Assembly (NCBI GenBank): GCA_902625415.1
Contig: CACOBG010000006.1
Coordinates: 496 to 64,495, forward strand
Origin: an uncultured SAR86 cluster bacterium
GTDB taxonomy: Bacteria; Pseudomonadota; Gammaproteobacteria; Magnimaribacterales; AG-339-G14
Direction of reading: 5' to 3'
Length of the DNA: 64,000 nt
Shown: one piece after another, positions 1 through 64,000 of the stretch
Layout of the letters: every line of letters begins with the position of its first letter
Numbering within the stretch: the first letter of the stretch is position 1
Notes under the pieces: generated by a model
The model's database searches: none
Told to the model about the DNA's origin: nothing
The model's input: only the letters and a program-made list of their open reading frames with translations
Program-made: the position numbers and the translations under genes

Positions 1-1
1 C

Positions 2-268
2 AAAAGTGCAAAAGAGATTTTTGAAAAAATAAATGAATTTTCCGTCTCCCAAAATGTAGCAATTTCTGAGGAAGGCACAATGTATGGCTCAGTTGGAACG
101 AAAGAGATTTCAGAACTTTTAGAGGCAAATGATTTCCAAATTGAAAGAAGTGCAGTCAGACTCCCTGAAGGTTCGCTCAAAGAACTTGGAAATTATGCGA
201 TTAATATCGAATTGCATCCTGAAGTTGTAGCTAAAATCAATCTCGAACTTATACCCGAAGAATCTTAA
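2..268 (+). CDS. rplI: 50S ribosomal protein L9, C-terminal part (gene starts before the window)
   Basis: Frame is open from base 2 (KSAKEIFEKINEFSVSQNVAISEEGTMYGSVGTKEI...LKELGNYAINIELHPEVVAKI). This matches the L9 C-terminal G-x-L/M-(F/Y)-GSV and LG.Y.+.+.LH motifs. rplI-dnaB-alr order is canonical. Confidence 0.95.
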   Translation, partial: KSAKEIFEKINEFSVSQNVAISEEGTMYGSVGTKEISELLEANDFQIERSAVRLPEGSLKELGNYAINIELHPEVVAKINLELIPEES

Positions 269-293
269 AATCTAATTGTCTTCACTCTTTAGT

Positions 294-316
294 AGTGGGA
301 GAATATTAATCCCGCT
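294..316 (+). promoter_or_regulatory. GC-containing hairpin abutting the dnaB start codon (AGTGGGA-gaatattaa-TCCCGCT)
   Basis: 7-bp stem (294-300 with 310-316, one G-U pair) and a 9-nt loop, followed directly by ATG at 317. The SD-like GGGAG (297-301) lies mostly in the 5' arm. No U-tract follows. Confidence 0.4.
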
Positions 317-1696
317 ATGAGAAAAGAAAACGACTTACCATCATCTATTGAGGCCGAAAAAGCTGTTCTTGGAAGCATTATTTTAGAACCAACACTCTGG
401 GATTCATTGTCTGTAGAAGTTGATGAAAGTGATTTTGTTGCAAACGAACACAAGTTAATTTATCGAGGTATCAAAAAATTGATTGACCTTGGATCTGATA
501 TAGATACTGTTACTTTGATTGAATCTCTTTCAAATGATAGCGATCTTTCATCTCTTTCTAATTTTGATCGAGTGAGTTATGTGAAAAATTTGGTGTCTGA
601 AACACCAGGTACAGCTAACTTTGTTAATTATACAAACATCATTAAACAGTCTTCTTCGCTTAGGAAATTAATATCAACTGCAGCTGATATCTCTTCTTTG
701 GCAAAGGAAGCAGATACTTTTGAAAGCGAAAGTGCTTTAAGTGAGGCTGAAGATAAATTAATAAAACTTAGAGACTCAATTCAAAGAAGTTCTGGTCCAA
801 TGCTGGCTAAAGATTTGATAAAACCTGTCTACGACAAGATTGATGAGACTATAAGATCTGATAGAGATTTGGTAGGAATCAGCACTGGCTTTAGAGATTT
901 GGATAAGCTCACAATGGGCTTACAGCAAGGAGATTTATTCATTATTGCAGGTCGACCCAGTATGGGAAAGACTGCTTTTGCCCTCAGCATTGCAGGTCAA
1001 TTGGTAAACGATGGCATACCATCAGTGCTTTTTAGTTTGGAAATGTCAGCAAGATCTATTATGTATAGGCTGATATCCTTGCTAGGAAAAATAGAATTAA
1101 AAAAACTATTCGAGGCAAAAAATCTTTCTGATAGCGATTTTAATGAGATAGAGAACTCGCTTTCTTTACTGAGTAGATCTAAATTTTTTATCGATGACAC
1201 ATCTTCATTATCTCCTTCAGAAATTCTATCTAGATCAAGAAAACTCAAAAGAGAAAATCCAGATTTAGGTCTGATCATCATTGATTACATGCAGCTGATG
1301 AAAGCTGACACTAAAAATGATAATCGTGTTTCAGAAATGAGTGAAATTTCAAGATCTTTAAAAGCTCTTGCAAAAGAAATTGATGTTCCGGTAATGGCTT
1401 TATCACAATTAAATAGAGCTCCTGAAACTAGGACAGGAAAAAGACCTGTTCTTGCTGATTTAAAAGATTCCGGGGCGATTGAGCAAGATGCTGATATTGT
1501 GACTTTTGTTTTTCGTGCAGAAAAATACGAACAAGATCTCGAAAATAAAGGACTTGCAATAATTGACGTAGCTAAACACAGAAATGGACCTACAGGTTCA
1601 GTGAAATTGCATTTTTCAGATAAATATACAAAGTTCCAAGATCTTGCCCCAGACGACCCAGCATTAAGAAATCCAGATTTTTCAGAAGAAGATTGA
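317..1696 (+). CDS. dnaB: Replicative DNA helicase
   Basis: N-terminal P.SIEAEKAVLG, Walker A GRPSMGKT, IIIDYMQLM, ALSQLNR, SGAIEQDAD, KHRNGPTG. No intein. Confidence 0.98.
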   Translation: MRKENDLPSSIEAEKAVLGSIILEPTLWDSLSVEVDESDFVANEHKLIYRGIKKLIDLGSDIDTVTLIESLSNDSDLSSLSNFDRVSYVKNLVSETPGTANFVNYTNIIKQSSSLRKLISTAADISSLAKEADTFESESALSEAEDKLIKLRDSIQRSSGPMLAKDLIKPVYDKIDETIRSDRDLVGISTGFRDLDKLTMGLQQGDLFIIAGRPSMGKTAFALSIAGQLVNDGIPSVLFSLEMSARSIMYRLISLLGKIELKKLFEAKNLSDSDFNEIENSLSLLSRSKFFIDDTSSLSPSEILSRSRKLKRENPDLGLIIIDYMQLMKADTKNDNRVSEMSEISRSLKALAKEIDVPVMALSQLNRAPETRTGKRPVLADLKDSGAIEQDADIVTFVFRAEKYEQDLENKGLAIIDVAKHRNGPTGSVKLHFSDKYTKFQDLAPDDPALRNPDFSEED

Positions 1697-1697
1697 A

Positions 1698-2765
1698 TTG
1701 AATCGTCCAACATTTGTAGAGATTGATCTGAAGGCTTTGGATTTTAATCTAAAAGGTCTTAAGAAATCTGTTCAATCGGCTGGATTTTTTCCTGTCGTTA
1801 AAGCTGATGCATATGGACACGGCATAGATAAAATTACGAAACACATCCAAAGTAAAGTTGATGGATTTTGTGTTGCAACGTCTGAAGAGGCCATAAATCT
1901 TCGCTCAAAATCAAAAAAACCTATTTTGGATCTGGAGGGGCCTTACGATTTAGCTGATATGAAGGCTCTTCTCAAAAATGATATAGAGTTTGTTATTCAC
2001 TCCAGCAGGCAGCTTAATTTTTTAAAGCAAATTAAGAATCTCAAAGAAAGTTATCCAATATGGCTAAAATTTGACTCAGGAATGAATAGACTTGGCTTTT
2101 CGATTGAAGATTCATCAATAATTTTTGAAGAAGTTTCTAAAAAAACAAACCAAATAGTTTTGATGAGTCATTTTTATACATTTAAAGGTAATGCAAAACA
2201 AGTAAAGGAATTTAAGGAATTAGAGAAAAGATGCGCATCAGAGAAAATTTCTGTAAAGAAAAGCCTATGCAATTCTGGAGGTATGATAAATTATCCTGCT
2301 TCGCAGAAAGATATTGTAAGACCTGGAATAAGCATGTTTGGCAGTAGATCAAACTTAAAAGAAAAAAACATTAAGCTTGAACCTGTGATGACTTTGAAAT
2401 CGAAGTTCATATCTTTAAAAGAAATTGAAAAAGGACAAAAGGTTGGTTACGAAGGGACTTGGCAGGCCAAAAAGCGCACTAAAATAGGCATTTTGCCAGT
2501 AGGGTATGGCGACGGGTATCCAATAAACTTGAGCAATTGCGGGAAAGTGTTGATTAAAGGAAAATTAGCGCCAGTAATTGGCAAAATCTCAATGGATATG
2601 GTTGCAATAGATTTATCCAATATAAGTAAAATTAGTTATAAGGATGAAGTTATTTTATGGGGTAAAGGCCATGAAGTAGACACAGTTGCAAAATATGCTG
2701 ATAATAGTGCTTATTCTTTAATGACAGGAATAACGAATCGAGTAAAAAAGGTATATAAGATATGA
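1698..2765 (+). CDS. alr: Alanine racemase (TTG start)
   Basis: PLP motif VVKADAYGHG, DSGMNRLG, RPGI, catalytic Tyr in KVGYEG, VGYGDGY, ISMD. Directly follows dnaB as in other gammaproteobacteria. Confidence 0.96.
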   Translation: MNRPTFVEIDLKALDFNLKGLKKSVQSAGFFPVVKADAYGHGIDKITKHIQSKVDGFCVATSEEAINLRSKSKKPILDLEGPYDLADMKALLKNDIEFVIHSSRQLNFLKQIKNLKESYPIWLKFDSGMNRLGFSIEDSSIIFEEVSKKTNQIVLMSHFYTFKGNAKQVKEFKELEKRCASEKISVKKSLCNSGGMINYPASQKDIVRPGISMFGSRSNLKEKNIKLEPVMTLKSKFISLKEIEKGQKVGYEGTWQAKKRTKIGILPVGYGDGYPINLSNCGKVLIKGKLAPVIGKISMDMVAIDLSNISKISYKDEVILWGKGHEVDTVAKYADNSAYSLMTGITNRVKKVYKI

Positions 2766-3874
2766 AGATTAAAGTTTTAGATGAAACCCCAAGGAAAATT
2801 AAAGAATTTCCTGTAGAGAACGAATACAATCTAACTAAAGAAGAAGTTACTGACGTAGCCGAGATTTTTAGCACTCCTTTAACAGGTTCCTACAATTGGG
2901 ACTACACGGTTCAAGATAACAGAATTAAAAGACTATACGAGTTAGGAAAAGATTTAAATTGGAATGCAGAAAAAGATATAGACTGGGATAGACCTTTACC
3001 TGAAAGAGGCGATACACCTCCACCCATATTTTGGGATGATTATGAGCCTTATCAAAAGCTTTCAACCGAAGAAAAGTTCAGATTTATGAGTCACAGAGGG
3101 GCTTGGTCCCTCAGCCAATTTCTGCATGGAGAACAAGGTGCATTATTAGTTGCTTCTCAGCTTGTTTCATGTGCTCCAACTTTTAATGCCAAACTCTATG
3201 CTGCATCTCAAACTTTTGATGAGGCAAGACATGTAGAAGCTTTCAATAAATATATTCAGTCTAGAGTTGGAATTATGTATCCTGTTGGTACGGGTCTTAA
3301 ATCCTTATTGGATAAAATTCTAACAGATCCAAGATGGGATCTTAAATTCATCGGAATGCAAATAATTATAGAGGGTCTTGCACTTGCAGCCTTTAATTTG
3401 GCAAGACAGGGAACTTTTGATCCTGTATTTAAAGACATGCTCTATTTAATCATCAGAGATGAAGCGAGACATGTGACTTTTGGGGTTAATTATTTAGAGG
3501 AATTCGTTAAAACTTTATCTGATGAAGAAAGAGAAGAAAGAGCACAATTTGCATATGAAGCATGTGTTGTAATGAGAGGGAGATTAATGTCATCCGAAGT
3601 ATATGAACATTTTGGATGGGATGCAGAGGATGCTATTGCTTTTCAAAGTAAATCAGACGTAACAAATAACTTTCAGCACTTATTGTTCACAAGGGTAGTT
3701 CCCAACCTATCGAAAATTGGTCTTCTTACTGAAAAAGTTAAACCTTTATATGATGAGTTAGGTGTTTTAGATTATCAAGATTGGCCAACAGATGGGGAAA
3801 TCGATTGGGCCTCTCTTTCCAGGCCCCTAGATCAATCGGAAGAAGAAGTAGAAGGAAAAATTATTTCCATCTAA
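2762..3874 (+). CDS. Ferritin-like diiron-carboxylate protein (AurF/N-oxygenase-like superfamily), function unknown
   Basis: Paired diiron motifs: HGEQGA...DEARH and IIEGLA...RDEARH. ATGA overlap with the alr stop. Confidence 0.75.
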   Translation: MKIKVLDETPRKIKEFPVENEYNLTKEEVTDVAEIFSTPLTGSYNWDYTVQDNRIKRLYELGKDLNWNAEKDIDWDRPLPERGDTPPPIFWDDYEPYQKLSTEEKFRFMSHRGAWSLSQFLHGEQGALLVASQLVSCAPTFNAKLYAASQTFDEARHVEAFNKYIQSRVGIMYPVGTGLKSLLDKILTDPRWDLKFIGMQIIIEGLALAAFNLARQGTFDPVFKDMLYLIIRDEARHVTFGVNYLEEFVKTLSDEEREERAQFAYEACVVMRGRLMSSEVYEHFGWDAEDAIAFQSKSDVTNNFQHLLFTRVVPNLSKIGLLTEKVKPLYDELGVLDYQDWPTDGEIDWASLSRPLDQSEEEVEGKIISI

Positions 3875-3937
3875 ATACCTTCTTTAAGTTTTCTGAATAG
3901 CTTAAGACTATTCTGATATACTTGTGAACCATCTTGT

Positions 3938-5572
3938 ATGAAAAAGATGGCTTCAAAAAATCCTAAATTTTTATTTGTAACTGGTGGAGTCGTCTCTTCT
4001 ATCGGTAAAGGTATTCTTTCAGCATCACTAGGCTCTCTTTTGGAGAGTAGAGGGTTAAAAGTTACAGTGATGAAGCTCGATCCATACATAAACCTTGATC
4101 CGGGTACAATGAGTCCTTTTCAACATGGGGAGGTTTTTGTTACAGAAGATGGTTCTGAAACCGATCTCGATCTTGGACATTATGAAAGATATTTGAACTC
4201 CAAAATGTCGCATAAAAATAATTTTACTGCTGGTCAAGTGTATGAAGATGTTCTTAAAAGAGAAAGAAAGGGAGAATTTTTAGGCTCAACCGTGCAGGTA
4301 ATCCCTCATATCACGGATGAGATTAAAAAAAGAATTACCTATGGTGCAGGCGAAAATGATATTGCAATCATAGAAATTGGTGGAACCGTTGGCGATATTG
4401 AGTCACAACCTTTTTTAGAAGCAATAAGGCAAATGAAACTTGAGTTGGGATCTGAAAGGACACTATTTACACACTTAACTTTCGTTCCTTATTTAGCATC
4501 ATCAGGAGAAACCAAAACAAAACCAACTCAGCATTCCGTGAAAAGTCTGTTATCTCATGGTCTGCAAGCAGATATTTTGATTTGTAGATCTGAACAAAAT
4601 CTTTCAAAAGCAGATTGTAGAAAAATTGCTTTATTTACTAACGTAAATGAAGATTGTGTTTTTACATTACCTGATGTGCCATCAATATACGCAATTCCCG
4701 TAATGATGAATAGACAAGGCTTAGATCAGCAAATAGTAGAAAAACTAAAATTAAAGTGTTCTAAGCCAAAACTTAATGATTGGAAAAGGGTTACTAAACT
4801 CGAATCAGAGCAAAAAGGAGAGACTAAAATCGCGATGGTAGGTAAATATACTGAATTGGTAGATTCATATAAATCGGTAAATGAAGCTTTAATTCATGCG
4901 GGCATCCACAATAAGACAAACGTAAAAATTGAGCATATAGATTCTGAAAGATTCAATAAGGGAGTAGAAAATTTAGAAGCTGATGGTATTTTAATTCCAG
5001 GAGGATTTGGAAATAGAGGCGTCAAAGGAATGCTTAACGTAGCAAAGTTTGCCAGAGAAAATAACATCCCTTATTTCGGGATATGCTTAGGGATGCAAGT
5101 TGCTGTCATAGAATTTGCAAGAAATGTATTGAAATTGGATGCTGACAGTACTGAGTTTAAGAAGAATACTCAGCATCCAGTAATAGGATTGATTACAGAA
5201 TGGCTTGATGAAGATGGACTTATTCAGTATCGGTCGGAAGACTCTGACAAGGGAGGTACTATGCGTTTAGGAAGTCAGGTATGCCATTTAAAGAAAAATA
5301 GTAAGATGGCAAAGCTTTACAAAAAACTCAAAATTTTCGAACGTCACAGACATAGATATGAATTTAATGGCAATTATGAGTCAGCATTTAATAAAAATGG
5401 TATGACTGTAGTTGGAAAATCTGAAGACGATACCTTGGTCGAAGCAATTGAAATTAAGAACCACAAATGGTTCATTGGTTGTCAGTTTCATCCTGAATTC
5501 ACATCCGATCCAATAAATGCGCATCCGCTTTTCAAAGGATTTATTAAAGCTGCTAAGTTAAACTCTAAATAA
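3938..5572 (+). CDS. pyrG: CTP synthase
   Basis: [26 protein letters not shown]; glutaminase triad motifs GICLGMQ and QFHPE; RHRHRYE. Confidence 0.99.
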
Positions 5573-5575
5573 AAA

Positions 5576-6397
5576 ATGAGTGATTTAGTAAAAATAGCAA
5601 AAACAGAGATTTCAAATTCCAACAAACTTTGCGTCATTGCTGGTTTAAATGTTTTAGAAGACGATCAGCTTACTTTCAAGGTTGCTGAAAGATTAAAAAA
5701 AATTACTGAGGCTCAAGGGAATTCATTCATTTTTAAAGCTTCATTTGATAAAGCCAATCGCTCGTCTGTAGATTCATATCGAGGACCGGGTCTTGAAAAA
5801 GGCTTAGAAATTTTTAGAGAATTAAAAAAAAGCGACTATCAACTCATTACCGACATTCATGAAAAAAGCCAAGTCGAACAAATATCAGAGGTTGTTGATA
5901 TTATCCAAATACCTGCTTTTTTATGCAGACAAACAGATCTCATCAAAGAAGCTTGCCTGTCTGGAAAGCCGTTAAACATAAAAAAAGGACAATTTTTATC
6001 TCCTGATCAAATGAAAAATATCATTGAAAAATGCAACAATTTTGGCAATGATCAAGTCATGCTTTGTGAAAGGGGCACTTCTTTTGGTTATGACAATTTA
6101 GTTGTAGACATGCTGGGTATGTCTAAATTAAAAACTTTTAATTACCCAATTATTTTCGATGTTACTCACTCTCTTCAACTTCCCGGTCAAGGAAAAACTG
6201 CTGCAGGCGGAAGAGGAGATCAAGCCGAAGACTTAGCCAAAGCTGGAGTATCCTTGGGCATAGCTGGCCTATTTATAGAAGTTCATCCCAATCCTAAAGA
6301 AGCTCTTTGTGATGGTCCATCGGCAACGCCTTTAGATCAATTTGAAACCCTTTTAAATAAAGTCAATGCTGTTGATCAGGCCGTAAAAGGTTTATAG
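5576..6397 (+). CDS. kdsA: KDO8P synthase (Asn-type, metal-independent class)
   Basis: AGLNVLE, KASFDKANRSS, QIPAFLCRQT, KKGQFLSP, DVTHSLQ. Canonical pyrG-kdsA-eno order. Confidence 0.98.
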   Translation: MSDLVKIAKTEISNSNKLCVIAGLNVLEDDQLTFKVAERLKKITEAQGNSFIFKASFDKANRSSVDSYRGPGLEKGLEIFRELKKSDYQLITDIHEKSQVEQISEVVDIIQIPAFLCRQTDLIKEACLSGKPLNIKKGQFLSPDQMKNIIEKCNNFGNDQVMLCERGTSFGYDNLVVDMLGMSKLKTFNYPIIFDVTHSLQLPGQGKTAAGGRGDQAEDLAKAGVSLGIAGLFIEVHPNPKEALCDGPSATPLDQFETLLNKVNAVDQAVKGL

Positions 6398-6401
6398 GAA
6401 A

Positions 6402-7688
6402 ATGAAAATCAAAGCAATTAAAGCATTTGAAATCCTTGATTCCAGAGGAACTCCAACAATTGCGGCTTTGATAGAGGCAGATGATGATTTTAAAGAAATT
6501 GGTTTCGTTCCATCTGGCGCATCTACCGGTTCCAGAGAAGCCATAGAAAAAAGGGATGGCGGTAACAATTTTAATGGTAAAGGTGTTGCACAGGTTATTA
6601 AAAATGCAGAGGAGAATTTATTTCCAGAGCTTATTGGTATGAGAATAGGCTCTCAAGTTGAATTCGATTCAAAACTAATAGAGCTAGATGGGACAAAAAA
6701 TAAAAAAAATTTTGGTGCAAATATTATCCTTTCTCTGTCATTGGCTTACTGTAAGTTGTCAGCAAGTGCAGAAAAAAAGCCTTTATACGAATATATTCAT
6801 TATTACTTTAGGGAAAATTTTTTTTCAGAAGTAAAAATGAAGATGCCTCTTCCTATGATGAACATTCTAAACGGGGGAGCACATGCTAATAATCAGTTAG
6901 ACTTTCAGGAATTTATGATTCAGCCAGTTGGGTTCTCTTCCTTTAAAGAAGGTCTCATATGCGGCGTGGAAGTATTTAATTTTTTAAAAAAAACATTGAA
7001 TAAAAAAGGCTTTTCTACAGCAGTTGGCGATGAAGGTGGATTTGCTCCTGGAATAGATTCAGCTGAAGAAGCACTAGATTTAATATCCAGCTCCATCCAA
7101 GAAGCAGGATATGAAGTTGATAAAGATGTAACCTTTGCGCTGGATTGCGCGGCAACAGAATTGTTAAAAAATAAAGAATATGTTTTTTCAAATAAAGAAA
7201 AGTTATCGTCAGAAGAATTAATCGAGTATCTTTCCATTTTAGCTAATAAATATTCTATTACTTCAGTAGAAGACGGACTCGATGAAAACGATTGGGTTGG
7301 ATGGGAGAGTCTCACTAAAAAACTTGGTAAGAAAACTCAGTTGGTTGGCGATGATTTATTTGTAACTAATAAAGATATTCTTCAAGAGGGCATTGACAGA
7401 AATATTGCCAACTCAGTCTTGGTAAAAATTAACCAAATAGGAACAATTTCTGAAACTTTTGAAACTATATGTTTGGCTTATCAACATAACTATAAGTGTG
7501 TAATCTCTCATCGTTCTGGTGAAACAGAAGACAATTTTATTGCCGATTTAGCAGTTGGTACTGGAGCTGGACAAATAAAAACTGGCGCACCATCAAGGTC
7601 AGACAGAACTTCAAAATACAATAGATTGTTAATGATTGATGCTATGGAAGATTTAGAATTTCTTGGTAGGCAGGAGTTAGTAAATTGA
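6402..7688 (+). CDS. eno: Enolase
   Basis: ILDSRGTPT, VPSGASTG, VGDEGGFAP, LVGDDLFVTN, SHRSGETED, QIKTGAPSRSDR. Confidence 0.99.
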   Translation: MKIKAIKAFEILDSRGTPTIAALIEADDDFKEIGFVPSGASTGSREAIEKRDGGNNFNGKGVAQVIKNAEENLFPELIGMRIGSQVEFDSKLIELDGTKNKKNFGANIILSLSLAYCKLSASAEKKPLYEYIHYYFRENFFSEVKMKMPLPMMNILNGGAHANNQLDFQEFMIQPVGFSSFKEGLICGVEVFNFLKKTLNKKGFSTAVGDEGGFAPGIDSAEEALDLISSSIQEAGYEVDKDVTFALDCAATELLKNKEYVFSNKEKLSSEELIEYLSILANKYSITSVEDGLDENDWVGWESLTKKLGKKTQLVGDDLFVTNKDILQEGIDRNIANSVLVKINQIGTISETFETICLAYQHNYKCVISHRSGETEDNFIADLAVGTGAGQIKTGAPSRSDRTSKYNRLLMIDAMEDLEFLGRQELVN

Positions 7689-7987
7689 TAAACAAAATTA
7701 GAAATTATTTGTTTCCCATTGTATTAGTGATACTTATTTTTTTAATTTTATTTTATATTATAGGAATCTTCTATGGGGAAAATAGCATTGATCGGCTAGA
7801 CAAAATGGCACAAGAAAAAATTATCTTAAAAAATAAAATCGTTAAATTGAAGGAAGACAATAAAATTGCCAGAATGGAATTGGATAGCTTTACAAATGAT
7901 CCTGAAGCTTTGGAAGGTTACGCCCGAAGTAAGTTAAATTTGATTAAAAAAGGGGAAGTTCTCATTGAACTAGTTCCAAATGAGTGA
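7685..7987 (+). CDS. ftsB: Cell division protein FtsB (septum formation initiator)
   Basis: N-terminal TM helix, YGENSI, coiled coil, ALEGYARSKLNLIKKGE. Lies between eno and ispD. Confidence 0.88.
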   Translation: MINKIRNYLFPIVLVILIFLILFYIIGIFYGENSIDRLDKMAQEKIILKNKIVKLKEDNKIARMELDSFTNDPEALEGYARSKLNLIKKGEVLIELVPNE

Positions 7988-8690
7988 TTACGTCGCTTTA
8001 ATTCCTGCTGCTGGGGTTGGTGCTAGAGCCCAACTCAAACTTGCCAAGCAATTCAATTTAGTAGGAAAAAAAACCATTATTGAATTTGCCATAGATCCTT
8101 TTTTGAAAGATGAAAATTGTAAAACTATTTATGTAGTTGTCGCAGAAGATACTGAAGCTTGGGAAGCCCTGTCTATTTCGCAACATAATAAAGTCAAGAC
8201 TTGCATTGGCGCATCTACTAGGATGCTATCCGTTTTGAATGGCTTGCAAGAAATTAAAGAAGACGAAGATAAATCAATTCTAGTTGCGGTGCATGATGCA
8301 GCAAGACCTTGCTTGGACCTCAAAGATCTTTTGGGTTTAATGGGTAAAGCTCAGGATGAAATTAAAGAAGATGGAGAAGGGTGCTATCTTTCTTATCAAC
8401 CAACAGAAAGCGTTAACTTGGTAAAAAATGAAAAAGTACAAAAATCCTTAGATCGAAATAACGTTTGGTTGTCAGCAACACCTCAAGTTTTTTGTTTGGA
8501 AGATCTATTGTCAGCTTTAACCAAAGCCAATGACGAAGAAAAAGTATTTACCGATGAAGTAAGCGCCATGCTGCATTATTATAAAAAAGACATATCCATT
8601 TACCCCTGTAATAAAACAAATATTAAGGTGACCAAAAAAGAGGATTTGGAAACAGTAGAACAATATTTAAAACTTGCTGGCAGAATTTAG
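7980..8690 (+). CDS. ispD: 2-C-methyl-D-erythritol 4-phosphate cytidylyltransferase
   Basis: IPAAGVGAR...KQF, VHDAARP, ATPQVF, FTDE, NIKVT..EDL. Confidence 0.95.
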   Translation: MSDYVALIPAAGVGARAQLKLAKQFNLVGKKTIIEFAIDPFLKDENCKTIYVVVAEDTEAWEALSISQHNKVKTCIGASTRMLSVLNGLQEIKEDEDKSILVAVHDAARPCLDLKDLLGLMGKAQDEIKEDGEGCYLSYQPTESVNLVKNEKVQKSLDRNNVWLSATPQVFCLEDLLSALTKANDEEKVFTDEVSAMLHYYKKDISIYPCNKTNIKVTKKEDLETVEQYLKLAGRI

Positions 8691-9172
8691 TGAGTAAACT
8701 GAGAATTGGGCAAGGATTTGACGCTCATAAAATCATCAAAGGTTCTAAAGATTTCATCTTAGGAGGTATCTCAATCGACTCTGAGTATGAGGTAGTTGCT
8801 CATTCAGACGGTGATATCATCAGTCACGCAATCACCGATGCTCTTTTAGGTGCTTGCAAGATGGGTGATATTGGTAAACTTGCACCGTCCAATGAAGAAA
8901 ACAAGGGTATTTCCAGCATCCATCTCTTAAAAAAAGTTTCCACAATGCTTTCAGAATCAGGTTATCAAATCGTAAATATTGATGTTACTTATGTTGGAGA
9001 AGAGCCTAGGCTTGAGAAATTCAAAAAAAAAATTGAAGAAAATTTAGCTAAAGAATTGAAAGTAAATCTAAACGATATATCTTGCAAAGCAACAACTACA
9101 GATGGTTTGGGTTATGAGGGCGCTCGAGAAGGCATAAGCACACAAGCAATTGCTCTTGTTAAGAAAAACTAA
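8690..9172 (+). CDS. ispF: 2-C-methyl-D-erythritol 2,4-cyclodiphosphate synthase (GTG start)
   Basis: RIGQGFDAH, HSDGD...HAITDALLGA..GDIG, KATTTDGLG. Confidence 0.97.
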   Translation: MSKLRIGQGFDAHKIIKGSKDFILGGISIDSEYEVVAHSDGDIISHAITDALLGACKMGDIGKLAPSNEENKGISSIHLLKKVSTMLSESGYQIVNIDVTYVGEEPRLEKFKKKIEENLAKELKVNLNDISCKATTTDGLGYEGAREGISTQAIALVKKN

Positions 9173-9177
9173 TTTAC

Positions 9178-9858
9178 ATGAAAATAATACTTACCAATGA
9201 TGACGGATTTGACCATCCCGGTATCAAAGCTCTTTTTAAGGAATTGCATGACAAACACGAAGTATTTCTTATAGGCCCAGATCAAAATCGTAGTGGATTT
9301 AGCAGCGCGATAACTTTTTTGACTCCCTTAAGACACAAAAAATATGCAGATAATATATTCAGTCTAAACGGTACGCCCGTTGATTGTGTAAAAGTGGCTA
9401 GAAACATGCTGTGCCCCTTCGAACCGGAAATAGTCGTTTCTGGGATAAACCCAGGTCCAAATTTAGGCTCCGATGCCATTTTATCTGGTACAGTTGGCGC
9501 TGCTTTAGATGGTAGGAATTTGAAGTATCCTTCAATTGCAGTGTCTGTAGCATCTTTTGAAATCAATGATTTTTCTTTCGCTGCAAAGTTTGTTGCCAAA
9601 GTCTTGGATAATCTGGATAACTTGGAAATGGAAGACTTTCAAATTTTAAACATCAATGTACCTGATCATAACGAATTTCCCGATCCTGAAATTAAAATCA
9701 CTAAAACTTTCCTTAATGAGGAAGAAGGTGAGAAGAATCTTGATTTATCCGATCGAAAGAATTTGGAAGATGGATTCATTTCAATTTCTCCAATTAAGAT
9801 AGACATGCATTCCAACTCTCAACAACAGGTAGTTGCAGATTGGGCAAAAAATTTATAG
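9178..9858 (+). CDS. surE: 5'/3'-nucleotidase SurE (shortened C-terminal region)
   Basis: ILTNDDG, QNRSG.S, GTPVDCV, VVSGINPGPN, SGTVGAA, LNINVP. Confidence 0.95.
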   Translation: MKIILTNDDGFDHPGIKALFKELHDKHEVFLIGPDQNRSGFSSAITFLTPLRHKKYADNIFSLNGTPVDCVKVARNMLCPFEPEIVVSGINPGPNLGSDAILSGTVGAALDGRNLKYPSIAVSVASFEINDFSFAAKFVAKVLDNLDNLEMEDFQILNINVPDHNEFPDPEIKITKTFLNEEEGEKNLDLSDRKNLEDGFISISPIKIDMHSNSQQQVVADWAKNL

Positions 9859-10520
9859 ATCAATTGAATTTTGAATTTGCCAGAAAAGAATTAACGAAAG
9901 AACTATCTCAAAAGGGCATTAAAGATCCGAGAGTGCTAGAAGCCATCTACCAAATTCCGCGACATGAATTTGTCGATGCAACATTTACTTCTAGAGCTTA
10001 CCAGGATATGTCCTTGCCAATTGGTCATCAACAAACCATTTCACAACCCTTTGTTGTAGCAAAAATGACAGAACTTTTAATTCAAGGAAATGTCTTAGAC
10101 CAAAAACCTTTAGGAGCAGTTTTGGAGATCGGCACTGGCTGTGGTTACCAAACAGCAATACTTGCAAGATTTTGCAGAAAAGTATTTTCTTTAGAAAGAA
10201 TTGAAGCCCTATCACTTCGTGCAGACAATAATTTGAAGAAAATTGGTGTAGACAATTGCCAATTACGTTGGTCTGACGGTACTTTAGGCTGGCCAACCCC
10301 AAAAAAATTTGATGCCATCATTTGCACAGCAGCAATTTCACAAATTCCAAAAAAATTAAAAACTCAACTTGAGTTGCACGGTAAACTTATTTGCCCTGTT
10401 GGTGATGGAAAGAAACAACATCTACTACTTTTAGAAAAAAAATCGAAAGATGAATTTCATGAAACCATTTTAGATTCTGTGTTATTTGTTCCTATGCTTG
10501 AAGGAAAGGTTTCTGAATAG
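9840..10520 (+). CDS. pcm: Protein-L-isoaspartate O-methyltransferase
   Basis: PRHEFV, AYQD..LPIG..QTISQP, VLEIGTGCGYQTA, FVPM. Confidence 0.96.
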   Translation: MGKKFIDQLNFEFARKELTKELSQKGIKDPRVLEAIYQIPRHEFVDATFTSRAYQDMSLPIGHQQTISQPFVVAKMTELLIQGNVLDQKPLGAVLEIGTGCGYQTAILARFCRKVFSLERIEALSLRADNNLKKIGVDNCQLRWSDGTLGWPTPKKFDAIICTAAISQIPKKLKTQLELHGKLICPVGDGKKQHLLLLEKKSKDEFHETILDSVLFVPMLEGKVSE

Positions 10521-10522
10521 CT

Positions 10523-10849
10523 TTATTCAAGAATTAATACATCAATTTTATTCGTTTTTTCTCTCCATTCCTCGTGATCTGGCAAAGGATCTTTTGCCTC
10601 AGTAATGTTTGGCCAAATCTTCGAATATTTTTCATTTATTTCAATAAACTCAATCTGATCTGCGGGAACTTCATCCTCTGCATAAATGGCTTCAATGGGG
10701 CACTCAGGCTCACACAAACCGCAATCGATGCATTCGTCTGGATTGATGACTAAAGTATTTTCTCCTTCATAAAAACAATCTACAGGACAAACTTCCACAC
10801 AATCGGTGTGCTTACAATTGATGCATCCTTGGCCAACAATAAAAGTCAT
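10523..10849 (-). CDS. fdxA: 7Fe ferredoxin (FdxA family)
   Basis: [29 protein letters not shown]...[17 protein letters not shown], the Azotobacter/Pseudomonas FdI pattern. Confidence 0.97.
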
Positions 10850-10855
10850 TATTCA

Positions 10856-10863
10856 ATTATAAT
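10856..10863. promoter_or_regulatory. Overlapping bidirectional -10 elements (ATTATAAT) between fdxA and pncC/cinA
   Basis: TATAAT on + at 10858-10863 and TATAAT on - at 10861-10856, inside a 19-bp divergent intergenic gap. Confidence 0.6.
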
Positions 10864-10868
10864 TTAAA

Positions 10869-11360
10869 TTGATGATTTCCAATGATGAACTACAAGATTT
10901 AGCTATAAAGATAGGTCAGCTCTTAACAGAGACTAAGAAAAGTGTTTCTACAGCAGAATCTTGTACAGGAGGCTGGATCGGGAAGGAATTTACAGGCATA
11001 CCAGGCAGTTCGAAATGGTATGGTTTTGGGTTTATCACATACTCCAATAAGGCAAAGCTAAAAACTCTTGGTGTTAACAAAGATGTTCTCTTAGAGGAGG
11101 GAGCTGTAAGTGAAAAAGTTGTGAAGGAAATGGCAGAAGGAGCTTTAAAAAATAGTGGTTCGGATTTTTCAATATCAATAAGCGGTATTGCAGGACCTAC
11201 TGGAGGAACAGATGACAAGCCGGTTGGTACGGTATGCTTTGGAATTGGTACTAAAACTGAAATAATTTGCTTCACCAAACTTTTTGAAGGAAATCGTGAC
11301 GAAGTCAGAAAACAGAGTGTAGCTTTTGCTTTAAAAGAATTATTAAAATGTTTGCAATAA
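10869..11360 (+). CDS. pncC: CinA C-terminal domain protein / NMN amidohydrolase PncC (start may be the ATG at 10872)
   Basis: TAESCTGG, GSSKWY..GFITYSN.AK, GAVSE.V..EMA.GA, SISGIAGPTGG...KPVGTV. Upstream of recA. Confidence 0.9.
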   Translation: MMISNDELQDLAIKIGQLLTETKKSVSTAESCTGGWIGKEFTGIPGSSKWYGFGFITYSNKAKLKTLGVNKDVLLEEGAVSEKVVKEMAEGALKNSGSDFSISISGIAGPTGGTDDKPVGTVCFGIGTKTEIICFTKLFEGNRDEVRKQSVAFALKELLKCLQ

Positions 11361-11381
11361 TTTTTAATATATTGTTAAATA

Positions 11382-11397
11382 CTGTATAAATATACAG
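11382..11397 (+). promoter_or_regulatory. LexA (SOS) box upstream of recA
   Basis: CTGTATAAATATACAG fits the gamma/betaproteobacterial CTG-N10-CAG consensus and ends 7 nt before the recA ATG. Confidence 0.9.
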
Positions 11398-11404
11398 TTT
11401 TATT

Positions 11405-12430
11405 ATGCCTACAAGAAAAACAAAAAAAGACGATACATCGTCACCAGAAAAAGGAAAATCCCTAGAAACAGCCATCTCTCAGATTGAGACCCAATTTGGT
11501 CCTGGAACTATCATGAGGATGGGCGAAAGAGAGGTTCAGAGTATTCCAAGCATTTCTACAGGTTCATTAGGATTGGATTTGGCACTTGGCATAATGGGCT
11601 TGCCAAAAGGAAGAGTAGTTGAGATTTTTGGTCCCGAATCTTCAGGAAAAACAACTTTGACTTTGCAAGTTATAGCCGAGTGCCAGAAACAAGGAGGAAC
11701 CGCAGCATTTATTGATGCAGAGCATGCTTTAGATCCAATCTATGCAGAAAAAATTGGAGTAAAAATAGATGATTTGCTTCTTTCTCAGCCTGATACAGGC
11801 GAACAAGCTCTAGAAGTTGCCGACATAATGGTTAAATCTGGTGGGATAGATGTTTTGGTCATTGATTCTGTAGCCGCATTGGTACCCCGAGCCGAAATTG
11901 AAGGCGAAATGGGCGATCATCATGTTGGTCTTCAAGCTAGACTCATGTCACAAGCACTAAGAAAAATAACTGGGAGTATAAAGAAATCAAATACTCTTGT
12001 TATATTTATTAATCAAATTCGAATGAAGATAGGCGTAATGTTTGGCAGTCCTGAGACTACCTCTGGTGGTAATGCTTTGAAGTTTTATTCTTCAGTAAGA
12101 TTGGATATCAGAAGAATCGGTACTGTTAAAGACGGTGACGAAGTTGCAGGTAATGAAACTAGAGTTAAGGTTGTTAAAAATAAAGTTTCGCCTCCATTCA
12201 GACAAGCTGAATTTCAAATTCTTTACAACAAAGGAATCAACCGCGCAGGAGAAATTCTTGATATTGGAGTTGAAAGAAAAATCGTTGAGAAGGCAGGTGC
12301 CTGGTACGCTTACGATGGTGAAAAAATTGGCCAGGGTAAGATTAATGCTAGTCAGTGGTTAAAAGATAATCCAAATATAGCTAAGAGAATAGAAAAACAG
12401 ATTACAGACTCAATCAAAGAGACCCAATAA
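11405..12430 (+). CDS. recA: Recombinase RecA
   Basis: [72 protein letters not shown]. Confidence 0.99.
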
Positions 12431-13687
12431 GTCTTTTTCTGTTATTTCAGATTTAGCTTGATCTCTTCTGTTTATTATTTCGATTAAGCCTTTTTCTACG
12501 TTTTTCTCGCTAATGACTATTTGATAGGGGTTACCCATTAAATTGGAATCAGAAAATTTATTACCTGGAGATGCATCTCTATCGTCATAAAAGACATCTA
12601 CATTGTTATTTATTAGGTAAGAGTAAATTTCCTTAGATTTCTTTTTCACTATTTCCGATTTCTTTTCATTGATTGAAATTAAGGAACAATCAAAAGCAGA
12701 AATATTTTTTGGAAAAACAATGCCTTCACTATCATGATTTTGCTCAATAGCAGCTGCAACAATTCTCGAAACTCCAATTCCATAACAGCCCATTTCTAAA
12801 GTTTTTTGACTATTATCATGTTGGACACCAAGACCCATAGCCTTGCTGTATTTATTACCTAGTTCAAATATATGTCCTACCTCAATTCCTTTTTTAATTG
12901 AAAGTTTGCCATGCTCACTATCAATATCAGACAAATCATTATTTTCAATTTTTTTCTCAATTTCTGTTTTTAAAGAATCATCCAATAATTCAATGTTCGA
13001 TGAAAAATCCTTATCGTTAAATACCAAAGTATCTTCACCGGAATCAGCTAAGACATGAAATTCTTCAGACATATTTCCACCTATTGCTCCAGAATCAGCT
13101 TTTACAATCTTGTAATCAAAGCCAATCTCATCAAATATCTTTTGGTAACACTCTTTCATAGCTTGATAGCTTTTACTCATCCCATCTTCGTCAAGATCAA
13201 ACGAATAAGCATCTTTCATTAAGAATTCTCTACCTCGCATTACTCCAAATCTAGGTCTAATTTCATCTCTGAATTTCGTTTGTATTTGATAAAAAGTTTT
13301 AGGCAGATCTTTATGACTTTGCAGCTCTTGACGGCATATATCGGTAATGACTTCTTCATGAGTAGGTCCAAGGTAAAATGCTCGTTCATTTCGATCCAAA
13401 AAACCCAAAAGTTCTGGACCCATTTGCTCTGACCTTTTTGTCTCGTCCCACAGTGATTTTGGCTGAACCATTGGCATTAAGACTTCTAAGCAACCATATT
13501 CATTCATATTCTTTCTAATTATTGATTCAACCTTATTTAGAATCTTTAATCCCAGAGGCATCCACGAATAAATGCCAGAAGCTAATAGCTTTATCATATT
13601 GCTTCTGATCATAAGTTTGTGGCTTATGAGTTCTGCGTCTTTTGGGGCTTCTTTTTGAGTTTTATAGTGAAATGAGGAAGCTTTCAT
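12410..13687 (-). CDS. proS: Proline--tRNA ligase, short form without the INS editing domain
   Basis: E. coli-like N-terminus ([20 protein letters not shown]), [51 protein letters not shown]. Only 425 aa. Confidence 0.96.
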
Positions 13688-13757
13688 TTAAAATATAAAT
13701 TAATATTCGGCTTTAAAAATTAATAATACTAAAAAAAGATGCTTACAGTGAGGAATA

Positions 13758-14039
13758 ATGCCTATTTATGAGTACCAATGCAGTAAATGCGGCAAAATAT
13801 CTGAAAGAATTGTTTCTGTAGCAGATTCCACAAAAACTGTTTCTTGTGATTGCTCGCCAAAAGCAAAGGCAAAAAAAATTATCTCAGCGCCGTCATTTCG
13901 TTTAGAAGGATCAGGTTGGTACGAAACTGACTTTAAGACAGGTAATAAAAAAAATCTTGTACAATCAGACGATAAAAGTAAAAAAACATCTAAGGAACCA
14001 AAAAAAACAGAAAACTCAAAACCTGCTAAAAAAGATTAA
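13758..14039 (+). CDS. FmdB-family zinc ribbon protein with a Lys-rich tail
   Basis: MPIYEYQCSKCG...CDC...ISAPSFRLEGSGWYETDF. SD GAGGA upstream. Usual position upstream of aspS. Confidence 0.9.
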   Translation: MPIYEYQCSKCGKISERIVSVADSTKTVSCDCSPKAKAKKIISAPSFRLEGSGWYETDFKTGNKKNLVQSDDKSKKTSKEPKKTENSKPAKKD

Positions 14040-14053
14040 ATAATCTTTCTATT

Positions 14054-15817
14054 ATGGAACGTACTCAAATACAAAATATTTCTAATAAAGAAATCGATTC
14101 TTCCTTTCTCATTTCTGGATGGGTTGAAAAGGTCAGGGATCATGGCGGTGTCATATTTTTAGATATCAGAGACGTATCTGGATTAATGCAAGTTGTTGTT
14201 GAGCCAGAAGATAAAGAGTTATTCAAAAAGTCGGAATCAATCAGAATGTCTTTTGTTCTTGAAGTTACAGGAATTCTTAGAGAAAGGCCTAAAGGCACAA
14301 TTAACGAGTCATTGGTGTCTGGAGAACTGGAACTTGTTTCAAAAGAAATTAATATCCTTTCCAAAAGCAAACCATTGCCTTTTCAGCTAGATGAACATGC
14401 GAAAGTCGGTGAAGAGGTTAGGCTCAAATACCGTTACTTGGATTTGCGAAGACCGGAAATGCAATCAAATCTGAAAATCAGATCGCAAGTAAATCACATC
14501 GTTAGAAGTCATCTCATTGAAGATCAGTTTATTGAAATTGAAACTCCAATGATGGCTAGGGCTACTCCGGAAGGAGCTAGAGATTTTCTTGTCCCAAGCA
14601 GACTTTATAATAAAAAGTTTTATGCGCTCACTCAGTCACCACAGCTTTTCAAACAAATGTTGATGATTGGGGGTTTTGAAAAATATTTTCAAATTGTCAG
14701 ATGCTTTCGGGATGAGGATACAAGAAAAGATAGACAGCCAGAATTCACTCAATTGGATATCGAATTGTCTTTTATTTCAGAAGAAGAAATTCTTAATATC
14801 TCTGAAAACCTCATTAAAAGAATTTTTTTTGAAACTTTAAATATTGAGTTTGATGATTTCCAAAGAATTAAATATCAAGAAGCAATAAAGGATTACGGCT
14901 CAGATAAACCTGACTTAAGAAACCCTTTAAAGTTTGTTGATGTAAAAGATATTTTTGAAAAGTCTTCATTTAAGGTTTTTTCCGATCCGGCTAAGAATGA
15001 AAAGGCAAGAATTGTTGCTCTTAAAATTGAACAAGAAATAAGCAGGAATAAAATAGATGAGTACACTAAATTTGTAGGTAATTTTGGAGCAAAAGGACTA
15101 GCTTATATAAAAGTAAATGATTCTGCTGATCTAGAAAATGGGCTTCAATCTCCAATTCTTAAGTTCTTTTCTAAAGAAGAGATTTCTAGTTTGGCTGAAA
15201 GGCTTGAACTGAGTTCTGGAGACACTGTTTTTTTTGGTGCCGATCACAGAAATGTTGTTAATGATTCAATGGGCTCATTGAGAGAAAAATTAGGTGAAGA
15301 CCTTAACTTAATTGATAAAGAGGCTTTTAAATTTGGATGGATAACAGACTTTCCCTTATTTGAAGAGGATATTCAAGGAAACTTATCTCCATCACATCAC
15401 CCCTTTACTGCTACTCAAGGGGGGCTCAAAGAACTTAAGAAAGATCCGGTAAATGCAGTTGCAAAGGCATATGATCTTATTTTAAACGGAAGTGAAATTG
15501 GCGGTGGCTCTTTAAGAATTAATGATTTAGATGAACAATTAGAAGTATTATCCATTTTAGGAATAGATAAAAAAGAAGCGGATGAAAAATTTGGTTTCTT
15601 TTTGGAAGCTCTGTCCTACGGATGTCCTCCACATGGCGGAATTGCTTTTGGATTAGATCGTTTGATCATGTTGCTTTGTAAACAAGAATCCATCAGAGAT
15701 GTAATTGCTTTTCCAAAGACCCAATCGGCAACCTGTCTGCTTTCCGATGCTCCGAGTTTAGTCGATCAAGATCAATTAGATATGTTTTCCATAAAAGTTC
15801 TTGAAGAGGATAAATAG
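14054..15817 (+). CDS. aspS: Aspartate--tRNA ligase, probably non-discriminating (Asp/Asn)
   Basis: RDHGGVIFLD, RLKYRYLDLRR, TPEGARDFLVPSR, QSPQLFKQ, FRDED.R.DRQPEFTQ, PPHGGIAFGLDR. Confidence 0.98.
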   Translation: MERTQIQNISNKEIDSSFLISGWVEKVRDHGGVIFLDIRDVSGLMQVVVEPEDKELFKKSESIRMSFVLEVTGILRERPKGTINESLVSGELELVSKEINILSKSKPLPFQLDEHAKVGEEVRLKYRYLDLRRPEMQSNLKIRSQVNHIVRSHLIEDQFIEIETPMMARATPEGARDFLVPSRLYNKKFYALTQSPQLFKQMLMIGGFEKYFQIVRCFRDEDTRKDRQPEFTQLDIELSFISEEEILNISENLIKRIFFETLNIEFDDFQRIKYQEAIKDYGSDKPDLRNPLKFVDVKDIFEKSSFKVFSDPAKNEKARIVALKIEQEISRNKIDEYTKFVGNFGAKGLAYIKVNDSADLENGLQSPILKFFSKEEISSLAERLELSSGDTVFFGADHRNVVNDSMGSLREKLGEDLNLIDKEAFKFGWITDFPLFEEDIQGNLSPSHHPFTATQGGLKELKKDPVNAVAKAYDLILNGSEIGGGSLRINDLDEQLEVLSILGIDKKEADEKFGFFLEALSYGCPPHGGIAFGLDRLIMLLCKQESIRDVIAFPKTQSATCLLSDAPSLVDQDQLDMFSIKVLEEDK

Positions 15818-16551
15818 TGGCGGGACATTCTAAGTGGGCCAACATAAAGCATCGCAAAGGTCGTCAAGATGAAAAAAGACAAAAAGTCTTTTCGAAACTT
15901 ATTAGAGAGCTTACGGTTGCTGCTAAATTGGGAGGACCTGAGCCAGGAGATAATCCCAGATTAAGACTGGCTCTTGATAAAGCCCTTGGGGCCAACATGC
16001 CAAAAGATACAATAGAAAGAGCCATAGCAAGAGGTTCTGGAGATCAGGAGGCAGAAAATTTAGAAGAAACCATTTATGAAGGTTATGGTCCCAATGGGGT
16101 TGCCATTATAGTTGAAACTTTGACGGACAATAAAAACAGAACGGTTGCTGAAGTTAGACATGCTTTTTCTAAGTACGGAGGAAGTTTAGGTACCGATGGG
16201 TCTGTAGCTTATCTATTTACTAAAGTTGGTCAAATAGTCGTTGAAAATTCCGATGAGGAAAAAATATTTGATGTCTCTGTATCCAATGGTGCAGATGAAG
16301 TAGAACAGGGTGATGAAGATAATCTTATTATTTCTGTTCAAGCCGAAGAATTTCATAATCTTAAAAATGTCCTCGAAGAGAATGAAATCAAAATAAACCA
16401 ATACGAGTTGACTATGAAAGCATCAAATAGCGTTGAGCTTGATAATGAAGCTTCTGAAAAAGTCATCAATCTTCTTGAAAGTCTTGAAGATTTGGATGAT
16501 GTGCAAAATGTTCATTCCAATGCTGAGTTTTCTGAAGGGAGCTTTGCTTGA
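15817..16551 (+). CDS. yebC: YebC/PmpR family protein (GTG start)
   Basis: MAGHSKWANIKHRK, NPRLR, YEGYGPNG, LTDNKNRT, LEDLDDVQNV. Confidence 0.98.
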   Translation: MAGHSKWANIKHRKGRQDEKRQKVFSKLIRELTVAAKLGGPEPGDNPRLRLALDKALGANMPKDTIERAIARGSGDQEAENLEETIYEGYGPNGVAIIVETLTDNKNRTVAEVRHAFSKYGGSLGTDGSVAYLFTKVGQIVVENSDEEKIFDVSVSNGADEVEQGDEDNLIISVQAEEFHNLKNVLEENEIKINQYELTMKASNSVELDNEASEKVINLLESLEDLDDVQNVHSNAEFSEGSFA

Positions 16552-16958
16552 TGACGAATTCAAGGAATAAGGGAGCATCATTTGAAAGAGAAATTGCAAA
16601 TGCTTTGAATGATTCTTTGGAATTAAAAAAACCATTAAAAAGAATATTGGAGCAAACTCGAGAAAAATATCTTCCCGACCTTATTCTTGGTAATTGGTAC
16701 ATAGAATGTAAGAGATATGGGCAAGGCGCGGAACCTCTTGAAGGTTGGTGGAATCAAGTGATTGCTGCAACTCCAGAAGATAGCCATCCAGCTTTGATTT
16801 ATAAATTTAATCACAGACCCATCAAGGTGAGAATTCCACTCCACACTGTAAACAACAATCTTCCTAAAGATTTTAACAATACATGCGATTTTTCTTTAGA
16901 GGTCTTCATAGTTTTACTTAAATCTCTTTTTGAGGAAGATATAAAAAGTCATCTTTAA
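16551..16958 (+). CDS. Phage/archaeal-type (Hjc-like) PD-(D/E)XK nuclease, putative Holliday junction resolvase
   Basis: SRNKGASFEREIA (cf. Hjc KG..AERE), LPDLI, YIECKR, WWNQ, PALIYK. The ATG at 16551 overlaps the yebC TGA; the TAA overlaps the ybgC ATG. An alternative TTG start lies at 16548. Confidence 0.8.
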   Translation: MTNSRNKGASFEREIANALNDSLELKKPLKRILEQTREKYLPDLILGNWYIECKRYGQGAEPLEGWWNQVIAATPEDSHPALIYKFNHRPIKVRIPLHTVNNNLPKDFNNTCDFSLEVFIVLLKSLFEEDIKSHL

Positions 16959-17365
16959 TGTTAGATACCTTAGAGCTTAGAATTTACTATGAAGATACAG
17001 ATGCCCAAGGTGTAGTTTTTTACGCAAATTATCTTAAATATTTCGAAAGGGGTAGAACTGAATTTCTAAGAAAGTGTGGCTACCTGCAAAACGAGCTATT
17101 AGCCAAAAACATTATTTTCATTGTTAATAAATTAGACATTCATTACAAAAAACCTGTCCTGTTAGATCAATTAATAAAAATAGAATCTTCTCTTTCAGAA
17201 TTAAAGAGAGCTAGTTTTAGTTTTAATCAAAGAGTTGTTATAAACTCAGAAACAGTGTGTGAAGCTAATGTATTATGCGGCTGTGTTGATCTTAAAACTA
17301 AAAAACCCACTGCTCTCCCAGAGGAACTAAGAAAAAAGATGTTGGATAAAAAAAATGCAAGCTGA
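16958..17365 (+). CDS. ybgC: Tol-Pal-associated acyl-CoA thioesterase
   Basis: RIYYEDTDAQGVVFYANYLKYFERGRTE. Immediately upstream of tolQ. Confidence 0.96.
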   Translation: MLDTLELRIYYEDTDAQGVVFYANYLKYFERGRTEFLRKCGYLQNELLAKNIIFIVNKLDIHYKKPVLLDQLIKIESSLSELKRASFSFNQRVVINSETVCEANVLCGCVDLKTKKPTALPEELRKKMLDKKNAS

Positions 17366-18026
17366 ATTAAGTTTTATAGATTTATTTCTAGGAGCAAGTT
17401 TAGTTGTTCAACTGGTGATGATCATTTTGTTTGTTTTAGCCGGAACCTCCTGGTGGTTTATTTTTGATAAGTGGCTCACCTTGAGCAGAGCAAGAAAGGA
17501 TATTTATGAATTTGAAACTGATTTTTGGAATTCTAAAAATATTGAAAAAATTTTTAATGAACTTAATCGTAAAGAAGATAATTTTGGGCTATCTCAAATT
17601 TTTGTTATATCTCATGAAGAATTTTTAAAGGCAGAAAATTTTGAAAAAGCTGAAGACCGCATCAATAAGTCAACGGAAATAATAATAAATAGGCAAGAAG
17701 AACAATTGGAAGAAGGATTATCTTTCCTGTCTACTGTTGCGTCTGTAAGTCCATTTATAGGTCTATTTGGAACTGTCTGGGGAGTTATGAATGCTTTTAG
17801 CGGTTTAGCACAACTTTCTCAAGTATCAATAAATGCCGTTGCGCCCGGGATATCTGAAGCTCTGGTAGCAACTGCCTTGGGGCTCTTTGCGGCTATTCCT
17901 GCTCTTATTTCTTATAATTGGAGTGTTAAGACTATTGATATAATTATTAAAAGTTACGAAAACTTTACATCTGAACTTTTAATAACTTACCAAGAATTTA
18001 ATGTCCAAAAGACGACTAAAAAATAG
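17355..18026 (+). CDS. tolQ: TolQ
   Basis: LFLGASLVVQLVM, ASVSPFIGLFGTVWGVM, VAPGISEALVATALGLFAAIPA. Confidence 0.96.
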   Translation: MQAELSFIDLFLGASLVVQLVMIILFVLAGTSWWFIFDKWLTLSRARKDIYEFETDFWNSKNIEKIFNELNRKEDNFGLSQIFVISHEEFLKAENFEKAEDRINKSTEIIINRQEEQLEEGLSFLSTVASVSPFIGLFGTVWGVMNAFSGLAQLSQVSINAVAPGISEALVATALGLFAAIPALISYNWSVKTIDIIIKSYENFTSELLITYQEFNVQKTTKK

Positions 18027-18432
18027 AAAACTTTTAACAGAAATCAATGTTATCCCATATGTGGATATTTCATTAGTTTTGTTGGTTATTTTTATGGTCG
18101 CAACGCCATTTATGATTCAAGGAATTGATCTTGATTTACCAAAAACCGAAGCACAAGCTCTTAATAAATCCAAAGACGATAATTTAACTATTTCAATCAG
18201 CAAAGAGGGTTTTTACTCTCTTGACTTAGGTGAAAAAAATGAAATTTACAAAAGTTTTAAGTCATTTGCAGAACAGTTTGAAAAAATTTTAAAAAATAAT
18301 CCCAAAGTTGAAATATTTTTGAGAGCCGACAAAGAAACGCTATATGACAATATTGCTAAAACAATGTCTTTGATCAAAAAATTTAAAACAGATTCCATCA
18401 ATCTCATAACCGAACCCATTAAGAATGAATAA
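18001..18432 (+). CDS. tolR: TolR
   Basis: EINVIPYVDISLVLLVIFMVATP, IDLDLP, LRADKE..Y. Confidence 0.95.
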   Translation: MSKRRLKNRKLLTEINVIPYVDISLVLLVIFMVATPFMIQGIDLDLPKTEAQALNKSKDDNLTISISKEGFYSLDLGEKNEIYKSFKSFAEQFEKILKNNPKVEIFLRADKETLYDNIAKTMSLIKKFKTDSINLITEPIKNE

Positions 18433-19045
18433 GGCTTTGACAAGTTTAAATACTTTTTTTTTGATTCTTTTATTTCTATCTTTGATTTTTTCTATGTTTT
18501 CTGTTCCCAACCTCAATATTGATGAGGCTCAATCAATAAAAATAAATTTTTACGAATTAATTCAACAAGATGAAAAACTATTCGATTCTTCCGCGCCCAA
18601 TACCTCTGTTGAAAAAGAGACAAAAAAAACCTCCGCGATTAATAAAAAAACAAATACTGATGAAACTTCAATTATTTCAAAATTTAAAATAAATAAATTA
18701 GGTATAAAAAATGAAATTACTAAAATTAAACTTTCGAAGGAGAGAGAAGACATCTTAAGAGTTTCGGCTATTATCCAAGAAAGAATTTCTTCAATTTGGA
18801 TAAAGCCAAATTCTTTAAGCGAATCTTTGATAGCAAAAGTTTTAATTAACCTTGCTCCTTCTGGTGAAATATTAAATTTTAGTCTAATTGAGCCAAGTTC
18901 AAATACTTCTTTCAATGAATCGATTTTGACTGCTATGAATAAGATGACTTTTTTTGAAGAAGTTTTATCTCTTGAAAGAAAACTTTTTGAACAAAATTTT
19001 AGAAATTTTAATTTAGTTTTTAAATCATCTGGTGAGATACAGTGA
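18425..19045 (+). CDS. tolA: Short TolA-like protein (TM helix, short linker, TonB/TolA C-terminal domain)
   Basis: Between tolR and tolB. N-terminal hydrophobic helix. C-terminal [11 protein letters not shown]...INLAPSGEI...[11 protein letters not shown] fits the TonB_2 fold. Confidence 0.7.
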
Positions 19046-20325
19046 TTAAGTTTTTATCTTTATTATTTTTTTTAGTTTCAAATAGTATTTTTCCTGTTTT
19101 AGAAATAGAAATCCTTAAGGGTAGTGATAATTTATCAAAAGTTGCATTTGTTCCCTTTGGCATTGAGAGCGGCATTGAAGAAAATTATGGCAGTCAGATA
19201 TCTAAAAATATAGAAAAGAACATGCTTTTGTTTGGCGAATTTGAAAATCTAGCTGTAAATGAAATGCTTTCATATCCATCCTCGGAAAATGATTTTTATT
19301 ATAGGGACTGGAAAGTGCTTGGCGTGGATTATTCTTTAATTGGAAAAGTAAATTCTGTTAACGCTTTAGGAAATCTTAATATTTCGTATTCTTTATTCAA
19401 CATAAATAGAAGAATTAAAATTTTAGAAGGTGAAATTGTTGGCAGTGAAGATAACATTGAGGGGATTTCAAAAATTATCAGCAATAGAATCTATGAAGAA
19501 ATTACTGGGTTGAGAGGGATATTTGATACGAAAATAGCATATGTAATTAATTCTGATGCCGACACTTATCAAATGTGCATTTCAGATATCGATGGTAAAA
19601 ATGAACAAATTCTTTTTACCTCCAAAGCACCAATAATGTCTCCTGATTGGTCTCCTGATAGAAAAAAAATTGCGTATGTATCTTTTGAAAATGGCTTAGC
19701 TGAAATTTTTATTCAAGATTTACAATCTGGAGAGAGAGATTCCATTCAGGCTTTAGGAATGACAAATAGTGCGCCAGTTTGGTCTCCAGATGGAAAGAGC
19801 TTAGCTTTGGTCGTTTCTTTTTCAGGAAATCCCGATATTTTTTTGTACTCAATGAATAACAAAAGATTAATGAGGCTTACAAATCATTATGGTATCGATA
19901 CAGAACCATCGTGGTCTCCAGATTCAAAAAAAATTATCTTTACATCTGATAGGTCAGGTTCTCCTCAGCTCTATGAGATTAATACCAAATCTAAAAGAAA
20001 AAAAAGATTAACTAGGGACGGAAATTACAATGCAAGAGGGAGATATTTTCCCGATGGAAAATCTATTTTTTTTGTTCATGGAAATGATGGAAATTTTCAG
20101 ATCGCAACAAAAAAACTTTCCAGTAGATACATTGAGACCTTAACCTCCACTTCTTTAGATGAATCACCTACTATTTCTCCTAATGGAAATATCATTATTT
20201 ATGCGACAAAAGATGGGTCAAATGGTTATTTGGGAGGAATTACTTTAGATGGAAAATCAAGGTTTTCTTTACCTGTTAAAAGTGGATCGGTAAGAGAACC
20301 AGCTTGGTCACCATTACTAAATTAA
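19042..20325 (+). CDS. tolB: TolB (GTG start)
   Basis: [14 protein letters not shown], repeated PD40 motifs (SPDWSPD, PVWSPDG, PSWSPD, PTISPNG, PAWSP). Confidence 0.97.
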
Positions 20326-20396
20326 ACAAACTAAATATAAAATTTCTTGTCTAATGGAAAAGTATTATAATCACTATAAGTGAAGGAGCTTTATTT

Positions 20397-20876
20397 ATGA
20401 GGAGGCTATTTATGGAACCAATTGGAATATTTATTTTAGCTATGATTTGTCAGGTTTATTCTTGTGCAGCGAATGTTTCGGATTCAGTTGAACGTATGCA
20501 ATATGCCTCTGTAGCCGGAGAAGAGTACCTTCAGGGAGATAGGCTTGAAACTAATTTGGACGACAAAGTTTATTTTGATTTTGATAAATCCATTCTAGAT
20601 GCTGAAGACAAGAGTTTATTGGAACAGTATTTACCTGAAATCAAAAAGGCAAAAATAGTTAGACTAGAAGGTCATTGCGATGAAAGAGGAACTAGAGAAT
20701 ATAACTTAGCACTTGGAGAAAGAAGAGCGCTCGAGGTGAGAGACTTTCTTATAGTTAAGGGAGTATCCGGTAAAAAAATTAGGGTGGTTAGTTTTGGAGA
20801 AGAAAAGCCACTTAAAAGCGCATCAAATGAAAAAGCTTGGGCTGAAAATAGAAGGGTAGAAATCTCTCTTTACTAG
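20397..20876 (+). CDS. pal: Peptidoglycan-associated lipoprotein
   Basis: Lipobox-like VYSC, VYFDFDKS, LEGHCDERGTREYNLALGERRA, SFGEEKP, NRRVE. Confidence 0.95.
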   Translation: MRRLFMEPIGIFILAMICQVYSCAANVSDSVERMQYASVAGEEYLQGDRLETNLDDKVYFDFDKSILDAEDKSLLEQYLPEIKKAKIVRLEGHCDERGTREYNLALGERRALEVRDFLIVKGVSGKKIRVVSFGEEKPLKSASNEKAWAENRRVEISLY

Positions 20877-20877
20877 A

Positions 20878-21579
20878 TTGAAAATTCTAAAAAGCTTTCT
20901 CTTTTTTATTTTTTTGGGTTTTTCTAATTTTGTAGTTTTGCAAAATGATGAATCCTTAGAACTTCTTCTCGAAAAAATAAATCTTCTAAAAAAAGAGATA
21001 GAATTTCTTACTGCTTCAATAGAAACGAATAACTTAACAATTTCCAGGTTGGAAGAAGCAAACCAAATAAGATATGTTGACCTGGATAAAAGAATTCATC
21101 TTTTGGAAACAAAGTTATTATTTGAAGAAACTCAAGCCGAAGACTCAATGGAACAATCTATGAATCCATTATCAGGACTCGTTGAAGAAGACATTGACTC
21201 AGGAGAATTTGGTCTTTGGTCAAATTCTATGAAGTTGCTTGATAATTCTAGATATTCAGAAGCAGCAGAAAACTTAAGACTCTTAATTCTATCTTATCCT
21301 GACGGTACCTATACAGGCGATGCTTACTTTTGGCTAGGTGAAATATATTTAGTCCAAGAAATGTTTGAAGATTCCTCCGAAATCTTGAATGCCTTTATAG
21401 CTAAATTTGATGATCATCCCAGGAAGGCAGATGGCCTGTACAAACTTGCTCTTGCCAAAGTTAATTTAGAAGAATTGGACTCTGCCGAGACACTCTTACA
21501 AGAAGTTATAAGTAATTATCCAAACTCTGGAGCTGCTTTACTTGCAGAACAAGATTTAATTAAATTAAATTCTCAATAA
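20878..21579 (+). CDS. cpoB: Tol-Pal system protein YbgF/CpoB (coiled coil plus TPR)
   Basis: Follows pal. Coiled coil LDKRIHLLE; TPR YP...Y.GDAYFWLGE...HPRKADGLYKL. Confidence 0.9.
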   Translation: MKILKSFLFFIFLGFSNFVVLQNDESLELLLEKINLLKKEIEFLTASIETNNLTISRLEEANQIRYVDLDKRIHLLETKLLFEETQAEDSMEQSMNPLSGLVEEDIDSGEFGLWSNSMKLLDNSRYSEAAENLRLLILSYPDGTYTGDAYFWLGEIYLVQEMFEDSSEILNAFIAKFDDHPRKADGLYKLALAKVNLEELDSAETLLQEVISNYPNSGAALLAEQDLIKLNSQ

Positions 21580-21599
21580 ATGTATAATCTTTTCTTTTT

Positions 21600-21675
21600 G
21601 GGTCGTTAGCTCAGTTGGTAGAGCAGTTGGCTTTTAATCAATTGGTCATAGGTTCGAATCCTATACGACCCACCA
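21600..21675 (+). tRNA. tRNA-Lys (anticodon TTT), CCA encoded
   Basis: GGGTCGTTAGCTCAGTTGGTAGAGCAGTTGGCTTTTAATCAATTGGTCATAGGTTCGAATCCTATACGACCCACCA. Acceptor GGGTCGT/ACGACCC, D arm, loop CTTTTAA, TTCGAATC T loop. Conserved position after ybgF. A TATAAT lies at 21583-21588. Confidence 0.98.
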
Positions 21676-21681
21676 AGAGTT

Positions 21682-22038
21682 ATGGTTTATGTACTAATTG
21701 GAATTGGAGCTTTTTTTGGAGCAATTTCAAGATTCCTTTTAAGCTCATTTCTTTCAAAAATAATTTTTCTAGGATTTCCTCTAGGCACTCTAACAGTGAA
21801 CTTAATCGGCTGTTTTTTTATCGGGATTTTTTTAGCTATGAATCTCTCAAATAAAGAGCTTATCAGTCCATTAATAATTATTGGTTTTTTAGGTTCTTTC
21901 ACAACATTTTCGGCTTTTACCAAAGAAGTTTTATTATTTTCAACTTCAAATGGAATTTTTATGGCATATTTTTTAGCTCTAATAATTACATCTATCTGTT
22001 TACTCTCAACTTTTATTGGATATAAGATATTTGCTTAA
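21682..22038 (+). CDS. crcB: Fluoride efflux channel CrcB/FluC
   Basis: GAFFGAISRF, FPLGTLTVNLIGCF, GFLGSFTTFSAF. Confidence 0.95.
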   Translation: MVYVLIGIGAFFGAISRFLLSSFLSKIIFLGFPLGTLTVNLIGCFFIGIFLAMNLSNKELISPLIIIGFLGSFTTFSAFTKEVLLFSTSNGIFMAYFLALIITSICLLSTFIGYKIFA

Positions 22039-22039
22039 A

Positions 22040-22384
22040 ATGACTAAAACAATTTTTGAAAAAATTATTGATAGAGAGCTTCCCTCGGAAATTGTTCATG
22101 AGGATGACAAATGTATTGCAATTGAAGATATTGCACCAAAGGCTCCAATTCATATTCTAATAATCCCAAAAAAACCTATTCAAAAGCTTTCTGAAGTTAA
22201 AAAAGATGATGAAGATTTATTGGGACATTTAATGATGGTGGTTAAAAAAGTTGCTGAACAACTGGATGTGCAAGATGCATTCAATGTTGTCATAAATAAT
22301 GGTGAAAAAGCCGGGCAGACAGTTTTTCATCTCCACATTCATCTTTTAGCTGGAAAAAATTTTGCTGATTTGTTTCCAGGTTAG
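22040..22384 (+). CDS. HIT-family nucleotide-binding protein (HinT-like)
   Basis: TIFEKII...P, DIAPKAPIHILIIPK, GQTVFHLHIHL. The start at 22040 is preferred over the ORF-track start 22016. Confidence 0.95.
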   Translation: MTKTIFEKIIDRELPSEIVHEDDKCIAIEDIAPKAPIHILIIPKKPIQKLSEVKKDDEDLLGHLMMVVKKVAEQLDVQDAFNVVINNGEKAGQTVFHLHIHLLAGKNFADLFPG

Positions 22385-23823
22385 GATAATTCTGTCAAAG
22401 CCCTTTTTGCAGCAAAAATCTCTTCTAAGCGTCTAATGATACTTTCTCTTACTTCAAAAAGATTTTGTGATAACGATAATGCTTCTTTAAGTTGAAAAAC
22501 TGCCGCATCATGTCTACCAGTAAGGATGAAGTACTCTGCTCTGGATCTGTGCAACTCAAGAATATTTCCTGATAGACCTTGTGCCTCAGCAAGCCTAAAC
22601 CATACATTAGGATCTGTTTCTCTATTTTTTGCTAAGTCTTTTAGAATTTTTTCAGCTACTTCGGACTGATTATTTTCAATGTAGGCATCAGCTAGAAGGA
22701 TGGATGCAGCGTAATTATTATCATGAATTTCTAATATATTTTTTCCAAGTGAAATAGCTTCATAGTAATTTTTTGCCGATAGATGAATCTCCATAAGGCT
22801 AGATTCTAATACAAGGTTGTTTGGGTTTTCCTTAATGAGCTCTCTTAAAATTTTAAAGCTTTCCTCATATTTTTTATCTTTTTTCAGAGCTAAAGCCAAG
22901 CCATATCTGCTTGAAAGAGAAATATTTTTTTGATCAGATTTTAGATCCTTTCTATATTTTTTTGTCAGTTTTTTTGTATCTTTTTCTGCCCAGATTTCAG
23001 ATCTCTTTTGCATAAAATAAAAGTCAAGATTATCTCGAAATGACCCTTCAAATGGCTTTGATATATTAGCAGCCCTAATTCTCATATCGGTTAATCTTTC
23101 ACTTGGAAGAGGATGGGTCATTAGATAAGAGAATTGTTCAGAGTCTTCTCTCTGATATTTATCTTGCATTCTTTGAAACATCATTGTCATATCATTAGGA
23201 TCAAATCCTGCTTTAACCAAATTATTGAAGCCTATTCTGTCTGCTTCTTTTTCATTGCTTCTCGTGTAGTTTATTGACATCTGTTGCATTGCTGCTGGAG
23301 CAATCACTATTGCCTCTGGATTTCTAGACGCTGCTGCAACTGCAATGCTTGCTAAAATCATTAACGCATTGGCCAAAGGAGAACTTCTATTTTGAGACCT
23401 TGCGTAATGCCTTTGGCTTAAATGAGCCAACTCATGACACATAACTGATGCAAGCTCACCTTCTCGTTTGGTGTTTAAAAACATTCCTAGGTTTATACCA
23501 ATTATCCCACCAGGAGCAGCAAAAGCATTTATAGACTCATCTTCTAGTATGATAAATTCAAATCTCCTGTCTCTTACTTCGCTTGTTTCAGAAAGACGAT
23601 ATATCAGATCTTCCAAATAAGTTCTCATCAACGGATCTGAATGTTCCCTTGAAGATCCTCTATACATTGCAAGCCATAGCCTTCCCAATTCGTATTCTCC
23701 TGATAAAGATATTGAAGCTGATGAGTAATCACCTAAAGCAGGAAGAGGATCTTCTTCAACGATCGAGTAAAAATATGAAGAAAGAAACAATGTAATAAGT
23801 AATAAATATAATTTATTTACCAT
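22381..23823 (-). CDS. bepA: M48 metalloprotease with TPR, BepA (YfgC)
   Basis: INAFAAPGG, HELAH zinc motif, YTRSNEKEADRIG, THPLPSERL, C-terminal TPRs. Confidence 0.93.
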   Translation of the reverse strand: MVNKLYLLLITLFLSSYFYSIVEEDPLPALGDYSSASISLSGEYELGRLWLAMYRGSSREHSDPLMRTYLEDLIYRLSETSEVRDRRFEFIILEDESINAFAAPGGIIGINLGMFLNTKREGELASVMCHELAHLSQRHYARSQNRSSPLANALMILASIAVAAASRNPEAIVIAPAAMQQMSINYTRSNEKEADRIGFNNLVKAGFDPNDMTMMFQRMQDKYQREDSEQFSYLMTHPLPSERLTDMRIRAANISKPFEGSFRDNLDFYFMQKRSEIWAEKDTKKLTKKYRKDLKSDQKNISLSSRYGLALALKKDKKYEESFKILRELIKENPNNLVLESSLMEIHLSAKNYYEAISLGKNILEIHDNNYAASILLADAYIENNQSEVAEKILKDLAKNRETDPNVWFRLAEAQGLSGNILELHRSRAEYFILTGRHDAAVFQLKEALSLSQNLFEVRESIIRRLEEIFAAKRALTELS

Positions 23824-23829
23824 TTAGAA

Positions 23830-23837
23830 AGTATAAT
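23830..23837. promoter_or_regulatory. Overlapping bidirectional -10 elements (AGTATAAT) between bepA and perM
   Basis: TATAAT on + at 23832-23837. TATACT on - at 23835-23830, 6 nt before the bepA ATG. Confidence 0.55.
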
Positions 23838-23859
23838 TGATTAAAAGTATAGGAAACAA

Positions 23860-24912
23860 ATGTTAAATTTTTTAAAAAGTTTTTTTGATAGGTATTTTTA
23901 TGATGACGAGCATTATGCTGCTTTATTTATTCTATCAATTGGAATAGCTATTCTTTATTTTATCGGAGGAATAATTGCTCCTGTACTGGTAAGCATTTTA
24001 ATTGCCTACATTTTAAATGGATTAATGAGCTTTCTGGAAGAAAAGGGCAATAGCAGATTATTAGCTTTAACAGTAACACTCATCGTTTTTAGTCTTTTTT
24101 ATTTATCAATATTTATATTTTTACCTTTTTTATCCAGACAGATTTTGCTTTTGGTATCTGACATTCCGCAAATCTATGATTCAGTAAATGTTTTTATTTC
24201 AAACCAACTAGCAGATTATACAATTCAATCAAACCAATTGGAGGAGATTGTAATTAATGCGTTTTCATACATACCTAGTTTATTTCAAAATGCTTTGCTG
24301 CAGCTTAATTCAGGTTTTTCGGCAGTAATGAACGCGTTGCTTTACTTAATTATTGTTCCTTTTTTAGTTTTTTTTCTTCTGAAAGATAGGGATATTTTTT
24401 TGAGCTACATAAAACTTTTAATGCCAAATAAAAAGGATTTATTGTCTAAAATCTGGAAAGATGTGAATATCCAGTTATACGGATACTTGAGAGGCAAAGG
24501 CCTAGAAATGATAATTGTCTCTCTTGTGACAGGAGTTGTATTTTCCTTACAAGATGTAAATTATTCAATTATTTTAGCTATCTTAGTAGGACTATCTGTT
24601 CTGATACCCTACGTTGGGGCAATATTAGTAACTATTCCAGTTATATTAATTGGCCTTTTTCAGTGGGGATTAGATTCAAATTTTTATATTTTCTTAACTA
24701 GTTATTTAATAATTCAAGCTTTAGATGGTAATGTTCTCATGCCTTTATTACTGGGAAGAGAAGTCAAATTACATCCAGTATTAATTATTACCGCTGTACT
24801 GATTTTTGGAGGTATATGGGGATTTTGGGGGCTACTTTTGGCAATTCCTATTGCAACTTTTCTTAGAGCTATTTTAGTTGCATGGCCTACAAAAGAAGAT
24901 CTAGTAAACTAG
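23860..24912 (+). CDS. AI-2E family transporter (PerM-like)
   Basis: Multi-TM; IVPFLVFFLLKD, IPYVGA, IQALDGNVLMPLLLG..VKLHP. Syntenic with bepA-bcp-dapA. Confidence 0.92.
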   Translation: MLNFLKSFFDRYFYDDEHYAALFILSIGIAILYFIGGIIAPVLVSILIAYILNGLMSFLEEKGNSRLLALTVTLIVFSLFYLSIFIFLPFLSRQILLLVSDIPQIYDSVNVFISNQLADYTIQSNQLEEIVINAFSYIPSLFQNALLQLNSGFSAVMNALLYLIIVPFLVFFLLKDRDIFLSYIKLLMPNKKDLLSKIWKDVNIQLYGYLRGKGLEMIIVSLVTGVVFSLQDVNYSIILAILVGLSVLIPYVGAILVTIPVILIGLFQWGLDSNFYIFLTSYLIIQALDGNVLMPLLLGREVKLHPVLIITAVLIFGGIWGFWGLLLAIPIATFLRAILVAWPTKEDLVN

Positions 24913-25361
24913 TCTATACTCGTTAGGACATCTTCAACGTGTCCTTTTACTTTTACCTTTCTCCATTCTTTTAAAAGCTTTCCATCTGAATCTATCAAAA
25001 ACGTACTTCTTTCAATACCCATATATTTTTTACCATACATACTTTTTTCTTTGATGACGTCAAAAATTTTACAAACTTTTTCATCAGGATCAGAAATTAA
25101 TTCAAAAGGAAAATTAAACTTATTTTTAAAGCCCTCATGAGATTTTAAGGAATCTTTGGAAACTCCAAAAATTTTCGTGTTCTTTTTTTTAAATAGCTTG
25201 TAATTATCTCTAAAATCTTCGCCTTCAGAAGTACACCCTGGAGTATTATCCCTTGGGTAAAAATATATTACGATTTTTTGACCTTTATAATCAGCCAAAT
25301 TAAAATCATTTTTTCCCGACATTTCAGCCTTAAAATTTTTTATTTTTGTTCCTATTTTCAT
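24909..25361 (-). CDS. bcp: Peroxiredoxin Q / BCP
   Basis: YFYPRDNTPGCT peroxidatic motif, FPFELISDPD, GIERSTFLID. The second Cys is in the helix-3 position (KVCK). Confidence 0.95.
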   Translation of the reverse strand: MKIGTKIKNFKAEMSGKNDFNLADYKGQKIVIYFYPRDNTPGCTSEGEDFRDNYKLFKKKNTKIFGVSKDSLKSHEGFKNKFNFPFELISDPDEKVCKIFDVIKEKSMYGKKYMGIERSTFLIDSDGKLLKEWRKVKVKGHVEDVLTSID

Positions 25362-25426
25362 TTTTTTAATTAAGATTTGTTAAGTTATGAAATAATACCA
25401 TTTATTAAAATTTCATAAAAATTTCA

Positions 25427-26317
25427 ATGCATATCAAAGGATCAATAACCGCTTTAGTTACTCCAATGAATGATAAAGGAGAGCTAGATTATGATTCTCT
25501 TGAAAAGCTAATTAACTATCAAATAAATTCAGGAATTTCTGGATTGGTTGCAGTTGGAACAACAGGAGAGTCTGCAACTATAGATTTTAAAGATCATATC
25601 AAGCTGATTGAATTTTTTGTAAAAATTAATAAAGGTAGAGTTCATATAATTGCAGGTACTGGAGCGAATTCTACTGAAGAGGCGCTTCATTTAACTAAAG
25701 AAGCAAAAAGTGCAGGTGCCGATGCAGCTTTGTTGGTCTCTCCATATTACAACAAACCTCCTCAAGAAGGTATCTTTCATCATCATATGAAGATCGCAGA
25801 TGAAGTAGATATCCCTCAAATTCTTTACAACGTCCCTTCTAGAACTGCTAGCTTTATTGAGCCTGAAACCGTTCAAAGGCTTTCATCACATAAAAATATC
25901 ATTGGTATAAAAGATGCTACTGGAGACATGAAAAATCATTCTGAGGTTTTAAAATTATGTAAGGAGGAAATTGAAAACAACAACTTTTTATTATATTCAG
26001 GAGATGATTTTTCTTCATTAGAATTCTTGAAAAATGGGGGTCATGGAACAATTTCAGTTACCTCAAACGTTGTACCTGATATTGTTTCAGAAATATGTAA
26101 GGTTGTTGATACTGATTATTCAAAAGCTAAAGAACTTGACGATAGTTTAGAGGTTCTTAATAAGAACTTATTCTGCGAATCTAACCCAATTCCTGTAAAA
26201 TGGGCACTTTACAAAATGGGATTAATAAAAAGGGGTATTAGATTGCCTTTGTTAGAACTTAATGGTGCCTTTAAGGAGCCTTTAGAAAACTCTCTAAAAA
26301 AGCTTAATTTGATTTAG
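25427..26317 (+). CDS. dapA: 4-hydroxy-tetrahydrodipicolinate synthase
   Basis: GTTGES, GTGANST, SPYYNKP, LYNVPSRT, GIKDATG, SNPIPVK. Confidence 0.98.
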   Translation: MHIKGSITALVTPMNDKGELDYDSLEKLINYQINSGISGLVAVGTTGESATIDFKDHIKLIEFFVKINKGRVHIIAGTGANSTEEALHLTKEAKSAGADAALLVSPYYNKPPQEGIFHHHMKIADEVDIPQILYNVPSRTASFIEPETVQRLSSHKNIIGIKDATGDMKNHSEVLKLCKEEIENNNFLLYSGDDFSSLEFLKNGGHGTISVTSNVVPDIVSEICKVVDTDYSKAKELDDSLEVLNKNLFCESNPIPVKWALYKMGLIKRGIRLPLLELNGAFKEPLENSLKKLNLI

Positions 26318-26325
26318 TTTAATAA

Positions 26326-27297
26326 ATGAGAATATTAATTAGTTTATCGCTTTCTTTTTTCACATTTTCATGTGCAATTGAAAAATCAGAAAATACTCTA
26401 GATAAGAACAGGTTCGTTGATCCTTCAAAGAATGAAGATATTCTGCTTGATAATGAAGTTTTACGAGACTCTTCCTTTATCATCGACAAGTACCCTATTA
26501 CCGGGGAAGTCGAAGTCTTTGACAATCAAGAAAAAATACCAACACCAAGACCGAAACAACTCTTTTCCGCTGCCTCTCCAAATGAAATTAGACTTCATAA
26601 GCTTGGTGAAATCAGGTGGGTTTACTTAGGCCAAGAACCAAGTGCTGCCTGGCCAATGACAATAGGGTTTTTGGAAAATAACGATGATTTGGGTATAGAT
26701 TCTTTTGACGCTAACTCAGGAACCATTAACTCAAAAACTTTTAGACATGAAAATGTAGATTCAAAATTTGTCTTCAAAATTGAAAGAGGATTGCAACAAT
26801 CGAGTTCTGAAATTTTTGTTTCTCAATTGAAAAGAATTAATAATTCTTGGCAAATTATTCCATCAGACGAAGGTAAGTTAGATGAATTAACTAACGAATT
26901 CTATGAGTACTTATCGTCTTCTGGCCCATCTACAGGTACTTCGTTAGTTGCTTTAAATTTAAATGCAACTAACAAAACCGAAGTAATTACAGACGAAATA
27001 ACCGGTTTATCAAAAATAAAATTAAAAATAAATTTTCCTCGAGCCTGGGCTGCACTGAGAAGGTCTTTACTGCTTGCTGGCTACAAAATAATTGATGAAG
27101 ATAGAAATCAAGGTAAATTTTATTTAGAATATTCTGTAAAGAGATCTTTGCTTGATAGAAGGGCTGATATAACAAGCGTAGAGATCATTGTTAAAGAACT
27201 AAGCTCTAAAGAGTGTCTAATCTCTACCAGTTTGGATACAGAAAACCTGGACCTATCAGAAGAGATTATTTCTCAAATTAATCAATCATTGTCTTAA
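26326..27297 (+). CDS. bamC: Outer membrane protein assembly lipoprotein BamC (NlpB/DapX)
   Basis: Lipobox FTFSC, IPTPRP, FPRAWAALRRSL...G..I.DEDR..G.FY. Lies between dapA and purC. Confidence 0.78.
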   Translation: MRILISLSLSFFTFSCAIEKSENTLDKNRFVDPSKNEDILLDNEVLRDSSFIIDKYPITGEVEVFDNQEKIPTPRPKQLFSAASPNEIRLHKLGEIRWVYLGQEPSAAWPMTIGFLENNDDLGIDSFDANSGTINSKTFRHENVDSKFVFKIERGLQQSSSEIFVSQLKRINNSWQIIPSDEGKLDELTNEFYEYLSSSGPSTGTSLVALNLNATNKTEVITDEITGLSKIKLKINFPRAWAALRRSLLLAGYKIIDEDRNQGKFYLEYSVKRSLLDRRADITSVEIIVKELSSKECLISTSLDTENLDLSEEIISQINQSLS

Positions 27298-27301
27298 TTA
27301 T

Positions 27302-28015
27302 ATGGAAAAGAAAGAATTACTAACAAAAGGAAAAGCTAAAGAACTTTATAAGACAGCAGATGAATCTAAGCTTGTAATGGATTTTACTGATGATACTTCT
27401 GCATTTGATGGAAAAAAAATAGAACAATTAGCTGGAAAGGGCACTGTCAATAATAGATTTAATAATTTTATTATGAATCATCTAGACTCCAAGGGCATAG
27501 CTTGCCATCTTCTAGAAGAACTAAATGATCACGAGAGTTTGGTTTTATCTTTAGACATGTTTCCAATTGAATGTGTCGTGAGGAATTATGCTGCAGGGAG
27601 TATTTGTAAGCGCCTGGGTCTTGAAGAAGGGATGAAGTTTGAAAACCCTATTTTCGAATTTTTTTATAAAGATGACGACCTAGGTGATCCAATGATAAAT
27701 GATAATCACATAATATCTTTTGGCTGGGCAGAAGCAGATGATATAGATGCTTTAAAAAAACTCACATTAGAAATTAATGATCATTTAGTAGATTTATTTC
27801 TTAAAGCGGACTTAATTCTCGTTGATTTTAAATTAGAGTTTGGAAAAAACTCAGGAAAAATATATCTTGGAGATGAATTCACTCCAGATGGTTGTAGAGT
27901 TTGGGATAAGGAAACTAAAAAGAAACTAGATAAAGATAGATTCAGACTCGGTCTGGGCGACGTAGTAGAGTCATATCAGGAAATAGCTCACAGAATTGGT
28001 ATTGATCTTAAATAG
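27302..28015 (+). CDS. purC: SAICAR synthetase
   Basis: GKAKELY, DDTSAFDG, PIECVVRN.AAGS, FYKDDDLGDP, LVDFKLEFG, DEFTPDGCRVWD, LDKDRFR. Confidence 0.98.
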   Translation: MEKKELLTKGKAKELYKTADESKLVMDFTDDTSAFDGKKIEQLAGKGTVNNRFNNFIMNHLDSKGIACHLLEELNDHESLVLSLDMFPIECVVRNYAAGSICKRLGLEEGMKFENPIFEFFYKDDDLGDPMINDNHIISFGWAEADDIDALKKLTLEINDHLVDLFLKADLILVDFKLEFGKNSGKIYLGDEFTPDGCRVWDKETKKKLDKDRFRLGLGDVVESYQEIAHRIGIDLK

Positions 28016-28021
28016 CTTTTG

Positions 28022-29695
28022 ATGAGTTTTTTACAGAATAAAAAGAAAATTAAAGGAGCTGAGCTTTTTATTCGATGTCTAGAAGAAGAAGGCGTAGAGT
28101 ACATTTTTGGTTTACCCGGAGAGGAAAATCTCGATTTTCTTGAATGTCTTTGTAAATCAAACAAAATCAAACTTATTTTAACAAGGCACGAACAAGGAGC
28201 AGGATTTATGGCAGCTACCTATGGAAGGTTAACTGGAAAAGCTGGTGTGTGTTTGACAACTTTAGGCCCAGGTGCAACCAATTTAGTCACTTCTGCAGCT
28301 TATGCCCAACTTGGAGGAATGCCGTTAGTGATGATAACTGGTCAAAAACCAATAAAGAATACTAAGCAAGGTAAATTCCAAATTTTGGATGTTGTAGATT
28401 TAATGCAGCCAATAACTAAATATACCCATCAAATATCTTCAGCTAATATGATCGCCTCAGAAGTGAGAGAAGCTTTTAGGCTTGCCGAAGAAGAAAGACC
28501 AGGCGCAGTTCATCTTGAATTACCTGAAGACATTGCAGTTGAAGAAACAAGGAGAAGACCTTTGCTAAAAAGTGTCGTACGACGTCCTGTACCAGATGAA
28601 AAGTCTATAAATCAAGCTGTAAAGTTGATTGAAGACTCGAAAAGACCACTTCTGGTTCTAGGAGGCGGAGCGAACAGAACTAGCACAAGTAAAATGCTTC
28701 TGGAATTTGTTGAGAAAACAAAAATTCCTTTCATCACAACTCAACTAGGTAAAGGTGCTTTAAATGAGAGACATGAAAATTTTCTTGGGTGCGCTGCTCT
28801 GACTGATGGAGATTTCGTTCACAGAGCTATTGAAGAATCAGATCAAATTATTACAGTCGGTCAAGATAACTTTGAAAAGCCTCCCTTTATTATGCAAGAA
28901 AAAAAAGGAACCAAGGTCATACATATTGATCACATAACAGCAAGTGTCAATGGTATCTACTTTCCGCAATTGATGGTCACTGGAGACATAGCGAATGCTA
29001 TTTGGCAAATCAAAGAAAAAATAAAAATAAACCCCCAATGGGATTTTTCAAAAATGCTTCAAACGAGAAAAGCTCATTTAGAACATTCTGAAAAAATCAG
29101 AGAGGATAGTAGATTTCCTATTTTTCCTCCGTACTTAGTTCGACAAATAAGAAATGCAATGCCAGAGGATGGAATAATTACGATGGATAACGGCGTATAT
29201 AAACTATGGTTTGCTAGAGGTTATCCTGCACTCAATCAAAATACCGTTATTTTAGACAACGCCCTTGCAAGTATGGGGGCCGGGCTACCATCTGCAATTA
29301 CAGCCGCAATGATATTTCCAGATAAAAAAGTTATTTCTGTATGCGGAGATGGAGGCTTCATGATGAATAGCCAGGAGTTAGAAACTGCAGTAAGGCTAGG
29401 AGTGAATCTTACAGTAGTAATTCTAAATGATAAGGCTTACGGAATGGTTAAATGGAAACAAGAAAATATGAAGTTTTCCGATTTTGGTTTAAGTTTCGAA
29501 AACCCTGATTTTGTAAAATATGCTGAGGCCTATGGTGCCAAAGGTCATCGAATTAATAATGCTGAAAACCTAATAAAAACCTTAAAAGCTTGCTTAGATT
29601 CTCCCGGCGTTCATGTTATAGATTGTCCTGTTGATTATAGCGAGAATGATAAGATTCTAAATAAAGATTTAAAAAAAATTAGTTCAGCTTTATAA
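28022..29695 (+). CDS. ThDP-dependent enzyme of the acetolactate-synthase-large-subunit-like family; candidate 2-oxoglutarate decarboxylase
   Basis: GAELFIRCLEEEGVEYIFGLPGEENL, RHEQGA, TLGPGATNL, GDGGFMMNSQELETA, NDKAYG, DCPVDYSEN. No small regulatory subunit is adjacent. An alternative TTG start lies at 28019. Confidence 0.85.
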   Translation: MSFLQNKKKIKGAELFIRCLEEEGVEYIFGLPGEENLDFLECLCKSNKIKLILTRHEQGAGFMAATYGRLTGKAGVCLTTLGPGATNLVTSAAYAQLGGMPLVMITGQKPIKNTKQGKFQILDVVDLMQPITKYTHQISSANMIASEVREAFRLAEEERPGAVHLELPEDIAVEETRRRPLLKSVVRRPVPDEKSINQAVKLIEDSKRPLLVLGGGANRTSTSKMLLEFVEKTKIPFITTQLGKGALNERHENFLGCAALTDGDFVHRAIEESDQIITVGQDNFEKPPFIMQEKKGTKVIHIDHITASVNGIYFPQLMVTGDIANAIWQIKEKIKINPQWDFSKMLQTRKAHLEHSEKIREDSRFPIFPPYLVRQIRNAMPEDGIITMDNGVYKLWFARGYPALNQNTVILDNALASMGAGLPSAITAAMIFPDKKVISVCGDGGFMMNSQELETAVRLGVNLTVVILNDKAYGMVKWKQENMKFSDFGLSFENPDFVKYAEAYGAKGHRINNAENLIKTLKACLDSPGVHVIDCPVDYSENDKILNKDLKKISSAL

Positions 29696-29791
29696 AAACA
29701 TTCAAACTTATAAATCATTATTAGATAACTACCTTCTTATTCTTAAGTTCACAAAAAATTATTCAATTTTTATCAAGAGAAATTTATAAGA

Positions 29792-29823
29792 TATAATTGT
29801 CACTAAATGTTCCCAAAAAGGAG
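29792..29823 (+). promoter_or_regulatory. Putative -10 box (TATAAT 29792-29797) and strong SD (AAGGAG 29818-29823) for the acylating aldehyde dehydrogenase
   Basis: Read directly from the 134-bp intergenic region. The SD is 6 nt from the ATG. Confidence 0.55.
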
Positions 29824-29829
29824 TAAACA

Positions 29830-31218
29830 ATGCAGGAAATAGATACTTCTAAAGTAAAAGAAAGTTCAATTAATGATCTTGTAGAAAGAGCGCGTATCGC
29901 TCAGGCCAAGTATGAATCATTCTCACAACAACAAGTTGATGCAGTTGTTCGAGATATTGGAAAATTTGTTTACGACAATGCTGAGTCATTAGCAAAAATG
30001 GCCGTTGAGGAGACCGAAATGGGATCCTATGAAGATAAAATACTCAAAAATAAGGGAAAAGCCCGAGTTATTTGGAATAATTTGAAGGACAAAAAGTCTA
30101 GAGGTGTGATCGGCGAAGATAATGAAACTAACCTAGTCTTTGTCGCAAAACCAATGGGAGTTGTAGCTGCTGTAACTCCTGTTACTAATCCAATTGTAAC
30201 TCCAATGTGTAATGGCATGTTTGCTCTTAAAACCGGTAACGCAGTTATTTTTGCATCTCATCCTAAGGCTCAAAAATGTGCAGAGTACTTAACCTCTGAA
30301 TTTATGAAAATAGTTAAGTCTCATGATGGTCCAGATAATCTCATTCAAGTTGTTACTAATGGGTCAGTAGAAAAGACTCAACAACTCATGCAATCTGCTG
30401 ATGTAGTTGTTGCTACAGGAGGCGGAGCGATGGTTAAATCAGCCTATTCTTCAGGTAAACCATCCTTTGGAGTAGGAGCTGGGAATGTACCAGTTATAAT
30501 AGATAGAAATGTAAATTTAAAAGAAGCTGTTGAAAAAATTGTAGACGGGGCGTCTTTCGATCATGGCATCATTTGCTCTCATGAGCAATTTGTAATAGCT
30601 CCTGAAGAAAATTTCGATCAAACAATAGAATTATTCACAAATACAGGAAAGGTATGGTTTACGGATGATAAATCACAAATACAAAAGCTTCGCGAAGTCG
30701 TATTCCTCGATGGCCACTTGAATAAGGATGTGGTGGGAAAATCGGCAAGCGATGTTGGTAAAATGGCAGGCATTGAAGTCCCCGACTCCGCAAAATTGAT
30801 TTTGCTTCCAGCAGATGGATCGGGAAATGAAGATGTTCTTGCTAAAGAAAAGCTCTGTCCAGTGATAGCAATAGTACCTTATTCAACTTTTGACAATGCA
30901 GTTGCTATGGCAAAAGCAAATCTTTTAGTAGAAGGCGCAGGTCATTCGGCAGCTTTACACTCAAATGATGATAAAAACATCAAAATGGCAGGCATTGAGC
31001 TTCCCATCAGTCGCCTTGTTGTCAACCAACCAAGCTCTACTACTGCTGGGGGCTCTTTAACAAATGGTTTTGCACCGACTACTACTTTAGGTTGTGGTTC
31101 ATGGGGAGGTAATTCAATTTCTGAAAATCTTGATTACAAGCACTTAATGAATGTTTCTAGAATTGGAAAAGTTATAACTGATAAAGAAGTTCCATCAGAT
31201 GAAGAAATCTGGGCTTAA
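29830..31218 (+). CDS. CoA-acylating aldehyde dehydrogenase, succinate-semialdehyde dehydrogenase / succinyl-CoA reductase type (Clostridium SucD-like)
   Basis: AVEETEMGSYEDK, VAKPMGVVAAVTPVTNPIVTPMCN, ATGG..MVKSAYSSGKP..GVGAGN, catalytic GIICS, KEKLCP, GAGHSA, PTTTLGCGSWGGNSISENL, C-terminal VPSDEEIW. These closely track my recollection of C. kluyveri SucD. Confidence 0.8.
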   Translation: MQEIDTSKVKESSINDLVERARIAQAKYESFSQQQVDAVVRDIGKFVYDNAESLAKMAVEETEMGSYEDKILKNKGKARVIWNNLKDKKSRGVIGEDNETNLVFVAKPMGVVAAVTPVTNPIVTPMCNGMFALKTGNAVIFASHPKAQKCAEYLTSEFMKIVKSHDGPDNLIQVVTNGSVEKTQQLMQSADVVVATGGGAMVKSAYSSGKPSFGVGAGNVPVIIDRNVNLKEAVEKIVDGASFDHGIICSHEQFVIAPEENFDQTIELFTNTGKVWFTDDKSQIQKLREVVFLDGHLNKDVVGKSASDVGKMAGIEVPDSAKLILLPADGSGNEDVLAKEKLCPVIAIVPYSTFDNAVAMAKANLLVEGAGHSAALHSNDDKNIKMAGIELPISRLVVNQPSSTTAGGSLTNGFAPTTTLGCGSWGGNSISENLDYKHLMNVSRIGKVITDKEVPSDEEIWA

Positions 31219-31366
31219 TCATTTAATTTTTTAGAGTTATCCTAAATTTAGCTTTTTTGAGCTCTTATAATTTTTTTGCATAAAATAAATAATAAGTTTA
31301 TACAATTAATTATAAAAAATTGCTGTACCTTATTTTTTTATATAAATGTGGTACAATAAATTTGAG

Positions 31367-32791
31367 ATGGACAAGAAATATTTATTCAAAAGAAACAACG
31401 TATGGTGGGTGAAACTAGCTGTACCTGTGTACCTTAGAGACAAGTTAGGTTTTGATTTAAGAAAATCTACAGGAGAAAAAGATTTGGAAAAGGCGCTTCT
31501 TGTGAGAGATAGCATTTTAAGTGAATTTAAAGCTAAGTTTTCTTCAGACATAGATCGTAAACCTTCTTCAGAGACAAACTTTTCAAACAAAACAACATAT
31601 CTTGATTATGCATCAACTACTCCAGTTGATGAAAGAGTCATTGAAAAAATGAAAGAATGCTTATCTTTTGAAGGGGCTTTTGGAAATTCAGGTTCTAGAT
31701 CGCATGTGTATGGTTGGAAAGCAGAAGAACTCGTTGAGGAAGCTCGTCTTAACGTATCGAATTTATTAAGTTGTGATCCAAGAGAAATTATTTGGACTTC
31801 TGGAGCTACTGAATCCGATAATTTAGCAATTAAAGGTGCAGCTTATTTTTATCAATCAAAAGGCAGACACATAATAACATCCAAAATTGAGCATAAAGCT
31901 GTACTCGATGTGTGTAGGCAGCTTGAGAAAGAAAACTTTGAAGTCACGTATTTGGATCCTGATGAGAGCGGTGTTATTTCTCCTCAAGCAGTCAAAGATG
32001 CAATTAGAGAAGACACAGTTTTAGTTTCGCTTATGCAGATTAACAATGAAATTGGAGTTCTCAACGATATTGATCAAATAGGATTAATTACTAGGGAAAA
32101 CGGCACCATCTTTCATGTTGATGCAGCTCAAAGTGCAGGAAAAATTCCCATAAATCTAAGTAAACTTAATGTAGATTTAATGTCTTTTTCCGCTCACAAA
32201 ATATATGGACCTAAAGGAATTGGAGCTTTGTATATTCGAAGAAAACCAAGAGTCAGATTGCAACCGCTTTTCCATGGCGGAGGTCAGGAAAGAGGAATCA
32301 GAGCAGGAACTTTACCCACTCATCAGATAGTAGGAATGGGAGAGGCTTTTAGAATCGCTCAAGAACAAATGGAGATTGACCACAAAAGGCTTACCAACTT
32401 TAGATCCATTCTATGGAATGGTCTAAAAGATATGGAAGAAGTTTATATAAACGGATCTATAGAAAATGGTTTTCCCGGCATATTCAACATGTCGTTTAAC
32501 TTTGTAGAAGGCGAATCTCTAATTATGGCTCTTAAAAATATTGCTGTTTCATCTGGATCAGCATGTACATCAGCTAGTCTCGAACCTTCCTATGTTTTAA
32601 GGGCACTTGGTAGGCCTGATGAGCTGGCACACAGTTCAATTAGATTTTCTTTCGGAAGATTCACAAAGAAAGAAGAAGTTGAGAACACCGTAGATCTTGT
32701 AAAAAATTCTGTATCTCAATTAAGAGAAATTTCACCTCTTTGGGAAATGTACCAAGATGGTATTGATTTAGATAAGATTGAATGGGCATAA
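31367..32791 (+). CDS. iscS: IscS cysteine desulfurase with a fused N-terminal DUF6538-like (integrase arm-type) domain
   Basis: IscS core: [37 protein letters not shown]. It is preceded in frame by [33 protein letters not shown]...A. The start at 31367 is preferred because a TG-N-TACAAT box (31349-31357) lies within the ORF-track codons from 31346. Confidence 0.9.
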
Positions 32792-32812
32792 AAATTTTTA
32801 AGTGAGGTAAAT

Positions 32813-33235
32813 ATGGCATATTCACAAAAAGTAGTTGATAAATTTGAAGAAACTTTAAAGAATCCAGAAGGCGCAAGCGTCGGAAGATGGAAGCCGGGGG
32901 ATAAAGATTTCCACAGGGTTGGAACTGGTATTGTAGGAGCTCCAGCATGCGGCGATGTCATGAAATTACAAATTAAGTGTGAGAATATCGAGGGCGAAAA
33001 TAGAATTGTTGATGCTAGATTTAAAACTTATGGCTGTGGGTCTGCAATTGCGTCTAGCGGCCAATTAATTGATATGCTAAAAGGTAAGACTCTAGAAGAG
33101 GCTCAGAATATTTCTAACCAAGAAATCGTAGATATTTTAGAATTACCTGCAATCAAAATTCACTGTAGTGTTCTTGCAGAAGAAGCTATTCACAGAGCTA
33201 TAGATGACTTTAAAAGTTTAAGAAATAATGACTAA
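32813..33235 (+). CDS. iscU: Fe-S scaffold IscU (variant LPAIK motif)
   Basis: MAYS.KV, VGAPACGDVMKLQIK, ARFKTYGCGSAIASS, KIHCSVLAEEAI. Confidence 0.96.
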   Translation: MAYSQKVVDKFEETLKNPEGASVGRWKPGDKDFHRVGTGIVGAPACGDVMKLQIKCENIEGENRIVDARFKTYGCGSAIASSGQLIDMLKGKTLEEAQNISNQEIVDILELPAIKIHCSVLAEEAIHRAIDDFKSLRNND

Positions 33236-33963
33236 TGCCAAAAATAAAAGTTTTACCTCATGAAGAGCTTTGTCCAGAAGGGATTGAGTTTGAAGCAGAA
33301 GAAGGCAAGTCTGTCTGTGAAAACTTATTAAATCATTCCGTTGATATAGAACATGCTTGTGAACTTTCTTGTGCATGCACAACTTGTCATGTAATTTTTG
33401 TTGAAGGATTTAACTCTCTTAATGAGTCATCAGATGACGAAGAGGATCTTCTAGATAAAGCTTGGGGCTTAGAACAAAGATCAAGATTGAGTTGCCAAAC
33501 AATTGTTTCTAATTCAGACTTAACCATCGAAATTCCGAAATATACAATAAATATGGTTTCTGAGAATCACCCAAAGCCTAAGAATGATTTAAGTAGAGAA
33601 ATATCATCAGCTGACTTTAATATTTCTAACTCTGCCGCTAAACACCTTAATTCTATGGTTGCATCTGAAAATTCTTCTGGGGTTAGAATTTCCCTTAAGG
33701 ATTCGGGATGTTCTGGCTTTGCCTACCAAATTGATCTAGTAGAAAAAATTGAAGAAAATGACTTTAATGGATTAATAAATGGAGTTAATTTATTCATACA
33801 AGATAAAAGTTTTATTTTCCTGAAAGGAACAAAAATAGATTTTGTGAAAAAAGACTTAAACGAAGAATTAGTTTTCTTAAATCCAAATGTTTCTGCGGAA
33901 TGCGGATGCGGAGAGAGTTTTAACTTTGATTCTAGTTTGATAAAAGATTTGTCTACAAGATAG
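33235..33963 (+). CDS. Fusion of ISC [2Fe-2S] ferredoxin and an IscA/HesB-family A-type carrier
   Basis: N-half MPKI.VLPH.ELCPEG, HACELSCACTTCH, SRLSCQ, IPKYTIN. C-half ISNSAAKHL, SGCSGFAY, NPNVSAECGCGESF. No stop or Met at the junction. Confidence 0.9.
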   Translation: MPKIKVLPHEELCPEGIEFEAEEGKSVCENLLNHSVDIEHACELSCACTTCHVIFVEGFNSLNESSDDEEDLLDKAWGLEQRSRLSCQTIVSNSDLTIEIPKYTINMVSENHPKPKNDLSREISSADFNISNSAAKHLNSMVASENSSGVRISLKDSGCSGFAYQIDLVEKIEENDFNGLINGVNLFIQDKSFIFLKGTKIDFVKKDLNEELVFLNPNVSAECGCGESFNFDSSLIKDLSTR

Positions 33964-34163
33964 TGTCTATGAACTGGTCAGATACTTTCGAGATCGTAGA
34001 TATTCTTTGCGAACAATTTCCAGATGTAGATCCTGAAAAAATTCTTTTTATTGATCTTATGAATTTGGTTCTGTCTCTGGAAGGTTTCGAGGGCAAAAAA
34101 GAAAACTGTAATGAAAGAATCCTAGAGGCTATACAATCTCTATGGATAGAGGAGAGCAATTAA
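33963..34163 (+). CDS. iscX: Fe-S assembly protein IscX
   Basis: MNWSDTFEI...L...PDVDP..I.F.DL...V..LEGF......NERILEAIQ..W. Confidence 0.93.
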   Translation: MSMNWSDTFEIVDILCEQFPDVDPEKILFIDLMNLVLSLEGFEGKKENCNERILEAIQSLWIEESN

Positions 34164-34570
34164 TGTCTGAAAAAACCTTGTGCATCATAAAACCAGATGC
34201 AGTTGCAAATAATTTTGTAGATCAAATTAATGAGATGATTGAATCAAAGGGACTGTCTATTTTAAAAAGTAAAAAAACAGACATTTCTCCGAAAATTGCT
34301 AAGCAGTTTTATGCAGAGCATTCAGAAAAACCTTTTTTTAATGAACTTGTGAATTTTATTACTTCGGGACCTGCAGTGGTTCAAATTCTTGAAGGAGATT
34401 CGTGCATCTTGAACTACAGAAGTTTAATGGGAGCAACCAATCCGGAAGAAGCTGAAGAGGGAACCATCAGAAAGAAATTTGCTGAATCAATTTCTAAAAA
34501 TGCGGTGCACGGTTCAGATTCACCAGAATCTGCAGACAGAGAAATTGAAATAATGTCTGCTTTGTTTTAG
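34163..34570 (+). CDS. ndk: Nucleoside diphosphate kinase
   Basis: EKTLCIIKPDAV, FYAEH.EKPFF, MGATNP, GTIR, NAVHGSDS.ESA.REI. Confidence 0.98.
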   Translation: MSEKTLCIIKPDAVANNFVDQINEMIESKGLSILKSKKTDISPKIAKQFYAEHSEKPFFNELVNFITSGPAVVQILEGDSCILNYRSLMGATNPEEAEEGTIRKKFAESISKNAVHGSDSPESADREIEIMSALF

Positions 34571-34579
34571 TTTAATGTT

Positions 34580-35425
34580 ATGGAAAGCTGGAACGAACAG
34601 CTAAAAACTAAAATTCTTGAATCAGAATTTTCTGTTAAAGAAATATCAGATAAGACAAAAATTCCTTCAAAATTCATTGAAGCAATTGAGAGAGCTGACT
34701 TTAAAAAACTACCGGCTGAAATTTTTGCAAAATCTCAAATAGAGCGACTTTTTAAATTTTTAGGAATTGATCCAAGTGAAGCGCTTAAAGACTATGAAGA
34801 ATTCATATCACCACCAGTAATATTATCTGAAGATGAGCCATCAGCAGACACAAACTTTTATTTTCAGAATTTTTTAAATAATCTAAATTTACCGAGCGTA
34901 AGAAATTCCTACCTTAAATATGGAGGTATTTTTCTTATTTCTATCATTTTACTTGTTTTAATGTTTTCTATTACTGACGATGAGGAAATAGATTTATTAG
35001 AGAATAAAGAAAAAGGGAGCTCATTAGAATCATTAGAAATTGAAAATCAAGACTTATTTATCAGTCCTTCTGAGGAAGAATTTTTAGATGAGAATCTAGT
35101 TAACAACGATTTATCTCTAAATGGCAGGATCATAGGCGATTTGAGCCAAAAAGATTTGGCAAGAAAGATTGAAATTGTTATTGAAGGTGAAAGTTGGGTA
35201 GTAGTTTTTGATAAAAATGAAAGGCTTTTATACGAATTAATGCAAACTGGAAGTTATGAACTTTCAGGAATCTCTCCATTAAGGTTTAAAATAGGCTATG
35301 CTCCTGCAACAAATTTATACATTGATGATCAAAGGATTAGTTTTTCTAGAGCAATTAAAGGAGCTACTAACTATGCTCATTTTTGGGTAAACGAGGAAAA
35401 TAAAGTTGAATCAATTAGAGATTAA
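34580..35425 (+). CDS. rodZ: RodZ (HTH, TM, DUF4115)
   Basis: HTH ([12 protein letters not shown]...IEAIE..DF), single TM, C-terminal SWV.V.D....L...L and [11 protein letters not shown]. Syntenic with ndk and ispG. Confidence 0.85.
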
Positions 35426-36518
35426 AAGAAGAAAAAGCAGACTGATTCACGTCGGAAATGTTCCCGTAGGAGGAGACTCTTTGATATCAGTTCAAAGTAT
35501 GACCAATACATTAACAACGGACATAAAAAAAACTGTTGCACAAATTAAAGAATTGGAAAAAGTTGGAGCAGATTTAATTAGAGTTTCTGTTCCAGATGAA
35601 GATTCTGTAAAAGCCTTCAAAAAAATAAAAGAGCAAGCAAAGGTTCCTTTAATTGCTGATATTCATTTTGATTACAAAATAGCCATTCAGGTTGCAGAAC
35701 AAGGTGCAGATTGTTTGAGAATAAATCCTGGAAACATTGGTAACGAAAAAAAAGTAAAAGAAGTTATTGCTTGTGCATCTCATCACAATATTCCGATTAG
35801 GATCGGAGTAAATGCAGGCTCTCTTGAAAAAAAATTGCAAAAAAAATATGGAGAGCCTAATTCCGATGCATTAGTAGAATCCGCCATGAATCATGTAAAT
35901 ATTTTAAAGAAACAAAATTTTGAAAATTTTAAACTTAGTATAAAGGCTTCTGATATCTTTATGATGACAGAAAGTTACAGAAAAATTAGCTCTTTGATTG
36001 ACCAACCCCTTCATTTAGGGCTGACAGAAGCTGGCGGCCAAAGAAGTGGAACTATCAAATCATCTATAGCAATTGGACAACTTCTTTCAGAGGGCATAGG
36101 CGACACTATAAGAGTATCTTTAGCTTCAGACCCATGCGAAGAAATCAAGGTTGGATTTGATATTTTACGGTCACTAAAATTAAGAAAGAAGGGTATCAAT
36201 TTCATCGCATGTCCAAGTTGCGCAAGACAAAATTTTGATGTCATTAAAACCATGAACGAACTTGAATCTAGGCTTGAAGATGTTACAGAAAATATAGATG
36301 TTGCGGTTATTGGCTGTTATGTAAATGGACCCGGAGAATCTAAAGCAGCGGACGTTGGCTTAACTGGAGCTTCACCAAATAATCTTGTATACATAGATGG
36401 AAAGGCAGACCATAAACTTTCAAACAAAGAACTTATCGACTCTCTTGAGAAATTAATTAGGAAGAAAGCAAAAAAAGTTATGCAATCCAAAAGTAAGCTT
36501 TCCATTAAAGAGGTCTAA
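35406..36518 (+). CDS. ispG: HMBPP synthase (TTG start)
   Basis: [60 protein letters not shown]. Confidence 0.98.
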
Positions 36519-36523
36519 CAATC

Positions 36524-37774
36524 ATGAAAAAAATTTCAAAGTTGCGAGGAATGCAAGATACAGATCCTTTTCAAACAACTAAAATTAATTTTGTGGAAAA
36601 CAGCTTTAATGAAATTTCCAAAAGTTATGGCTATCAAGAGGTAAGATTCCCAATCATAGAAAGCACAGATTTATTCAAAAGATCCGTTGGCGATCAATCC
36701 GACATAGTGAATAAAGAAATGTTTACTTTCGAAAGCAAAAGTGGGAAATCGATGACGCTTAGGCCAGAAGGTACAGCAGGTTGCATGCGCATGGCTATAG
36801 AAACCGGATTGCTTGATGCTGGCCAACAAAGATTGTCTTATAAAGGCCCAATGTTTCGATACGAACGTCCTCAAAAAGGGCGATCTCGTCAATTTCAACA
36901 ACTTAGTTTGGAGGCATATGGTTTTAATGATTGCGCCATTGATTTAGAAATGCTAGAGATATCAAATTTTCTTTTTGAAGAACTCTCAGTAAAACAACAA
37001 ATGACTCTAGAAATTAACTCTATTGGTTCACAAAAGGATCAACAAGAATACTCCCGAAAACTAAAAGATTATTTTTCAAAATATAAAAAAGACCTAGATA
37101 AGGATAGTTTAAAAAGATTAGAAAAAAATCCTTTGAGAATTTTAGATTCAAAAAATCAAGATTTAGAAAATCTTATTAAAGAAGCTCCAAAGATAGATCA
37201 ATCAATTTCAAAAGAATCTCAAGATAAATTTTCTTCAATAAAAAACTTTCTAGAGGATTTAGAAATTCAATACAAAGAAAATCCCCTGTTGGTCAGAGGA
37301 TTGGATTATTACAACGATTTAGTTTTTGAATGGAAATCAAACTCAATCGGGTCTCAAGATACCATTTGTGGAGGAGGAAGATATGATTCTTTATCTAGAA
37401 TTATTGGCGGAAGAGAAACCAATGCAATTGGCCTATCAATAGGCCTTGAAAGACTATGTTTGTTAATTGAAGATTCAATAATAAAAGATACAAAATCTTT
37501 ACTAATAGTTTCTCTTGAAGATTCTTTTTTTCTAGATGGAATGAAACTAGCTTCGTCTCTAAGAAAGAAATTAAAAAACCTATCAATACAATTTTCTGGG
37601 AAAGAAAAAAATTTAAAAACTCTCTTAAAAAAAGCAAACAAAAAAAATACCGATTTCATGGTTATAATTGGTCGTGAAGAGATTAAAAAAAATTCCTTTA
37701 CCTTAAAAAAACTTTCAATGAATCAAGAAATTAAAATCGATAATTTTGATTCTTTATTAAAAAATCTGAAATAA
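36524..37774 (+). CDS. hisS: Histidine--tRNA ligase
   Basis: LRGMQD, DIVNKEMFTF, LRPEGTAG, MFRYERPQKGR.RQF.Q, LVRGLDYY, GGGRYD. Confidence 0.98.
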   Translation: MKKISKLRGMQDTDPFQTTKINFVENSFNEISKSYGYQEVRFPIIESTDLFKRSVGDQSDIVNKEMFTFESKSGKSMTLRPEGTAGCMRMAIETGLLDAGQQRLSYKGPMFRYERPQKGRSRQFQQLSLEAYGFNDCAIDLEMLEISNFLFEELSVKQQMTLEINSIGSQKDQQEYSRKLKDYFSKYKKDLDKDSLKRLEKNPLRILDSKNQDLENLIKEAPKIDQSISKESQDKFSSIKNFLEDLEIQYKENPLLVRGLDYYNDLVFEWKSNSIGSQDTICGGGRYDSLSRIIGGRETNAIGLSIGLERLCLLIEDSIIKDTKSLLIVSLEDSFFLDGMKLASSLRKKLKNLSIQFSGKEKNLKTLLKKANKKNTDFMVIIGREEIKKNSFTLKKLSMNQEIKIDNFDSLLKNLK

Positions 37775-37779
37775 ATTAA

Positions 37780-38403
37780 ATGAATTTTCTTAATAAAATC
37801 TATGCCTGGATTCTTAAAAATTATATTAAGGTAATTTCATTTATCATTATCATAGGATTGGCTTATGGAGCTATTCTTTATTATCATTTTCAAGCTCAAA
37901 AAAAAGATCAAGAAGCAGGAGATTTATTTCTAAGTTTTTATAATTTTTATTCAGCTTCAGACTTCGATGAAGAAGAATATAAAATTGTTATAAATGCAAT
38001 TTCTCAAATAGATGATGCTTCAATTTATCTTGCAATGCTTAAGTCTATCAATGCAGCTGAGTCAGTAAAAGGTAATGATCTTCAAAAAGCTTTAGCTGAA
38101 CTTATGAGTGCAAAAGAAATATTAAGCTCAAAAAGCAATAATTTTAATTTCCTTAAGGAAATAATTGATTTAAGAACGGCAAATATTTTTATTGATTTAG
38201 AGGATTTAGAAAGAGCCAAAAAAATTCTTGGTAATAATTTTTCAATCTATCAAACTAACAAACTTATCCTTCAAGGAGATATCTTTGCAATAGAGAAAAA
38301 GTTCAAAGATGCTAAGAAAAAATATGTTGATGCCCTAGCAAGAGCTGAAAATGAAACTCAAAAGAGCCTTATTAACTTAAAAATCTCTACCTTAACTGAA
38401 TAA
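37780..38403 (+). CDS. yfgM: YfgM-family TPR membrane protein
   Basis: One N-terminal TM, helical repeats ending LQGDIFA...A...Y..AL......LINLKI. Lies between hisS and bamB. Confidence 0.8.
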   Translation: MNFLNKIYAWILKNYIKVISFIIIIGLAYGAILYYHFQAQKKDQEAGDLFLSFYNFYSASDFDEEEYKIVINAISQIDDASIYLAMLKSINAAESVKGNDLQKALAELMSAKEILSSKSNNFNFLKEIIDLRTANIFIDLEDLERAKKILGNNFSIYQTNKLILQGDIFAIEKKFKDAKKKYVDALARAENETQKSLINLKISTLTE

Positions 38404-39533
38404 TGAATTTCAAATCTTTAATATATATATTTTTGTTTTTTCTGTTGGTTGCTTGTGAAACAGGAGCAAAAGACGAAGAAATGCCAAATGAATTGAAAAA
38501 AGAAATTAACGAAAGATTTCTTTTTAAAAAGCAATGGTCTGCAAATGTTTTTAAAAATCCCCCGCTAGGCAAAATCAAAATATCATTTGATGAGGAAAAT
38601 ATTTTTGTTTTTGATTCCATAGGAGAAATTAAATCTTATTCATATGAAGGGAAAAAAAATTGGACTATTAAACTAGATTCAGACATTTCAACAGGCATTA
38701 ACTTGGCTTTTGGAAAACTTCTTCTTAGTTCTTCTAATGGAGATATATTTTGCTTGTCTAAAGCAACTGGTAATACCATCTGGAAATATAGCTCTTCTGG
38801 TGAGGTGCTAGCGCCTCCATCAACTAATGGCGACATAGTAGCGGTACAAACTATTGATGGGAGGGTAACAGCTTTAGACTTAGAAAACGGAGAATTTAGG
38901 TGGGATTATAGAAGCGTAATACCAAATTTGACGATCAGAGGTACATCTGAACCTTCTTTTCATGAAAGTTTTTTGTATGCAGGGTTTGCCAACGGAAATT
39001 TAGCAAAAATTGAACCTAGATCTGGAGTAGTTCAATGGGAGATTCCAGTCACCATTTCCAAAGAAACATCCGAAATTGCAAGATTAGTCGATATTGATGG
39101 AAATTTTGTATTTTCGAAAAACGTTGTATTTGTTGCAACATATCAAGGAGACATAGCTGCAATTGATACTAGATCAGGAAGAACTTTTTGGAGAGAGAAG
39201 ACTTCAACAGTTAATGATCTTTTGTACTCAAGAGGGAAGATAATTCTTGTTGATGAAAGTGATAATGCAATTGCTTATTCTCAAAATTCAGGCAATTTAG
39301 AATGGTTCAACAAAGATTTTTTTTTGAGAGATCTAACTTCTCCTAAAAAAATTAAATCGTTAATTGCTTTTGGTGATTTTCAAGGATATCTCCATGCTTT
39401 AAACATTAGCAATGGTGAACAAGTTGCTAGAAAAAGAGTTTCAAGGTCCGAGATTATTTCATTATCTTCTTTCGAAGATAATGTCTTAACATTAGACGCA
39501 AAAGGAAGACTTTCACTCTTTACTTTGCAATGA
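38403..39533 (+). CDS. bamB: Outer membrane assembly lipoprotein BamB
   Basis: Lipobox LVAC, PQQ-type propeller repeats (G...WKY, DGRVTALD..GE.RW), RLVDIDG. Confidence 0.93.
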   Translation: MNFKSLIYIFLFFLLVACETGAKDEEMPNELKKEINERFLFKKQWSANVFKNPPLGKIKISFDEENIFVFDSIGEIKSYSYEGKKNWTIKLDSDISTGINLAFGKLLLSSSNGDIFCLSKATGNTIWKYSSSGEVLAPPSTNGDIVAVQTIDGRVTALDLENGEFRWDYRSVIPNLTIRGTSEPSFHESFLYAGFANGNLAKIEPRSGVVQWEIPVTISKETSEIARLVDIDGNFVFSKNVVFVATYQGDIAAIDTRSGRTFWREKTSTVNDLLYSRGKIILVDESDNAIAYSQNSGNLEWFNKDFFLRDLTSPKKIKSLIAFGDFQGYLHALNISNGEQVARKRVSRSEIISLSSFEDNVLTLDAKGRLSLFTLQ

Positions 39534-39546
39534 TATTGTCCCCACC

Positions 39547-40932
39547 ATGGGACCAATAGTAGCAATAATAGGCAGACCAAATGTCGGCAAATCCTCTCTT
39601 TTTAATAAAATAATCGGAGAAGATAAAGCCTTAATTGCTGATTTTTCAGGATTAACTAGAGATAGGCTTTATGGAAATTTTTCTTTTAAATCTCGAAATT
39701 TCTCAATAATTGATACGGGAGGGATTTCAGACGTAAGAGAAGAAATGAATCTTCTCATACTCAAGGAAATAGATAAGGCCATTGAAGAAGCTGACGGGTT
39801 TATTTTTTTAGTAGATGCTGACTATGGTTTAAGCCAAGATGATTATAAGATTCACGAAATTCTCAGAAAATCTGGAAAAAAATATATTCTTGCCCTAAAT
39901 AAAGCTGAACTAAAGTCTTCAGAAAAAAATATAAATGACTTTTATCAGCTTGGAGTTAAAAGCTTCATCAAAGTATCAGCTAAAAACGGTCTAGGAATAA
40001 AAAATCTCAAAGAGGAAGTCTTGAATCAATTTCAAATTGAAACAAGTTCCAGCCTTGATGACGAAATTGTTAGTCAAAGTATCAAGGTGAGTATTCTTGG
40101 AAAGCCCAATGCTGGGAAATCTACTTTTTTTAATTCTTTAGTTAAAGAAAATCGTTCTATTGTTTCACGCAGGGCAGGCACAACAAGAGATGCCGTTTCT
40201 AAATCAATTGTCTTTAAAAATGACAAGATAGAACTTTTTGACACAGCGGGCTTGAGAAAAAAATCAAAAATAGATCAAGAAATAGAAGGTTTTTCAGTTT
40301 CTAAAGCTATTTCAAGCATGAGATCTTCATCTGGAGTACTTTATTTAATTGATGGAAAAGAAAATATTACTGATCAAGATTTACATCTCATTTCTTTAAT
40401 CGTATCTTCTGGAAAACCTATGATTTTAGGAATCAACAAATCCGATAAATTATCTCAATATGATAAATCAAATTTAACCAGATCTATTAATAAAAAATTA
40501 GTTTTCATATCTGGTATATCCATCCATTACATTTCCGCAAAACAAAATAAAGGCACTGCTAAGGTATTTAAAGAGCTTATAAAGCTCATAAAAAAAAGCG
40601 TTAAGAAAATCGATACTTCGAAGCTGAATGACTTGGTTGAAGAAGCATCAAAGTTAAATCCCCCTCAGATGTCCGGCAGGTTTAGGCCAAAAATTAAATA
40701 CGCAAATTTACTTTCATCCCAACCTACAATTATCAGGATTCAGGGTAACAACTTAGATAAGCTAACAAAACAATATCAAAAATACTTGGAAAATTTTTTA
40801 AGAAAAAAAATGAATTTTGAGGGAATTCCAATTAAGTTGGTTTTTAAAAATAATACTAATCCTTATGGGGATAAGAAAAACAAACTTACAAAAAAGCAAT
40901 TAGCTAAGAGAAAAAGGATATCTAGGCGCTGA
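39547..40932 (+). CDS. der: Ribosome biogenesis GTPase Der (EngA)
   Basis: Two GTPase domains (GRPNVGKS/TRD/DTGG and GKPNAGKS/TTRD/DTAG/NKSD) plus a KH-like C-terminus (Y.KYLEN.LR..). Confidence 0.97.
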   Translation: MGPIVAIIGRPNVGKSSLFNKIIGEDKALIADFSGLTRDRLYGNFSFKSRNFSIIDTGGISDVREEMNLLILKEIDKAIEEADGFIFLVDADYGLSQDDYKIHEILRKSGKKYILALNKAELKSSEKNINDFYQLGVKSFIKVSAKNGLGIKNLKEEVLNQFQIETSSSLDDEIVSQSIKVSILGKPNAGKSTFFNSLVKENRSIVSRRAGTTRDAVSKSIVFKNDKIELFDTAGLRKKSKIDQEIEGFSVSKAISSMRSSSGVLYLIDGKENITDQDLHLISLIVSSGKPMILGINKSDKLSQYDKSNLTRSINKKLVFISGISIHYISAKQNKGTAKVFKELIKLIKKSVKKIDTSKLNDLVEEASKLNPPQMSGRFRPKIKYANLLSSQPTIIRIQGNNLDKLTKQYQKYLENFLRKKMNFEGIPIKLVFKNNTNPYGDKKNKLTKKQLAKRKRISRR

Positions 40933-40968
40933 TTATATTAATTATGCAATATAATGCAGATTTTTGAG

Positions 40969-41340
40969 ATGAATGCGCCGAGATATTTAAATTTATTTAA
41001 GATTGCCTTGCCTTTGCCAGGAGTCTCATCTATTTTGCATAGATTATCCGCCGTAGCAATTTTTGTTCTATCTTTGCCGATGTTTGGTTTGCTGGTTTTC
41101 TCTTTAAGTTCAAGGAGTAATTTCGATATAGTTCTCTTAATTTTTGAAAATTTATTTTTTAGAACTTTATTCACTGCTTTTGTTACAGCAATTTTCTATC
41201 ATTACATTTCCGGAATAAGGCACTTGGTAATGGATTTTGGATATTGGGAGACTCTAAGGGCTGGAAGGATGTCCGCTCTAGCAACTTTTATTTCAACTGG
41301 TTTTTTCTTTTTAAGTTTCATATTCTTAACATGGTTATAA
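40969..41340 (+). CDS. sdhC: Succinate dehydrogenase cytochrome b556 subunit
   Basis: APRYLNL..I.LP...VSSILHRLS, YHYISGIRHLVMD. The start at 40969 is preferred because TATAAT 40950-40955 overlaps the ATG at 40954. Confidence 0.93.
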   Translation: MNAPRYLNLFKIALPLPGVSSILHRLSAVAIFVLSLPMFGLLVFSLSSRSNFDIVLLIFENLFFRTLFTAFVTAIFYHYISGIRHLVMDFGYWETLRAGRMSALATFISTGFFFLSFIFLTWL

Positions 41341-41693
41341 AACTTTTAAAATTAAGGAAAACAGGTGTATTTGATTACATCTTTGTTAGAGTAACTGCAG
41401 TCATTCAGGCAGTATATTTTTCAGTTATAACCTTCTATTGGTTAGTGAATAGAGACTTTAATTACCAACAATTCTCCGGCTTTTTTGATATTCTCCTCAT
41501 AGAAATTTTTACGATAGTAGTAGCGATGTCAATTGCTTATCACTCGATAAAAGGAATTTGGAACGTAGCTACAGATTATCTTACTCAAGCGCAAATTGGC
41601 GCCTCTGCTAAAGTTCTCAGACCAATGGTCATAGGCTTTAGCTGGTTTCAAGCACTTGGACTCATTTTTTGTAGTTTTTTTATTCTAGGTTAG
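41331..41693 (+). CDS. sdhD: Succinate dehydrogenase membrane anchor subunit
   Basis: GVFDY..VRVTA, YHS.KG.W.V.TDY. The start at 41331 is preferred over the ORF-track start 41244. Confidence 0.88.
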
Positions 41694-41698
41694 TAATT

Positions 41699-43504
41699 AT
41701 GGCAATGAACGGAACAGGAACCTTATTAGACGCATCTACTTTGCCCGTCAAAGAATTCGATGGAATTATTGTTGGAGGAGGTGGATCTGGGATGATGGCC
41801 TCTCTCCAGTTGGCAAAATCTGGAATGACAACTGCCGTAGTATCTAAAGTATTTCCAACACGATCTCACACAGTTTCAGCACAAGGAGGAATAACTTGTT
41901 CTATACAAAGTGCTGATCCTGACGATGATTGGCGTTGGCATATGTTCGACACTGTCAAAGGATCAGATTTTATAGGAGATCAAGATTCAATAGAGTACAT
42001 GTGCAAAGAAGGTCCTGAGGCTATATTTGAGTTGGAAAACATGGGTTTACCATTTTCTAGAACTGAAGAAGGTAAGATTTATCAAAGAGCTTTTGGAGGT
42101 CAGTCAAAAGACTATGGTAAAGGAGGCCAGGCAGAAAGGACATGTGCCGCCGCCGATAGAACCGGTCATGCTCTTTTACACACACTTTTTCAGGCTAATG
42201 TTAAAGCAGGAACAAATTTCCTCTCCGAATGGTTTGCAGTGGATCTTGTTAAAAATGAAAATGATCAAGTTGTAGGTGTCATAGCCTTCGAAATTGAAAC
42301 TGGCGAACCATACTTTTTAAAGTCAAAAGCTACTGTTCTTGCAACTGGAGGCGCAGGAAGAATTTATCAAACAACTTCAAATGCTCTTATTAATACTGGA
42401 GATGGAACAGGCATGGCTCTCAGAGCGGGCTTTCCGGTTCAGGATATGGAGATGTGGCAATTTCATCCTACTGGAATTCATGGTCACGGAACTCTTGTAA
42501 CGGAAGGCTGTAGAGGAGAGGGTGGCTATTTAGTAAATAAAGATGGTGAAAGATTTATGGAAAGATATGCTCCTAACTACAAAGACCTAGCTAGTAGAGA
42601 TGTTGTAGCAAGATCGATGTTCACAGAAATTCTTGAAGGTAGAGGATGTGGTCCAGATGCAGATCATGTTTATCTAAAACTGGATCATTTAGGACCTGAG
42701 ATTGTTCATAAGAGATTACCTGGCGTAACTGAGTTATCTAAAAGATTTGCTCATGTCGATCCTTCTGAGCACCCAATTCCTGTAGTCCCTACTTGCCATT
42801 ATGCTATGGGCGGAATTCCTACAAACGTGCATGGTCAGGTTATTTCCCAAAATCCAGATGGAACAGATAAAATCATAGATGGTCTTTACGCCGCAGGAGA
42901 AGCAGCTTGCGTGTCTGTTCATGGCGGTAATCGCCTTGGTGGAAATTCTTTACTTGATTTAATTGTTTTTGGAAGGTCAGCGGGACTTCATATCGAAGAA
43001 AGTTTCAAGTCTGGAATAAAAATGGATGATCCCTCGTCTGATGATATTAATTATGCTCTAAGAAATCTAAACAGAGTGAATGTTAGCCAATCTGGGGAAA
43101 ATTTTGTAAAAGTAAAAAAAGATTTGCAAAAAACCATGCAAATGAATTTTGGAGTATTCAGAACAGAAGAATTAATGGTGAATGGAATTAAGGAGGTTTC
43201 TGACCTCAGAGAAAAATCTCAAAATATTCACCTTGCCGATAAATCATCTCAGTTTAATACTGCTAGAGTTGAGGCGTTGGAACTTCTCAACTTAATTGAG
43301 GTTGCTGAAGCCACAGCAATTAGTGCAAATGAGCGAAAAGAAAGTAGAGGTGCTCACTCAAGAGAAGATTATCCTGAAAGAGATGATGATAATTGGCTCA
43401 AACACTCGATTTACTTTTCTGAAAATAAGCAAGTCTCAAAAAGAGATGTTAATTTTAGACCTAAGCAGGTTCAAGCTTTTCAGCCCATTGTGAGAACTTA
43501 CTAA
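41699..43504 (+). CDS. sdhA: Succinate dehydrogenase flavoprotein
   Basis: [16 protein letters not shown] (FAD His), [35 protein letters not shown]. Confidence 0.99.
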
Positions 43505-44244
43505 TGAATTCTATTGCTGCCAGCGAGATTAAGACTCTTAAAGTAAGTATTTATAGATACGATCCTCTAAAAAAAGAAAAGCCTTATATGCAGGATTTTG
43601 ACATCGATATACCTGCTGAAAAAGATCTCATGGTTTTAGATGTTTTGATGCTTGCTAAAGAAGAGGATCCATCAATCTCTTTTAGAAGGTCTTGTCGTGA
43701 AGGAGTTTGTGGATCAGATGGTTTAAACATTAATGGTAAGAATGGTCTTGGATGTATAACGCCATTATCTGATGCTGTAAAATCCAATAAGCTTGCAATT
43801 AGACCACTGCCAGGACTACCTGTAATTAAAGATCTTACGGTCGATATGAAACAATTTGTAGATCAGTATAAGAAAGTAAAGCCATATCTCATTACCGACA
43901 AAAAAGTTGACACCAAACAAGCAATTCCTCAAACAATTCAGGAAAGAGAAAAACTTGATGGGCTTTACGAATGCATAATGTGTGGCTGTTGCTCTACCGC
44001 TTGCCCGTCTTTTTGGTGGAATCCTGATAAATTTTTAGGTCCAGCGGCTCTACTTCAAGCCTATAGGTTTATTGCCGATAGCAGAGACACAGCTACTGAC
44101 GAAAGATTAGAACAACTGGAGGATGCCTTTAGTGTTTTCAGATGTCATGGAATTATGAACTGCGTTTCAGTCTGTCCTAAAGGCTTAAACCCTACAAAAG
44201 CAATCGGTGAAATTAAAAAAATGTTAGTAAAAAGGGCTTTATAA
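43504..44244 (+). CDS. sdhB: Succinate dehydrogenase Fe-S subunit
   Basis: RSCREGVCGSDG, CIMCGCCSTACP, CHGIMNCVSVCPKG. Confidence 0.99.
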   Translation: MNSIAASEIKTLKVSIYRYDPLKKEKPYMQDFDIDIPAEKDLMVLDVLMLAKEEDPSISFRRSCREGVCGSDGLNINGKNGLGCITPLSDAVKSNKLAIRPLPGLPVIKDLTVDMKQFVDQYKKVKPYLITDKKVDTKQAIPQTIQEREKLDGLYECIMCGCCSTACPSFWWNPDKFLGPAALLQAYRFIADSRDTATDERLEQLEDAFSVFRCHGIMNCVSVCPKGLNPTKAIGEIKKMLVKRAL

Positions 44245-44254
44245 TACTAACACT

Positions 44255-45412
44255 TTGAATTTACACGAATATCAATCTAAACAACTCCTTGAAGACTTTG
44301 GCCTACCCACAGCAAAGTCAGTTGTAGCCTTTTCTGTAAAAGAAGCTTCCGAATTACTCAGTGAATTGAGTGGCAAAGAATTTGTTGTCAAGGTTCAAGT
44401 TCATGCAGGCGGAAGAGGAAAAGTGGGGGGAGTCAAAATAACTGATAAGAAAGATGAAATTACAGAATTTGCAAAGGATTGGCTAGGAAAAAAATTTGTA
44501 AATCATCAAACTGGTGATGAGGGAAAACCAGTCTCTGCAATAATGATTGCAGAAAGTACGATTATCCAGAAAGAACTTTATCTTGGCGCTGTTATAGATA
44601 GGAGTTCGCAATCGTTGGTGGTGATGGCTTCACCAGAAGGCGGTATGGATATTGAAAAAGTTGCTGAAGAAAATCCTGAGAAGATTTTTAAGATCTATGT
44701 CAGCAAAAATAAAAAAGAAGATTTTGATATATCAACTCTAGTAAACGGTCTTGAGCTCTCTTCTTCACAAACCACTGAATTAAAAAAAGTAGTTACTGGG
44801 CTGATAAATTTATTTTTTGAAAAAGATCTTTCTTTGATAGAAATCAATCCCTTAGTTATAGATGAAAACGACTCTTTAAAGTGTTTAGACGTAAAAATAA
44901 ATATCGATGAAAATGCATTGTTTAGACAAGAAGGTCTTTTGGAACTTAGAGATTCTTCTCAAGAAAATCAAAAAGAAATTGAAGCAGCAAAATGGGATCT
45001 CAACTATGTGGCTTTGGATGGAAATATAGGATGTATGGTGAATGGAGCTGGTCTTGCAATGGCAACTATGGATATTATTAAGCTTTCTGGTGGATTTCCA
45101 GCTAATTTTCTAGACGTTGGAGGCACTGTAGACAAAGAAAGAGTTGCCGAGGCTTTTAAGATCATCCTTTCTGATGAAAAAGTTAAATCGGTCTTAATAA
45201 ATATTTTTGGTGGAATTGTAAGGTGCGATGTCGTTGCCTCTGGGATAGTTTCAGCAGTCTCAGAAGTAGGAGTTGATTTACCTGTAATAGTGAGACTGAA
45301 AGGTAATAATTCAGAAGAAGCAAAACAAATTCTTTCTGAAAGTGATCTAAATATTATTTCTGCAGATGACCTTTCAGAAGCTGCTGAATTGGCAGTTAAA
45401 AATTCATTATGA
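44255..45412 (+). CDS. sucC: Succinyl-CoA synthetase beta subunit (TTG start)
   Basis: [57 protein letters not shown]. Confidence 0.98.
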
Positions 45413-46281
45413 GTATCTTAATTAATAAAGATACTAAAGTAATTTGTCAGGGATTTACTGGGTCTCAAGGTACACTGCATTGCAGCCAAGCAATAGAGTA
45501 TGGAACTAATATTTTGGGTGGAGTAACTCCCGGAAAGGGAGGGCAAACTCATTTAAATCTTCCAGTCTTTAACTCCGTTCAAGAAGCAAAACAAGCTACA
45601 AAGGCTAATGCCAGTATAATTTTTGTTCCTGCTAAATTTTGTAAACCTTCAATAATCGAGGCAATAGAAAGCGGTATCGAATTAATAATCTGTATAACTG
45701 AAGGCATTCCAACCCTTGATATGTTAGAAGTCAAAGAACTTGCAGACAAGGAAGGCACTAGAATTATTGGTCCAAATTGTCCGGGAATAATCACTCCAAG
45801 CGAATGCAAATTAGGAATTATGCCAGGCTTCATTCATAGTCCCGGCAAGGTTGGAATTGTTTCTAGGTCGGGAACTCTAACTTACGAAGCAGTTGATCAA
45901 ACCACTAGAGTGGGCCTAGGACAGTCTACTTGTGTAGGTATTGGCGGAGATCCACTTCCTGGTACAAGCTTCATTGATGTTTTAAAACTATTTGAAGAGG
46001 ACCCACAAACTGAGGGAATTGTTATGGTAGGGGAAATTGGGGGTTCAGCCGAAGAAGAAGCCGCAGAATACATCAAAGAAAATGTTTCAAAGCCTGTTGT
46101 AGGATATATTGCGGGAGTAAGTGCACCCCCAGGAAAAAGAATGGGCCATGCAGGCGCAATAATCTCTGGTGGGAAAGGAACAGCAGCGGATAAATTTTAT
46201 GCTCTAGAAAATGCTGGGGTGAGGACTGTTCAAAGTCCGTCTGAAATAGGAAATTCTATTTTGGAAGAAATCTCTTCTTAA
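45409..46281 (+). CDS. sucD: Succinyl-CoA synthetase alpha subunit
   Basis: [48 protein letters not shown]. Confidence 0.98.
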
Positions 46282-47906
46282 GATTGATGATCAAGAAGAT
46301 TAAGATCTTCTTTTGATAAAAAACAAAAGCCATAAGAAGACAGTTTTAGTTTTTTAGTTTTTTGGCTGATATTCTGAGACGGAAGAAAAGGTATGATTTT
46401 TCCATAAGTATTATCTATAGCAATTTCTCTTTGCGATAAATTAAACATACAACAAATTTCTTTCTCATTTCCTCTATAAAAAATCAAAACTTCATTATTA
46501 TTTTCAAAATAAATCTCTTCAGTAAAGAAGGATATTTTTTTTCTTAAAGAAATAAATTTCTTATAAAAATAATAGGTTGAGTTTCTGTTTTTTAATTGGT
46601 TTTTAACAGAGTTGATAATTTGTTCTTTTTTAATTGGAAGCCAGGGCTTTGCATTTGAAAAGCCAGCAAATTTTTTGCTTTCATCCCAAATCATGGGAGT
46701 TCTACAACCATCTCTACCAAAATCCATGGGCCAGAATTTTTTTCCAGGAGGATCTTTAATTTCATCAAACTCAATTTTGGTTTGAGTTTGACCAAGCTCT
46801 TCACCTTGGTAAATGCATGGCGTTCCTTTAAGTGACATGAGTAACGCACAGGTTAATTTTGCAAATTTTTGTCTATCTTTTTTTGTTTTATTCCACCTAG
46901 ACAAATGCCTCACTACATCGTGATTGGAAAAACTCCAAGTCGGCCATCCATCTTTTGTTTCTTTAAAAAATTTAGAAACAGTATTCCTTATGTGTTTCGG
47001 AGAAAATTCATTTCTGAGAAGATCAAAACTGTAAGCCATATGCAGCTTGTCATTATTTGCGGTATATTTAGCTTGTAATTCAACATTTGAAATTTCTCCA
47101 ATCATCGTAGTTTCTTTATATTCATCTGTTAGCTTCCTAAGCTTTTTTAGAAATGCATAATTATCCTTTTGGTTAATCGAATATTTCAAATTTTGGAAAT
47201 AATAAGGATTTTTTCCAGAAGCTCTTGATTTGATAGCAGGATTATTTCTTAATTTTTTATCATGAAAATAATAATTTGCGGTATCAAGCCTAAAGCCATC
47301 AACACCTTTTTCTAACCAAAACTTAACAGTTGAAAGTAACCATTTCTGAACATCTTTATTATGAAAGTTAAAGTCCGGTTGTGACTTTAAAAAATTATGT
47401 AAGTAATATTGTTCTCTACTGGTATCCCATTCCCATGCAGAACCTCCAAAAACAGAAAGCCAATTATTTGGAGGAGAGCCATCAGGTTTAGCATCAGCCC
47501 AGACATACCAATCCGATTTCGAATTATTTTTACTTGATTTACTGATCTTAAAGAAAGGATGAGCATCAGAACTATGTGACAAAACTTGATCGATTATTAT
47601 TTTAATTTTATTTTTTTTGGCTTTTTCTATGAGCTCTTCAAAGTCAAGAATATTTCCAAATAAGGGATCAATGTCAGTGTAATCTGAAACATCGTAGCCC
47701 ATATCTTTCATAGGAGACGTAAAAATTGGAGAAAGCCATATTGCATCAACACCTAACGAAGATAAATAAGAAATTTTTTTGGATATTCCTTTGAGGTCAC
47801 CGATACCATTTCCAGTAGTGTCATTGAAAGAACGTGGATAAATCTGGTAAATAACTCCTTTTTTCCACCAAGGGAGAACGGTTTCTGAAGAAAACTTTTT
47901 AGTCAC
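46278..47906 (-). CDS. GH13 alpha-glucosidase (GTG start)
   Basis: [33 protein letters not shown] (nucleophile), IGEIS (acid/base), [14 protein letters not shown]. Confidence 0.93.
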
Positions 47907-48936
47907 TTACTTTAATAAGTTGCTTTCCGAAATTCTTACCGCTTAATACATCTCTTAACCCCTGCGGAGCATTCTCGATGCCTTCTAAGACAGTTTCCTT
48001 GTATTTTATTTTACCTTGACGCATCCACTCGGCTAACTCACGTGTTGCCTCATCCCACTTTTCATTAAATTCAGTGACAACAAAAAATCTATGCTCAGGT
48101 GCTGGATCCAAATTCCCAAAGACATCAAAGGGAGTTTCTGGCAACTCGCTGCTTTCTGAGATATTTGAATTAAAGTAATTATAGGCTGAGATAAAGCCAC
48201 AAATTGGAACTCTCGCTCCGGGATTGAGAAGTTCAGCAACTGTTTTTGAAACTTCTCCACCAACGTTTTCAAAATAGATATCTATCCCATCTGAACAAGC
48301 CTCAGACAAGTCATCTCTAAATGTTTTTGATTTATAGTCAACGGCATAATCCAATCCCATTACATCCTTTACAAAATCACATTTTTTCTTTCCGCCTGCG
48401 ATACCTATAGTTTTACAACCAATAAGTTTCGCCATTTGACCAACGACAGAACCCACTGCTCCAGAGGCTGCAGATACAACCACAGTATCACTTTCTTTTA
48501 CCTTTCCTACTTCTTTAAGCCCAAAATAAGCTGTTCTTCCTGGCATGCCTGCCGGTCCTAAAAAAGATTGTATTGGGGCCAAGTCAGGATAAATTCTCAT
48601 TAATGCAGGATTATCATCATTACATCTAATGAAAGACTGCCAACCCAAGTGAGCTGCGACGTAATCTCCAATTTGGAATTTCTCAGACCTAGATTGAATT
48701 ACTTGCCCAACACTTTCACCAGTCATCACTTCTCCTATTGCAACAGGCTCGGTATAAGATTTCATATCATTCATTCTGCCTCGCATGTATGGATCAATAG
48801 AGAGATACATCACTTTAATTAAAATTTGATCCTCATCAAGATCATTTATAGAAGCCTCTTCTAATTTCCAACATTCATCATCCGGCATACCTTCAGGTCT
48901 TTTTGCTAATACCCATCTCTTATTAATTTTTTCCAT
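47899..48936 (-). CDS. NADP-dependent alkenal/double-bond oxidoreductase (CurA/YncB, prostaglandin-reductase family)
   Basis: LAKRPEG.P, LSIDPYMRGRM, GMPGRTAY.G, VSAASGAVGS, YFENVGG, NFGKQ. Confidence 0.92.
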   Translation of the reverse strand: MEKINKRWVLAKRPEGMPDDECWKLEEASINDLDEDQILIKVMYLSIDPYMRGRMNDMKSYTEPVAIGEVMTGESVGQVIQSRSEKFQIGDYVAAHLGWQSFIRCNDDNPALMRIYPDLAPIQSFLGPAGMPGRTAYFGLKEVGKVKESDTVVVSAASGAVGSVVGQMAKLIGCKTIGIAGGKKKCDFVKDVMGLDYAVDYKSKTFRDDLSEACSDGIDIYFENVGGEVSKTVAELLNPGARVPICGFISAYNYFNSNISESSELPETPFDVFGNLDPAPEHRFFVVTEFNEKWDEATRELAEWMRQGKIKYKETVLEGIENAPQGLRDVLSGKNFGKQLIKVSD

Positions 48937-48941
48937 TTTCC

Positions 48942-49163
48942 TTATTCTCCTTTTTTTACTTTAAATGTAATGATTCCATCTTCTTCGGAAAAAGAAATCA
49001 ACGAATGATTAAGATATTCACAGAACTTTTTAACATCTTTAATTGCAGTAGGATCTGTGGCTATGAGAGTCACTTCGTCACCTTTTTTAGCTTCATGAAT
49101 AGATTGATGAAGAAGCATTATTGGCTCAGGACATTTAAGACCTTTGGCATCTATTTCAATCAT
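48942..49163 (-). CDS. tusA: Sulfurtransferase TusA
   Basis: IDAKGLKCPEPIM, IATDPTA..DV..FC. Confidence 0.93.
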   Translation of the reverse strand: MIEIDAKGLKCPEPIMLLHQSIHEAKKGDEVTLIATDPTAIKDVKKFCEYLNHSLISFSEEDGIITFKVKKGE

Positions 49164-50573
49164 TCAAGAATTTAAGATAAATCTATTTCTACCTCTTCCA
49201 GTAGTATAATTAACTCTTGCAATAACAAAAGCTGCCGAAACAAAAAGACCAACGGTCAAACCGATCCACATACCTGGTGCTCCAATAGGATCGGAAAAGA
49301 AGTCAGTCATTGACAAGGTATATCCAATTGGCATTCCAATAATCCAATAAGCGATAAACATAAAAAAGAATAAAATCTGAGTATCTTTAAAACCTCTCAA
49401 AGCACCAACCCCAGCAAAGTTAAGCCCATCTGCAATTTGGAACATAGCCGCAATAATTAATAATGTAGCTGCTAAATTCACAATTTCGACATCTGGATTG
49501 AAAAAACTAGCAAGGTAATTGCCAAACTCTATGAGAACGAAGGTATTAATAATTGCCAAAAACAAAGCAAAAAACATAGCAAAAAAAGAAGAATATCTTG
49601 CTCTATCTAATGAGTTTGAACCCACTAAATTTCCAACTCTCACATTGGCTGCTAAGCCTATTGATAGTGGCAACATGAAAGTTAAAGTAGTTACTTGCAT
49701 GGCAATTGCATGAGCAGAAATAACATTTTCGCCAAGCCTACTTAAAATCAAACCAGCTCCACTAAAAACAGCTATTTCTATGAATAAGGTACCTCCAATT
49801 GGTATTCCAAGCTTTATGATTTCAGAAATTTTTTGTGGATTAGGAGGTTCGAAACTCTCAAAAAAGCTAATCTCTTTAAAAAACTTTGAAAAATAAATGT
49901 ATCCAAGAATGATTAGAAGAGAAGACCACGAAGAAATTAAAAATGCTATTCCACAGCCTTTACCGCCCAATTCAGGGAAGCCAAATTTACCAAAAATCAA
50001 AACATAATTCACCAGAGCATTTATTAAGACCATCACAACATTTATATAAGTAATGGGAAGTGGTTTTTTCATACCCTCACACATAGATCTCAAGGGTTGA
50101 AATAAAAACATTGCCGGAGCACCAATCATCAACCCAAATAAATAATCCTTCGTAATGATCTTTACTTCTTCGGGAGTGCCTAGAATATTAAGAAGTGAAT
50201 CAGCATTTAAAGTGTAGACAACAAATAGAAGAATCAAGGGGATTGCGAGCCAATAAGATTGCTTTACGATGGGCCCAATTTGTGTGATTTGTTTTGCGCC
50301 ATAAAATTGAGCAACAAAAGAAGTAACGATAAATAATACTCCTGCGATCCCAAAATAAGCTGGCCAAAAAAGCATATTACCTATGGCAACTGCAGCCTGA
50401 TCAACAGTGTTGTAATTACCAGTCATTAAAGCAGAAATTATTCCAGTAGCGTGAGCTGCTAATTGAGTCAAAAGCATTGGAGTAGCCAATTTAAAATATT
50501 CCTTGGCTTCTTCTGAAGCCATTGAATTTTTTATAACGCTTTCTTCTGTAGAAGTGTTGAGGGTTTCTTTCAT
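49164..50573 (-). CDS. MATE family efflux transporter (NorM-like)
   Basis: Two MATE repeats: LG.PIG.....E...F, FMLPLSIG.AA.VRVG, FQIADG......GALRG.KDT. Confidence 0.93.
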   Translation of the reverse strand: MKETLNTSTEESVIKNSMASEEAKEYFKLATPMLLTQLAAHATGIISALMTGNYNTVDQAAVAIGNMLFWPAYFGIAGVLFIVTSFVAQFYGAKQITQIGPIVKQSYWLAIPLILLFVVYTLNADSLLNILGTPEEVKIITKDYLFGLMIGAPAMFLFQPLRSMCEGMKKPLPITYINVVMVLINALVNYVLIFGKFGFPELGGKGCGIAFLISSWSSLLIILGYIYFSKFFKEISFFESFEPPNPQKISEIIKLGIPIGGTLFIEIAVFSGAGLILSRLGENVISAHAIAMQVTTLTFMLPLSIGLAANVRVGNLVGSNSLDRARYSSFFAMFFALFLAIINTFVLIEFGNYLASFFNPDVEIVNLAATLLIIAAMFQIADGLNFAGVGALRGFKDTQILFFFMFIAYWIIGMPIGYTLSMTDFFSDPIGAPGMWIGLTVGLFVSAAFVIARVNYTTGRGRNRFILNS

Positions 50574-50619
50574 AGAATCGCTGTATCATACATGATGTAA
50601 AAATATCTGGAGATTAAAA

Positions 50620-51342
50620 ATTAGAAAAGACAACAGACCTTTTTGGCTTAAAAGAATTCATTGGTGGTTTGATCAACAATATATAAAAAAAATTATCACT
50701 CCTCAATTTGATCACCTGGGAACCAGTCCTCTTATTTTGGGTGTCAAGTATCTTCATGTATCTGGTAAAAACATATCGGTTGGAGATTTTGCAACTTTTA
50801 TAACATCCCCAGATGCTCATGTTCACATTACTACATGGAATGCAGACAAACACGATGGAAAAATAGAAGCAGGCAAGTTTTGTTTATTTAGTCCAGGAGT
50901 AAGAATTTCTGCAGCTACATCAATAAAAATTGGAGATTCATGTATGTTTGCCAATGGGGCATACATTTCTGACTCTGACTGGCATGGTATTTATGATAGA
51001 GCTTTGCCTGTTGGCAAGTCTTTAGAAGTAGTTTTAGAAGACAACGTTTGGATAGGAGATAGTGCAATTGTTAACAAAGGGGTGAGAATTGGAAAAAATA
51101 GCATTGTTGGTGCTGGATCGGTAGTAGTTAAAGATGTTCCTCCAAATGTAGTAGTTGCCGGCAATCCGGCTCAAGTAGTAAAAGAATTAGATGAGAATGA
51201 AAAAATGATTTCCAGGGCAGATATGTTTTCTTCCCCTAAAGAATTAGATGATTTATATCTCAAAATCGATCAAATCAGTCTTAAAAATAATTCTTTTTTT
51301 GGTTGGATAAAAAGTAAGTTGCTGCCTAACAAAAACAATTGA
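50620..51342 (+). CDS. Hexapeptide-repeat (left-handed beta-helix) acyltransferase; frame is open well upstream of the ORF-track TTG start, probable ATT start at 50620
   Basis: [53 protein letters not shown]. No in-frame stop from 50596. GGAG at 50609-50612 lies 7 nt before ATT-AGA-AAA-GAC. Confidence 0.85.
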
Positions 51343-52445
51343 TGAATATTATCATTAATAAAGACTTGCAAGAGTTAACTAAAACATTTGAAAGTAATTC
51401 AAAATTCAATGTTCGAAGCCTTGCGTCAAATGAAATCACAAATCAAACTATCAAAGATTCCGACGCTGTCTTTTTGAGATCTACAACGAAAATTAATGAA
51501 GAATTGTTAGAAAACACAAATGTAAAATTTGTTGCTTCTTTAACTTCAGGAGAAGATCACATAGCTCAAGATTACTTTGAAAACTCAAATATTCATCTTT
51601 CTACAGGAAAGGGTGGAAATGCATTAGCTGTCATTGAATATTTATTAAGTGTTTTATCCGTCTTGATTATTGGCAATAAAATTAAGCCCTTTAAGACAAA
51701 GTTTGGCATTATTGGCTATGGCAATATTGGTAAAAGATTCAAAAATATTTTGGATGCAATTAATTTTCCTTGTTGTATTTACGATCCATATTTTCCCGAA
51801 GTATCCTCTAGCTTTGATGAGGTTTTATCCTCAGAAGTAATTTCCTTAAACTGTTCTTATTCAAAAACTGGGAAATTTCCTTCTCATAATCTCTTGGATA
51901 TGAATTTTCTGAATGAAATGAGAGATGACCAATTTTTAATTAATTCTTCAAGGGGCGAAGTTTTAAGTGATGAGTACTACTTATCAAAAAAATCGGATAA
52001 TTTTGTTTTTGATGTATGGCCTAACGAACTCAATCTTAACCTAACAAAGTTTAAAAAGCCTTATATCGCGACTCCCCATATTGCTGGAAAAACAATGAGT
52101 GCAGAAAATAAATTCAATGAAAAAGCTTTAAATGAATTTAATAATTTCTTCGATGAAAATATAGAGGCAATAGAACCAAAGAAATTCATAGATTTTACAA
52201 TAGATAATTCCATAGAAGAGGAAATGGATGTCTTTGGAATTCCGCCTTCTATTTTTTTAAAAATTTACGATGTTAAAAGAGATGACTTCGCCTTTAAAAG
52301 TTTTTTCAAAACAAAACAAGATCCAAGGGATTTTCAGGAGTTAAGAACTTCACTCAAAAGGCTAGGTTTCAATAATCATAAAATAGTTGGTGACTTGGGT
52401 ACTGCAGTCAAAACAAAATTAGAGCTTTTTGGATTCAGACTTTAA
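51339..52445 (+). CDS. pdxB: 4-phosphoerythronate dehydrogenase (D-2-hydroxyacid dehydrogenase family)
   Basis: LRSTT.IN..LL, SLTSG.DH, GNALAV.EY, GYGNIG, INSSRG, DVW, TPHIAG. Near MATE/tusA as in pseudomonads. Confidence 0.8.
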
Positions 52446-52477
52446 GAAAGGCATGAAATGTCTAGTATAATAAATCT

Positions 52478-53389
52478 ATGATTAACCCAAATACTCTTCT
52501 TTCTGAAGAAGAAATAGCCATTTTAAGAGATTCTAAGGATTGGAGAAATTATTTAGCTATTTTTAGTATTTGGACTCAAATTGCTCTTGGTTTTCTTATT
52601 TTTTCTTTTTCACCAAGTATCTTAACCTTCCTGGTTGCCGCTCTTATTATTGGAACTAGGCAATTTGCCTTGGTAGTAATGATGCACGATGGTGCACATA
52701 ATTTGATTTCAAAAAATAAAAGGATTAACGATTTTATTTCTCAGTGGCTTTGCGCCTATCCGATGATGACAGAGACTAAGAGTTATAGAAAATTTCACTT
52801 AAAACACCACAAACATGCAGAAACTGATTTAGATCCTGATAAAAGTCTGACCGATCCTTTTCCAGTCTCAAAAAAAAGTTTTTCTCGAAAAGTATTAAGA
52901 GATTTAACTGGCATATCTGGTTTGAGGCGCTATTTTGGATATATGTATTCAGCATGGGGCGTAAAAGAAAATACTTTTTTTGGACACCTAAAACATTTTG
53001 TTTCTTCACTTTATGGTTTTTTAATTTGTCAGCTATTAATTTTTACGACATTAGCTTTTTTTAACGTGCCATGGCTGTATTTACTTTTGTGGTGGATACC
53101 TAAATTGACAATTTTCAGTTTATTTTACAGACTGAGAAGCATCTCAGAGCACGCTTGTACATCTGGACGAGATGACTTTACTCATACCAGAACAACTTTA
53201 TCTTCAAATTTTGTAAGATATTTCATTGCACCTCTGAATGTAAATTACCATCTTGAGCATCATTTATTTATGTTTTGTCCATGGTATAACCTTCCTAAAG
53301 CTCACGAAATGCTGAAAGAGAAAGACTTCTACAATGATTTAGAAATTGAAAACGGTTACTTCAACGTTTTTAAAAAAGTAATTATCTAG
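52478..53389 (+). CDS. Membrane fatty-acid-desaturase-family diiron protein
   Basis: His boxes MHDGAH, HLKHHKH and HLEHH; RSISEH; several TM segments. Confidence 0.88.
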   Translation: MINPNTLLSEEEIAILRDSKDWRNYLAIFSIWTQIALGFLIFSFSPSILTFLVAALIIGTRQFALVVMMHDGAHNLISKNKRINDFISQWLCAYPMMTETKSYRKFHLKHHKHAETDLDPDKSLTDPFPVSKKSFSRKVLRDLTGISGLRRYFGYMYSAWGVKENTFFGHLKHFVSSLYGFLICQLLIFTTLAFFNVPWLYLLLWWIPKLTIFSLFYRLRSISEHACTSGRDDFTHTRTTLSSNFVRYFIAPLNVNYHLEHHLFMFCPWYNLPKAHEMLKEKDFYNDLEIENGYFNVFKKVII

Positions 53390-53390
53390 A

Positions 53391-53774
53391 ATGAATAAAG
53401 AAGATCTCAAAGGTAAGATTTCTAAAGCATCTTACATAGTCACACAAGAGCATGGAACTGAAGCACCTTTTTCTGGTGAACTCTTGGATACAAAAGAAGA
53501 AGGTATTTTTACTTGCGTTTGTTGTGGTAATGAGCTTTTTTCCTCCGATACAAAATATGATTCCGGAACGGGATGGCCAAGCTTTTGGGATGTTCTTAAT
53601 GAAAATTCTGTTGGTGAAGAAATTGATAAAAGTCATGGGATGATTCGAACAGAAGTGCATTGCCAAAAGTGCGGTGCTCATTTAGGACATTTGTTTCCTG
53701 ATGGGCCAATCCCCACAGGAAAAAGGTATTGTATGAATTCTGTTGCAATGCAGTTTAAAAAATCTGATAAATAA
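53391..53774 (+). CDS. msrB: Methionine-R-sulfoxide reductase
   Basis: GTEAPFSG, CVCC...LF....KYDSG.GWPSF, RTEV.C..C.AHLGH.FPDGP..TG.RYCMNS. Confidence 0.98.
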   Translation: MNKEDLKGKISKASYIVTQEHGTEAPFSGELLDTKEEGIFTCVCCGNELFSSDTKYDSGTGWPSFWDVLNENSVGEEIDKSHGMIRTEVHCQKCGAHLGHLFPDGPIPTGKRYCMNSVAMQFKKSDK

Positions 53775-53776
53775 AG

Positions 53777-55333
53777 TTGGATTCCTCACAAAGTCAAAAG
53801 ACTAAAACTTCCTTTAAGACTTTAGTTGTTTCATTTTGGACTTTTATTTCGAGAATATTTGGAGTTTTAAGAGATATAGCAACCACATACATTTTAGGTG
53901 CTGGAGTTGCTCACGATGTATTTGTGGTTATGCTAAAAATACCCAACTTATTCAGAAGGCTAGTTGCTGAAGGCGCTTTTAGCCAAGCTTTCATTCCTGT
54001 CTTTACAGAATACAAGAATAATCAATCTAGAGAAGAGCTAAAGAAGCTAATAGATTTAACTTTTACTGCAATTTCGTCATTGGTCTTATTCCTCTGTATT
54101 TTGTTCATGATTTTTGCTCCAATCGTGGTTTTTATTTTTGCTCCAGGATTTTATTTTGATCCGGCAAAAAAAATTCTTGCAATAGAAATCTTGAGAATTA
54201 CTTTTCCTTACTTATTTTTTGTATCTTTGGTTGCTTTTTTTGGAGCTATACTGAATTCTTTTAGCTTCTTTTCCATCCCCGCTGCAACTCCTATCGCTTT
54301 TAATTTAAGCATTATTATTGGAGCAATATTTTTTACAGATTACTTTCAACTTCCGGTTTTGGCTATTGCTTGGGGAGTGTTTGCTGCGGGACTCATTCAA
54401 TTTTTTATAAATATAATTCCCATCCTTAAACTCAAGCTGTTTCCAAAATTGAAACTGGATTTTAATCACCCTGGATTAAAAAAAATTTCAATATTGATGC
54501 TTCCAGGCATTTTAAGTGGTGGAATAATTCAAATTAATATCCTTATAGATACAATTTTTGCATCCCTACTTAAAACCGGAAGTCCAACTTGGCTATATCT
54601 TTCAGATAGATTAATTCAATTACCTTTAGGAATTTTTGCTATTGCTGCAGCTACAGTCATTTTGCCCGCTTTATCAAATGCTGCTGCTCTAAAAAATGAT
54701 TTGGAATTCAATGAAAAATTTAATTGGGCTTTAAAATTCATATTTATTGTAGGTATTCCGTCATCAGTTGGGCTTTATTTTTTAAGCTTGGAAATCATTA
54801 GCATTTTATTCTTGCGAGGTGAGTTCTCAACTTCAGATGCTCTCATGACAAGTTATAGTCTAAGAGCATTTTGTTTTGGGTTAATTGCATTTATGGCTAT
54901 AAAAATTCTTAATGTGGGTTTTTTTGCAAGACAAGATCCCAAAACTCCAATGTATGTTGCTCTGGTATCCTTGATCCTTAATGTATTTTTTAATTGGCTT
55001 TTTGCTTTTAAGTTTGGTTATGGTCATGTTGGTTTAGCAATTGGAAGTGTTATAGCTGCGATAGTTAGCTTTTTTATTTTGAGTTTTATACTTATAAAAC
55101 GATCAATATTAACTCTAGAAGGAGATTCAGTGATTTTTCTTATGAAAATTATTATCAGTTCTTTAGGTCTATTTCTTGGACTTCTTGGCTTTCAAACATT
55201 ATTTCCTAACTTTTCTGACTGGAGTTTGGTAGTTCAAATTTTTAATTTAATCTCCATCATTTTCTTTGGAGCATTTATATATTTTGGTTTAATGTTTGTA
55301 CTCGGCTTAAGGATGAGTTTTTTTAAAAATTAA
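53777..55333 (+). CDS. murJ: Lipid II flippase MurJ (TTG start)
   Basis: SRIFGVLRD, IPNLFRRL.AEGAFSQAF.P, RITFPYL, DRLIQLP.G.F, FFARQD.KTP. Confidence 0.97.
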   Translation: MDSSQSQKTKTSFKTLVVSFWTFISRIFGVLRDIATTYILGAGVAHDVFVVMLKIPNLFRRLVAEGAFSQAFIPVFTEYKNNQSREELKKLIDLTFTAISSLVLFLCILFMIFAPIVVFIFAPGFYFDPAKKILAIEILRITFPYLFFVSLVAFFGAILNSFSFFSIPAATPIAFNLSIIIGAIFFTDYFQLPVLAIAWGVFAAGLIQFFINIIPILKLKLFPKLKLDFNHPGLKKISILMLPGILSGGIIQINILIDTIFASLLKTGSPTWLYLSDRLIQLPLGIFAIAAATVILPALSNAAALKNDLEFNEKFNWALKFIFIVGIPSSVGLYFLSLEIISILFLRGEFSTSDALMTSYSLRAFCFGLIAFMAIKILNVGFFARQDPKTPMYVALVSLILNVFFNWLFAFKFGYGHVGLAIGSVIAAIVSFFILSFILIKRSILTLEGDSVIFLMKIIISSLGLFLGLLGFQTLFPNFSDWSLVVQIFNLISIIFFGAFIYFGLMFVLGLRMSFFKN

Positions 55334-56290
55334 ATGTATTTGATAAGAGGATTAAAAAACTTATCGCTATTCAATGAGAGATTTAGCGAAGAACAACTTG
55401 TAGTCACTATTGGGAACTTTGATGGCCTCCATCAAGGTCATAAAAAAATTATTCAGGAAATGAAAAATATTTCTCAAAATTCTAGTGCTAAAACAATGGT
55501 GATATTTACTGAACCTCATGCAGAGGAGTTCTTTTCTATGGATAAAGACATCATGGAGCAGCCTGCGAGAATCTCCCCTTGGCGTGATAAGTTAAAAAAT
55601 TTGGAAAATGAAAATATCGATTTTGCCTTTTTCTTAAAATTTAATAAGTCTCTTCAAACAATGAGTCCAGAAATATTCATTGAGAAAGTTTTGGGATCAT
55701 TAAATATTAGCAATTTAATGATAGGGGATGATTTCAGATTTGGACAGGATAGAAAAGGGGACTTTTTAATGCTTAAAGATTGGAGTAAAAGTCAGGGTAT
55801 TTCATTATCAAAATTACCTACATTTTCAATTGATAACCGTCGTGTTAGTAGTACTTGGATTAGGGAGACACTATCTTTGAGCGATTTTTCTACAGCAAAG
55901 AAATTATTGGGCAGACCTTACTCATTTGAGGGTAAAGTTGTTCATGGAAACAGATTGGGGAGATCAATAGGGTTCCCAACCGCAAATATATGGCTTCCGA
56001 AAAATAATTTGCCTATAAAAGGAGTGTTCTCTGTAAAGATTTCAATAGATATGTCAGAATTTGATGGTATTGCCAATATTGGAATCAGACCTACGGTTGG
56101 AGGCACCTCTCCAGTACTAGAAGTAAATATTTTTGATTTTAAAAAAGAAATATATGGGAAGCGTATAAAAGTAGAATTCGTTAAGAAAATAAGAGATGAA
56201 AAAAAGTTCGATAGCCTTGATGATCTAAAAAAACAAATTGCAAAAGACGTAAATACTGCCAAAGAACAATTACTTGATGAAAAAAATTAA
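55334..56290 (+). CDS. ribF: Bifunctional riboflavin kinase / FAD synthetase
   Basis: IGNFDGLHQGH, GDDFRFG, VSSTWIR, GRSIGFPTAN, NIGIRPT, LEV.IFDF, IRDEKKF. Confidence 0.98.
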   Translation: MYLIRGLKNLSLFNERFSEEQLVVTIGNFDGLHQGHKKIIQEMKNISQNSSAKTMVIFTEPHAEEFFSMDKDIMEQPARISPWRDKLKNLENENIDFAFFLKFNKSLQTMSPEIFIEKVLGSLNISNLMIGDDFRFGQDRKGDFLMLKDWSKSQGISLSKLPTFSIDNRRVSSTWIRETLSLSDFSTAKKLLGRPYSFEGKVVHGNRLGRSIGFPTANIWLPKNNLPIKGVFSVKISIDMSEFDGIANIGIRPTVGGTSPVLEVNIFDFKKEIYGKRIKVEFVKKIRDEKKFDSLDDLKKQIAKDVNTAKEQLLDEKN

Positions 56291-59051
56291 AGATACTTTA
56301 AATCTGCCTAAAACAGGATTTTCCATGAAAGCCAATTTGGCTCAAAAAGAGCCAGAGATGATTAAGTATTGGGAAGAAATTAAGCTTTATGACTTGCTGC
56401 AAAGTAAAAATAAAGATGGACCAAATTTTTTATTACACGATGGACCGCCTTATGCAAACGGTCCGATTCATCTTGGAACAACAAATAATAAGGTACTGAA
56501 AGATATCATTATTAAATTTAAACAACTTCAAGGGTTCAACTCTCCATACATTCCAGGTTGGGATTGTCATGGGCTTCCAATCGAATTGAATGTTGAAAAA
56601 AAGATTGGAAAGGTAAATATTGAAGTTCCCGCTGATAAATTTAGAGAAGAGTGTCGAGAATACGCAAATCAACAAATTGCCATTCAAAGGAATGATTTTA
56701 AAAGGCTTGGGATTCAAGCAGATTGGAAAAATCCTTACAAAACCATGTCATTTGATTATGAGGCGAATACCATCAGGGCGCTTGGCAAAATAATTGAAGC
56801 CAATCATTTAGTAAGAGGAGAAAAACCTGTCTATTGGTGTTCAGAATGCAAGTCTGCACTTGCTGAAGCTGAAGTTGAATACTACGACAAAGAATCCAAA
56901 GCGATAGATTTCCTCTTTCCAATGCAAAAGGAAGTTCTTGAAAAATTACTTTCTTTAGAAATTAATTCTCCGACTTTTGCTGCATCATGGACTACTACTC
57001 CATGGACAATTCCAAGCAACCAAGCAATCTCTTTCAATCCTGAGTTTGAATATGAATTAATAGAATTTGAACATGAAAATAATCAAATAGCTGTATTGGT
57101 TGCTTCAACTTTAAAGGAAAGAACTTTAGAAAGAATAGACGTTGGTTCACACAATGTTTTAGGTAAGTTACTTGGAAGTGCGTTAAACGATATCGAAGCA
57201 AATCATCCCTTATTAAAGAGACGATCTTTATTTATTTCTGGATCGCATGTAACCGATGAAATGGGAACAGGACTCGTTCATACCGCTCCTGCTCATGGTA
57301 TGGATGATTATCATGCTTGCTTAGGTAAAGACTTAGATTTTCGGAGTCCAGTTGACGAAAAGGGTGAATTTATCAAAAGCCAAGAATTCGTTGGTGGACT
57401 AAATTTAGAGGAGGCAAATAATAAAATTATTGAATTATTAGCTGAAAAATCTTTATTGCTCAGTAAAAGCACTTACAGACACAGTTTTCCAAATTGTTGG
57501 CGTCATAAAATTCCTGTTTTTTTTAGAGCAACACCTCAATGGTTTATTTCCATGGAAAAGAACTTCCTTTTGCAAAACTCTGAAGAAAAAATAAATGAGA
57601 TCAATTGGCTTCCAGAGTGGGGAAAATCAAGAATTGAAGGAATGATGCAAGAAAGGCCAGATTGGTGTATCTCAAGACAACGCTCATGGGGAGTGCCTCT
57701 TCCTTTGTTCACAAACAAGGAAACTGGAGAGCTACATCCCAAAACTCTAGAAATCATAGAAAAAGTTGCGCATGAGGTAGAAAAAATAGGTATCCAAGCT
57801 TGGTATGACATGGAACCAAGTTCGTTAATTGATGACCATGAGTTATATGAAAAATCTTCTGATATTTTAGATGTCTGGTTTGACTCTGGCGTCACTCATC
57901 ATTGTGTTTTAGAACAAAGAGAAAACTTATCTTATCCTGCTGATCTATATTTAGAAGGTTCAGATCAACACAGGGGGTGGTTCCAGTCATCTTTATTAAC
58001 TGGTATGGCTATTAATAACGAAGCTCCGTATAGATCAGTTCTCACACATGGATTTGTAGTTGATGGCGAAGGAAAAAAACAATCTAAATCTCTGGGTAAC
58101 ACTGTCTCACCTCAATCAGTCTGGAACAAGAAAGGAGCAGATATTCTGAGGGCATGGGTAGCTTCATCAGATTTTAGAAATGAAATTTATTTTTCAGATG
58201 AAATCCTCGATAGAACAGCGGATTCTTATAGAAGAATCAGAAATACGATTAGATTTTTGTTATCTAATTTATATGATTTTGATCATCAGCAAAAAGTTAG
58301 TTTAGATTCAAGAGTGGAAATAGACATGTGGATTCTTAAAGAGGCAGAAAAACTCCAAAACGAAATTATTGAAGATTATTCAAATTACGAGTTTCATTTG
58401 GTTTATCAAAAAGTTCTAAATTTTTGTACCAACGAATTGGGAAGTTTTTATCTAGATATTCTAAAAGACAGACTATATACCTCAAAAAAATCAGGTATTG
58501 CTAGAATTTCAGCCCAAGAGACAATAAAAAGCCTATTGGACAAATTGTTGTTATGGATTGCCCCAATCTTAAGTTTCACAGCAGAAGAGGCTTTCAGAGA
58601 GTTTTATAAAGACAAAAAGTCTATTTTTCTTGAAAGTTTTTCATCAGCTTCAGAAAATATATCTCTAACTTTAGACGAAGAATCTTGGAAAGTGCTAAAT
58701 CAAATAAAAATTGAAGCAAATAAGCTTTTGGAAGATAAAAGAAATAATGGAATTATTGGTTCCTCTTTAGATGCTGAAGTAAAAATCTCATGTAACTCTG
58801 AGACCTTCTTAAGATTAAGTCCTTGTATTGATGAATTGAAATTTCTTTTAATTGTTTCAGATGCTTCCTTGGAGGTAACCGATGACGAAAGTCAATCTTC
58901 TATTTCAATTGAAGTAAAACCCTCTGATAAAGAAAAATGTGATCGTTGCTGGCACCATGTGGGAAATCTCAAAAAGATTTTAGATTCAAATCTATGCCCA
59001 AGGTGCATAGAAAACGTTGAGGGCGAGGGTGAAAAAAGGAAGTTTTTTTAA
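56274..59051 (+). CDS. ileS: Isoleucine--tRNA ligase, bacterial type 1, with variant signature motifs HLGT and KQSKS
   Basis: LHDGPPYANG, PGWDCHGLPIE, WTTTPWT, GTGLVHTAP.HG.DD, DWCISRQR.WG.P, EGSDQHRGWF, C-terminal CDRCW...CPRC zinc site. Confidence 0.98.
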   Translation: MMKKIKDTLNLPKTGFSMKANLAQKEPEMIKYWEEIKLYDLLQSKNKDGPNFLLHDGPPYANGPIHLGTTNNKVLKDIIIKFKQLQGFNSPYIPGWDCHGLPIELNVEKKIGKVNIEVPADKFREECREYANQQIAIQRNDFKRLGIQADWKNPYKTMSFDYEANTIRALGKIIEANHLVRGEKPVYWCSECKSALAEAEVEYYDKESKAIDFLFPMQKEVLEKLLSLEINSPTFAASWTTTPWTIPSNQAISFNPEFEYELIEFEHENNQIAVLVASTLKERTLERIDVGSHNVLGKLLGSALNDIEANHPLLKRRSLFISGSHVTDEMGTGLVHTAPAHGMDDYHACLGKDLDFRSPVDEKGEFIKSQEFVGGLNLEEANNKIIELLAEKSLLLSKSTYRHSFPNCWRHKIPVFFRATPQWFISMEKNFLLQNSEEKINEINWLPEWGKSRIEGMMQERPDWCISRQRSWGVPLPLFTNKETGELHPKTLEIIEKVAHEVEKIGIQAWYDMEPSSLIDDHELYEKSSDILDVWFDSGVTHHCVLEQRENLSYPADLYLEGSDQHRGWFQSSLLTGMAINNEAPYRSVLTHGFVVDGEGKKQSKSLGNTVSPQSVWNKKGADILRAWVASSDFRNEIYFSDEILDRTADSYRRIRNTIRFLLSNLYDFDHQQKVSLDSRVEIDMWILKEAEKLQNEIIEDYSNYEFHLVYQKVLNFCTNELGSFYLDILKDRLYTSKKSGIARISAQETIKSLLDKLLLWIAPILSFTAEEAFREFYKDKKSIFLESFSSASENISLTLDEESWKVLNQIKIEANKLLEDKRNNGIIGSSLDAEVKISCNSETFLRLSPCIDELKFLLIVSDASLEVTDDESQSSISIEVKPSDKEKCDRCWHHVGNLKKILDSNLCPRCIENVEGEGEKRKFF

Positions 59052-59532
59052 ACCACAAAAATTATTCTTTCTGACTTCGTTGATTTTTTCTTTGGTATTT
59101 TTTGATCAATTCTCAAAATACCTAATTGAGGCAAATTTTAATCTTTATGAGTCTACAAAAATACTTCCATACCTAAACTTCACTTTTATAAAAAATTTTG
59201 GTGGCGCTTTTAATTTATTTAACGATGCTTCTCTTAACTTAGGATTGATATTTATTTTGTTAATTTCTTTAATTTGTTTTTATCTTCTTTTGGCAATTTT
59301 TACCAATCTTGTATTCAAAGAAATTCTTTTCAAAGAAAGAGTCTTTTGGAGCTTAATTCTTGCAGGAGGGTTAGGAAATCTTCTAGATAGAATTACAAGA
59401 GGCTATGTTGTAGATTTTATTGATATAACATTTAACCCCTATGTATTTAATTTAGCTGACTGCTTCGTGACATTAGGTATAATTTTATTAATTATTGACT
59501 CCTTTTTAGTTCAAAAACCTAATGCAAAGTAA
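59029..59532 (+). CDS. lspA: Lipoprotein signal peptidase (start uncertain: GTG 59029 or TTG 59017)
   Basis: DQFSK, N.GGAF, GGLGN.LDR, GYVVDF, FNLAD. Confidence 0.93.
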   Translation: MKKGSFFKPQKLFFLTSLIFSLVFFDQFSKYLIEANFNLYESTKILPYLNFTFIKNFGGAFNLFNDASLNLGLIFILLISLICFYLLLAIFTNLVFKEILFKERVFWSLILAGGLGNLLDRITRGYVVDFIDITFNPYVFNLADCFVTLGIILLIIDSFLVQKPNAK

Positions 59533-60463
59533 GATCATCAAGTTAGCCAATCCTAGAGGCTTTTGTGCTGGAGTTGATAGAGCTATAGACATTGTAAATA
59601 TTGCCTTGGATAAATTTGGACCGCCTGTTTATGTGAGACATGAAGTTGTACATAACCGAAAGGTAGTACAAGATTTAAAAATTCGTGGAGCTAGGTTTGT
59701 TGATAATCTCGAAGAAGTTCCTGAAGGATCTGTAACAATTTTTTCAGCGCATGGTGTATCCGAAAATGTGGAATCCCAAGCAAAGAAATATAATTTAAAT
59801 TTCTTCGATGCTACTTGCCCTCTTGTAACTAAAGTACACATGGAAGTAATTAAATATGCTCAACAGGGAAAGGACGTTATTATGATAGGTCATAAAAATC
59901 ATCCTGAAGTAGAGGGAACTCTTGGTAGATTTCCAAAAAAAAGTATAGGGAAAATATATCTCGTTGAAGATGAAAATGATGCTAAAAGCATAAATATTTC
60001 TCAGCCATCTAACTTAGCCTTAGTGACTCAAACAACACTCTCAGTTGATGACACAGAGCAAATTATAGATATTCTAAAAAAAAGATTTCCTGAAATTAAA
60101 TCACCAAATGCAGATGATATCTGTTATGCAACACAAAATCGCCAAGATGCTGTGAAACAGCTTGCATTGGAAACAGATTTCATAATTGTTGTTGGTTCAG
60201 AAAATAGTTCAAATTCAAATAGACTGAAAGAACTTGCTGAGCTTATGGGTACTAAATCTTGTCTAGTAGATCATGTTTCTCAACTTTCTGAAAAATCATT
60301 AAAAAGTGCAACTAAATTAGGAATTACTTCGGGAGCTTCTGCTCCAGAAGAACTTGTCAAAGAGATAATTTCTTACTGTAAAGATTATGGATTTTCCGTA
60401 GTTGAAGAAATTGAAGGGCTTCAAGAAAATATATCTTTCAAATTACCAAAAGAACTTAGATGA
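59522..60463 (+). CDS. ispH: HMBPP reductase
   Basis: PRGFCAGVDRA, HEVVHN, FSAHGV, DATCPLVTKVH, QTTLS, ICYATQNRQ, SSNSNRL. Confidence 0.99.
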   Translation: MQSKIIKLANPRGFCAGVDRAIDIVNIALDKFGPPVYVRHEVVHNRKVVQDLKIRGARFVDNLEEVPEGSVTIFSAHGVSENVESQAKKYNLNFFDATCPLVTKVHMEVIKYAQQGKDVIMIGHKNHPEVEGTLGRFPKKSIGKIYLVEDENDAKSINISQPSNLALVTQTTLSVDDTEQIIDILKKRFPEIKSPNADDICYATQNRQDAVKQLALETDFIIVVGSENSSNSNRLKELAELMGTKSCLVDHVSQLSEKSLKSATKLGITSGASAPEELVKEIISYCKDYGFSVVEEIEGLQENISFKLPKELR

Positions 60464-61701
60464 AAAGTGATATTGCCATCATTGGTGCTGGTATCGCCGG
60501 AATAACAACTGCATATTCTCTTGCAAAAAAAGGTTACAAAGTCACTTTAATTGATTCTAGAAGGTATCCTGCCATGGCAACAAGCTATGCCAACGGAGGC
60601 CAGTTAAGCGCAAGTAATTCAGAAACTTGGAATACTACAAAAAACATACTTAATGGCATAAAGTGGATGTTCAAAAAAGACGCTCCACTTTTATTCAATC
60701 CTTCACCTAGCATTCAAAAGTACAAATGGATGATTGGTTTTTTGCTTGCTACATTTAATGGCAAACACAAATCTAATACTCAACAGACTATTGAGTTAGC
60801 AAAAAGGGCAAGAGAAATTTACTTCAATATTGCAGATGATGAGGGTATAAAGTTTGATCTTTTAAAGAAAGGTATCCTGCACTTTTATAACGATGAGAAA
60901 GAATTCAGCTCCGCAGCAGATAAAGCTTCATGGTTGGATCAGGAAGGTATGGAATGGGAAGCATTATCTTTAGACGAAATTGAAGATTTGGAACCTGCAT
61001 TTAAATCTGCTAGCAACGAAAAGAAAATAGTCGGAGGGATTTATACAAAATCTGATGCGAGTGGCGATATTCATAAATTCTGTACAAATATGATCAAAAC
61101 TCTAGAAGAAAAATATGGTGTTGAAACCTTTTTCAATACCGAAATAGAGACAATCTACAAAGATAAAGATAAAGTAATTTTATCTGCTACAGACCAAGCC
61201 AATTCAAAAGGTTATGTTTTTGATCAAGTTGCAGTTTGTGCCGGCGTTGAAACTCAAAAGTTTGCAGATATATTAGGTGATGGCATGAGAGTTTATCCCG
61301 TCAAAGGTTATAGTGTGACCATCTATCTCGATGATATGATTTCTCAACAAGCTGCCCCCCAAGTATCTTTATTGGATGATCCGGTAAAAATTGTTTCTAG
61401 TAGACTTGGTAACAGACTTAGGGTGGCAGGAACTGCAGAATTAGCAGGAAAGAATAAAGATATTAGACAAGATAGAATCCGTCCTTTGCTTAATTGGGTA
61501 AGAGAATATTTTCCTTCTGTAAGTACAGAAAACTATACGCCCTGGGCTGGTTTGAGACCTATGACACCTGACATGATGCCTTTAATATTTGAAAGTAAAG
61601 TTAAAGGGATATTTTACAATACAGGACACGGTCATTTAGGTTGGACTTTAGGCGCAGCTACAGGCGAAATATTGGCTGAAAAGATGGGTAATGATCAATA
61701 A
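60460..61701 (+). CDS. dadA: D-amino acid dehydrogenase (FAD)
   Basis: IIGAGIAG, ATSYANGGQLS, YPVKGYS, RVAGTAEL, WAGLRPMTPD, NTGHGHLGWTL. Confidence 0.9.
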   Translation: MKSDIAIIGAGIAGITTAYSLAKKGYKVTLIDSRRYPAMATSYANGGQLSASNSETWNTTKNILNGIKWMFKKDAPLLFNPSPSIQKYKWMIGFLLATFNGKHKSNTQQTIELAKRAREIYFNIADDEGIKFDLLKKGILHFYNDEKEFSSAADKASWLDQEGMEWEALSLDEIEDLEPAFKSASNEKKIVGGIYTKSDASGDIHKFCTNMIKTLEEKYGVETFFNTEIETIYKDKDKVILSATDQANSKGYVFDQVAVCAGVETQKFADILGDGMRVYPVKGYSVTIYLDDMISQQAAPQVSLLDDPVKIVSSRLGNRLRVAGTAELAGKNKDIRQDRIRPLLNWVREYFPSVSTENYTPWAGLRPMTPDMMPLIFESKVKGIFYNTGHGHLGWTLGAATGEILAEKMGNDQ

Positions 61702-62221
61702 AAAAGGTTGGCTCATAAAAGCTGAAAAACATATATCTCCAAACTTTGATCAAAGACCAAAAAATACTGATATAAAACTTATTGTCATTCACAATATTAG
61801 TTTGCCTCCAGAAAATTTTGAGCCTGAAAATGTTAAAAAATTCTTCATGAATGAACTTGATTTCGAGACTCACAAGTTTTTTCAAGAGATAAGAGGCCTA
61901 AAAGTATCTAGCCACTTTGTAATTGATCGAATTGGAAAGATTTATCAATTTGTATCGGTTTATGACAGAGCTTGGCATGCAGGCGTATCCTCTTTTAGAA
62001 ATCAAGAGAATTGCAATGATTTTTCACTAGGCGTTGAACTCATCGGCAGTGACAATACTCCCTTTGAAGATAATCAATATATTTCTTTAAATGAGCTTAT
62101 TGAAACTTTATGTAACTCTTTTCCAAAGATAAATAAAGAAAATATCGTAGGTCATTCTGAAATAGCACCAGGAAGAAAGAGTGATCCTGGACCCTTTTTT
62201 GATTGGTCGAAGATAAGATAA
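61691..62221 (+). CDS. ampD: 1,6-anhydro-N-acetylmuramyl-L-alanine amidase
   Basis: SPNFDQRP, IVIHNISLPP, VSSHF, RAWHAG.S, CNDFS.G.EL, GHSEIAPGRK.DPG. Confidence 0.97.
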   Translation: MINKKGWLIKAEKHISPNFDQRPKNTDIKLIVIHNISLPPENFEPENVKKFFMNELDFETHKFFQEIRGLKVSSHFVIDRIGKIYQFVSVYDRAWHAGVSSFRNQENCNDFSLGVELIGSDNTPFEDNQYISLNELIETLCNSFPKINKENIVGHSEIAPGRKSDPGPFFDWSKIR

Positions 62222-62230
62222 AATAGTTAA

Positions 62231-62713
62231 ATGCCGTCTTTTGATATTGAATCCAAAATTGATAATCATGAGTTATCAAACGCAATAGATCAAACTAATA
62301 GAGTTATCACCAATAGATACGATCTCAAAGATGCAAATGCCAATGTTGCTTTGCAAGAGAACGAAATTAAAGTTTCTGCTAATGAGTCTTTTCAATTGGA
62401 TCAAATTATCCCAATTCTCAAAGAAAATTTAAGTAAACGTAAAATTGATTTGAAAAGTTTAAAAATAGGTGATACTCATGAAGCCAACAATTCAGCCTCA
62501 CTAAATATTGAACTTGTTCAAGGTATTTCTAGTGAAATAGGAAAAGAAATCAATGCACTAATAAAATCAAAAAAAATGAAAGTACAGAGCTCTATCCAAG
62601 GAGATTCCGTAAGAGTATCTGGGAAGAAAAGAGATGATCTTCAAGCTGTAATCACATTAATAAAAGAACAAAATTTCAATATTCCTCTGCAATTTCAAAA
62701 TTTTAGAGACTAA
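62231..62713 (+). CDS. yajQ: YajQ family (UPF0234) nucleotide-binding protein
   Basis: MPSFDI, NA.DQ..R....RYD, SIQGD.VRVSGKKRDDLQ, PLQF.NFRD. Confidence 0.97.
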   Translation: MPSFDIESKIDNHELSNAIDQTNRVITNRYDLKDANANVALQENEIKVSANESFQLDQIIPILKENLSKRKIDLKSLKIGDTHEANNSASLNIELVQGISSEIGKEINALIKSKKMKVQSSIQGDSVRVSGKKRDDLQAVITLIKEQNFNIPLQFQNFRD

Positions 62714-62715
62714 AA

Positions 62716-63996
62716 ATGACTTTTATAGATTCTTTGAGGAATTATTTAAGTCCTCAAATTTTAGTAATTTTATGTTTGGGTTTTATCTCAGGAGTGCCAT
62801 ATGGCGTATTAATGGACCCACTGAATTATTGGTTATCAGAAGAGGGTATTGAAAAATCTACTATTGGTCTGCTTTCTTTAGTTTTTTTAATTTATTCCTT
62901 TAAAGTATTTTGGGCTCCTTTAGTAGATCGTTTAAAAATTCCAGGACTTCATAGTTTAGGACAAAGAAAGTCATGGTTGTTTTTATCTCAGTTTGTAACC
63001 GGTTTAATCATATTATCAATTAGTTTTGTTGAGCCTAAAGAAAGTTTAAATATTTTTGTTTATTTAATTCTTGCAATTGGATTTTTTTCTGCCACACAAG
63101 ATATATGTGCTGATGCATTAAGAATTGAACTTGTTGAAAAAAGAGAGTTAGGTGAGGCATCAGCAGTTTTTGTTATTGGCTGGAGAGTTGGAGCTATTTT
63201 GCTTTCTGGGGTAGCAACTTTTTACCTAGCTGAAATATTTGGGTGGAGCTTTGCTTACCAAATGATTGGCATAATTGTAATCTTTTTGTCTTTTATTTTT
63301 TTAATACTCATAAGAGAACCAACTAGAGAGATTAGACCGCCAAAAGATTTTTTTAAGGAACCTCTTGAATGGTTTGAAGATTCTTTTTTAGCTCCTTTAA
63401 AAGACCTTTATTTGAGATATAAGAACCATCTACTGCTTTTACTTCTTTTAATATTTACTTATCGACTGAGCGATATGTTTCTAGGTCCAATGGCTATGCC
63501 GTTTTACAGAGAAACAGGATTTACAAAAATTGAAGTTGCTGAAATAACTAATTTTTATGGACTTATCATGACTATCTTGGGAGGTCTATTTGCTGGAGCC
63601 TCAGTCTATCGTTTTGGCCTTTCAAAAAACTTGGTTGCAGGAGCTATTCTAACTCCTTTAACAAATCTTCCTTTTATATATCTGAACATGATCGGTCATG
63701 ATGTAAATTTCTTGATAGTTACGATCACTTTAGATAACTTTACCCAGGGATTTGTAAATGTGATGGGCGTTACTATTCTCGGTACAATTGTTTCGAAAAG
63801 TTTTACCGCTACACAGTTTGCTTTTTTAGTGGCATTGGTTTCAGTGCCTCCAAGGATTGTTTCAGGAAGTTCAGGAATAATTGTCGATAACACGGGGTTT
63901 CACGAGTTTTTCATAATTTGCGCTTTACTTGGAATTCCGGCAATCATCTTTTCGATTATGGCCCATAAAAAAAGACAGGAACTGGGTTTTGAATAG
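62716..63996 (+). CDS. ampG: AmpG-family muropeptide MFS permease
   Basis: GF.SG.PY, KVFWAPLVDR, GQRKSW, SATQDI..DA.RIE, YRLSD, FTATQFA.L. Confidence 0.93.
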   Translation: MTFIDSLRNYLSPQILVILCLGFISGVPYGVLMDPLNYWLSEEGIEKSTIGLLSLVFLIYSFKVFWAPLVDRLKIPGLHSLGQRKSWLFLSQFVTGLIILSISFVEPKESLNIFVYLILAIGFFSATQDICADALRIELVEKRELGEASAVFVIGWRVGAILLSGVATFYLAEIFGWSFAYQMIGIIVIFLSFIFLILIREPTREIRPPKDFFKEPLEWFEDSFLAPLKDLYLRYKNHLLLLLLLIFTYRLSDMFLGPMAMPFYRETGFTKIEVAEITNFYGLIMTILGGLFAGASVYRFGLSKNLVAGAILTPLTNLPFIYLNMIGHDVNFLIVTITLDNFTQGFVNVMGVTILGTIVSKSFTATQFAFLVALVSVPPRIVSGSSGIIVDNTGFHEFFIICALLGIPAIIFSIMAHKKRQELGFE

Positions 63997-64000
63997 AAGT

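What the first reader, a model, noticed from the sequence alone, without database searches (positions are those of the whole stretch)
28022..31218. Candidate new TCA-cycle variant: ThDP 2-oxoglutarate decarboxylase plus CoA-acylating succinate-semialdehyde dehydrogenase replacing OGDH
Seen: an ALS-large-subunit-like ThDP enzyme with no regulatory subunit lies directly upstream of a CoA-acylating aldehyde dehydrogenase. About 13 kb downstream, sdhB abuts sucC with sucA/sucB/lpd missing. Established: the cyanobacterial 2-oxoglutarate decarboxylase (Synechococcus PCC 7002 A2770) was originally annotated as acetolactate synthase. It begins with a very similar 'AELLIRCLENEGVEYIFGLPGEENL' (from memory) and is paired with a NON-acylating SSA dehydrogenase. 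Clostridium SucD interconverts succinate semialdehyde and succinyl-CoA. Inference: 2-OG -> SSA + CO2, then SSA + CoA + NAD(P)+ -> succinyl-CoA, then SucCD -> succinate + ATP. This reproduces the net OGDH reaction with two standalone enzymes, needs no lipoate or large complex, and keeps the substrate-level phosphorylation that the cyanobacterial shunt loses. It would also explain why sucCD is retained. I know of no description of this combination.
Basis: partly seen in the sequence, partly recalled or inferred. Interest (0 to 1): 0.88.

Follow-up and report, generated by a model that had tools for sequence, protein, structure and literature searches.

The report
Iron-free 2-oxoglutarate to succinyl-CoA bypass
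Some species of an abundant, SAR86-like marine bacterium have swapped their iron-rich 2-oxoglutarate:ferredoxin oxidoreductase genes, at the same chromosomal spot, for two simple enzymes (a thiamine-dependent decarboxylase and a CoA-acylating succinate-semialdehyde dehydrogenase) that should together make succinyl-CoA from 2-oxoglutarate, a version of the citric acid cycle I could not find described.

Summary
A 558-aa ThDP enzyme (28019-29695) is followed by a 462-aa CoA-acylating aldehyde dehydrogenase (29830-31218). sdhB abuts sucC. The 1.22-Mb genome has no sucA, sucB, lpd, lipA, any E2, or korAB.

The ThDP enzyme scores 857 bits on NCBIfam NF006187, the model that also captures cyanobacterial 2-oxoglutarate decarboxylases. 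The dehydrogenase is 54% identical to Clostridium kluyveri SucD. It keeps the Cys/His catalytic residues and the Lys/Ser that hold the distal carboxylate.

Across 151 genomes of the order, both genes occur in the same 14 genomes, even where unlinked. They exclude korAB, not sucAB: in the window's family 29 genomes are Kor-only, 10 pair-only, 0 both, 2 neither.

In same-genus relatives the purC-iscS slot holds korB, korA and a 676-aa NAD(P)/Fe-S oxidoreductase. Here it holds the ThDP gene, and an inverted remnant of the 676-aa gene is fused to iscS.

Sister-clade ThDP genes pair with ALDH21-type succinate-semialdehyde dehydrogenases.

Best reading (about 0.7): 2-OG -> succinate semialdehyde -> succinyl-CoA, a replacement for the Kor module with no Fe-S motifs or lipoate. 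No biochemistry or transcript data were available. I rate it a new variant of a known kind.

The parts
27302..28015 (+). purC, the conserved left flank of the replaceable slot
   Evidence: TIGR00081 at 237 bits. It is the left neighbour of korB in Kor-type relatives and of the ThDP gene in pair-type relatives.
28019..29695 (+). ThDP-dependent 2-oxoacid decarboxylase of the OgdA/KGD family (NF006187); predicted 2-oxoglutarate decarboxylase
   Evidence: NF006187 at 857 bits (cut-off 509), with the AlsS and biosynthetic ALS models below their cut-offs. A cyanobacterial KGD homologue (Chlorogloeopsis) scores 878 on the same model. Conserved residues: E58, GDGG443-446, D471, Y474, K395 and K480. 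dN/dS is 0.05.
29770..29829 (+). Promoter-like site (TTATCA-16-TATAAT, 29770-29797) and AAAGGAG ribosome-binding site ahead of the SucD-type gene
   Evidence: This is a consensus match only and is not enriched over shuffles. It fits the observation that this gene sits elsewhere in three relatives.
29830..31218 (+). SucD-type CoA-acylating succinate-semialdehyde dehydrogenase (EC 1.2.1.76 family), predicted to run in the oxidative direction
   Evidence: 535 bits and 54% identity to CkSucD 8CEI over the full length, against about 310 bits to AdhE and EutE types. K77, K73, T119, C249, S250, H372, S373 and T404 match CkSucD K70, K66, T112, C242, S243, H364, T365 and T395 (PMC10249356). dN/dS is 0.05.
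31346..31590 (+). N-terminal extension of IscS, which is the relocated N-terminal domain of the lost 676-aa GltD-like oxidoreductase gene (a scar of the replacement)
   Evidence: Residues 3-60 of the G007 676-aa protein match it at 74% identity. DNA at L144:13224-13394 aligns inverted to window 31540-31370 at 73%. Pfam DUF6538 hits both proteins.
31346..32791 (+). iscS, the conserved right flank of the slot
   Evidence: TIGR02006 at 677 bits; synteny.
40954..44244 (+). sdhCDAB, succinate dehydrogenase
   Evidence: TIGR02970, TIGR02968, TIGR01816 and NF004616.
44255..46281 (+). sucC and sucD, ADP-forming succinyl-CoA synthetase, the predicted consumer of the succinyl-CoA made by the pair
   Evidence: NF001913 at 532 bits; 56% and 75% identity to E. 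coli SucC and SucD.

Best explanation
The two genes encode a two-step route from 2-oxoglutarate to succinyl-CoA that needs neither lipoate nor Fe-S clusters.

Step 1 (inferred): the ThDP enzyme, a member of the OgdA/KGD family, decarboxylates 2-oxoglutarate non-oxidatively to succinate semialdehyde plus CO2.

Step 2 (inferred): the SucD-type enzyme forms a thiohemiacetal on Cys249, oxidises it with NAD(P)+ to a succinyl-thioester, and transfers the succinyl group to CoA. This is the clostridial succinyl-CoA reductase reaction run in the oxidative direction.

Step 3: the retained SucCD converts succinyl-CoA to succinate with substrate-level phosphorylation.

The net reaction is 2-OG + CoA + NAD(P)+ -> succinyl-CoA + CO2 + NAD(P)H. 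That equals the reaction of OGDH, and also the reaction of the three-gene module found at the same locus in relatives: KorA, KorB, and a GltD-like NAD(P)-binding protein with ferredoxin-type clusters.

Shown here:
- gene content and family memberships;
- conserved catalytic and carboxylate-binding residues;
- co-occurrence of the two genes;
- mutual exclusion with kor;
- replacement at the same locus, with a sequence scar;
- purifying selection on both genes.

Inferred: the substrates, the direction of the SucD step, which nicotinamide cofactor is used, and the selective reason. Saving roughly five [4Fe-4S] clusters, or gaining oxygen tolerance in the surface ocean, are both possible reasons.
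For: 1. ThDP enzyme family. It scores 857 bits on NF006187 (cut-off 509). The AlsS model scores 456 (cut-off 510) and the biosynthetic ALS model 385 (cut-off 538). A cyanobacterial KGD homologue scores 878 on the same model. Characterised members (Synechococcus A2770, sll1981, Microcystis KGDs) are strict 2-OG decarboxylases with no detectable pyruvate decarboxylation (PMC10418658).

2. ThDP active site. MaKGD K386 and K471 (predicted 2-OG contacts), plus Y465, A408, M410, E50 and the GDGG/ND motifs, are conserved as K395, K480, Y474, A417, M419 and E58. The genome's own IlvI has Gln at both Lys positions.

3. Partner enzyme. It is 54% identical to CkSucD over 451 residues (535 bits, against about 310 for AdhE and EutE types). 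The carboxylate-binding Lys70 and Ser243 and the pocket residue Thr395 are conserved; PduP has Leu, Val and Leu there (PMC10249356).

4. Co-occurrence. The same 14 of 151 genomes hold both genes. In G035, G055 and G111 the two genes are unlinked.

5. Mutual exclusion with korA. In the window's family: 29 Kor-only, 10 pair-only, 0 both, 2 neither (both under 80% complete). Fisher p = 6e-8. Both states occur in each of 4 genera.

6. Same locus. G007 (same genus) and G011 have purC | korB, korA, 676-aa GltD-like/ferredoxin | iscS. G000, G035, G055 and G111 have the ThDP gene in that slot, and the N-terminal 60 aa of the 676-aa gene survive, inverted and fused to iscS.

7. Sister clades. Sister-clade ThDP genes (67-72% identical) are followed by an ALDH21-type dehydrogenase (564 bits to moss ALDH21, an NADP-SSADH). 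Cyanobacterial ones are followed by SsaD. That makes three unrelated partner types, each closest to an SSA dehydrogenase.

8. Rest of the cycle. icd, acnB, sdh, sucCD and fumC are present. sucAB, lpd, lipA and kor are absent.

9. Selection. dN/dS is about 0.05 for both genes.

10. Kor identity. The closest solved relative of KorA is the 6N2N entry, which I recall as a 2-oxoglutarate-specific OFOR.
Against:
- The ThDP enzyme is only about 42% identical to characterised cyanobacterial KGDs and lies in a separate clade. PDB entry 13bb, labelled acetolactate synthase, branches between the two clades on a long branch.
- Four docking-predicted 2-OG pocket residues differ: Q254 to T, V382 to N, H385 to Y, L467 to M.
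- The whole family lacks PDH as well, so the distribution data alone would equally fit a pyruvate to acetyl-CoA role.
- The substrate of the Kor enzyme in relatives is assumed, not shown.
- A closed relative (G009) has neither intact Kor, nor the pair, nor sucA. Isocitrate lyase is present. The step is therefore dispensable and the pair need not carry main cycle flux.
- One genome (G049) keeps both systems.
Confidence: 0.7

Rival explanations
1. Pyruvate bypass. The ThDP enzyme decarboxylates pyruvate to acetaldehyde, and the acylating dehydrogenase makes acetyl-CoA. This would replace a pyruvate- or broad-specificity 2-oxoacid:ferredoxin oxidoreductase in a lineage that has no pyruvate dehydrogenase.
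For: No genome of the family has any E2 component, so PDH is absent in both Kor-type and pair-type species. KorA and KorB match only subfamily-level 2-oxoacid:acceptor oxidoreductase models. The AdhE and EutE models are the top NCBIfam hits of the dehydrogenase, because that library has no SucD model.
Against: The dehydrogenase is much closer to SucD (535 bits) than to acetaldehyde dehydrogenases (about 300-310 bits). It keeps the Lys and Ser that bind a distal carboxylate, where PduP has Leu and Val (PMC10249356). Characterised NF006187 enzymes give no aldehyde from pyruvate. Sister-clade partners are SSADH-type ALDH21 enzymes. The closest solved relative of KorA is a 2-oxoglutarate-type OFOR entry.
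Confidence: 0.08
2. A different anionic 2-oxoacid pathway. Examples are sulfopyruvate to sulfoacetaldehyde to sulfoacetyl-CoA, or 2-oxoadipate to glutarate semialdehyde to glutaryl-CoA. The mutual exclusion with Kor would then be coincidental or indirect.
For: The dehydrogenase scores 395 bits on the SauS (acylating sulfoacetaldehyde dehydrogenase) model. The non-acylating partners in sister clades score about 360 bits on SafD. Organosulfonates are abundant marine substrates. The conserved Lys and Ser would also suit a sulfonate or a longer dicarboxylate.
Against: Both sulfo-model scores are far below their cut-offs (600 and 700) and no better than the AdhE or SSADH models. No Xsc, sulfite-exporter or sulfolactate genes flank the pair; the neighbours are dapA, bamC, purC and the isc operon. 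Replacement of kor at the same locus, with 0 of 41 family genomes holding both, is hard to explain for an unrelated catabolic pathway.
Confidence: 0.07
3. The two genes are not one pathway. The ThDP enzyme is a catabolic acetolactate-type carboligase. The SucD homologue works reductively, as in clostridia, taking succinyl-CoA to SSA for 4-hydroxybutyrate or GABA-related metabolism.
For: Public annotation calls the ThDP family 'acetolactate synthase large subunit'. Known physiological roles of SucD are reductive (PMC10249356). A promoter-like site precedes the SucD-type gene, and the gene is unlinked in three genomes.
Against: Co-occurrence is perfect in 14 of 14 genomes, including the unlinked cases. 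No Fe-ADH (the 4-hydroxybutyrate dehydrogenase family) is present genome-wide. There is no alsD or small subunit, and a separate IlvI-type synthase exists. The AlsS models score below cut-off.
Confidence: 0.05

Closest known systems
Cyanobacterial OgdA/SsaD bypass (2-oxoglutarate decarboxylase SynPCC7002_A2770, sll1981 or MAE_06010, plus non-acylating SSADH; Zhang and Bryant 2011 from memory; PMC5160925, PMC10418658)
   Same: The first enzyme belongs to the same NCBIfam family, NF006187. The logic is the same: a decarboxylase gene paired with an SSA dehydrogenase gene in a genome without OGDH. The ThDP motifs and both active-site lysines are conserved.
   Different: The second enzyme here is a CoA-acylating SucD type, unrelated in subfamily to SsaD (only a short local match). 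The product should therefore be succinyl-CoA rather than succinate, the thioester energy is kept, and SucCD stays in the cycle. The ThDP enzyme is about 42% identical and in a different clade. The module replaces Kor rather than filling an ancestral gap.
Clostridium kluyveri / C. difficile SucD, succinyl-CoA reductase (EC 1.2.1.76; PDB 8CEI-8CEK; PMC10249356)
   Same: 54% identity over the full length. Catalytic Cys, His and Thr(Ser) are conserved, as are Lys70 and Ser243, which bind the distal carboxylate.
   Different: The clostridial enzyme works reductively in anaerobic succinate to 4-hydroxybutyrate fermentation, next to 4hbD, cat1 and abfD. Here there is no Fe-ADH gene. The host has the gene content of an aerobic heterotroph, and the predicted direction is oxidative, within the TCA cycle.
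KorAB-type 2-oxoglutarate:ferredoxin oxidoreductase 'alternative TCA cycle', reported for the SAR86 families RedeBAC7D11 and Magnimaribacteraceae (PMC11582366)
   Same: Same predicted net conversion of 2-OG to succinyl-CoA, same chromosomal slot (purC-iscS), same lineages.
   Different: Kor needs Fe-S clusters and an electron carrier; here that carrier is a dedicated 676-aa GltD-like/ferredoxin fusion. The pair has no Fe-S motifs and uses a free aldehyde intermediate.
ThDP enzyme plus ALDH21-type SSADH gene pairs in Sphingomonadaceae and a marine TARA lineage (unstudied; annotated as acetolactate synthase plus aldehyde dehydrogenase)
   Same: These hold the closest ThDP homologues outside the order (67-72% identity), with the same gene order of decarboxylase then dehydrogenase.
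   Different: Their partner is a non-acylating ALDH21-type enzyme, so the product would be succinate. The sphingomonads were not checked here for OGDH.

Membership tests
OgdA/KGD 2-oxoglutarate decarboxylase (NCBIfam NF006187 / PRK08322) | Scores above the curated cut-off of the family model, and better than on the ALS models | tested here: met
   857 bits against a cut-off of 509. AlsS NF006378 scores 456 (cut-off 510), TIGR02418 scores 411 (cut-off 551), TIGR00118 scores 385 (cut-off 538). A cyanobacterial KGD homologue scores 878 on the same model.
OgdA/KGD 2-oxoglutarate decarboxylase (NCBIfam NF006187 / PRK08322) | ThDP machinery: catalytic Glu, GDG(X)nNN/ND motif, and the hydrophobic residue that holds the V-conformation | tested here: met
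   E58, GDGG443-446, N470-D471 and M419 align with MaKGD E50, GDGG434-437, D462 and M410 (PMC10418658).
OgdA/KGD 2-oxoglutarate decarboxylase (NCBIfam NF006187 / PRK08322) | Residues proposed to bind 2-oxoglutarate (MaKGD Q254, V382, K386, A408, L467, K471) | tested here: inconclusive
   K395, A417 and K480 are conserved. Q254 becomes T, V382 becomes N and L467 becomes M; H385 becomes Y. The reference contacts come from docking into a model, not from a crystal structure.
OgdA/KGD 2-oxoglutarate decarboxylase (NCBIfam NF006187 / PRK08322) | Falls in the same clade as the biochemically characterised enzymes | tested here: not met
   About 42% identity. In the tree it sits in a separate, well-supported clade with sphingomonad and TARA homologues, and PDB 13bb lies between that clade and the cyanobacterial clade.
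OgdA/KGD 2-oxoglutarate decarboxylase (NCBIfam NF006187 / PRK08322) | Genomic pairing with a succinate-semialdehyde dehydrogenase | tested here: met
   Co-occurs with a SucD-type gene in 14 of 14 genomes. Sister clades pair with ALDH21-type SSADH. Cyanobacterial loci pair with SsaD.
OgdA/KGD 2-oxoglutarate decarboxylase (NCBIfam NF006187 / PRK08322) | Decarboxylates 2-oxoglutarate to SSA and does not decarboxylate pyruvate | not testable with these tools
   Needs an enzyme assay.
SucD, CoA-acylating succinate-semialdehyde dehydrogenase (EC 1.2.1.76) | Full-length similarity to a characterised SucD that exceeds similarity to acetaldehyde- or propionaldehyde-acylating enzymes | tested here: met
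   535 bits and 54% identity to CkSucD, against 301-312 bits for AdhE and acetaldehyde dehydrogenases and about 180 bits for PduP.
SucD, CoA-acylating succinate-semialdehyde dehydrogenase (EC 1.2.1.76) | Catalytic Cys242 and His364/Thr365 | tested here: met
   C249, H372 and S373.
SucD, CoA-acylating succinate-semialdehyde dehydrogenase (EC 1.2.1.76) | Lys70 and Ser243 coordinate the distal carboxylate, and Thr395 lines a polar pocket (Leu, Val, Leu in PduP) | tested here: met
   K77, S250 and T404 (PMC10249356).
SucD, CoA-acylating succinate-semialdehyde dehydrogenase (EC 1.2.1.76) | Clostridial context (4hbD, cat1, abfD) and a reductive role | tested here: not met
   No Fe-ADH family gene above cut-off in the genome. 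The neighbours are purC and iscS. It works like a SucD, but in a different pathway context.
Acetolactate synthase (catabolic AlsS or biosynthetic IlvB/I/G) | Scores above the AlsS or IlvB model cut-offs, with alsD or a small regulatory subunit nearby | tested here: not met
   All ALS models score below cut-off. No small subunit or alsD is adjacent. A separate IlvI-type gene lies at C2:80012-81652.
2-oxoglutarate dehydrogenase complex | sucA, sucB, lpd and lipoate synthesis are present | tested here: not met
   No hit for TIGR00239, PF00198 or TIGR00510, nor for E. coli SucA, SucB or Lpd by tblastn. sucA is absent from all 81 sampled genomes of the two families.
KorAB 2-oxoglutarate:ferredoxin oxidoreductase | korA and korB are present | tested here: not met
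   No hit for TIGR03710, nor with same-genus KorA or KorB as tblastn queries. The syntenic slot lies within one contig and is occupied by the pair.

The most novel reading that the evidence does not exclude
This would be a fourth natural way to run the 2-oxoglutarate to succinyl-CoA step of the citric acid cycle, after OGDH, KorAB/OGOR, and the cyanobacterial OgdA/SsaD shunt (which skips succinyl-CoA). It combines a free-aldehyde route, OgdA-type decarboxylase then oxidative SucD, that keeps the thioester and the substrate-level phosphorylation, needs no lipoate, and has no Fe-S motifs in either protein. It exists as a long-lived presence/absence polymorphism against a roughly five-cluster Kor module at one locus in SAR86-like bacteria. 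It may be selected by iron scarcity or oxygen stress in the surface ocean.
Probability: 0.6. Interest if true: 0.85.

Novelty: new variant of a known kind. Interest (0 to 1): 0.78.

Why it matters
If the biochemistry holds, textbooks gain another variant of the TCA cycle, found in one of the most abundant heterotrophic groups of the surface ocean. I could not find it described in the searchable literature.

The variant regains what the cyanobacterial shunt gives up, namely succinyl-CoA and one ATP or GTP. It does so with two soluble enzymes and without the Fe-S-rich Kor module.

The order offers a natural experiment. OGDH, Kor, the pair, both Kor and the pair, or none of them occur among close relatives, and Kor-type and pair-type gene sets occupy the same locus. 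That makes a trace-metal or oxygen cost hypothesis directly testable against ocean iron and depth data.

It matters for annotation. KEGG-style pipelines would call these genomes 'TCA incomplete', or label the genes acetolactate synthase and fermentative SSADH.

It also hands metabolic engineers a compact, lipoate-independent module that should tolerate oxygen, for making succinyl-CoA from 2-oxoglutarate.

Tried and rejected
I used a degenerate DNA pattern of the NDGGYGLIEWK motif instead.
- Four literature searches for the enzyme combination found only metabolic-engineering papers that use the two enzymes as parallel routes to SSA. None describes a natural oxidative pathway.
- The homologue search with the SucD-type protein returned only marine variants at 88% identity or more, so it gave no outgroup and no donor lineage.
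- The contexts of the nearest outgroup ThDP genes, P0014 and P0015, show no adjacent dehydrogenase and were uninformative.
- I did not run structure prediction. The tool returns no coordinates, so it could not place K395 and K480 relative to ThDP, and the monomer lacks the dimer-interface active site.
- The acetolactate synthase reading was rejected on model scores and context.
- The SauS (sulfoacetaldehyde) reading was rejected because its score is sub-threshold and not distinctive.
- Promoter and terminator scans were no better than shuffled sequence.
- The identification of the lineage as SAR86 (family RedeBAC7D11) is an inference. It rests on four families with matching genome sizes, GC content and Kor distribution. 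No named record confirmed it.

Full report
**1. What is in the window**

The ORF map and the Pfam and NCBIfam scans give this order on the + strand: dapA (25427-26317), a BamC-like lipoprotein, purC (27302-28015), a ThDP enzyme (28019/28022-29695, 558 aa), a 134-bp gap, an aldehyde dehydrogenase (29830-31218, 462 aa), iscS (31346-32791, with about 80 extra N-terminal residues), iscU, an fdx-iscA fusion, ndk, rodZ, ispG, hisS, bamB, der, sdhCDAB (40954-44244), sucC (44255-45412) and sucD (45409-46281).

The sdhB stop and the sucC start are 10 nt apart.

The window is contig C6:496-64495 of a 1.22-Mb, 25-contig assembly estimated at 90.6% complete.

**2. What the genome lacks**

- sucA is absent (TIGR00239; tblastn with E. 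coli SucA).
- No E2 acyltransferase of any complex is present (PF00198).
- sucB, aceE, aceF and lpd give no hit.
- Lipoyl synthase is absent.
- korA and korB are absent, both by family model and by tblastn with the KorA and KorB of a same-genus relative.

Present are acnB, icd (68% identical to E. coli), sdh, sucCD, fumC, a PrpC-type bifunctional 2-methylcitrate/citrate synthase, isocitrate lyase, and one generic aldehyde dehydrogenase with no specific assignment.

No Fe-ADH gene exists. That is the family of clostridial 4-hydroxybutyrate dehydrogenase.

**3. The two proteins**

*The ThDP enzyme.* It scores 857 bits on NCBIfam NF006187/PRK08322 (cut-off 509). It falls below the cut-offs of the catabolic AlsS and biosynthetic ALS models.

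I fetched cyanobacterial 2-oxoglutarate decarboxylase loci by scanning genomes for a motif taken from the mutagenesis primers of the Microcystis KGD paper, NDGGYGLIEWK. The set includes Microcystis NIES-4325, whose enzyme was characterised in that paper.

A cyanobacterial member (Chlorogloeopsis) scores 878 bits on the same NCBIfam model. NCBI's "acetolactate synthase large subunit" equivalog therefore contains the characterised 2-OG decarboxylases. Those enzymes produce no aldehyde from pyruvate or from four other 2-oxoacids (PMC10418658).

The window's enzyme is nevertheless only about 42% identical to them. In a maximum-likelihood tree it lies in a separate clade. Its nearest neighbours are sphingomonad and marine TARA homologues at 67-72% identity. 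The PDB entry 13bb, labelled acetolactate synthase, branches between that clade and the cyanobacterial one on a long branch.

At the positions the Microcystis study implicated, it keeps the following (MaKGD residue to window residue):
- E50 to E58;
- K386 to K395;
- A408 to A417;
- M410 to M419;
- GDGG434-437 to GDGG443-446;
- D462 to D471;
- Y465 to Y474;
- K471 to K480.

It differs at Q254 (T), V382 (N), H385 (Y) and L467 (M).

The genome's own IlvI-type enzyme has Gln at both lysine positions.

*The dehydrogenase.* It is 54% identical over 451 residues to C. kluyveri SucD (8CEI, 535 bits). It scores only about 300-310 bits against AdhE and acetaldehyde dehydrogenases, and about 180 bits against PduP.

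The SucD structure paper identifies the catalytic residues Cys242 and His364/Thr365. It also identifies Lys70 and Ser243, which coordinate the distal carboxylate, and Thr395. PduP has Leu158, Val331 and Leu483 at the positions of Lys70, Ser243 and Thr395 (PMC10249356). All of these residues are conserved here as C249, H372/S373, K77, S250 and T404.

Both genes are under strong purifying selection. dN/dS is about 0.05 against the closest relative, where dS is 0.6-0.7 and so not saturated.

**4. Distribution across relatives**

I searched the same 151 genomes of the order with four queries.

- *The pair.* NF006187 exceeds its cut-off in 14 genomes. The SucD-type protein, at 83-94% identity, is found in exactly those 14. 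In G035, G055 and G111 the two genes are on different contigs or 34 kb apart, yet both are present. This argues for functional coupling rather than hitch-hiking.
- *sucA.* It is confined to two other families (f3 and f4) and is absent from all 81 sampled genomes of families f1 and f2. The pair therefore does not track sucAB loss.
- *korA.* It is present in most f1 and f2 genomes. Within f1, the window's family (41 genomes), 29 have Kor only, 10 have the pair only, none has both, and 2 have neither; those 2 are 76-78% complete. Fisher p = 6e-8.

This p-value ignores shared ancestry. However, each of the four genera of f1 contains both states.

In f2, three genomes have the pair only, one (G049) has both, and four have neither. 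The four include the closed single-contig genome G009.

No f1 genome has any E2, so PDH is missing from the whole family.

**5. Replacement at the same locus**

In G007 (same genus) and G011, the interval between purC and iscS holds three genes on the opposite strand:
- korB, 350 aa;
- korA, 610 aa, with POR and POR_N domains and 583 bits on TIGR03710;
- a 676-aa protein with an N-terminal DUF6538-like domain, a GltD-type Fer4_20 plus NAD(P)/FAD-binding core, and a C-terminal region with two CxxCxxCxxxC ferredoxin motifs.

In G000, G035, G055 and G111 the ThDP gene occupies exactly this interval.

The event left a scar. The first 60 or so residues of the 676-aa protein ([21 protein letters not shown]...) reappear at 74% identity as the N-terminal extension of IscS in the pair-type genomes. 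The corresponding DNA aligns in inverted orientation: L144:13224-13394 against window 31540-31370.

In f2 the same elements occur in several arrangements:
- G049: kor module, then divergently iscR-iscS-iscU-iscA-fdx-[ThDP-SucD]-ndk.
- G124: kor is deleted, purC abuts iscR, and the pair follows fdx.
- G117 and G093: purC-ThDP-SucD.
- G009: only a C-terminal korA fragment plus korB.

The ThDP tree follows the family and genus structure, and synonymous sites between genera are saturated. The pair is therefore old in these lineages, not a recent sweep.

The closest solved relative of KorA is PDB 6N2N. From memory, this is the Magnetococcus 2-oxoglutarate:ferredoxin oxidoreductase.

**6. Independent evidence on the aldehyde**

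The nearest ThDP homologues outside the order are each followed by a 478-aa non-acylating aldehyde dehydrogenase. This holds in Sphingomonas and in a TARA marine lineage, where the pair is inserted in an aspS-yebC-...-ybgC-tol cluster.

The TARA-lineage partner's best solved relatives are Burkholderia structural-genomics entries (714 bits) and moss ALDH21 (5MZ5, 564 bits). ALDH21 is an NADP-dependent succinate-semialdehyde dehydrogenase (Kopecna et al. 2017, as cited in bioRxiv 10.64898/2026.01.13.699213).

Most of the fetched loci carrying the cyanobacterial-type motif (76 of the 142 loci held at that point, 5 of which were the query's own Sphingomonas and TARA loci) have an aldehyde dehydrogenase next to the KGD gene. 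It is only about 31% identical to the ALDH21-type partner. I take it to be SsaD by position; I did not test that assignment.

So enzymes of this family are partnered with three different dehydrogenase lineages. The closest characterised relative of two of them (ALDH21 and SucD) acts on succinate semialdehyde, and the third is SsaD by position. This is the strongest indirect evidence that the product of the ThDP enzyme is succinate semialdehyde.

**7. Mechanism proposed**

2-oxoglutarate is decarboxylated to succinate semialdehyde. The SucD-type enzyme oxidises the aldehyde on Cys249 with NAD(P)+ and releases succinyl-CoA. SucCD then yields succinate and a nucleoside triphosphate.

From general knowledge, acylating aldehyde dehydrogenases are reversible and favourable in the oxidative direction; EutE and DmpF are examples. 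I am not aware of a physiological oxidative use of SucD, so that part would be new.

The net reaction equals that of OGDH. It also equals that of KorAB coupled to the GltD-like/ferredoxin protein.

The Kor module comprises 1,636 residues. By motif count it has roughly five [4Fe-4S] clusters: one expected in KorB, two in the Fer4_20 domain, and two in the dicluster domain. The pair comprises 1,020 residues and has no Fe-S motifs.

Iron sparing, or oxygen tolerance, is thus a plausible selective reason. I did not test this hypothesis.

**8. Caveats**

- The ThDP enzyme is distant from the characterised members of its family.
- Because PDH is also absent, distribution alone cannot exclude a pyruvate to acetyl-CoA role. 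That rival is disfavoured by the SucD-specific residues, the family's substrate record and the SSADH partners.
- G009 and the presence of isocitrate lyase show that the step is not essential in this order.
- G132 carries Kor together with frameshifted ThDP fragments at a contig end. This may be a decaying copy or a chimeric bin.

**9. Identity of the organism**

This is an inference. The order has four families whose genome sizes (about 1.2, 1.3-1.8, 1.2-1.5 and 0.7-1.1 Mb), GC content of about 34%, and Kor distribution match the four SAR86 (Magnimaribacterales) families described in PMC11582366. Kor is reported there for RedeBAC7D11 and Magnimaribacteraceae. On this basis the window's family corresponds to RedeBAC7D11.

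That paper states that all families have a functional TCA cycle. Its main text does not contain the word 'semialdehyde'.

**10. Novelty**

Four literature searches returned no description of an OgdA-type decarboxylase feeding an acylating SSADH as a natural route to succinyl-CoA. The only papers naming both enzymes use them as alternative entries to SSA in engineered 4-hydroxybutyrate or 1,4-butanediol pathways.

Each component is known, and the OgdA/SsaD bypass is known. I therefore rate this a new variant of a known kind. It is of high interest because of the host's abundance and because Kor-type and pair-type gene sets alternate cleanly at one locus.

Noticed in passing
window 31346-31590 (IscS N-terminal extension); L144:13224-13400 in G007: The roughly 60-aa DUF6538-like domain fused to IscS in pair-type genomes is homologous (74% aa identity, DNA inverted) to the N-terminus of the 676-aa GltD-like oxidoreductase encoded divergently from iscS in Kor-type relatives. 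The domain is kept in frame in G000, G035 and G111, so it may have a function of its own, possibly regulatory. No iscR is present in this family, whereas f2 genomes have one.
   Followed up: partly
whole genome G000 and all 41 sampled genomes of its family: There is no E2 component of any 2-oxoacid dehydrogenase in any of the 41 sampled genomes. In G000, the only genome I checked for these, E1 components, lpd and lipA are also absent. The family therefore has no pyruvate dehydrogenase. How pyruvate is linked to acetyl-CoA, if it is at all, is unexplained.
   Followed up: partly
L161 (G009:C1:1040001-1060000): A closed, single-contig relative keeps korB but only the last 140 or so residues of korA. 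It has no GltD-like gene, no ThDP/SucD pair and no sucA. The 2-OG to succinyl-CoA step therefore looks dispensable in this order.
   Followed up: partly
L160 (G132:C2:45001-62650) and G132:C12:1-726: This genome has an intact Kor module plus pieces of an NF006187 gene split across two reading frames at a contig end, and no SucD-type hit. It may be a decaying copy or a mixed-strain bin.
   Followed up: no
window 33235-33963: The fdx-iscA fusion ORF of this genome corresponds to two separate genes (iscA, then fdx) in G111, G011, G049 and G124. In those relatives the gene order is iscA-fdx, the reverse of the domain order in the fusion.
   Followed up: no
L021/L022 (TARA marine contigs): A related marine lineage carries ThDP plus an ALDH21-type SSADH inserted between a PDDEXK (Hjc-like) gene and ybgC-tolQRAB. 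This is the same aspS-yebC-nuclease-ybgC-tol arrangement that the window has at about 16.5 kb, without the pair.
   Followed up: no
L101 (Thiofaba), L131 (Halothiobacillus), L031/L055 (Gammaproteobacteria MAGs), L028/L099 (Nitrospirota): Cyanobacterial-type KGD genes with the exact NDGGYGLIEWK motif also occur in sulfur-oxidising chemolithoautotrophs and in Nitrospirota. The OgdA-type enzyme is therefore not restricted to cyanobacteria.
   Followed up: no
G000:C1:20891-22012: The only citrate synthase homologue found in the genome is a PrpC-type bifunctional 2-methylcitrate/citrate synthase (NF009006, 601 bits). No GltA-type enzyme was detected.
   Followed up: partly
family f3, genus g16 (G122, G137, G149) and G086: Some genomes of an OGDH-bearing family carry korA instead of sucA (G122, G137) or as well as sucA (G149, G086). 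Interchange between the OGDH and Kor solutions is therefore also ongoing elsewhere in the order.
   Followed up: no

Follow-up and report, generated by a model that had tools for sequence, protein, structure and literature searches.

The window, i.e. the whole 64,000-nt stretch of an uncultured SAR86 bacterium that was analysed, encodes at positions 31367-32791 a single protein, in which a DUF6538-type domain of 58 aa is joined through a linker of 18 aa to a complete IscS. Since the head is of the integrase-derived type and matching AAGGTACA sites lie at its own promoter, this IscS probably controls its own operon. The reading we favour, with a probability of roughly 0.6, is that domain, linker and AAGGTACA promoter form a portable promoter-operator-DNA-binding module, which would render the attached enzyme autoregulatory. 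Few bacterial groups in the surface ocean are as abundant as SAR86, whose set of transcription factors is very small, and the question addressed is how such streamlined cells control iron-costly Fe-S biogenesis without IscR. If the reading is correct, Fe-S regulation would be achieved in a minimal way by a desulfurase that brings along a DNA-binding head, DUF6538 would for the first time be assigned a function and also gain a candidate recognition sequence, recombinase arm-binding domains would be exaptable as regulators of core metabolism, and a promoter-operator-domain cassette would have been documented moving between operons. There is about an even chance that the protein represents an unrecognised class of self-regulating enzymes, marked by a transplantable integrase-domain/AAGGTACA 'operon head' (KorA, GltD-like, PyrK-like, IscS), which in abundant SAR86 lineages would be the sole dedicated regulator of Fe-S biogenesis, with IscR-type sensing replaced by desulfurase feedback. 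The occurrence of the domain in kor operons, its single copy per genome with a match, the mutual exclusivity of kor and the fusion, and the AAGGTACA clusters are new here.

The IscS fusion protein

The open reading frame listing of the window contains a 481-aa ORF at 31346..32791 (+). A Pfam search of this ORF detected only DUF6538 (PF20172; residues 12-66, model positions 1-56 of 60, E = 3e-5) and Aminotran_5-related families (Aminotran_5, residues 84-447, 370/371 model positions, E = 2e-85). The first ATG is at 31346, but the conserved start used by all relatives is the ATG at 31367, and the 21 bases between the two contain the conserved promoter-like TGTGGTACAAT. Counted from the conserved start, the N-terminal extension comprises 76 residues, i.e. 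the domain and the linker. An earlier note on this DNA, which gave 31367 as its start coordinate, had described about 75 extra residues running in frame into IscS; the quoted peptide and the in-frame run were found as stated, the fusion was confirmed in the ORF and by Pfam, and the length of the extension was corrected. Direct reading of the sequence showed that the final in-frame ATG/GTG/TTG upstream of the IscS core is the GTG at V53, within the domain, and that the linker contains none of these codons, in agreement with the claim that there is no nearby alternative start before the core. The orthologues share the start MD(K/T)KYL, measure 474-475 aa from the conserved Met in all cases and have no start codon near the junction. 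The core has no start codon of its own, while unfused relatives start with MNTYYFDY or MKPLYFDY.

The PLP lysine motif and the SSGSACTS loop were invariant in 29 orthologues. The fused protein is the sole IscS-class match in the genome, shows 66-71 % identity to unfused IscS of the SAR86 order and is directly followed by iscU. Judged by fold family, PLP lysine, catalytic cysteine and the iscU neighbour, the core is the IscS of the ISC system. A full-length AlphaFold2 model was not used, as the alignment of 29 orthologues was too shallow and pLDDT was 52 even in the IscS core.

The survey of the fusion across related genomes that the earlier note had proposed revealed the same architecture in 8/41 genomes in a first search, in 14 GTDB SAR86 genomes (at least 14 SAR86 genomes overall) and in ~40 clusters of metagenome proteins (Tara, JGI, ENA). 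This recurrence rules out an assembly artefact.

Features of the fused iscS locus and its surroundings
Feature	Position	Strand	Remarks
ThDP enzyme	28019-29695	+	in purC-iscS slot
Aldehyde dehydrogenase	29830-31218	+	in purC-iscS slot
Upstream operator-like AAGGTACA (+ strand: TGTACCTT)	31324..31331	-	36-43 nt before start codon
TGTGGTACAAT, second GGTACA site, overlapping extended -10-like element (TGnTACAAT)	31348..31358	+	9 nt before ATG
N-terminal DUF6538-type domain	31367..31540	+	residues M8-F65 of 481-aa ORF; Pfam
Two further GGTACA sites	31420..31433	-	candidate; in domain codons A-V-P-V-Y-L (GCT GTA CCT GTG TAC CTT)
Linker, 18 residues S66-T83	31541..31594	+	sequence neutrally evolving, length conserved
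Complete IscS core (group I cysteine desulfurase)	31595..32791	+	Aminotran_5; PLP lysine motif; SSGSACTS catalytic-cysteine loop
iscU	32813-33235	+	downstream of fused iscS
Ferredoxin-IscA fusion	33235-33963	+	downstream of iscU
iscX-like	33963-34163	+	downstream of ferredoxin-IscA fusion

The N-terminal domain and its partner proteins

The window domain scored 24-25 bits against a curated PF20172 cut-off of 27 bits, whereas copies from the same clade exceeded the cut-off with 43.8 and 40.8 bits. Precomputed PF20172 annotation was present on P0037, P0039, P0041, P0042 and P0044 of the metagenome protein search, and 72/72 aligned relatives matched PF20172, with no other family matching consistently. 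A profile of the SAR86 and Woeseiaceae domains retrieved integrases of the DUF6538 + SAM-like + Phage_integrase type (E 1e-9 to 1e-7); eight retrieved proteins of 384-523 aa were tested, and DUF6538 was found in 8/8, Phage_integrase in 6/8 and the SAM-like domain in most. The proposed DUF6538-type identity of the extension is thereby supported. The enzyme-fused domains reached 78-125 bits and the other matches, whose long members are integrases, 33-60 bits; by these scores the former are a distinct, highly conserved DUF6538 subclade. Neither the core-binding (SAM-like) domain nor the R-H-R-Y catalytic domain of tyrosine recombinases is present in the window protein, in which the linker is followed by IscS, so that recombination is impossible for the fusion protein.

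An AlphaFold2 model of the domain (pLDDT 82) placed beta1 at 6-9, beta2 at 12-18, a short helix at 21-27, beta3 at 30-34 and a helix at 40-63, a predicted beta1-beta2-alpha1-beta3-alpha2 topology with a three-stranded sheet and a long helix. Foldseek of this model against the PDB gave no significant match (best E = 1.2) and an HMM search of PDB sequences no relative of the domain, so the arm-binding fold stands without confirmation from a solved structure. In BFVD, phage integrases and HNH endonucleases came up as weak structural matches, with probabilities up to 0.99 and E 0.01-1; the integrase matches had probabilities of 0.77-0.99 and E 0.17-0.8. Formally, DUF6538 has no assigned function, and its role in arm-site binding in integrases is assumed from position and predicted fold. 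The head resembles the N-terminal arm-type DNA-binding domains of tyrosine recombinases (lambda Int and Tn916 Int N-domains; Pfam DUF6538 subgroup) in sequence family, N-terminal position and the predicted three-stranded sheet plus helix, and, like arm-type N-domains, it is accompanied by multiple short candidate sites, direct and inverted, near the gene. Unlike tyrosine recombinases, it occurs apart from core-binding and catalytic domains, is fused to metabolic enzymes and is present once per genome with a match. AP2/ERF-type domains, which are common to integrases, HNH homing endonucleases and plant transcription factors, provide a precedent for the recruitment of a mobile-element beta-sheet DNA-binding domain to gene regulation; however, a profile comparison of the 72 relatives gave no sequence-level link between AP2 and the domain, and the structural similarity was not statistically significant here. 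The literature searched contained no mention of DUF6538 or of SAR86 together with IscS.

Four partner proteins of the domain were found, namely IscS, a GltD/NfnB-like Fe-S flavoprotein, KorA and a PyrK/NfnA-like protein, all of them Fe-S-related enzymes. The same domain heads the kor (2-oxoacid:ferredoxin oxidoreductase, OFOR) operon in sister SAR86, in Woeseiaceae and on a 62 % GC metagenome contig; the GltD/NfnB-like fusion heads korAB and the PyrK/NfnA-like fusion a GltD-like-korAB operon. Among the 41 related genomes searched, 29 of the SAR86 order had a match, each with a single copy. Invariant across the enzyme-fused clade are the beta-strand residues Y, L, R, WWVK, VP, G and DLR; W14, K16, D30 and R32 are both invariant and specific to this clade, all lying in beta-strands, and the helix is variable. 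Invariant residues in the strands match an invariant DNA motif, which we count in favour of DNA binding.

AAGGTACA sites at the promoter

GGTACA/TGTACC sites clustered within ~200 bp upstream of the domain start in all loci examined (sets of 20 and 30 loci plus others, including Woeseiaceae and the 62 % GC metagenome contig). Flanking AA, which had not been a criterion of site selection, was present in 74-80 of 92 sites against a genome background of 25-36 %, and T was enriched two bases past GGTACA (51 % of sites). The four sites at the fused iscS fall within 110 bp and are more densely packed than any other cluster among the 232 sites of the 1.22-Mb genome; the window overall contains 20 sites versus 9 ± 2.7 expected. 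Every IscS-fusion locus has a site oriented like the operator-like one at -39 to -44, and the operator-like site is the sole intergenic AAGGTACA of the genome. Given that no second intergenic copy exists, AAGGTACA is neither a general promoter type nor the sign of a large regulon; a wider regulon had been considered and was rejected, as the remaining copies all lie inside ORFs. A trpE-like gene has one perfect palindrome within its initial codons.

The TGTGGTACAAT site is likewise conserved in all IscS-fusion loci, at -14 to -18. The element is a putative promoter; a simple promoter consensus scan did not call it. Together, the two upstream sites are arranged as an inverted repeat with imperfect 20-nt arms (31316-31335 / 31344-31363), and the spacing of the half-sites is 25-27 bp in all loci. 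The first of the intragenic GGTACA sites occurs in most loci. These sites may be a by-product of Ala-Val-Pro codons, since a codon-usage comparison of the intragenic GTACC sites could not separate selection at the DNA level from coding constraint.

In the mechanism proposed, the 58-residue head would be a domesticated N-terminal (DUF6538, arm-binding-type) domain of a tyrosine recombinase, acting as a sequence-specific DNA-binding module for AAGGTACA. Domain, short flexible linker and a promoter of their own with at least two AAGGTACA sites, one of them overlapping the -10 region, would be a portable cassette at the head of an operon, by which the first-encoded enzyme might repress or otherwise tune its own transcription. 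An alternative, which we regard as unlikely, is that the domain has a function other than DNA binding, such as protein docking, oligomerisation or the stabilisation of Fe-S enzymes, and that AAGGTACA represents promoter elements or the target of another regulator at kor and isc. Points in its favour are that DUF6538 lacks a demonstrated function, that the PDB search gave no significant structural match, that the exclusively Fe-S-related partners could indicate a common protein partner, and that the start-proximal site resembles a -10 hexamer and could be a mere -10 element (TACAAT, TACACT). However, the motif accompanies the domain in three lineages, on four partner proteins and at 34-62 % GC, whatever the neighbouring genes, and it is missing at iscS where the domain is missing: in eight same-order genomes without the domain, taken as a negative control, 0-1 GGTACA was found in -700..+100 of iscS. 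The genome's only intergenic AAGGTACA being at this promoter, and the closest relatives of the domain being recombinase N-termini, also argue against a function unrelated to DNA.

Binding of the domain to its own mRNA, at the leader or the motif-containing first codons, and thus autoregulation of translation rather than transcription, appears improbable. In several lineages the upstream sites are all in one orientation, a pattern also compatible with an RNA target; they lie on the coding strand near the start (-7, -12, -27; intragenic +54, +62), and the AAGG part is like a Shine-Dalgarno core. The IscS-fusion loci and the kor loci of genus g1, on the other hand, have conserved sites of opposite orientation at -42 and -71, which would be missing from the mRNA, and sites reach to ~-200. 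The inverted repeat formed by the two upstream sites of the window is typical for recognition of duplex DNA, and the leader of the fused iscS matched no Rfam family and no known RNA element.

The DNA-binding reading would place the fusion beside trigger enzymes and enzyme-repressor fusions such as PutA (N-terminal ribbon-helix-helix), BirA, NadR and MocR/GabR (wHTH plus fold-type-I PLP domain). At the level of sequence, IscS combines enzyme and candidate DNA-binding domain in one chain as these do: a metabolic enzyme carries the N-terminal candidate DNA-binding domain on a flexible linker, operator-like sites lie at its own promoter, the oligomeric enzyme part would supply bivalent binding, and, as in GabR/MocR, the enzyme part is a fold-type-I PLP domain. 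It differs from them in that the module is of the recombinase-type DUF6538 instead of HTH or RHH, that one module is found on four unrelated enzymes and that the regulatory role is a prediction. In the literature searched, no cysteine desulfurase or OFOR subunit was described as a trigger-enzyme fusion.

The isc operon, kor and the origin of the fusion

The genes from iscU to iscX-like (32813..34163) lie on the same strand as iscS with short or overlapping junctions and are presumably served by the promoter of the fused iscS as one operon. No Rrf2/IscR (PF02082) was detected in this genome or in any of the 25 genomes of its family, f1, while a control search found PF02082 in 14/14 control genomes, and it is present in families f2 and f3; the reported absence of iscR was thereby extended. 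IscR is the Rrf2-family [2Fe-2S] repressor of iscRSUA. The fused IscS would be like IscR in that a site overlapping the promoter would serve negative feedback on isc, and unlike it in having an unrelated fold without cluster ligands; it would read the concentration or engagement of IscS and not Fe-S occupancy. The earlier note had envisaged a regulatory role replacing IscR. A regulatory role is favoured by comparison, given the conserved AAGGTACA cluster at the promoter. A simple replacement was not upheld, because IscR and domain occur together in the sister family f2, neither occurs in family f4, and family-f1 genomes with unfused IscS also lack IscR. The domain is older than the loss of IscR, and the view of it as an IscR substitute is only partly right.

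That the head might serve as a tether to nucleic acid through which IscS delivers sulfur (DNA phosphorothioation, tRNA thiolation), or might sense Fe-S directly in place of IscR, is very improbable. In E. coli, thionucleosides receive their sulfur from IscS, and the whole family lacks IscR; however, no DndC was found in the genome, cysteine ligands for a cluster are missing from the domain, its coexistence with IscR in f2 and the absence of both in f4 do not fit a substitute, and the domain is also carried by the three unrelated oxidoreductase subunits KorA, GltD-like and PyrK-like, which have no sulfur-transfer role. The earlier note's idea of phosphorothioation or of sulfur delivery to nucleic acid finds no support here.

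In the SAR86 family of the window, kor and iscS are arranged head-to-head. The ThDP enzyme and the aldehyde dehydrogenase (28019..31218) fill the purC-iscS slot, which is the place of the kor operon in sister genomes. korA was absent in 8/8 IscS-fusion genomes tested and present in 4/4 non-fusion genomes tested, and the IscS fusion was seen only where kor is missing and the ThDP-enzyme/aldehyde-dehydrogenase pair is present instead. This exchange of an Fe-S-rich kor for an Fe-free enzyme pair, linked to the fusion, bears on the iron economy of the ocean. By its distribution over SAR86, Woeseiaceae and another lineage, the domain is the ancestral head of the kor operon and was secondarily transferred to IscS in kor-less genomes; it was not captured by IscS from a mobile element, as the earlier note had suggested. 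Retention of the domain after loss of the original host protein (korA 0/8) speaks for a domain function that does not depend on the enzyme it is joined to. A programmed invertible switch was also considered and rejected, since IscS-fusion genomes are without any kor.

On the proposed reading, the cassette that ancestrally heads kor would, in kor-less lineages, have come to lie in the orientation opposite to that in relatives with kor, its reading frame continuing into iscS at about codon 4. The outcome would be an IscS dimer whose two tethered DNA-binding heads face the inverted half-site pair at its own promoter, and direct negative feedback on iscS-iscU-fdx/iscA in a genome without IscR. The fusion, its conservation and selection, the family of the domain, the cassette common to four partners and the joint occurrence of motif and domain are observed; the DNA binding, the sign of regulation and any sensing of Fe-S status are predictions.

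Codon alignments showed a dN/dS of 0.02-0.09 for the domain in pairs with unsaturated dS (0.25-0.73), of 0.4-1.8 for the linker and of ~0.02 for the IscS core. The domain is therefore under strong purifying selection, while the linker drifts neutrally at fixed length. The extension does not evolve neutrally, and the fusion, the orthologues all sharing one start, is both obligatory, as had been claimed, and selected. A neutral relic, in which a rearrangement cost iscS its start and a former kor leader peptide supplies only promoter and ATG, would suit the origin from a rearranged head-to-head gene pair and the neutral linker, but is refuted by the selection analysis, i.e. by a domain dN/dS near that of IscS, by 21 domain residues invariant in a set of 10 sequences covering IscS, GltD-like and KorA fusions, and by the preserved linker length. 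Homology between this linker and the one in the GltD-like fusion extends as far as '..F(L/S)xKT'; at this point the architectures diverge. The IscS tree requires at least two changes of architecture and the domain tree (60 aa) is a star; recombination between lineages could be the source of both patterns.

The fused IscS and its N-terminal domain

The isc operon of the window begins with an ORF whose residues 84-447 form a full-length class-V aminotransferase (IscS) domain (Pfam, E = 2e-85), with a PLP-lysine motif and a catalytic-cysteine loop, SSGSACTS, both invariant among 29 orthologues. Residues 12-66 matched DUF6538 over 56 of 60 model positions (Pfam, E = 3e-5; 24 bits vs a cut-off of 27 bits). 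The ATG at 31367 is the conserved start of the fusion protein; the 21 bases separating it from the first ATG of the ORF contain a conserved TGTGGTACAAT element, and the last in-frame ATG, GTG or TTG ahead of the IscS core is the GTG at V53, inside the domain. The ORF, the Pfam matches and the reading of start codons thus bore out the observation in the earlier note of an IscS with an in-frame DUF6538-like head. The gene is the only one of the IscS class in the 1.22-Mb genome and is followed by iscU, a ferredoxin-IscA fusion and an iscX-like gene; neither hscB nor hscA is present in the window's isc operon. The ferredoxin-IscA ORF (33235-33963) joins a 2Fe-2S ferredoxin (Fer2, 12-91) to an A-type carrier (Fe-S_biosyn, 128-226), an architecture kept in sister SAR86 genomes.

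The 474-475-aa fusion architecture was found in eight of 41 related genomes, spanning three GTDB genera, also in 14 GTDB genomes of SAR86 and in about 40 metagenome protein clusters (Tara, JGI, ENA, Logan), some with more than 100 members and with source contigs of up to 110 kb. Nei-Gojobori dN/dS, calculated only for pairs with unsaturated dS (0.25-0.83), was 0.02-0.09 for the domain, 0.4-1.8 for the 19-codon linker and about 0.02 for IscS. The low ratio of the domain next to a neutral linker of fixed length indicates a folded, functional head whose tether drifts neutrally while keeping its length. It had been considered earlier that the extension might be unconserved or neutral, or that the protein might start downstream; the architecture was conserved, and a downstream start is ruled out by the ratios of domain and linker.

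A profile built from ten copies of the domain gave only 196 matches when searched against 1.84 billion representative proteins. The top matches (78-125 bits) were enzyme-fused copies or fragments of such copies, and the others scored 33-60 bits. Eight long matches (384-523 aa) were scanned; all contained DUF6538 and six contained Phage_integrase, mostly with a SAM-like domain. In a diverse alignment 72 of 72 sequences matched PF20172, and no second family was matched consistently. At the level of sequence, the matches to integrases and to PF20172 show that the domain is homologous to integrase N-termini. By descent the head therefore groups with the N-terminal domains of tyrosine recombinases; the window protein is, however, not a recombinase, because core-binding and catalytic domains are missing. 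An arm-binding fold was predicted by AlphaFold2 from the 72-sequence alignment (pLDDT 82; beta1, beta2, short helix, beta3, long helix). Foldseek gave no significant match in the PDB and only weak matches in BFVD, chiefly to phage integrases and HNH endonucleases (probability up to 0.99, E 0.01-1). Residues W14, K16, D30 and R32, located in predicted strands, are invariant in the enzyme-fused clade and different in integrases; the long helix is variable.

Partner enzymes and origin of the fusion

All 29 genomes in which a match was found have the domain in exactly one copy. In the remaining SAR86 genomes of the same family (f1) the domain, at 55-75 % identity, forms the N-terminal part of a GltD/NfnB-like protein of 670-683 aa, which also contains Fer4_20, Pyr_redox_2 and two 4Fe-4S motifs. 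Its gene is the first of a korA-korB operon (kor, 2-oxoacid:ferredoxin oxidoreductase) and is divergent from a normal 401-aa iscS starting MNTYYFDY. The sister family f2 has the same arrangement, except that iscS is separated by iscR from the kor head, i.e. the domain-bearing first protein of the kor operon. The partner is KorA in Woeseiaceae and on a related metagenome contig, where the 700-726-aa fusion does not adjoin isc; on a metagenome contig of 62 % GC the domain is carried by a PyrK/NfnA-like protein heading a GltD-like-korA-korB operon. The unfused iscS of one long-read metagenome-assembled genome (locus L012, G007:C2) has a broken frame, with a 310-aa ORF and a 91-aa fragment vs 401 aa in relatives, which may be due to a frameshift or an assembly error.

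The IscR/Rrf2 family PF02082 was absent from 25 of 25 f1 genomes, with IscS fused or unfused, and present in f2 together with the domain and in f3 without it; family f4 has neither. The head had been described as occupying the position normally held by iscR. This holds topologically, but not as a one-for-one replacement, since f2 has both and f4 neither. The domain is older than the loss of IscR.

The IscS and GltD-like fusions are homologous through the linker up to '...F(L/S)xKT', after which the GltD-like fusion reads DISDPQYFHKV and the IscS fusion diverges into IscS sequence. This end-point indicates that head and linker were joined precisely at about codon 4 of iscS. One inversion, with an end-point behind the linker and the other only just within iscS, could generate the fusion; it would exchange the 5' ends of the head-to-head gene pair. 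On the IscS tree the architecture must have changed at least twice, and the tree of the short domain did not resolve the branching. The presence of korA and the IscS fusion were perfectly anticorrelated in 12 genomes (korA in none of eight IscS-fusion genomes vs four of four kor-head genomes). No Fe-S domain was detected in the ThDP enzyme and aldehyde dehydrogenase found in the purC-iscS slot of fusion genomes. Either gene set in this slot could yield acyl-CoA from a 2-oxoacid, which suggests that the pair is an iron-sparing substitute for kor. In the IscS-fusion genome G014 (loci L007/L044) the ThDP-enzyme gene is directly followed by the fusion gene, an aldehyde dehydrogenase gene being absent at this point, and the fusion protein groups with that of G022, a genome of another genus. 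This hints at exchange of the locus between lineages.

Features of the fusion locus and GGTACA/TGTACC sites (negative positions are upstream of the domain start)
Feature	Position	Strand or orientation	Remarks
IscS-fusion ORF	window 31346..32791	+	481 aa
ThDP enzyme and aldehyde dehydrogenase	window 28019-31218	+	purC-iscS slot of fusion genomes; opposite strand to kor
korB-korA-GltD-like	L021 (compared locus) 4490-9401	minus	alternative slot content, Fe-S-rich
Sites, IscS fusions	-39 to -44; -14 to -18	minus; plus	spacing 25-27 bp
Sites, SAR86 genus g1 kor heads	-120, -71, -12
Sites, other SAR86 kor heads	about -190/-215, -137/-165, -20 to -27		one locus instead -239, -186, -62
Sites, family f2	between iscR and kor head		six sites
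Sites, Woeseiaceae	-180/-191 and -40, or -113, -107 and -17
Sites, 62 % GC contig	-79, -32, -7

A candidate operator and proposed autoregulation

Sites of the candidate operator hexamer GGTACA/TGTACC were present upstream of the domain start in every locus aligned. At kor-head loci the proximal GGTACA lay 7-27 nt ahead of the ATG. Of 92 distinct sites, 74 and 80 had A at the two positions that precede the hexamer on its 5' side and had been left out of site selection, vs 25 % and 36 % of all GGTACA in the genome; the motif is therefore AAGGTACA. GGTACA occurs 232 times in the genome (0.19 per kb) and is most densely clustered at 31324-31433, with four copies in 110 bp; the whole window has 20 sites vs 9 ± 2.7 in shuffles. 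The intragenic GGTACA sites are ambiguous. The sole intergenic copy among 27 of AAGGTACA precedes the IscS-fusion gene. Both the TGTACCTT cluster and the GltD-like head were found in this analysis. As a negative control, iscS (-700 to +100) was searched in eight genomes of the same order without the domain, and GGTACA was found zero times in seven and once in one. An imperfect 20-nt inverted repeat (31316-31335/31344-31363) has the two sites ahead of the fusion gene as its cores, and the one nearer the gene overlaps an extended -10-like TGnTACAAT. At 31346-31366, and likewise in loci L002-L008, the TG-preceded TACAAT lies only 9 nt before the start codon; the ribosome-binding site would be a GAG at best, and the transcript may have little or no leader.

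These arrangements are consistent with DNA-binding autoregulation by the head, a reading to which we assign a probability of roughly 0.6. The head would be a sequence-specific DNA-binding domain recognising AAGGTACA, and head, linker, promoter and operator would form a cassette rendering the first enzyme of an operon, here IscS, autoregulatory. IscS is a homodimer in E. coli. In a dimer, the two heads on their tethers would face the inverted half-sites that span the -10 region, so that rising IscS would repress iscS-iscU-fdx/iscA. In kor-head SAR86 genomes, which lack IscR, iscS and the kor head share the intergenic region in which the distal sites lie; an effect of the head on isc expression may already have existed there, and may be why the head was kept when kor was lost.

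DNA binding by DUF6538 itself was not established in the literature searched, and a non-DNA role of the head, with the motif serving something else, is conceivable, if unlikely. Binding of the head to mRNA is less probable again. Sulfur delivery to nucleic acid, proposed in the earlier note with reference to DNA phosphorothioation, and cluster sensing are both very improbable, as DndC was not found in the genome, the domain lacks Cys ligands and oxidoreductases carry this head too. A neutral relic is refuted by the dN/dS of the domain compared with that of the linker.

Autoregulation by the head would be functionally closest to trigger enzymes, e.g. PutA, BirA, NadR and the MocR/GabR family. 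The searchable literature yielded no account of DUF6538, of an IscS that binds DNA or of how SAR86 regulates isc; the protein would be an enzyme-regulator fusion that is new in its type of DNA-binding module, its partner enzymes and its candidate operator. Other paired AAGGTACA arrangements in the genome were a pair inside an ORF on contig C7 and, outside the window at G000:C1:290588-290611, a perfect palindrome AAAGGTACA-N6-TGTACCTTT, which lies within codons 9-18 or so of a 483-aa, provisionally trpE-like ORF and is possibly a second target of the domain or a chance occurrence.
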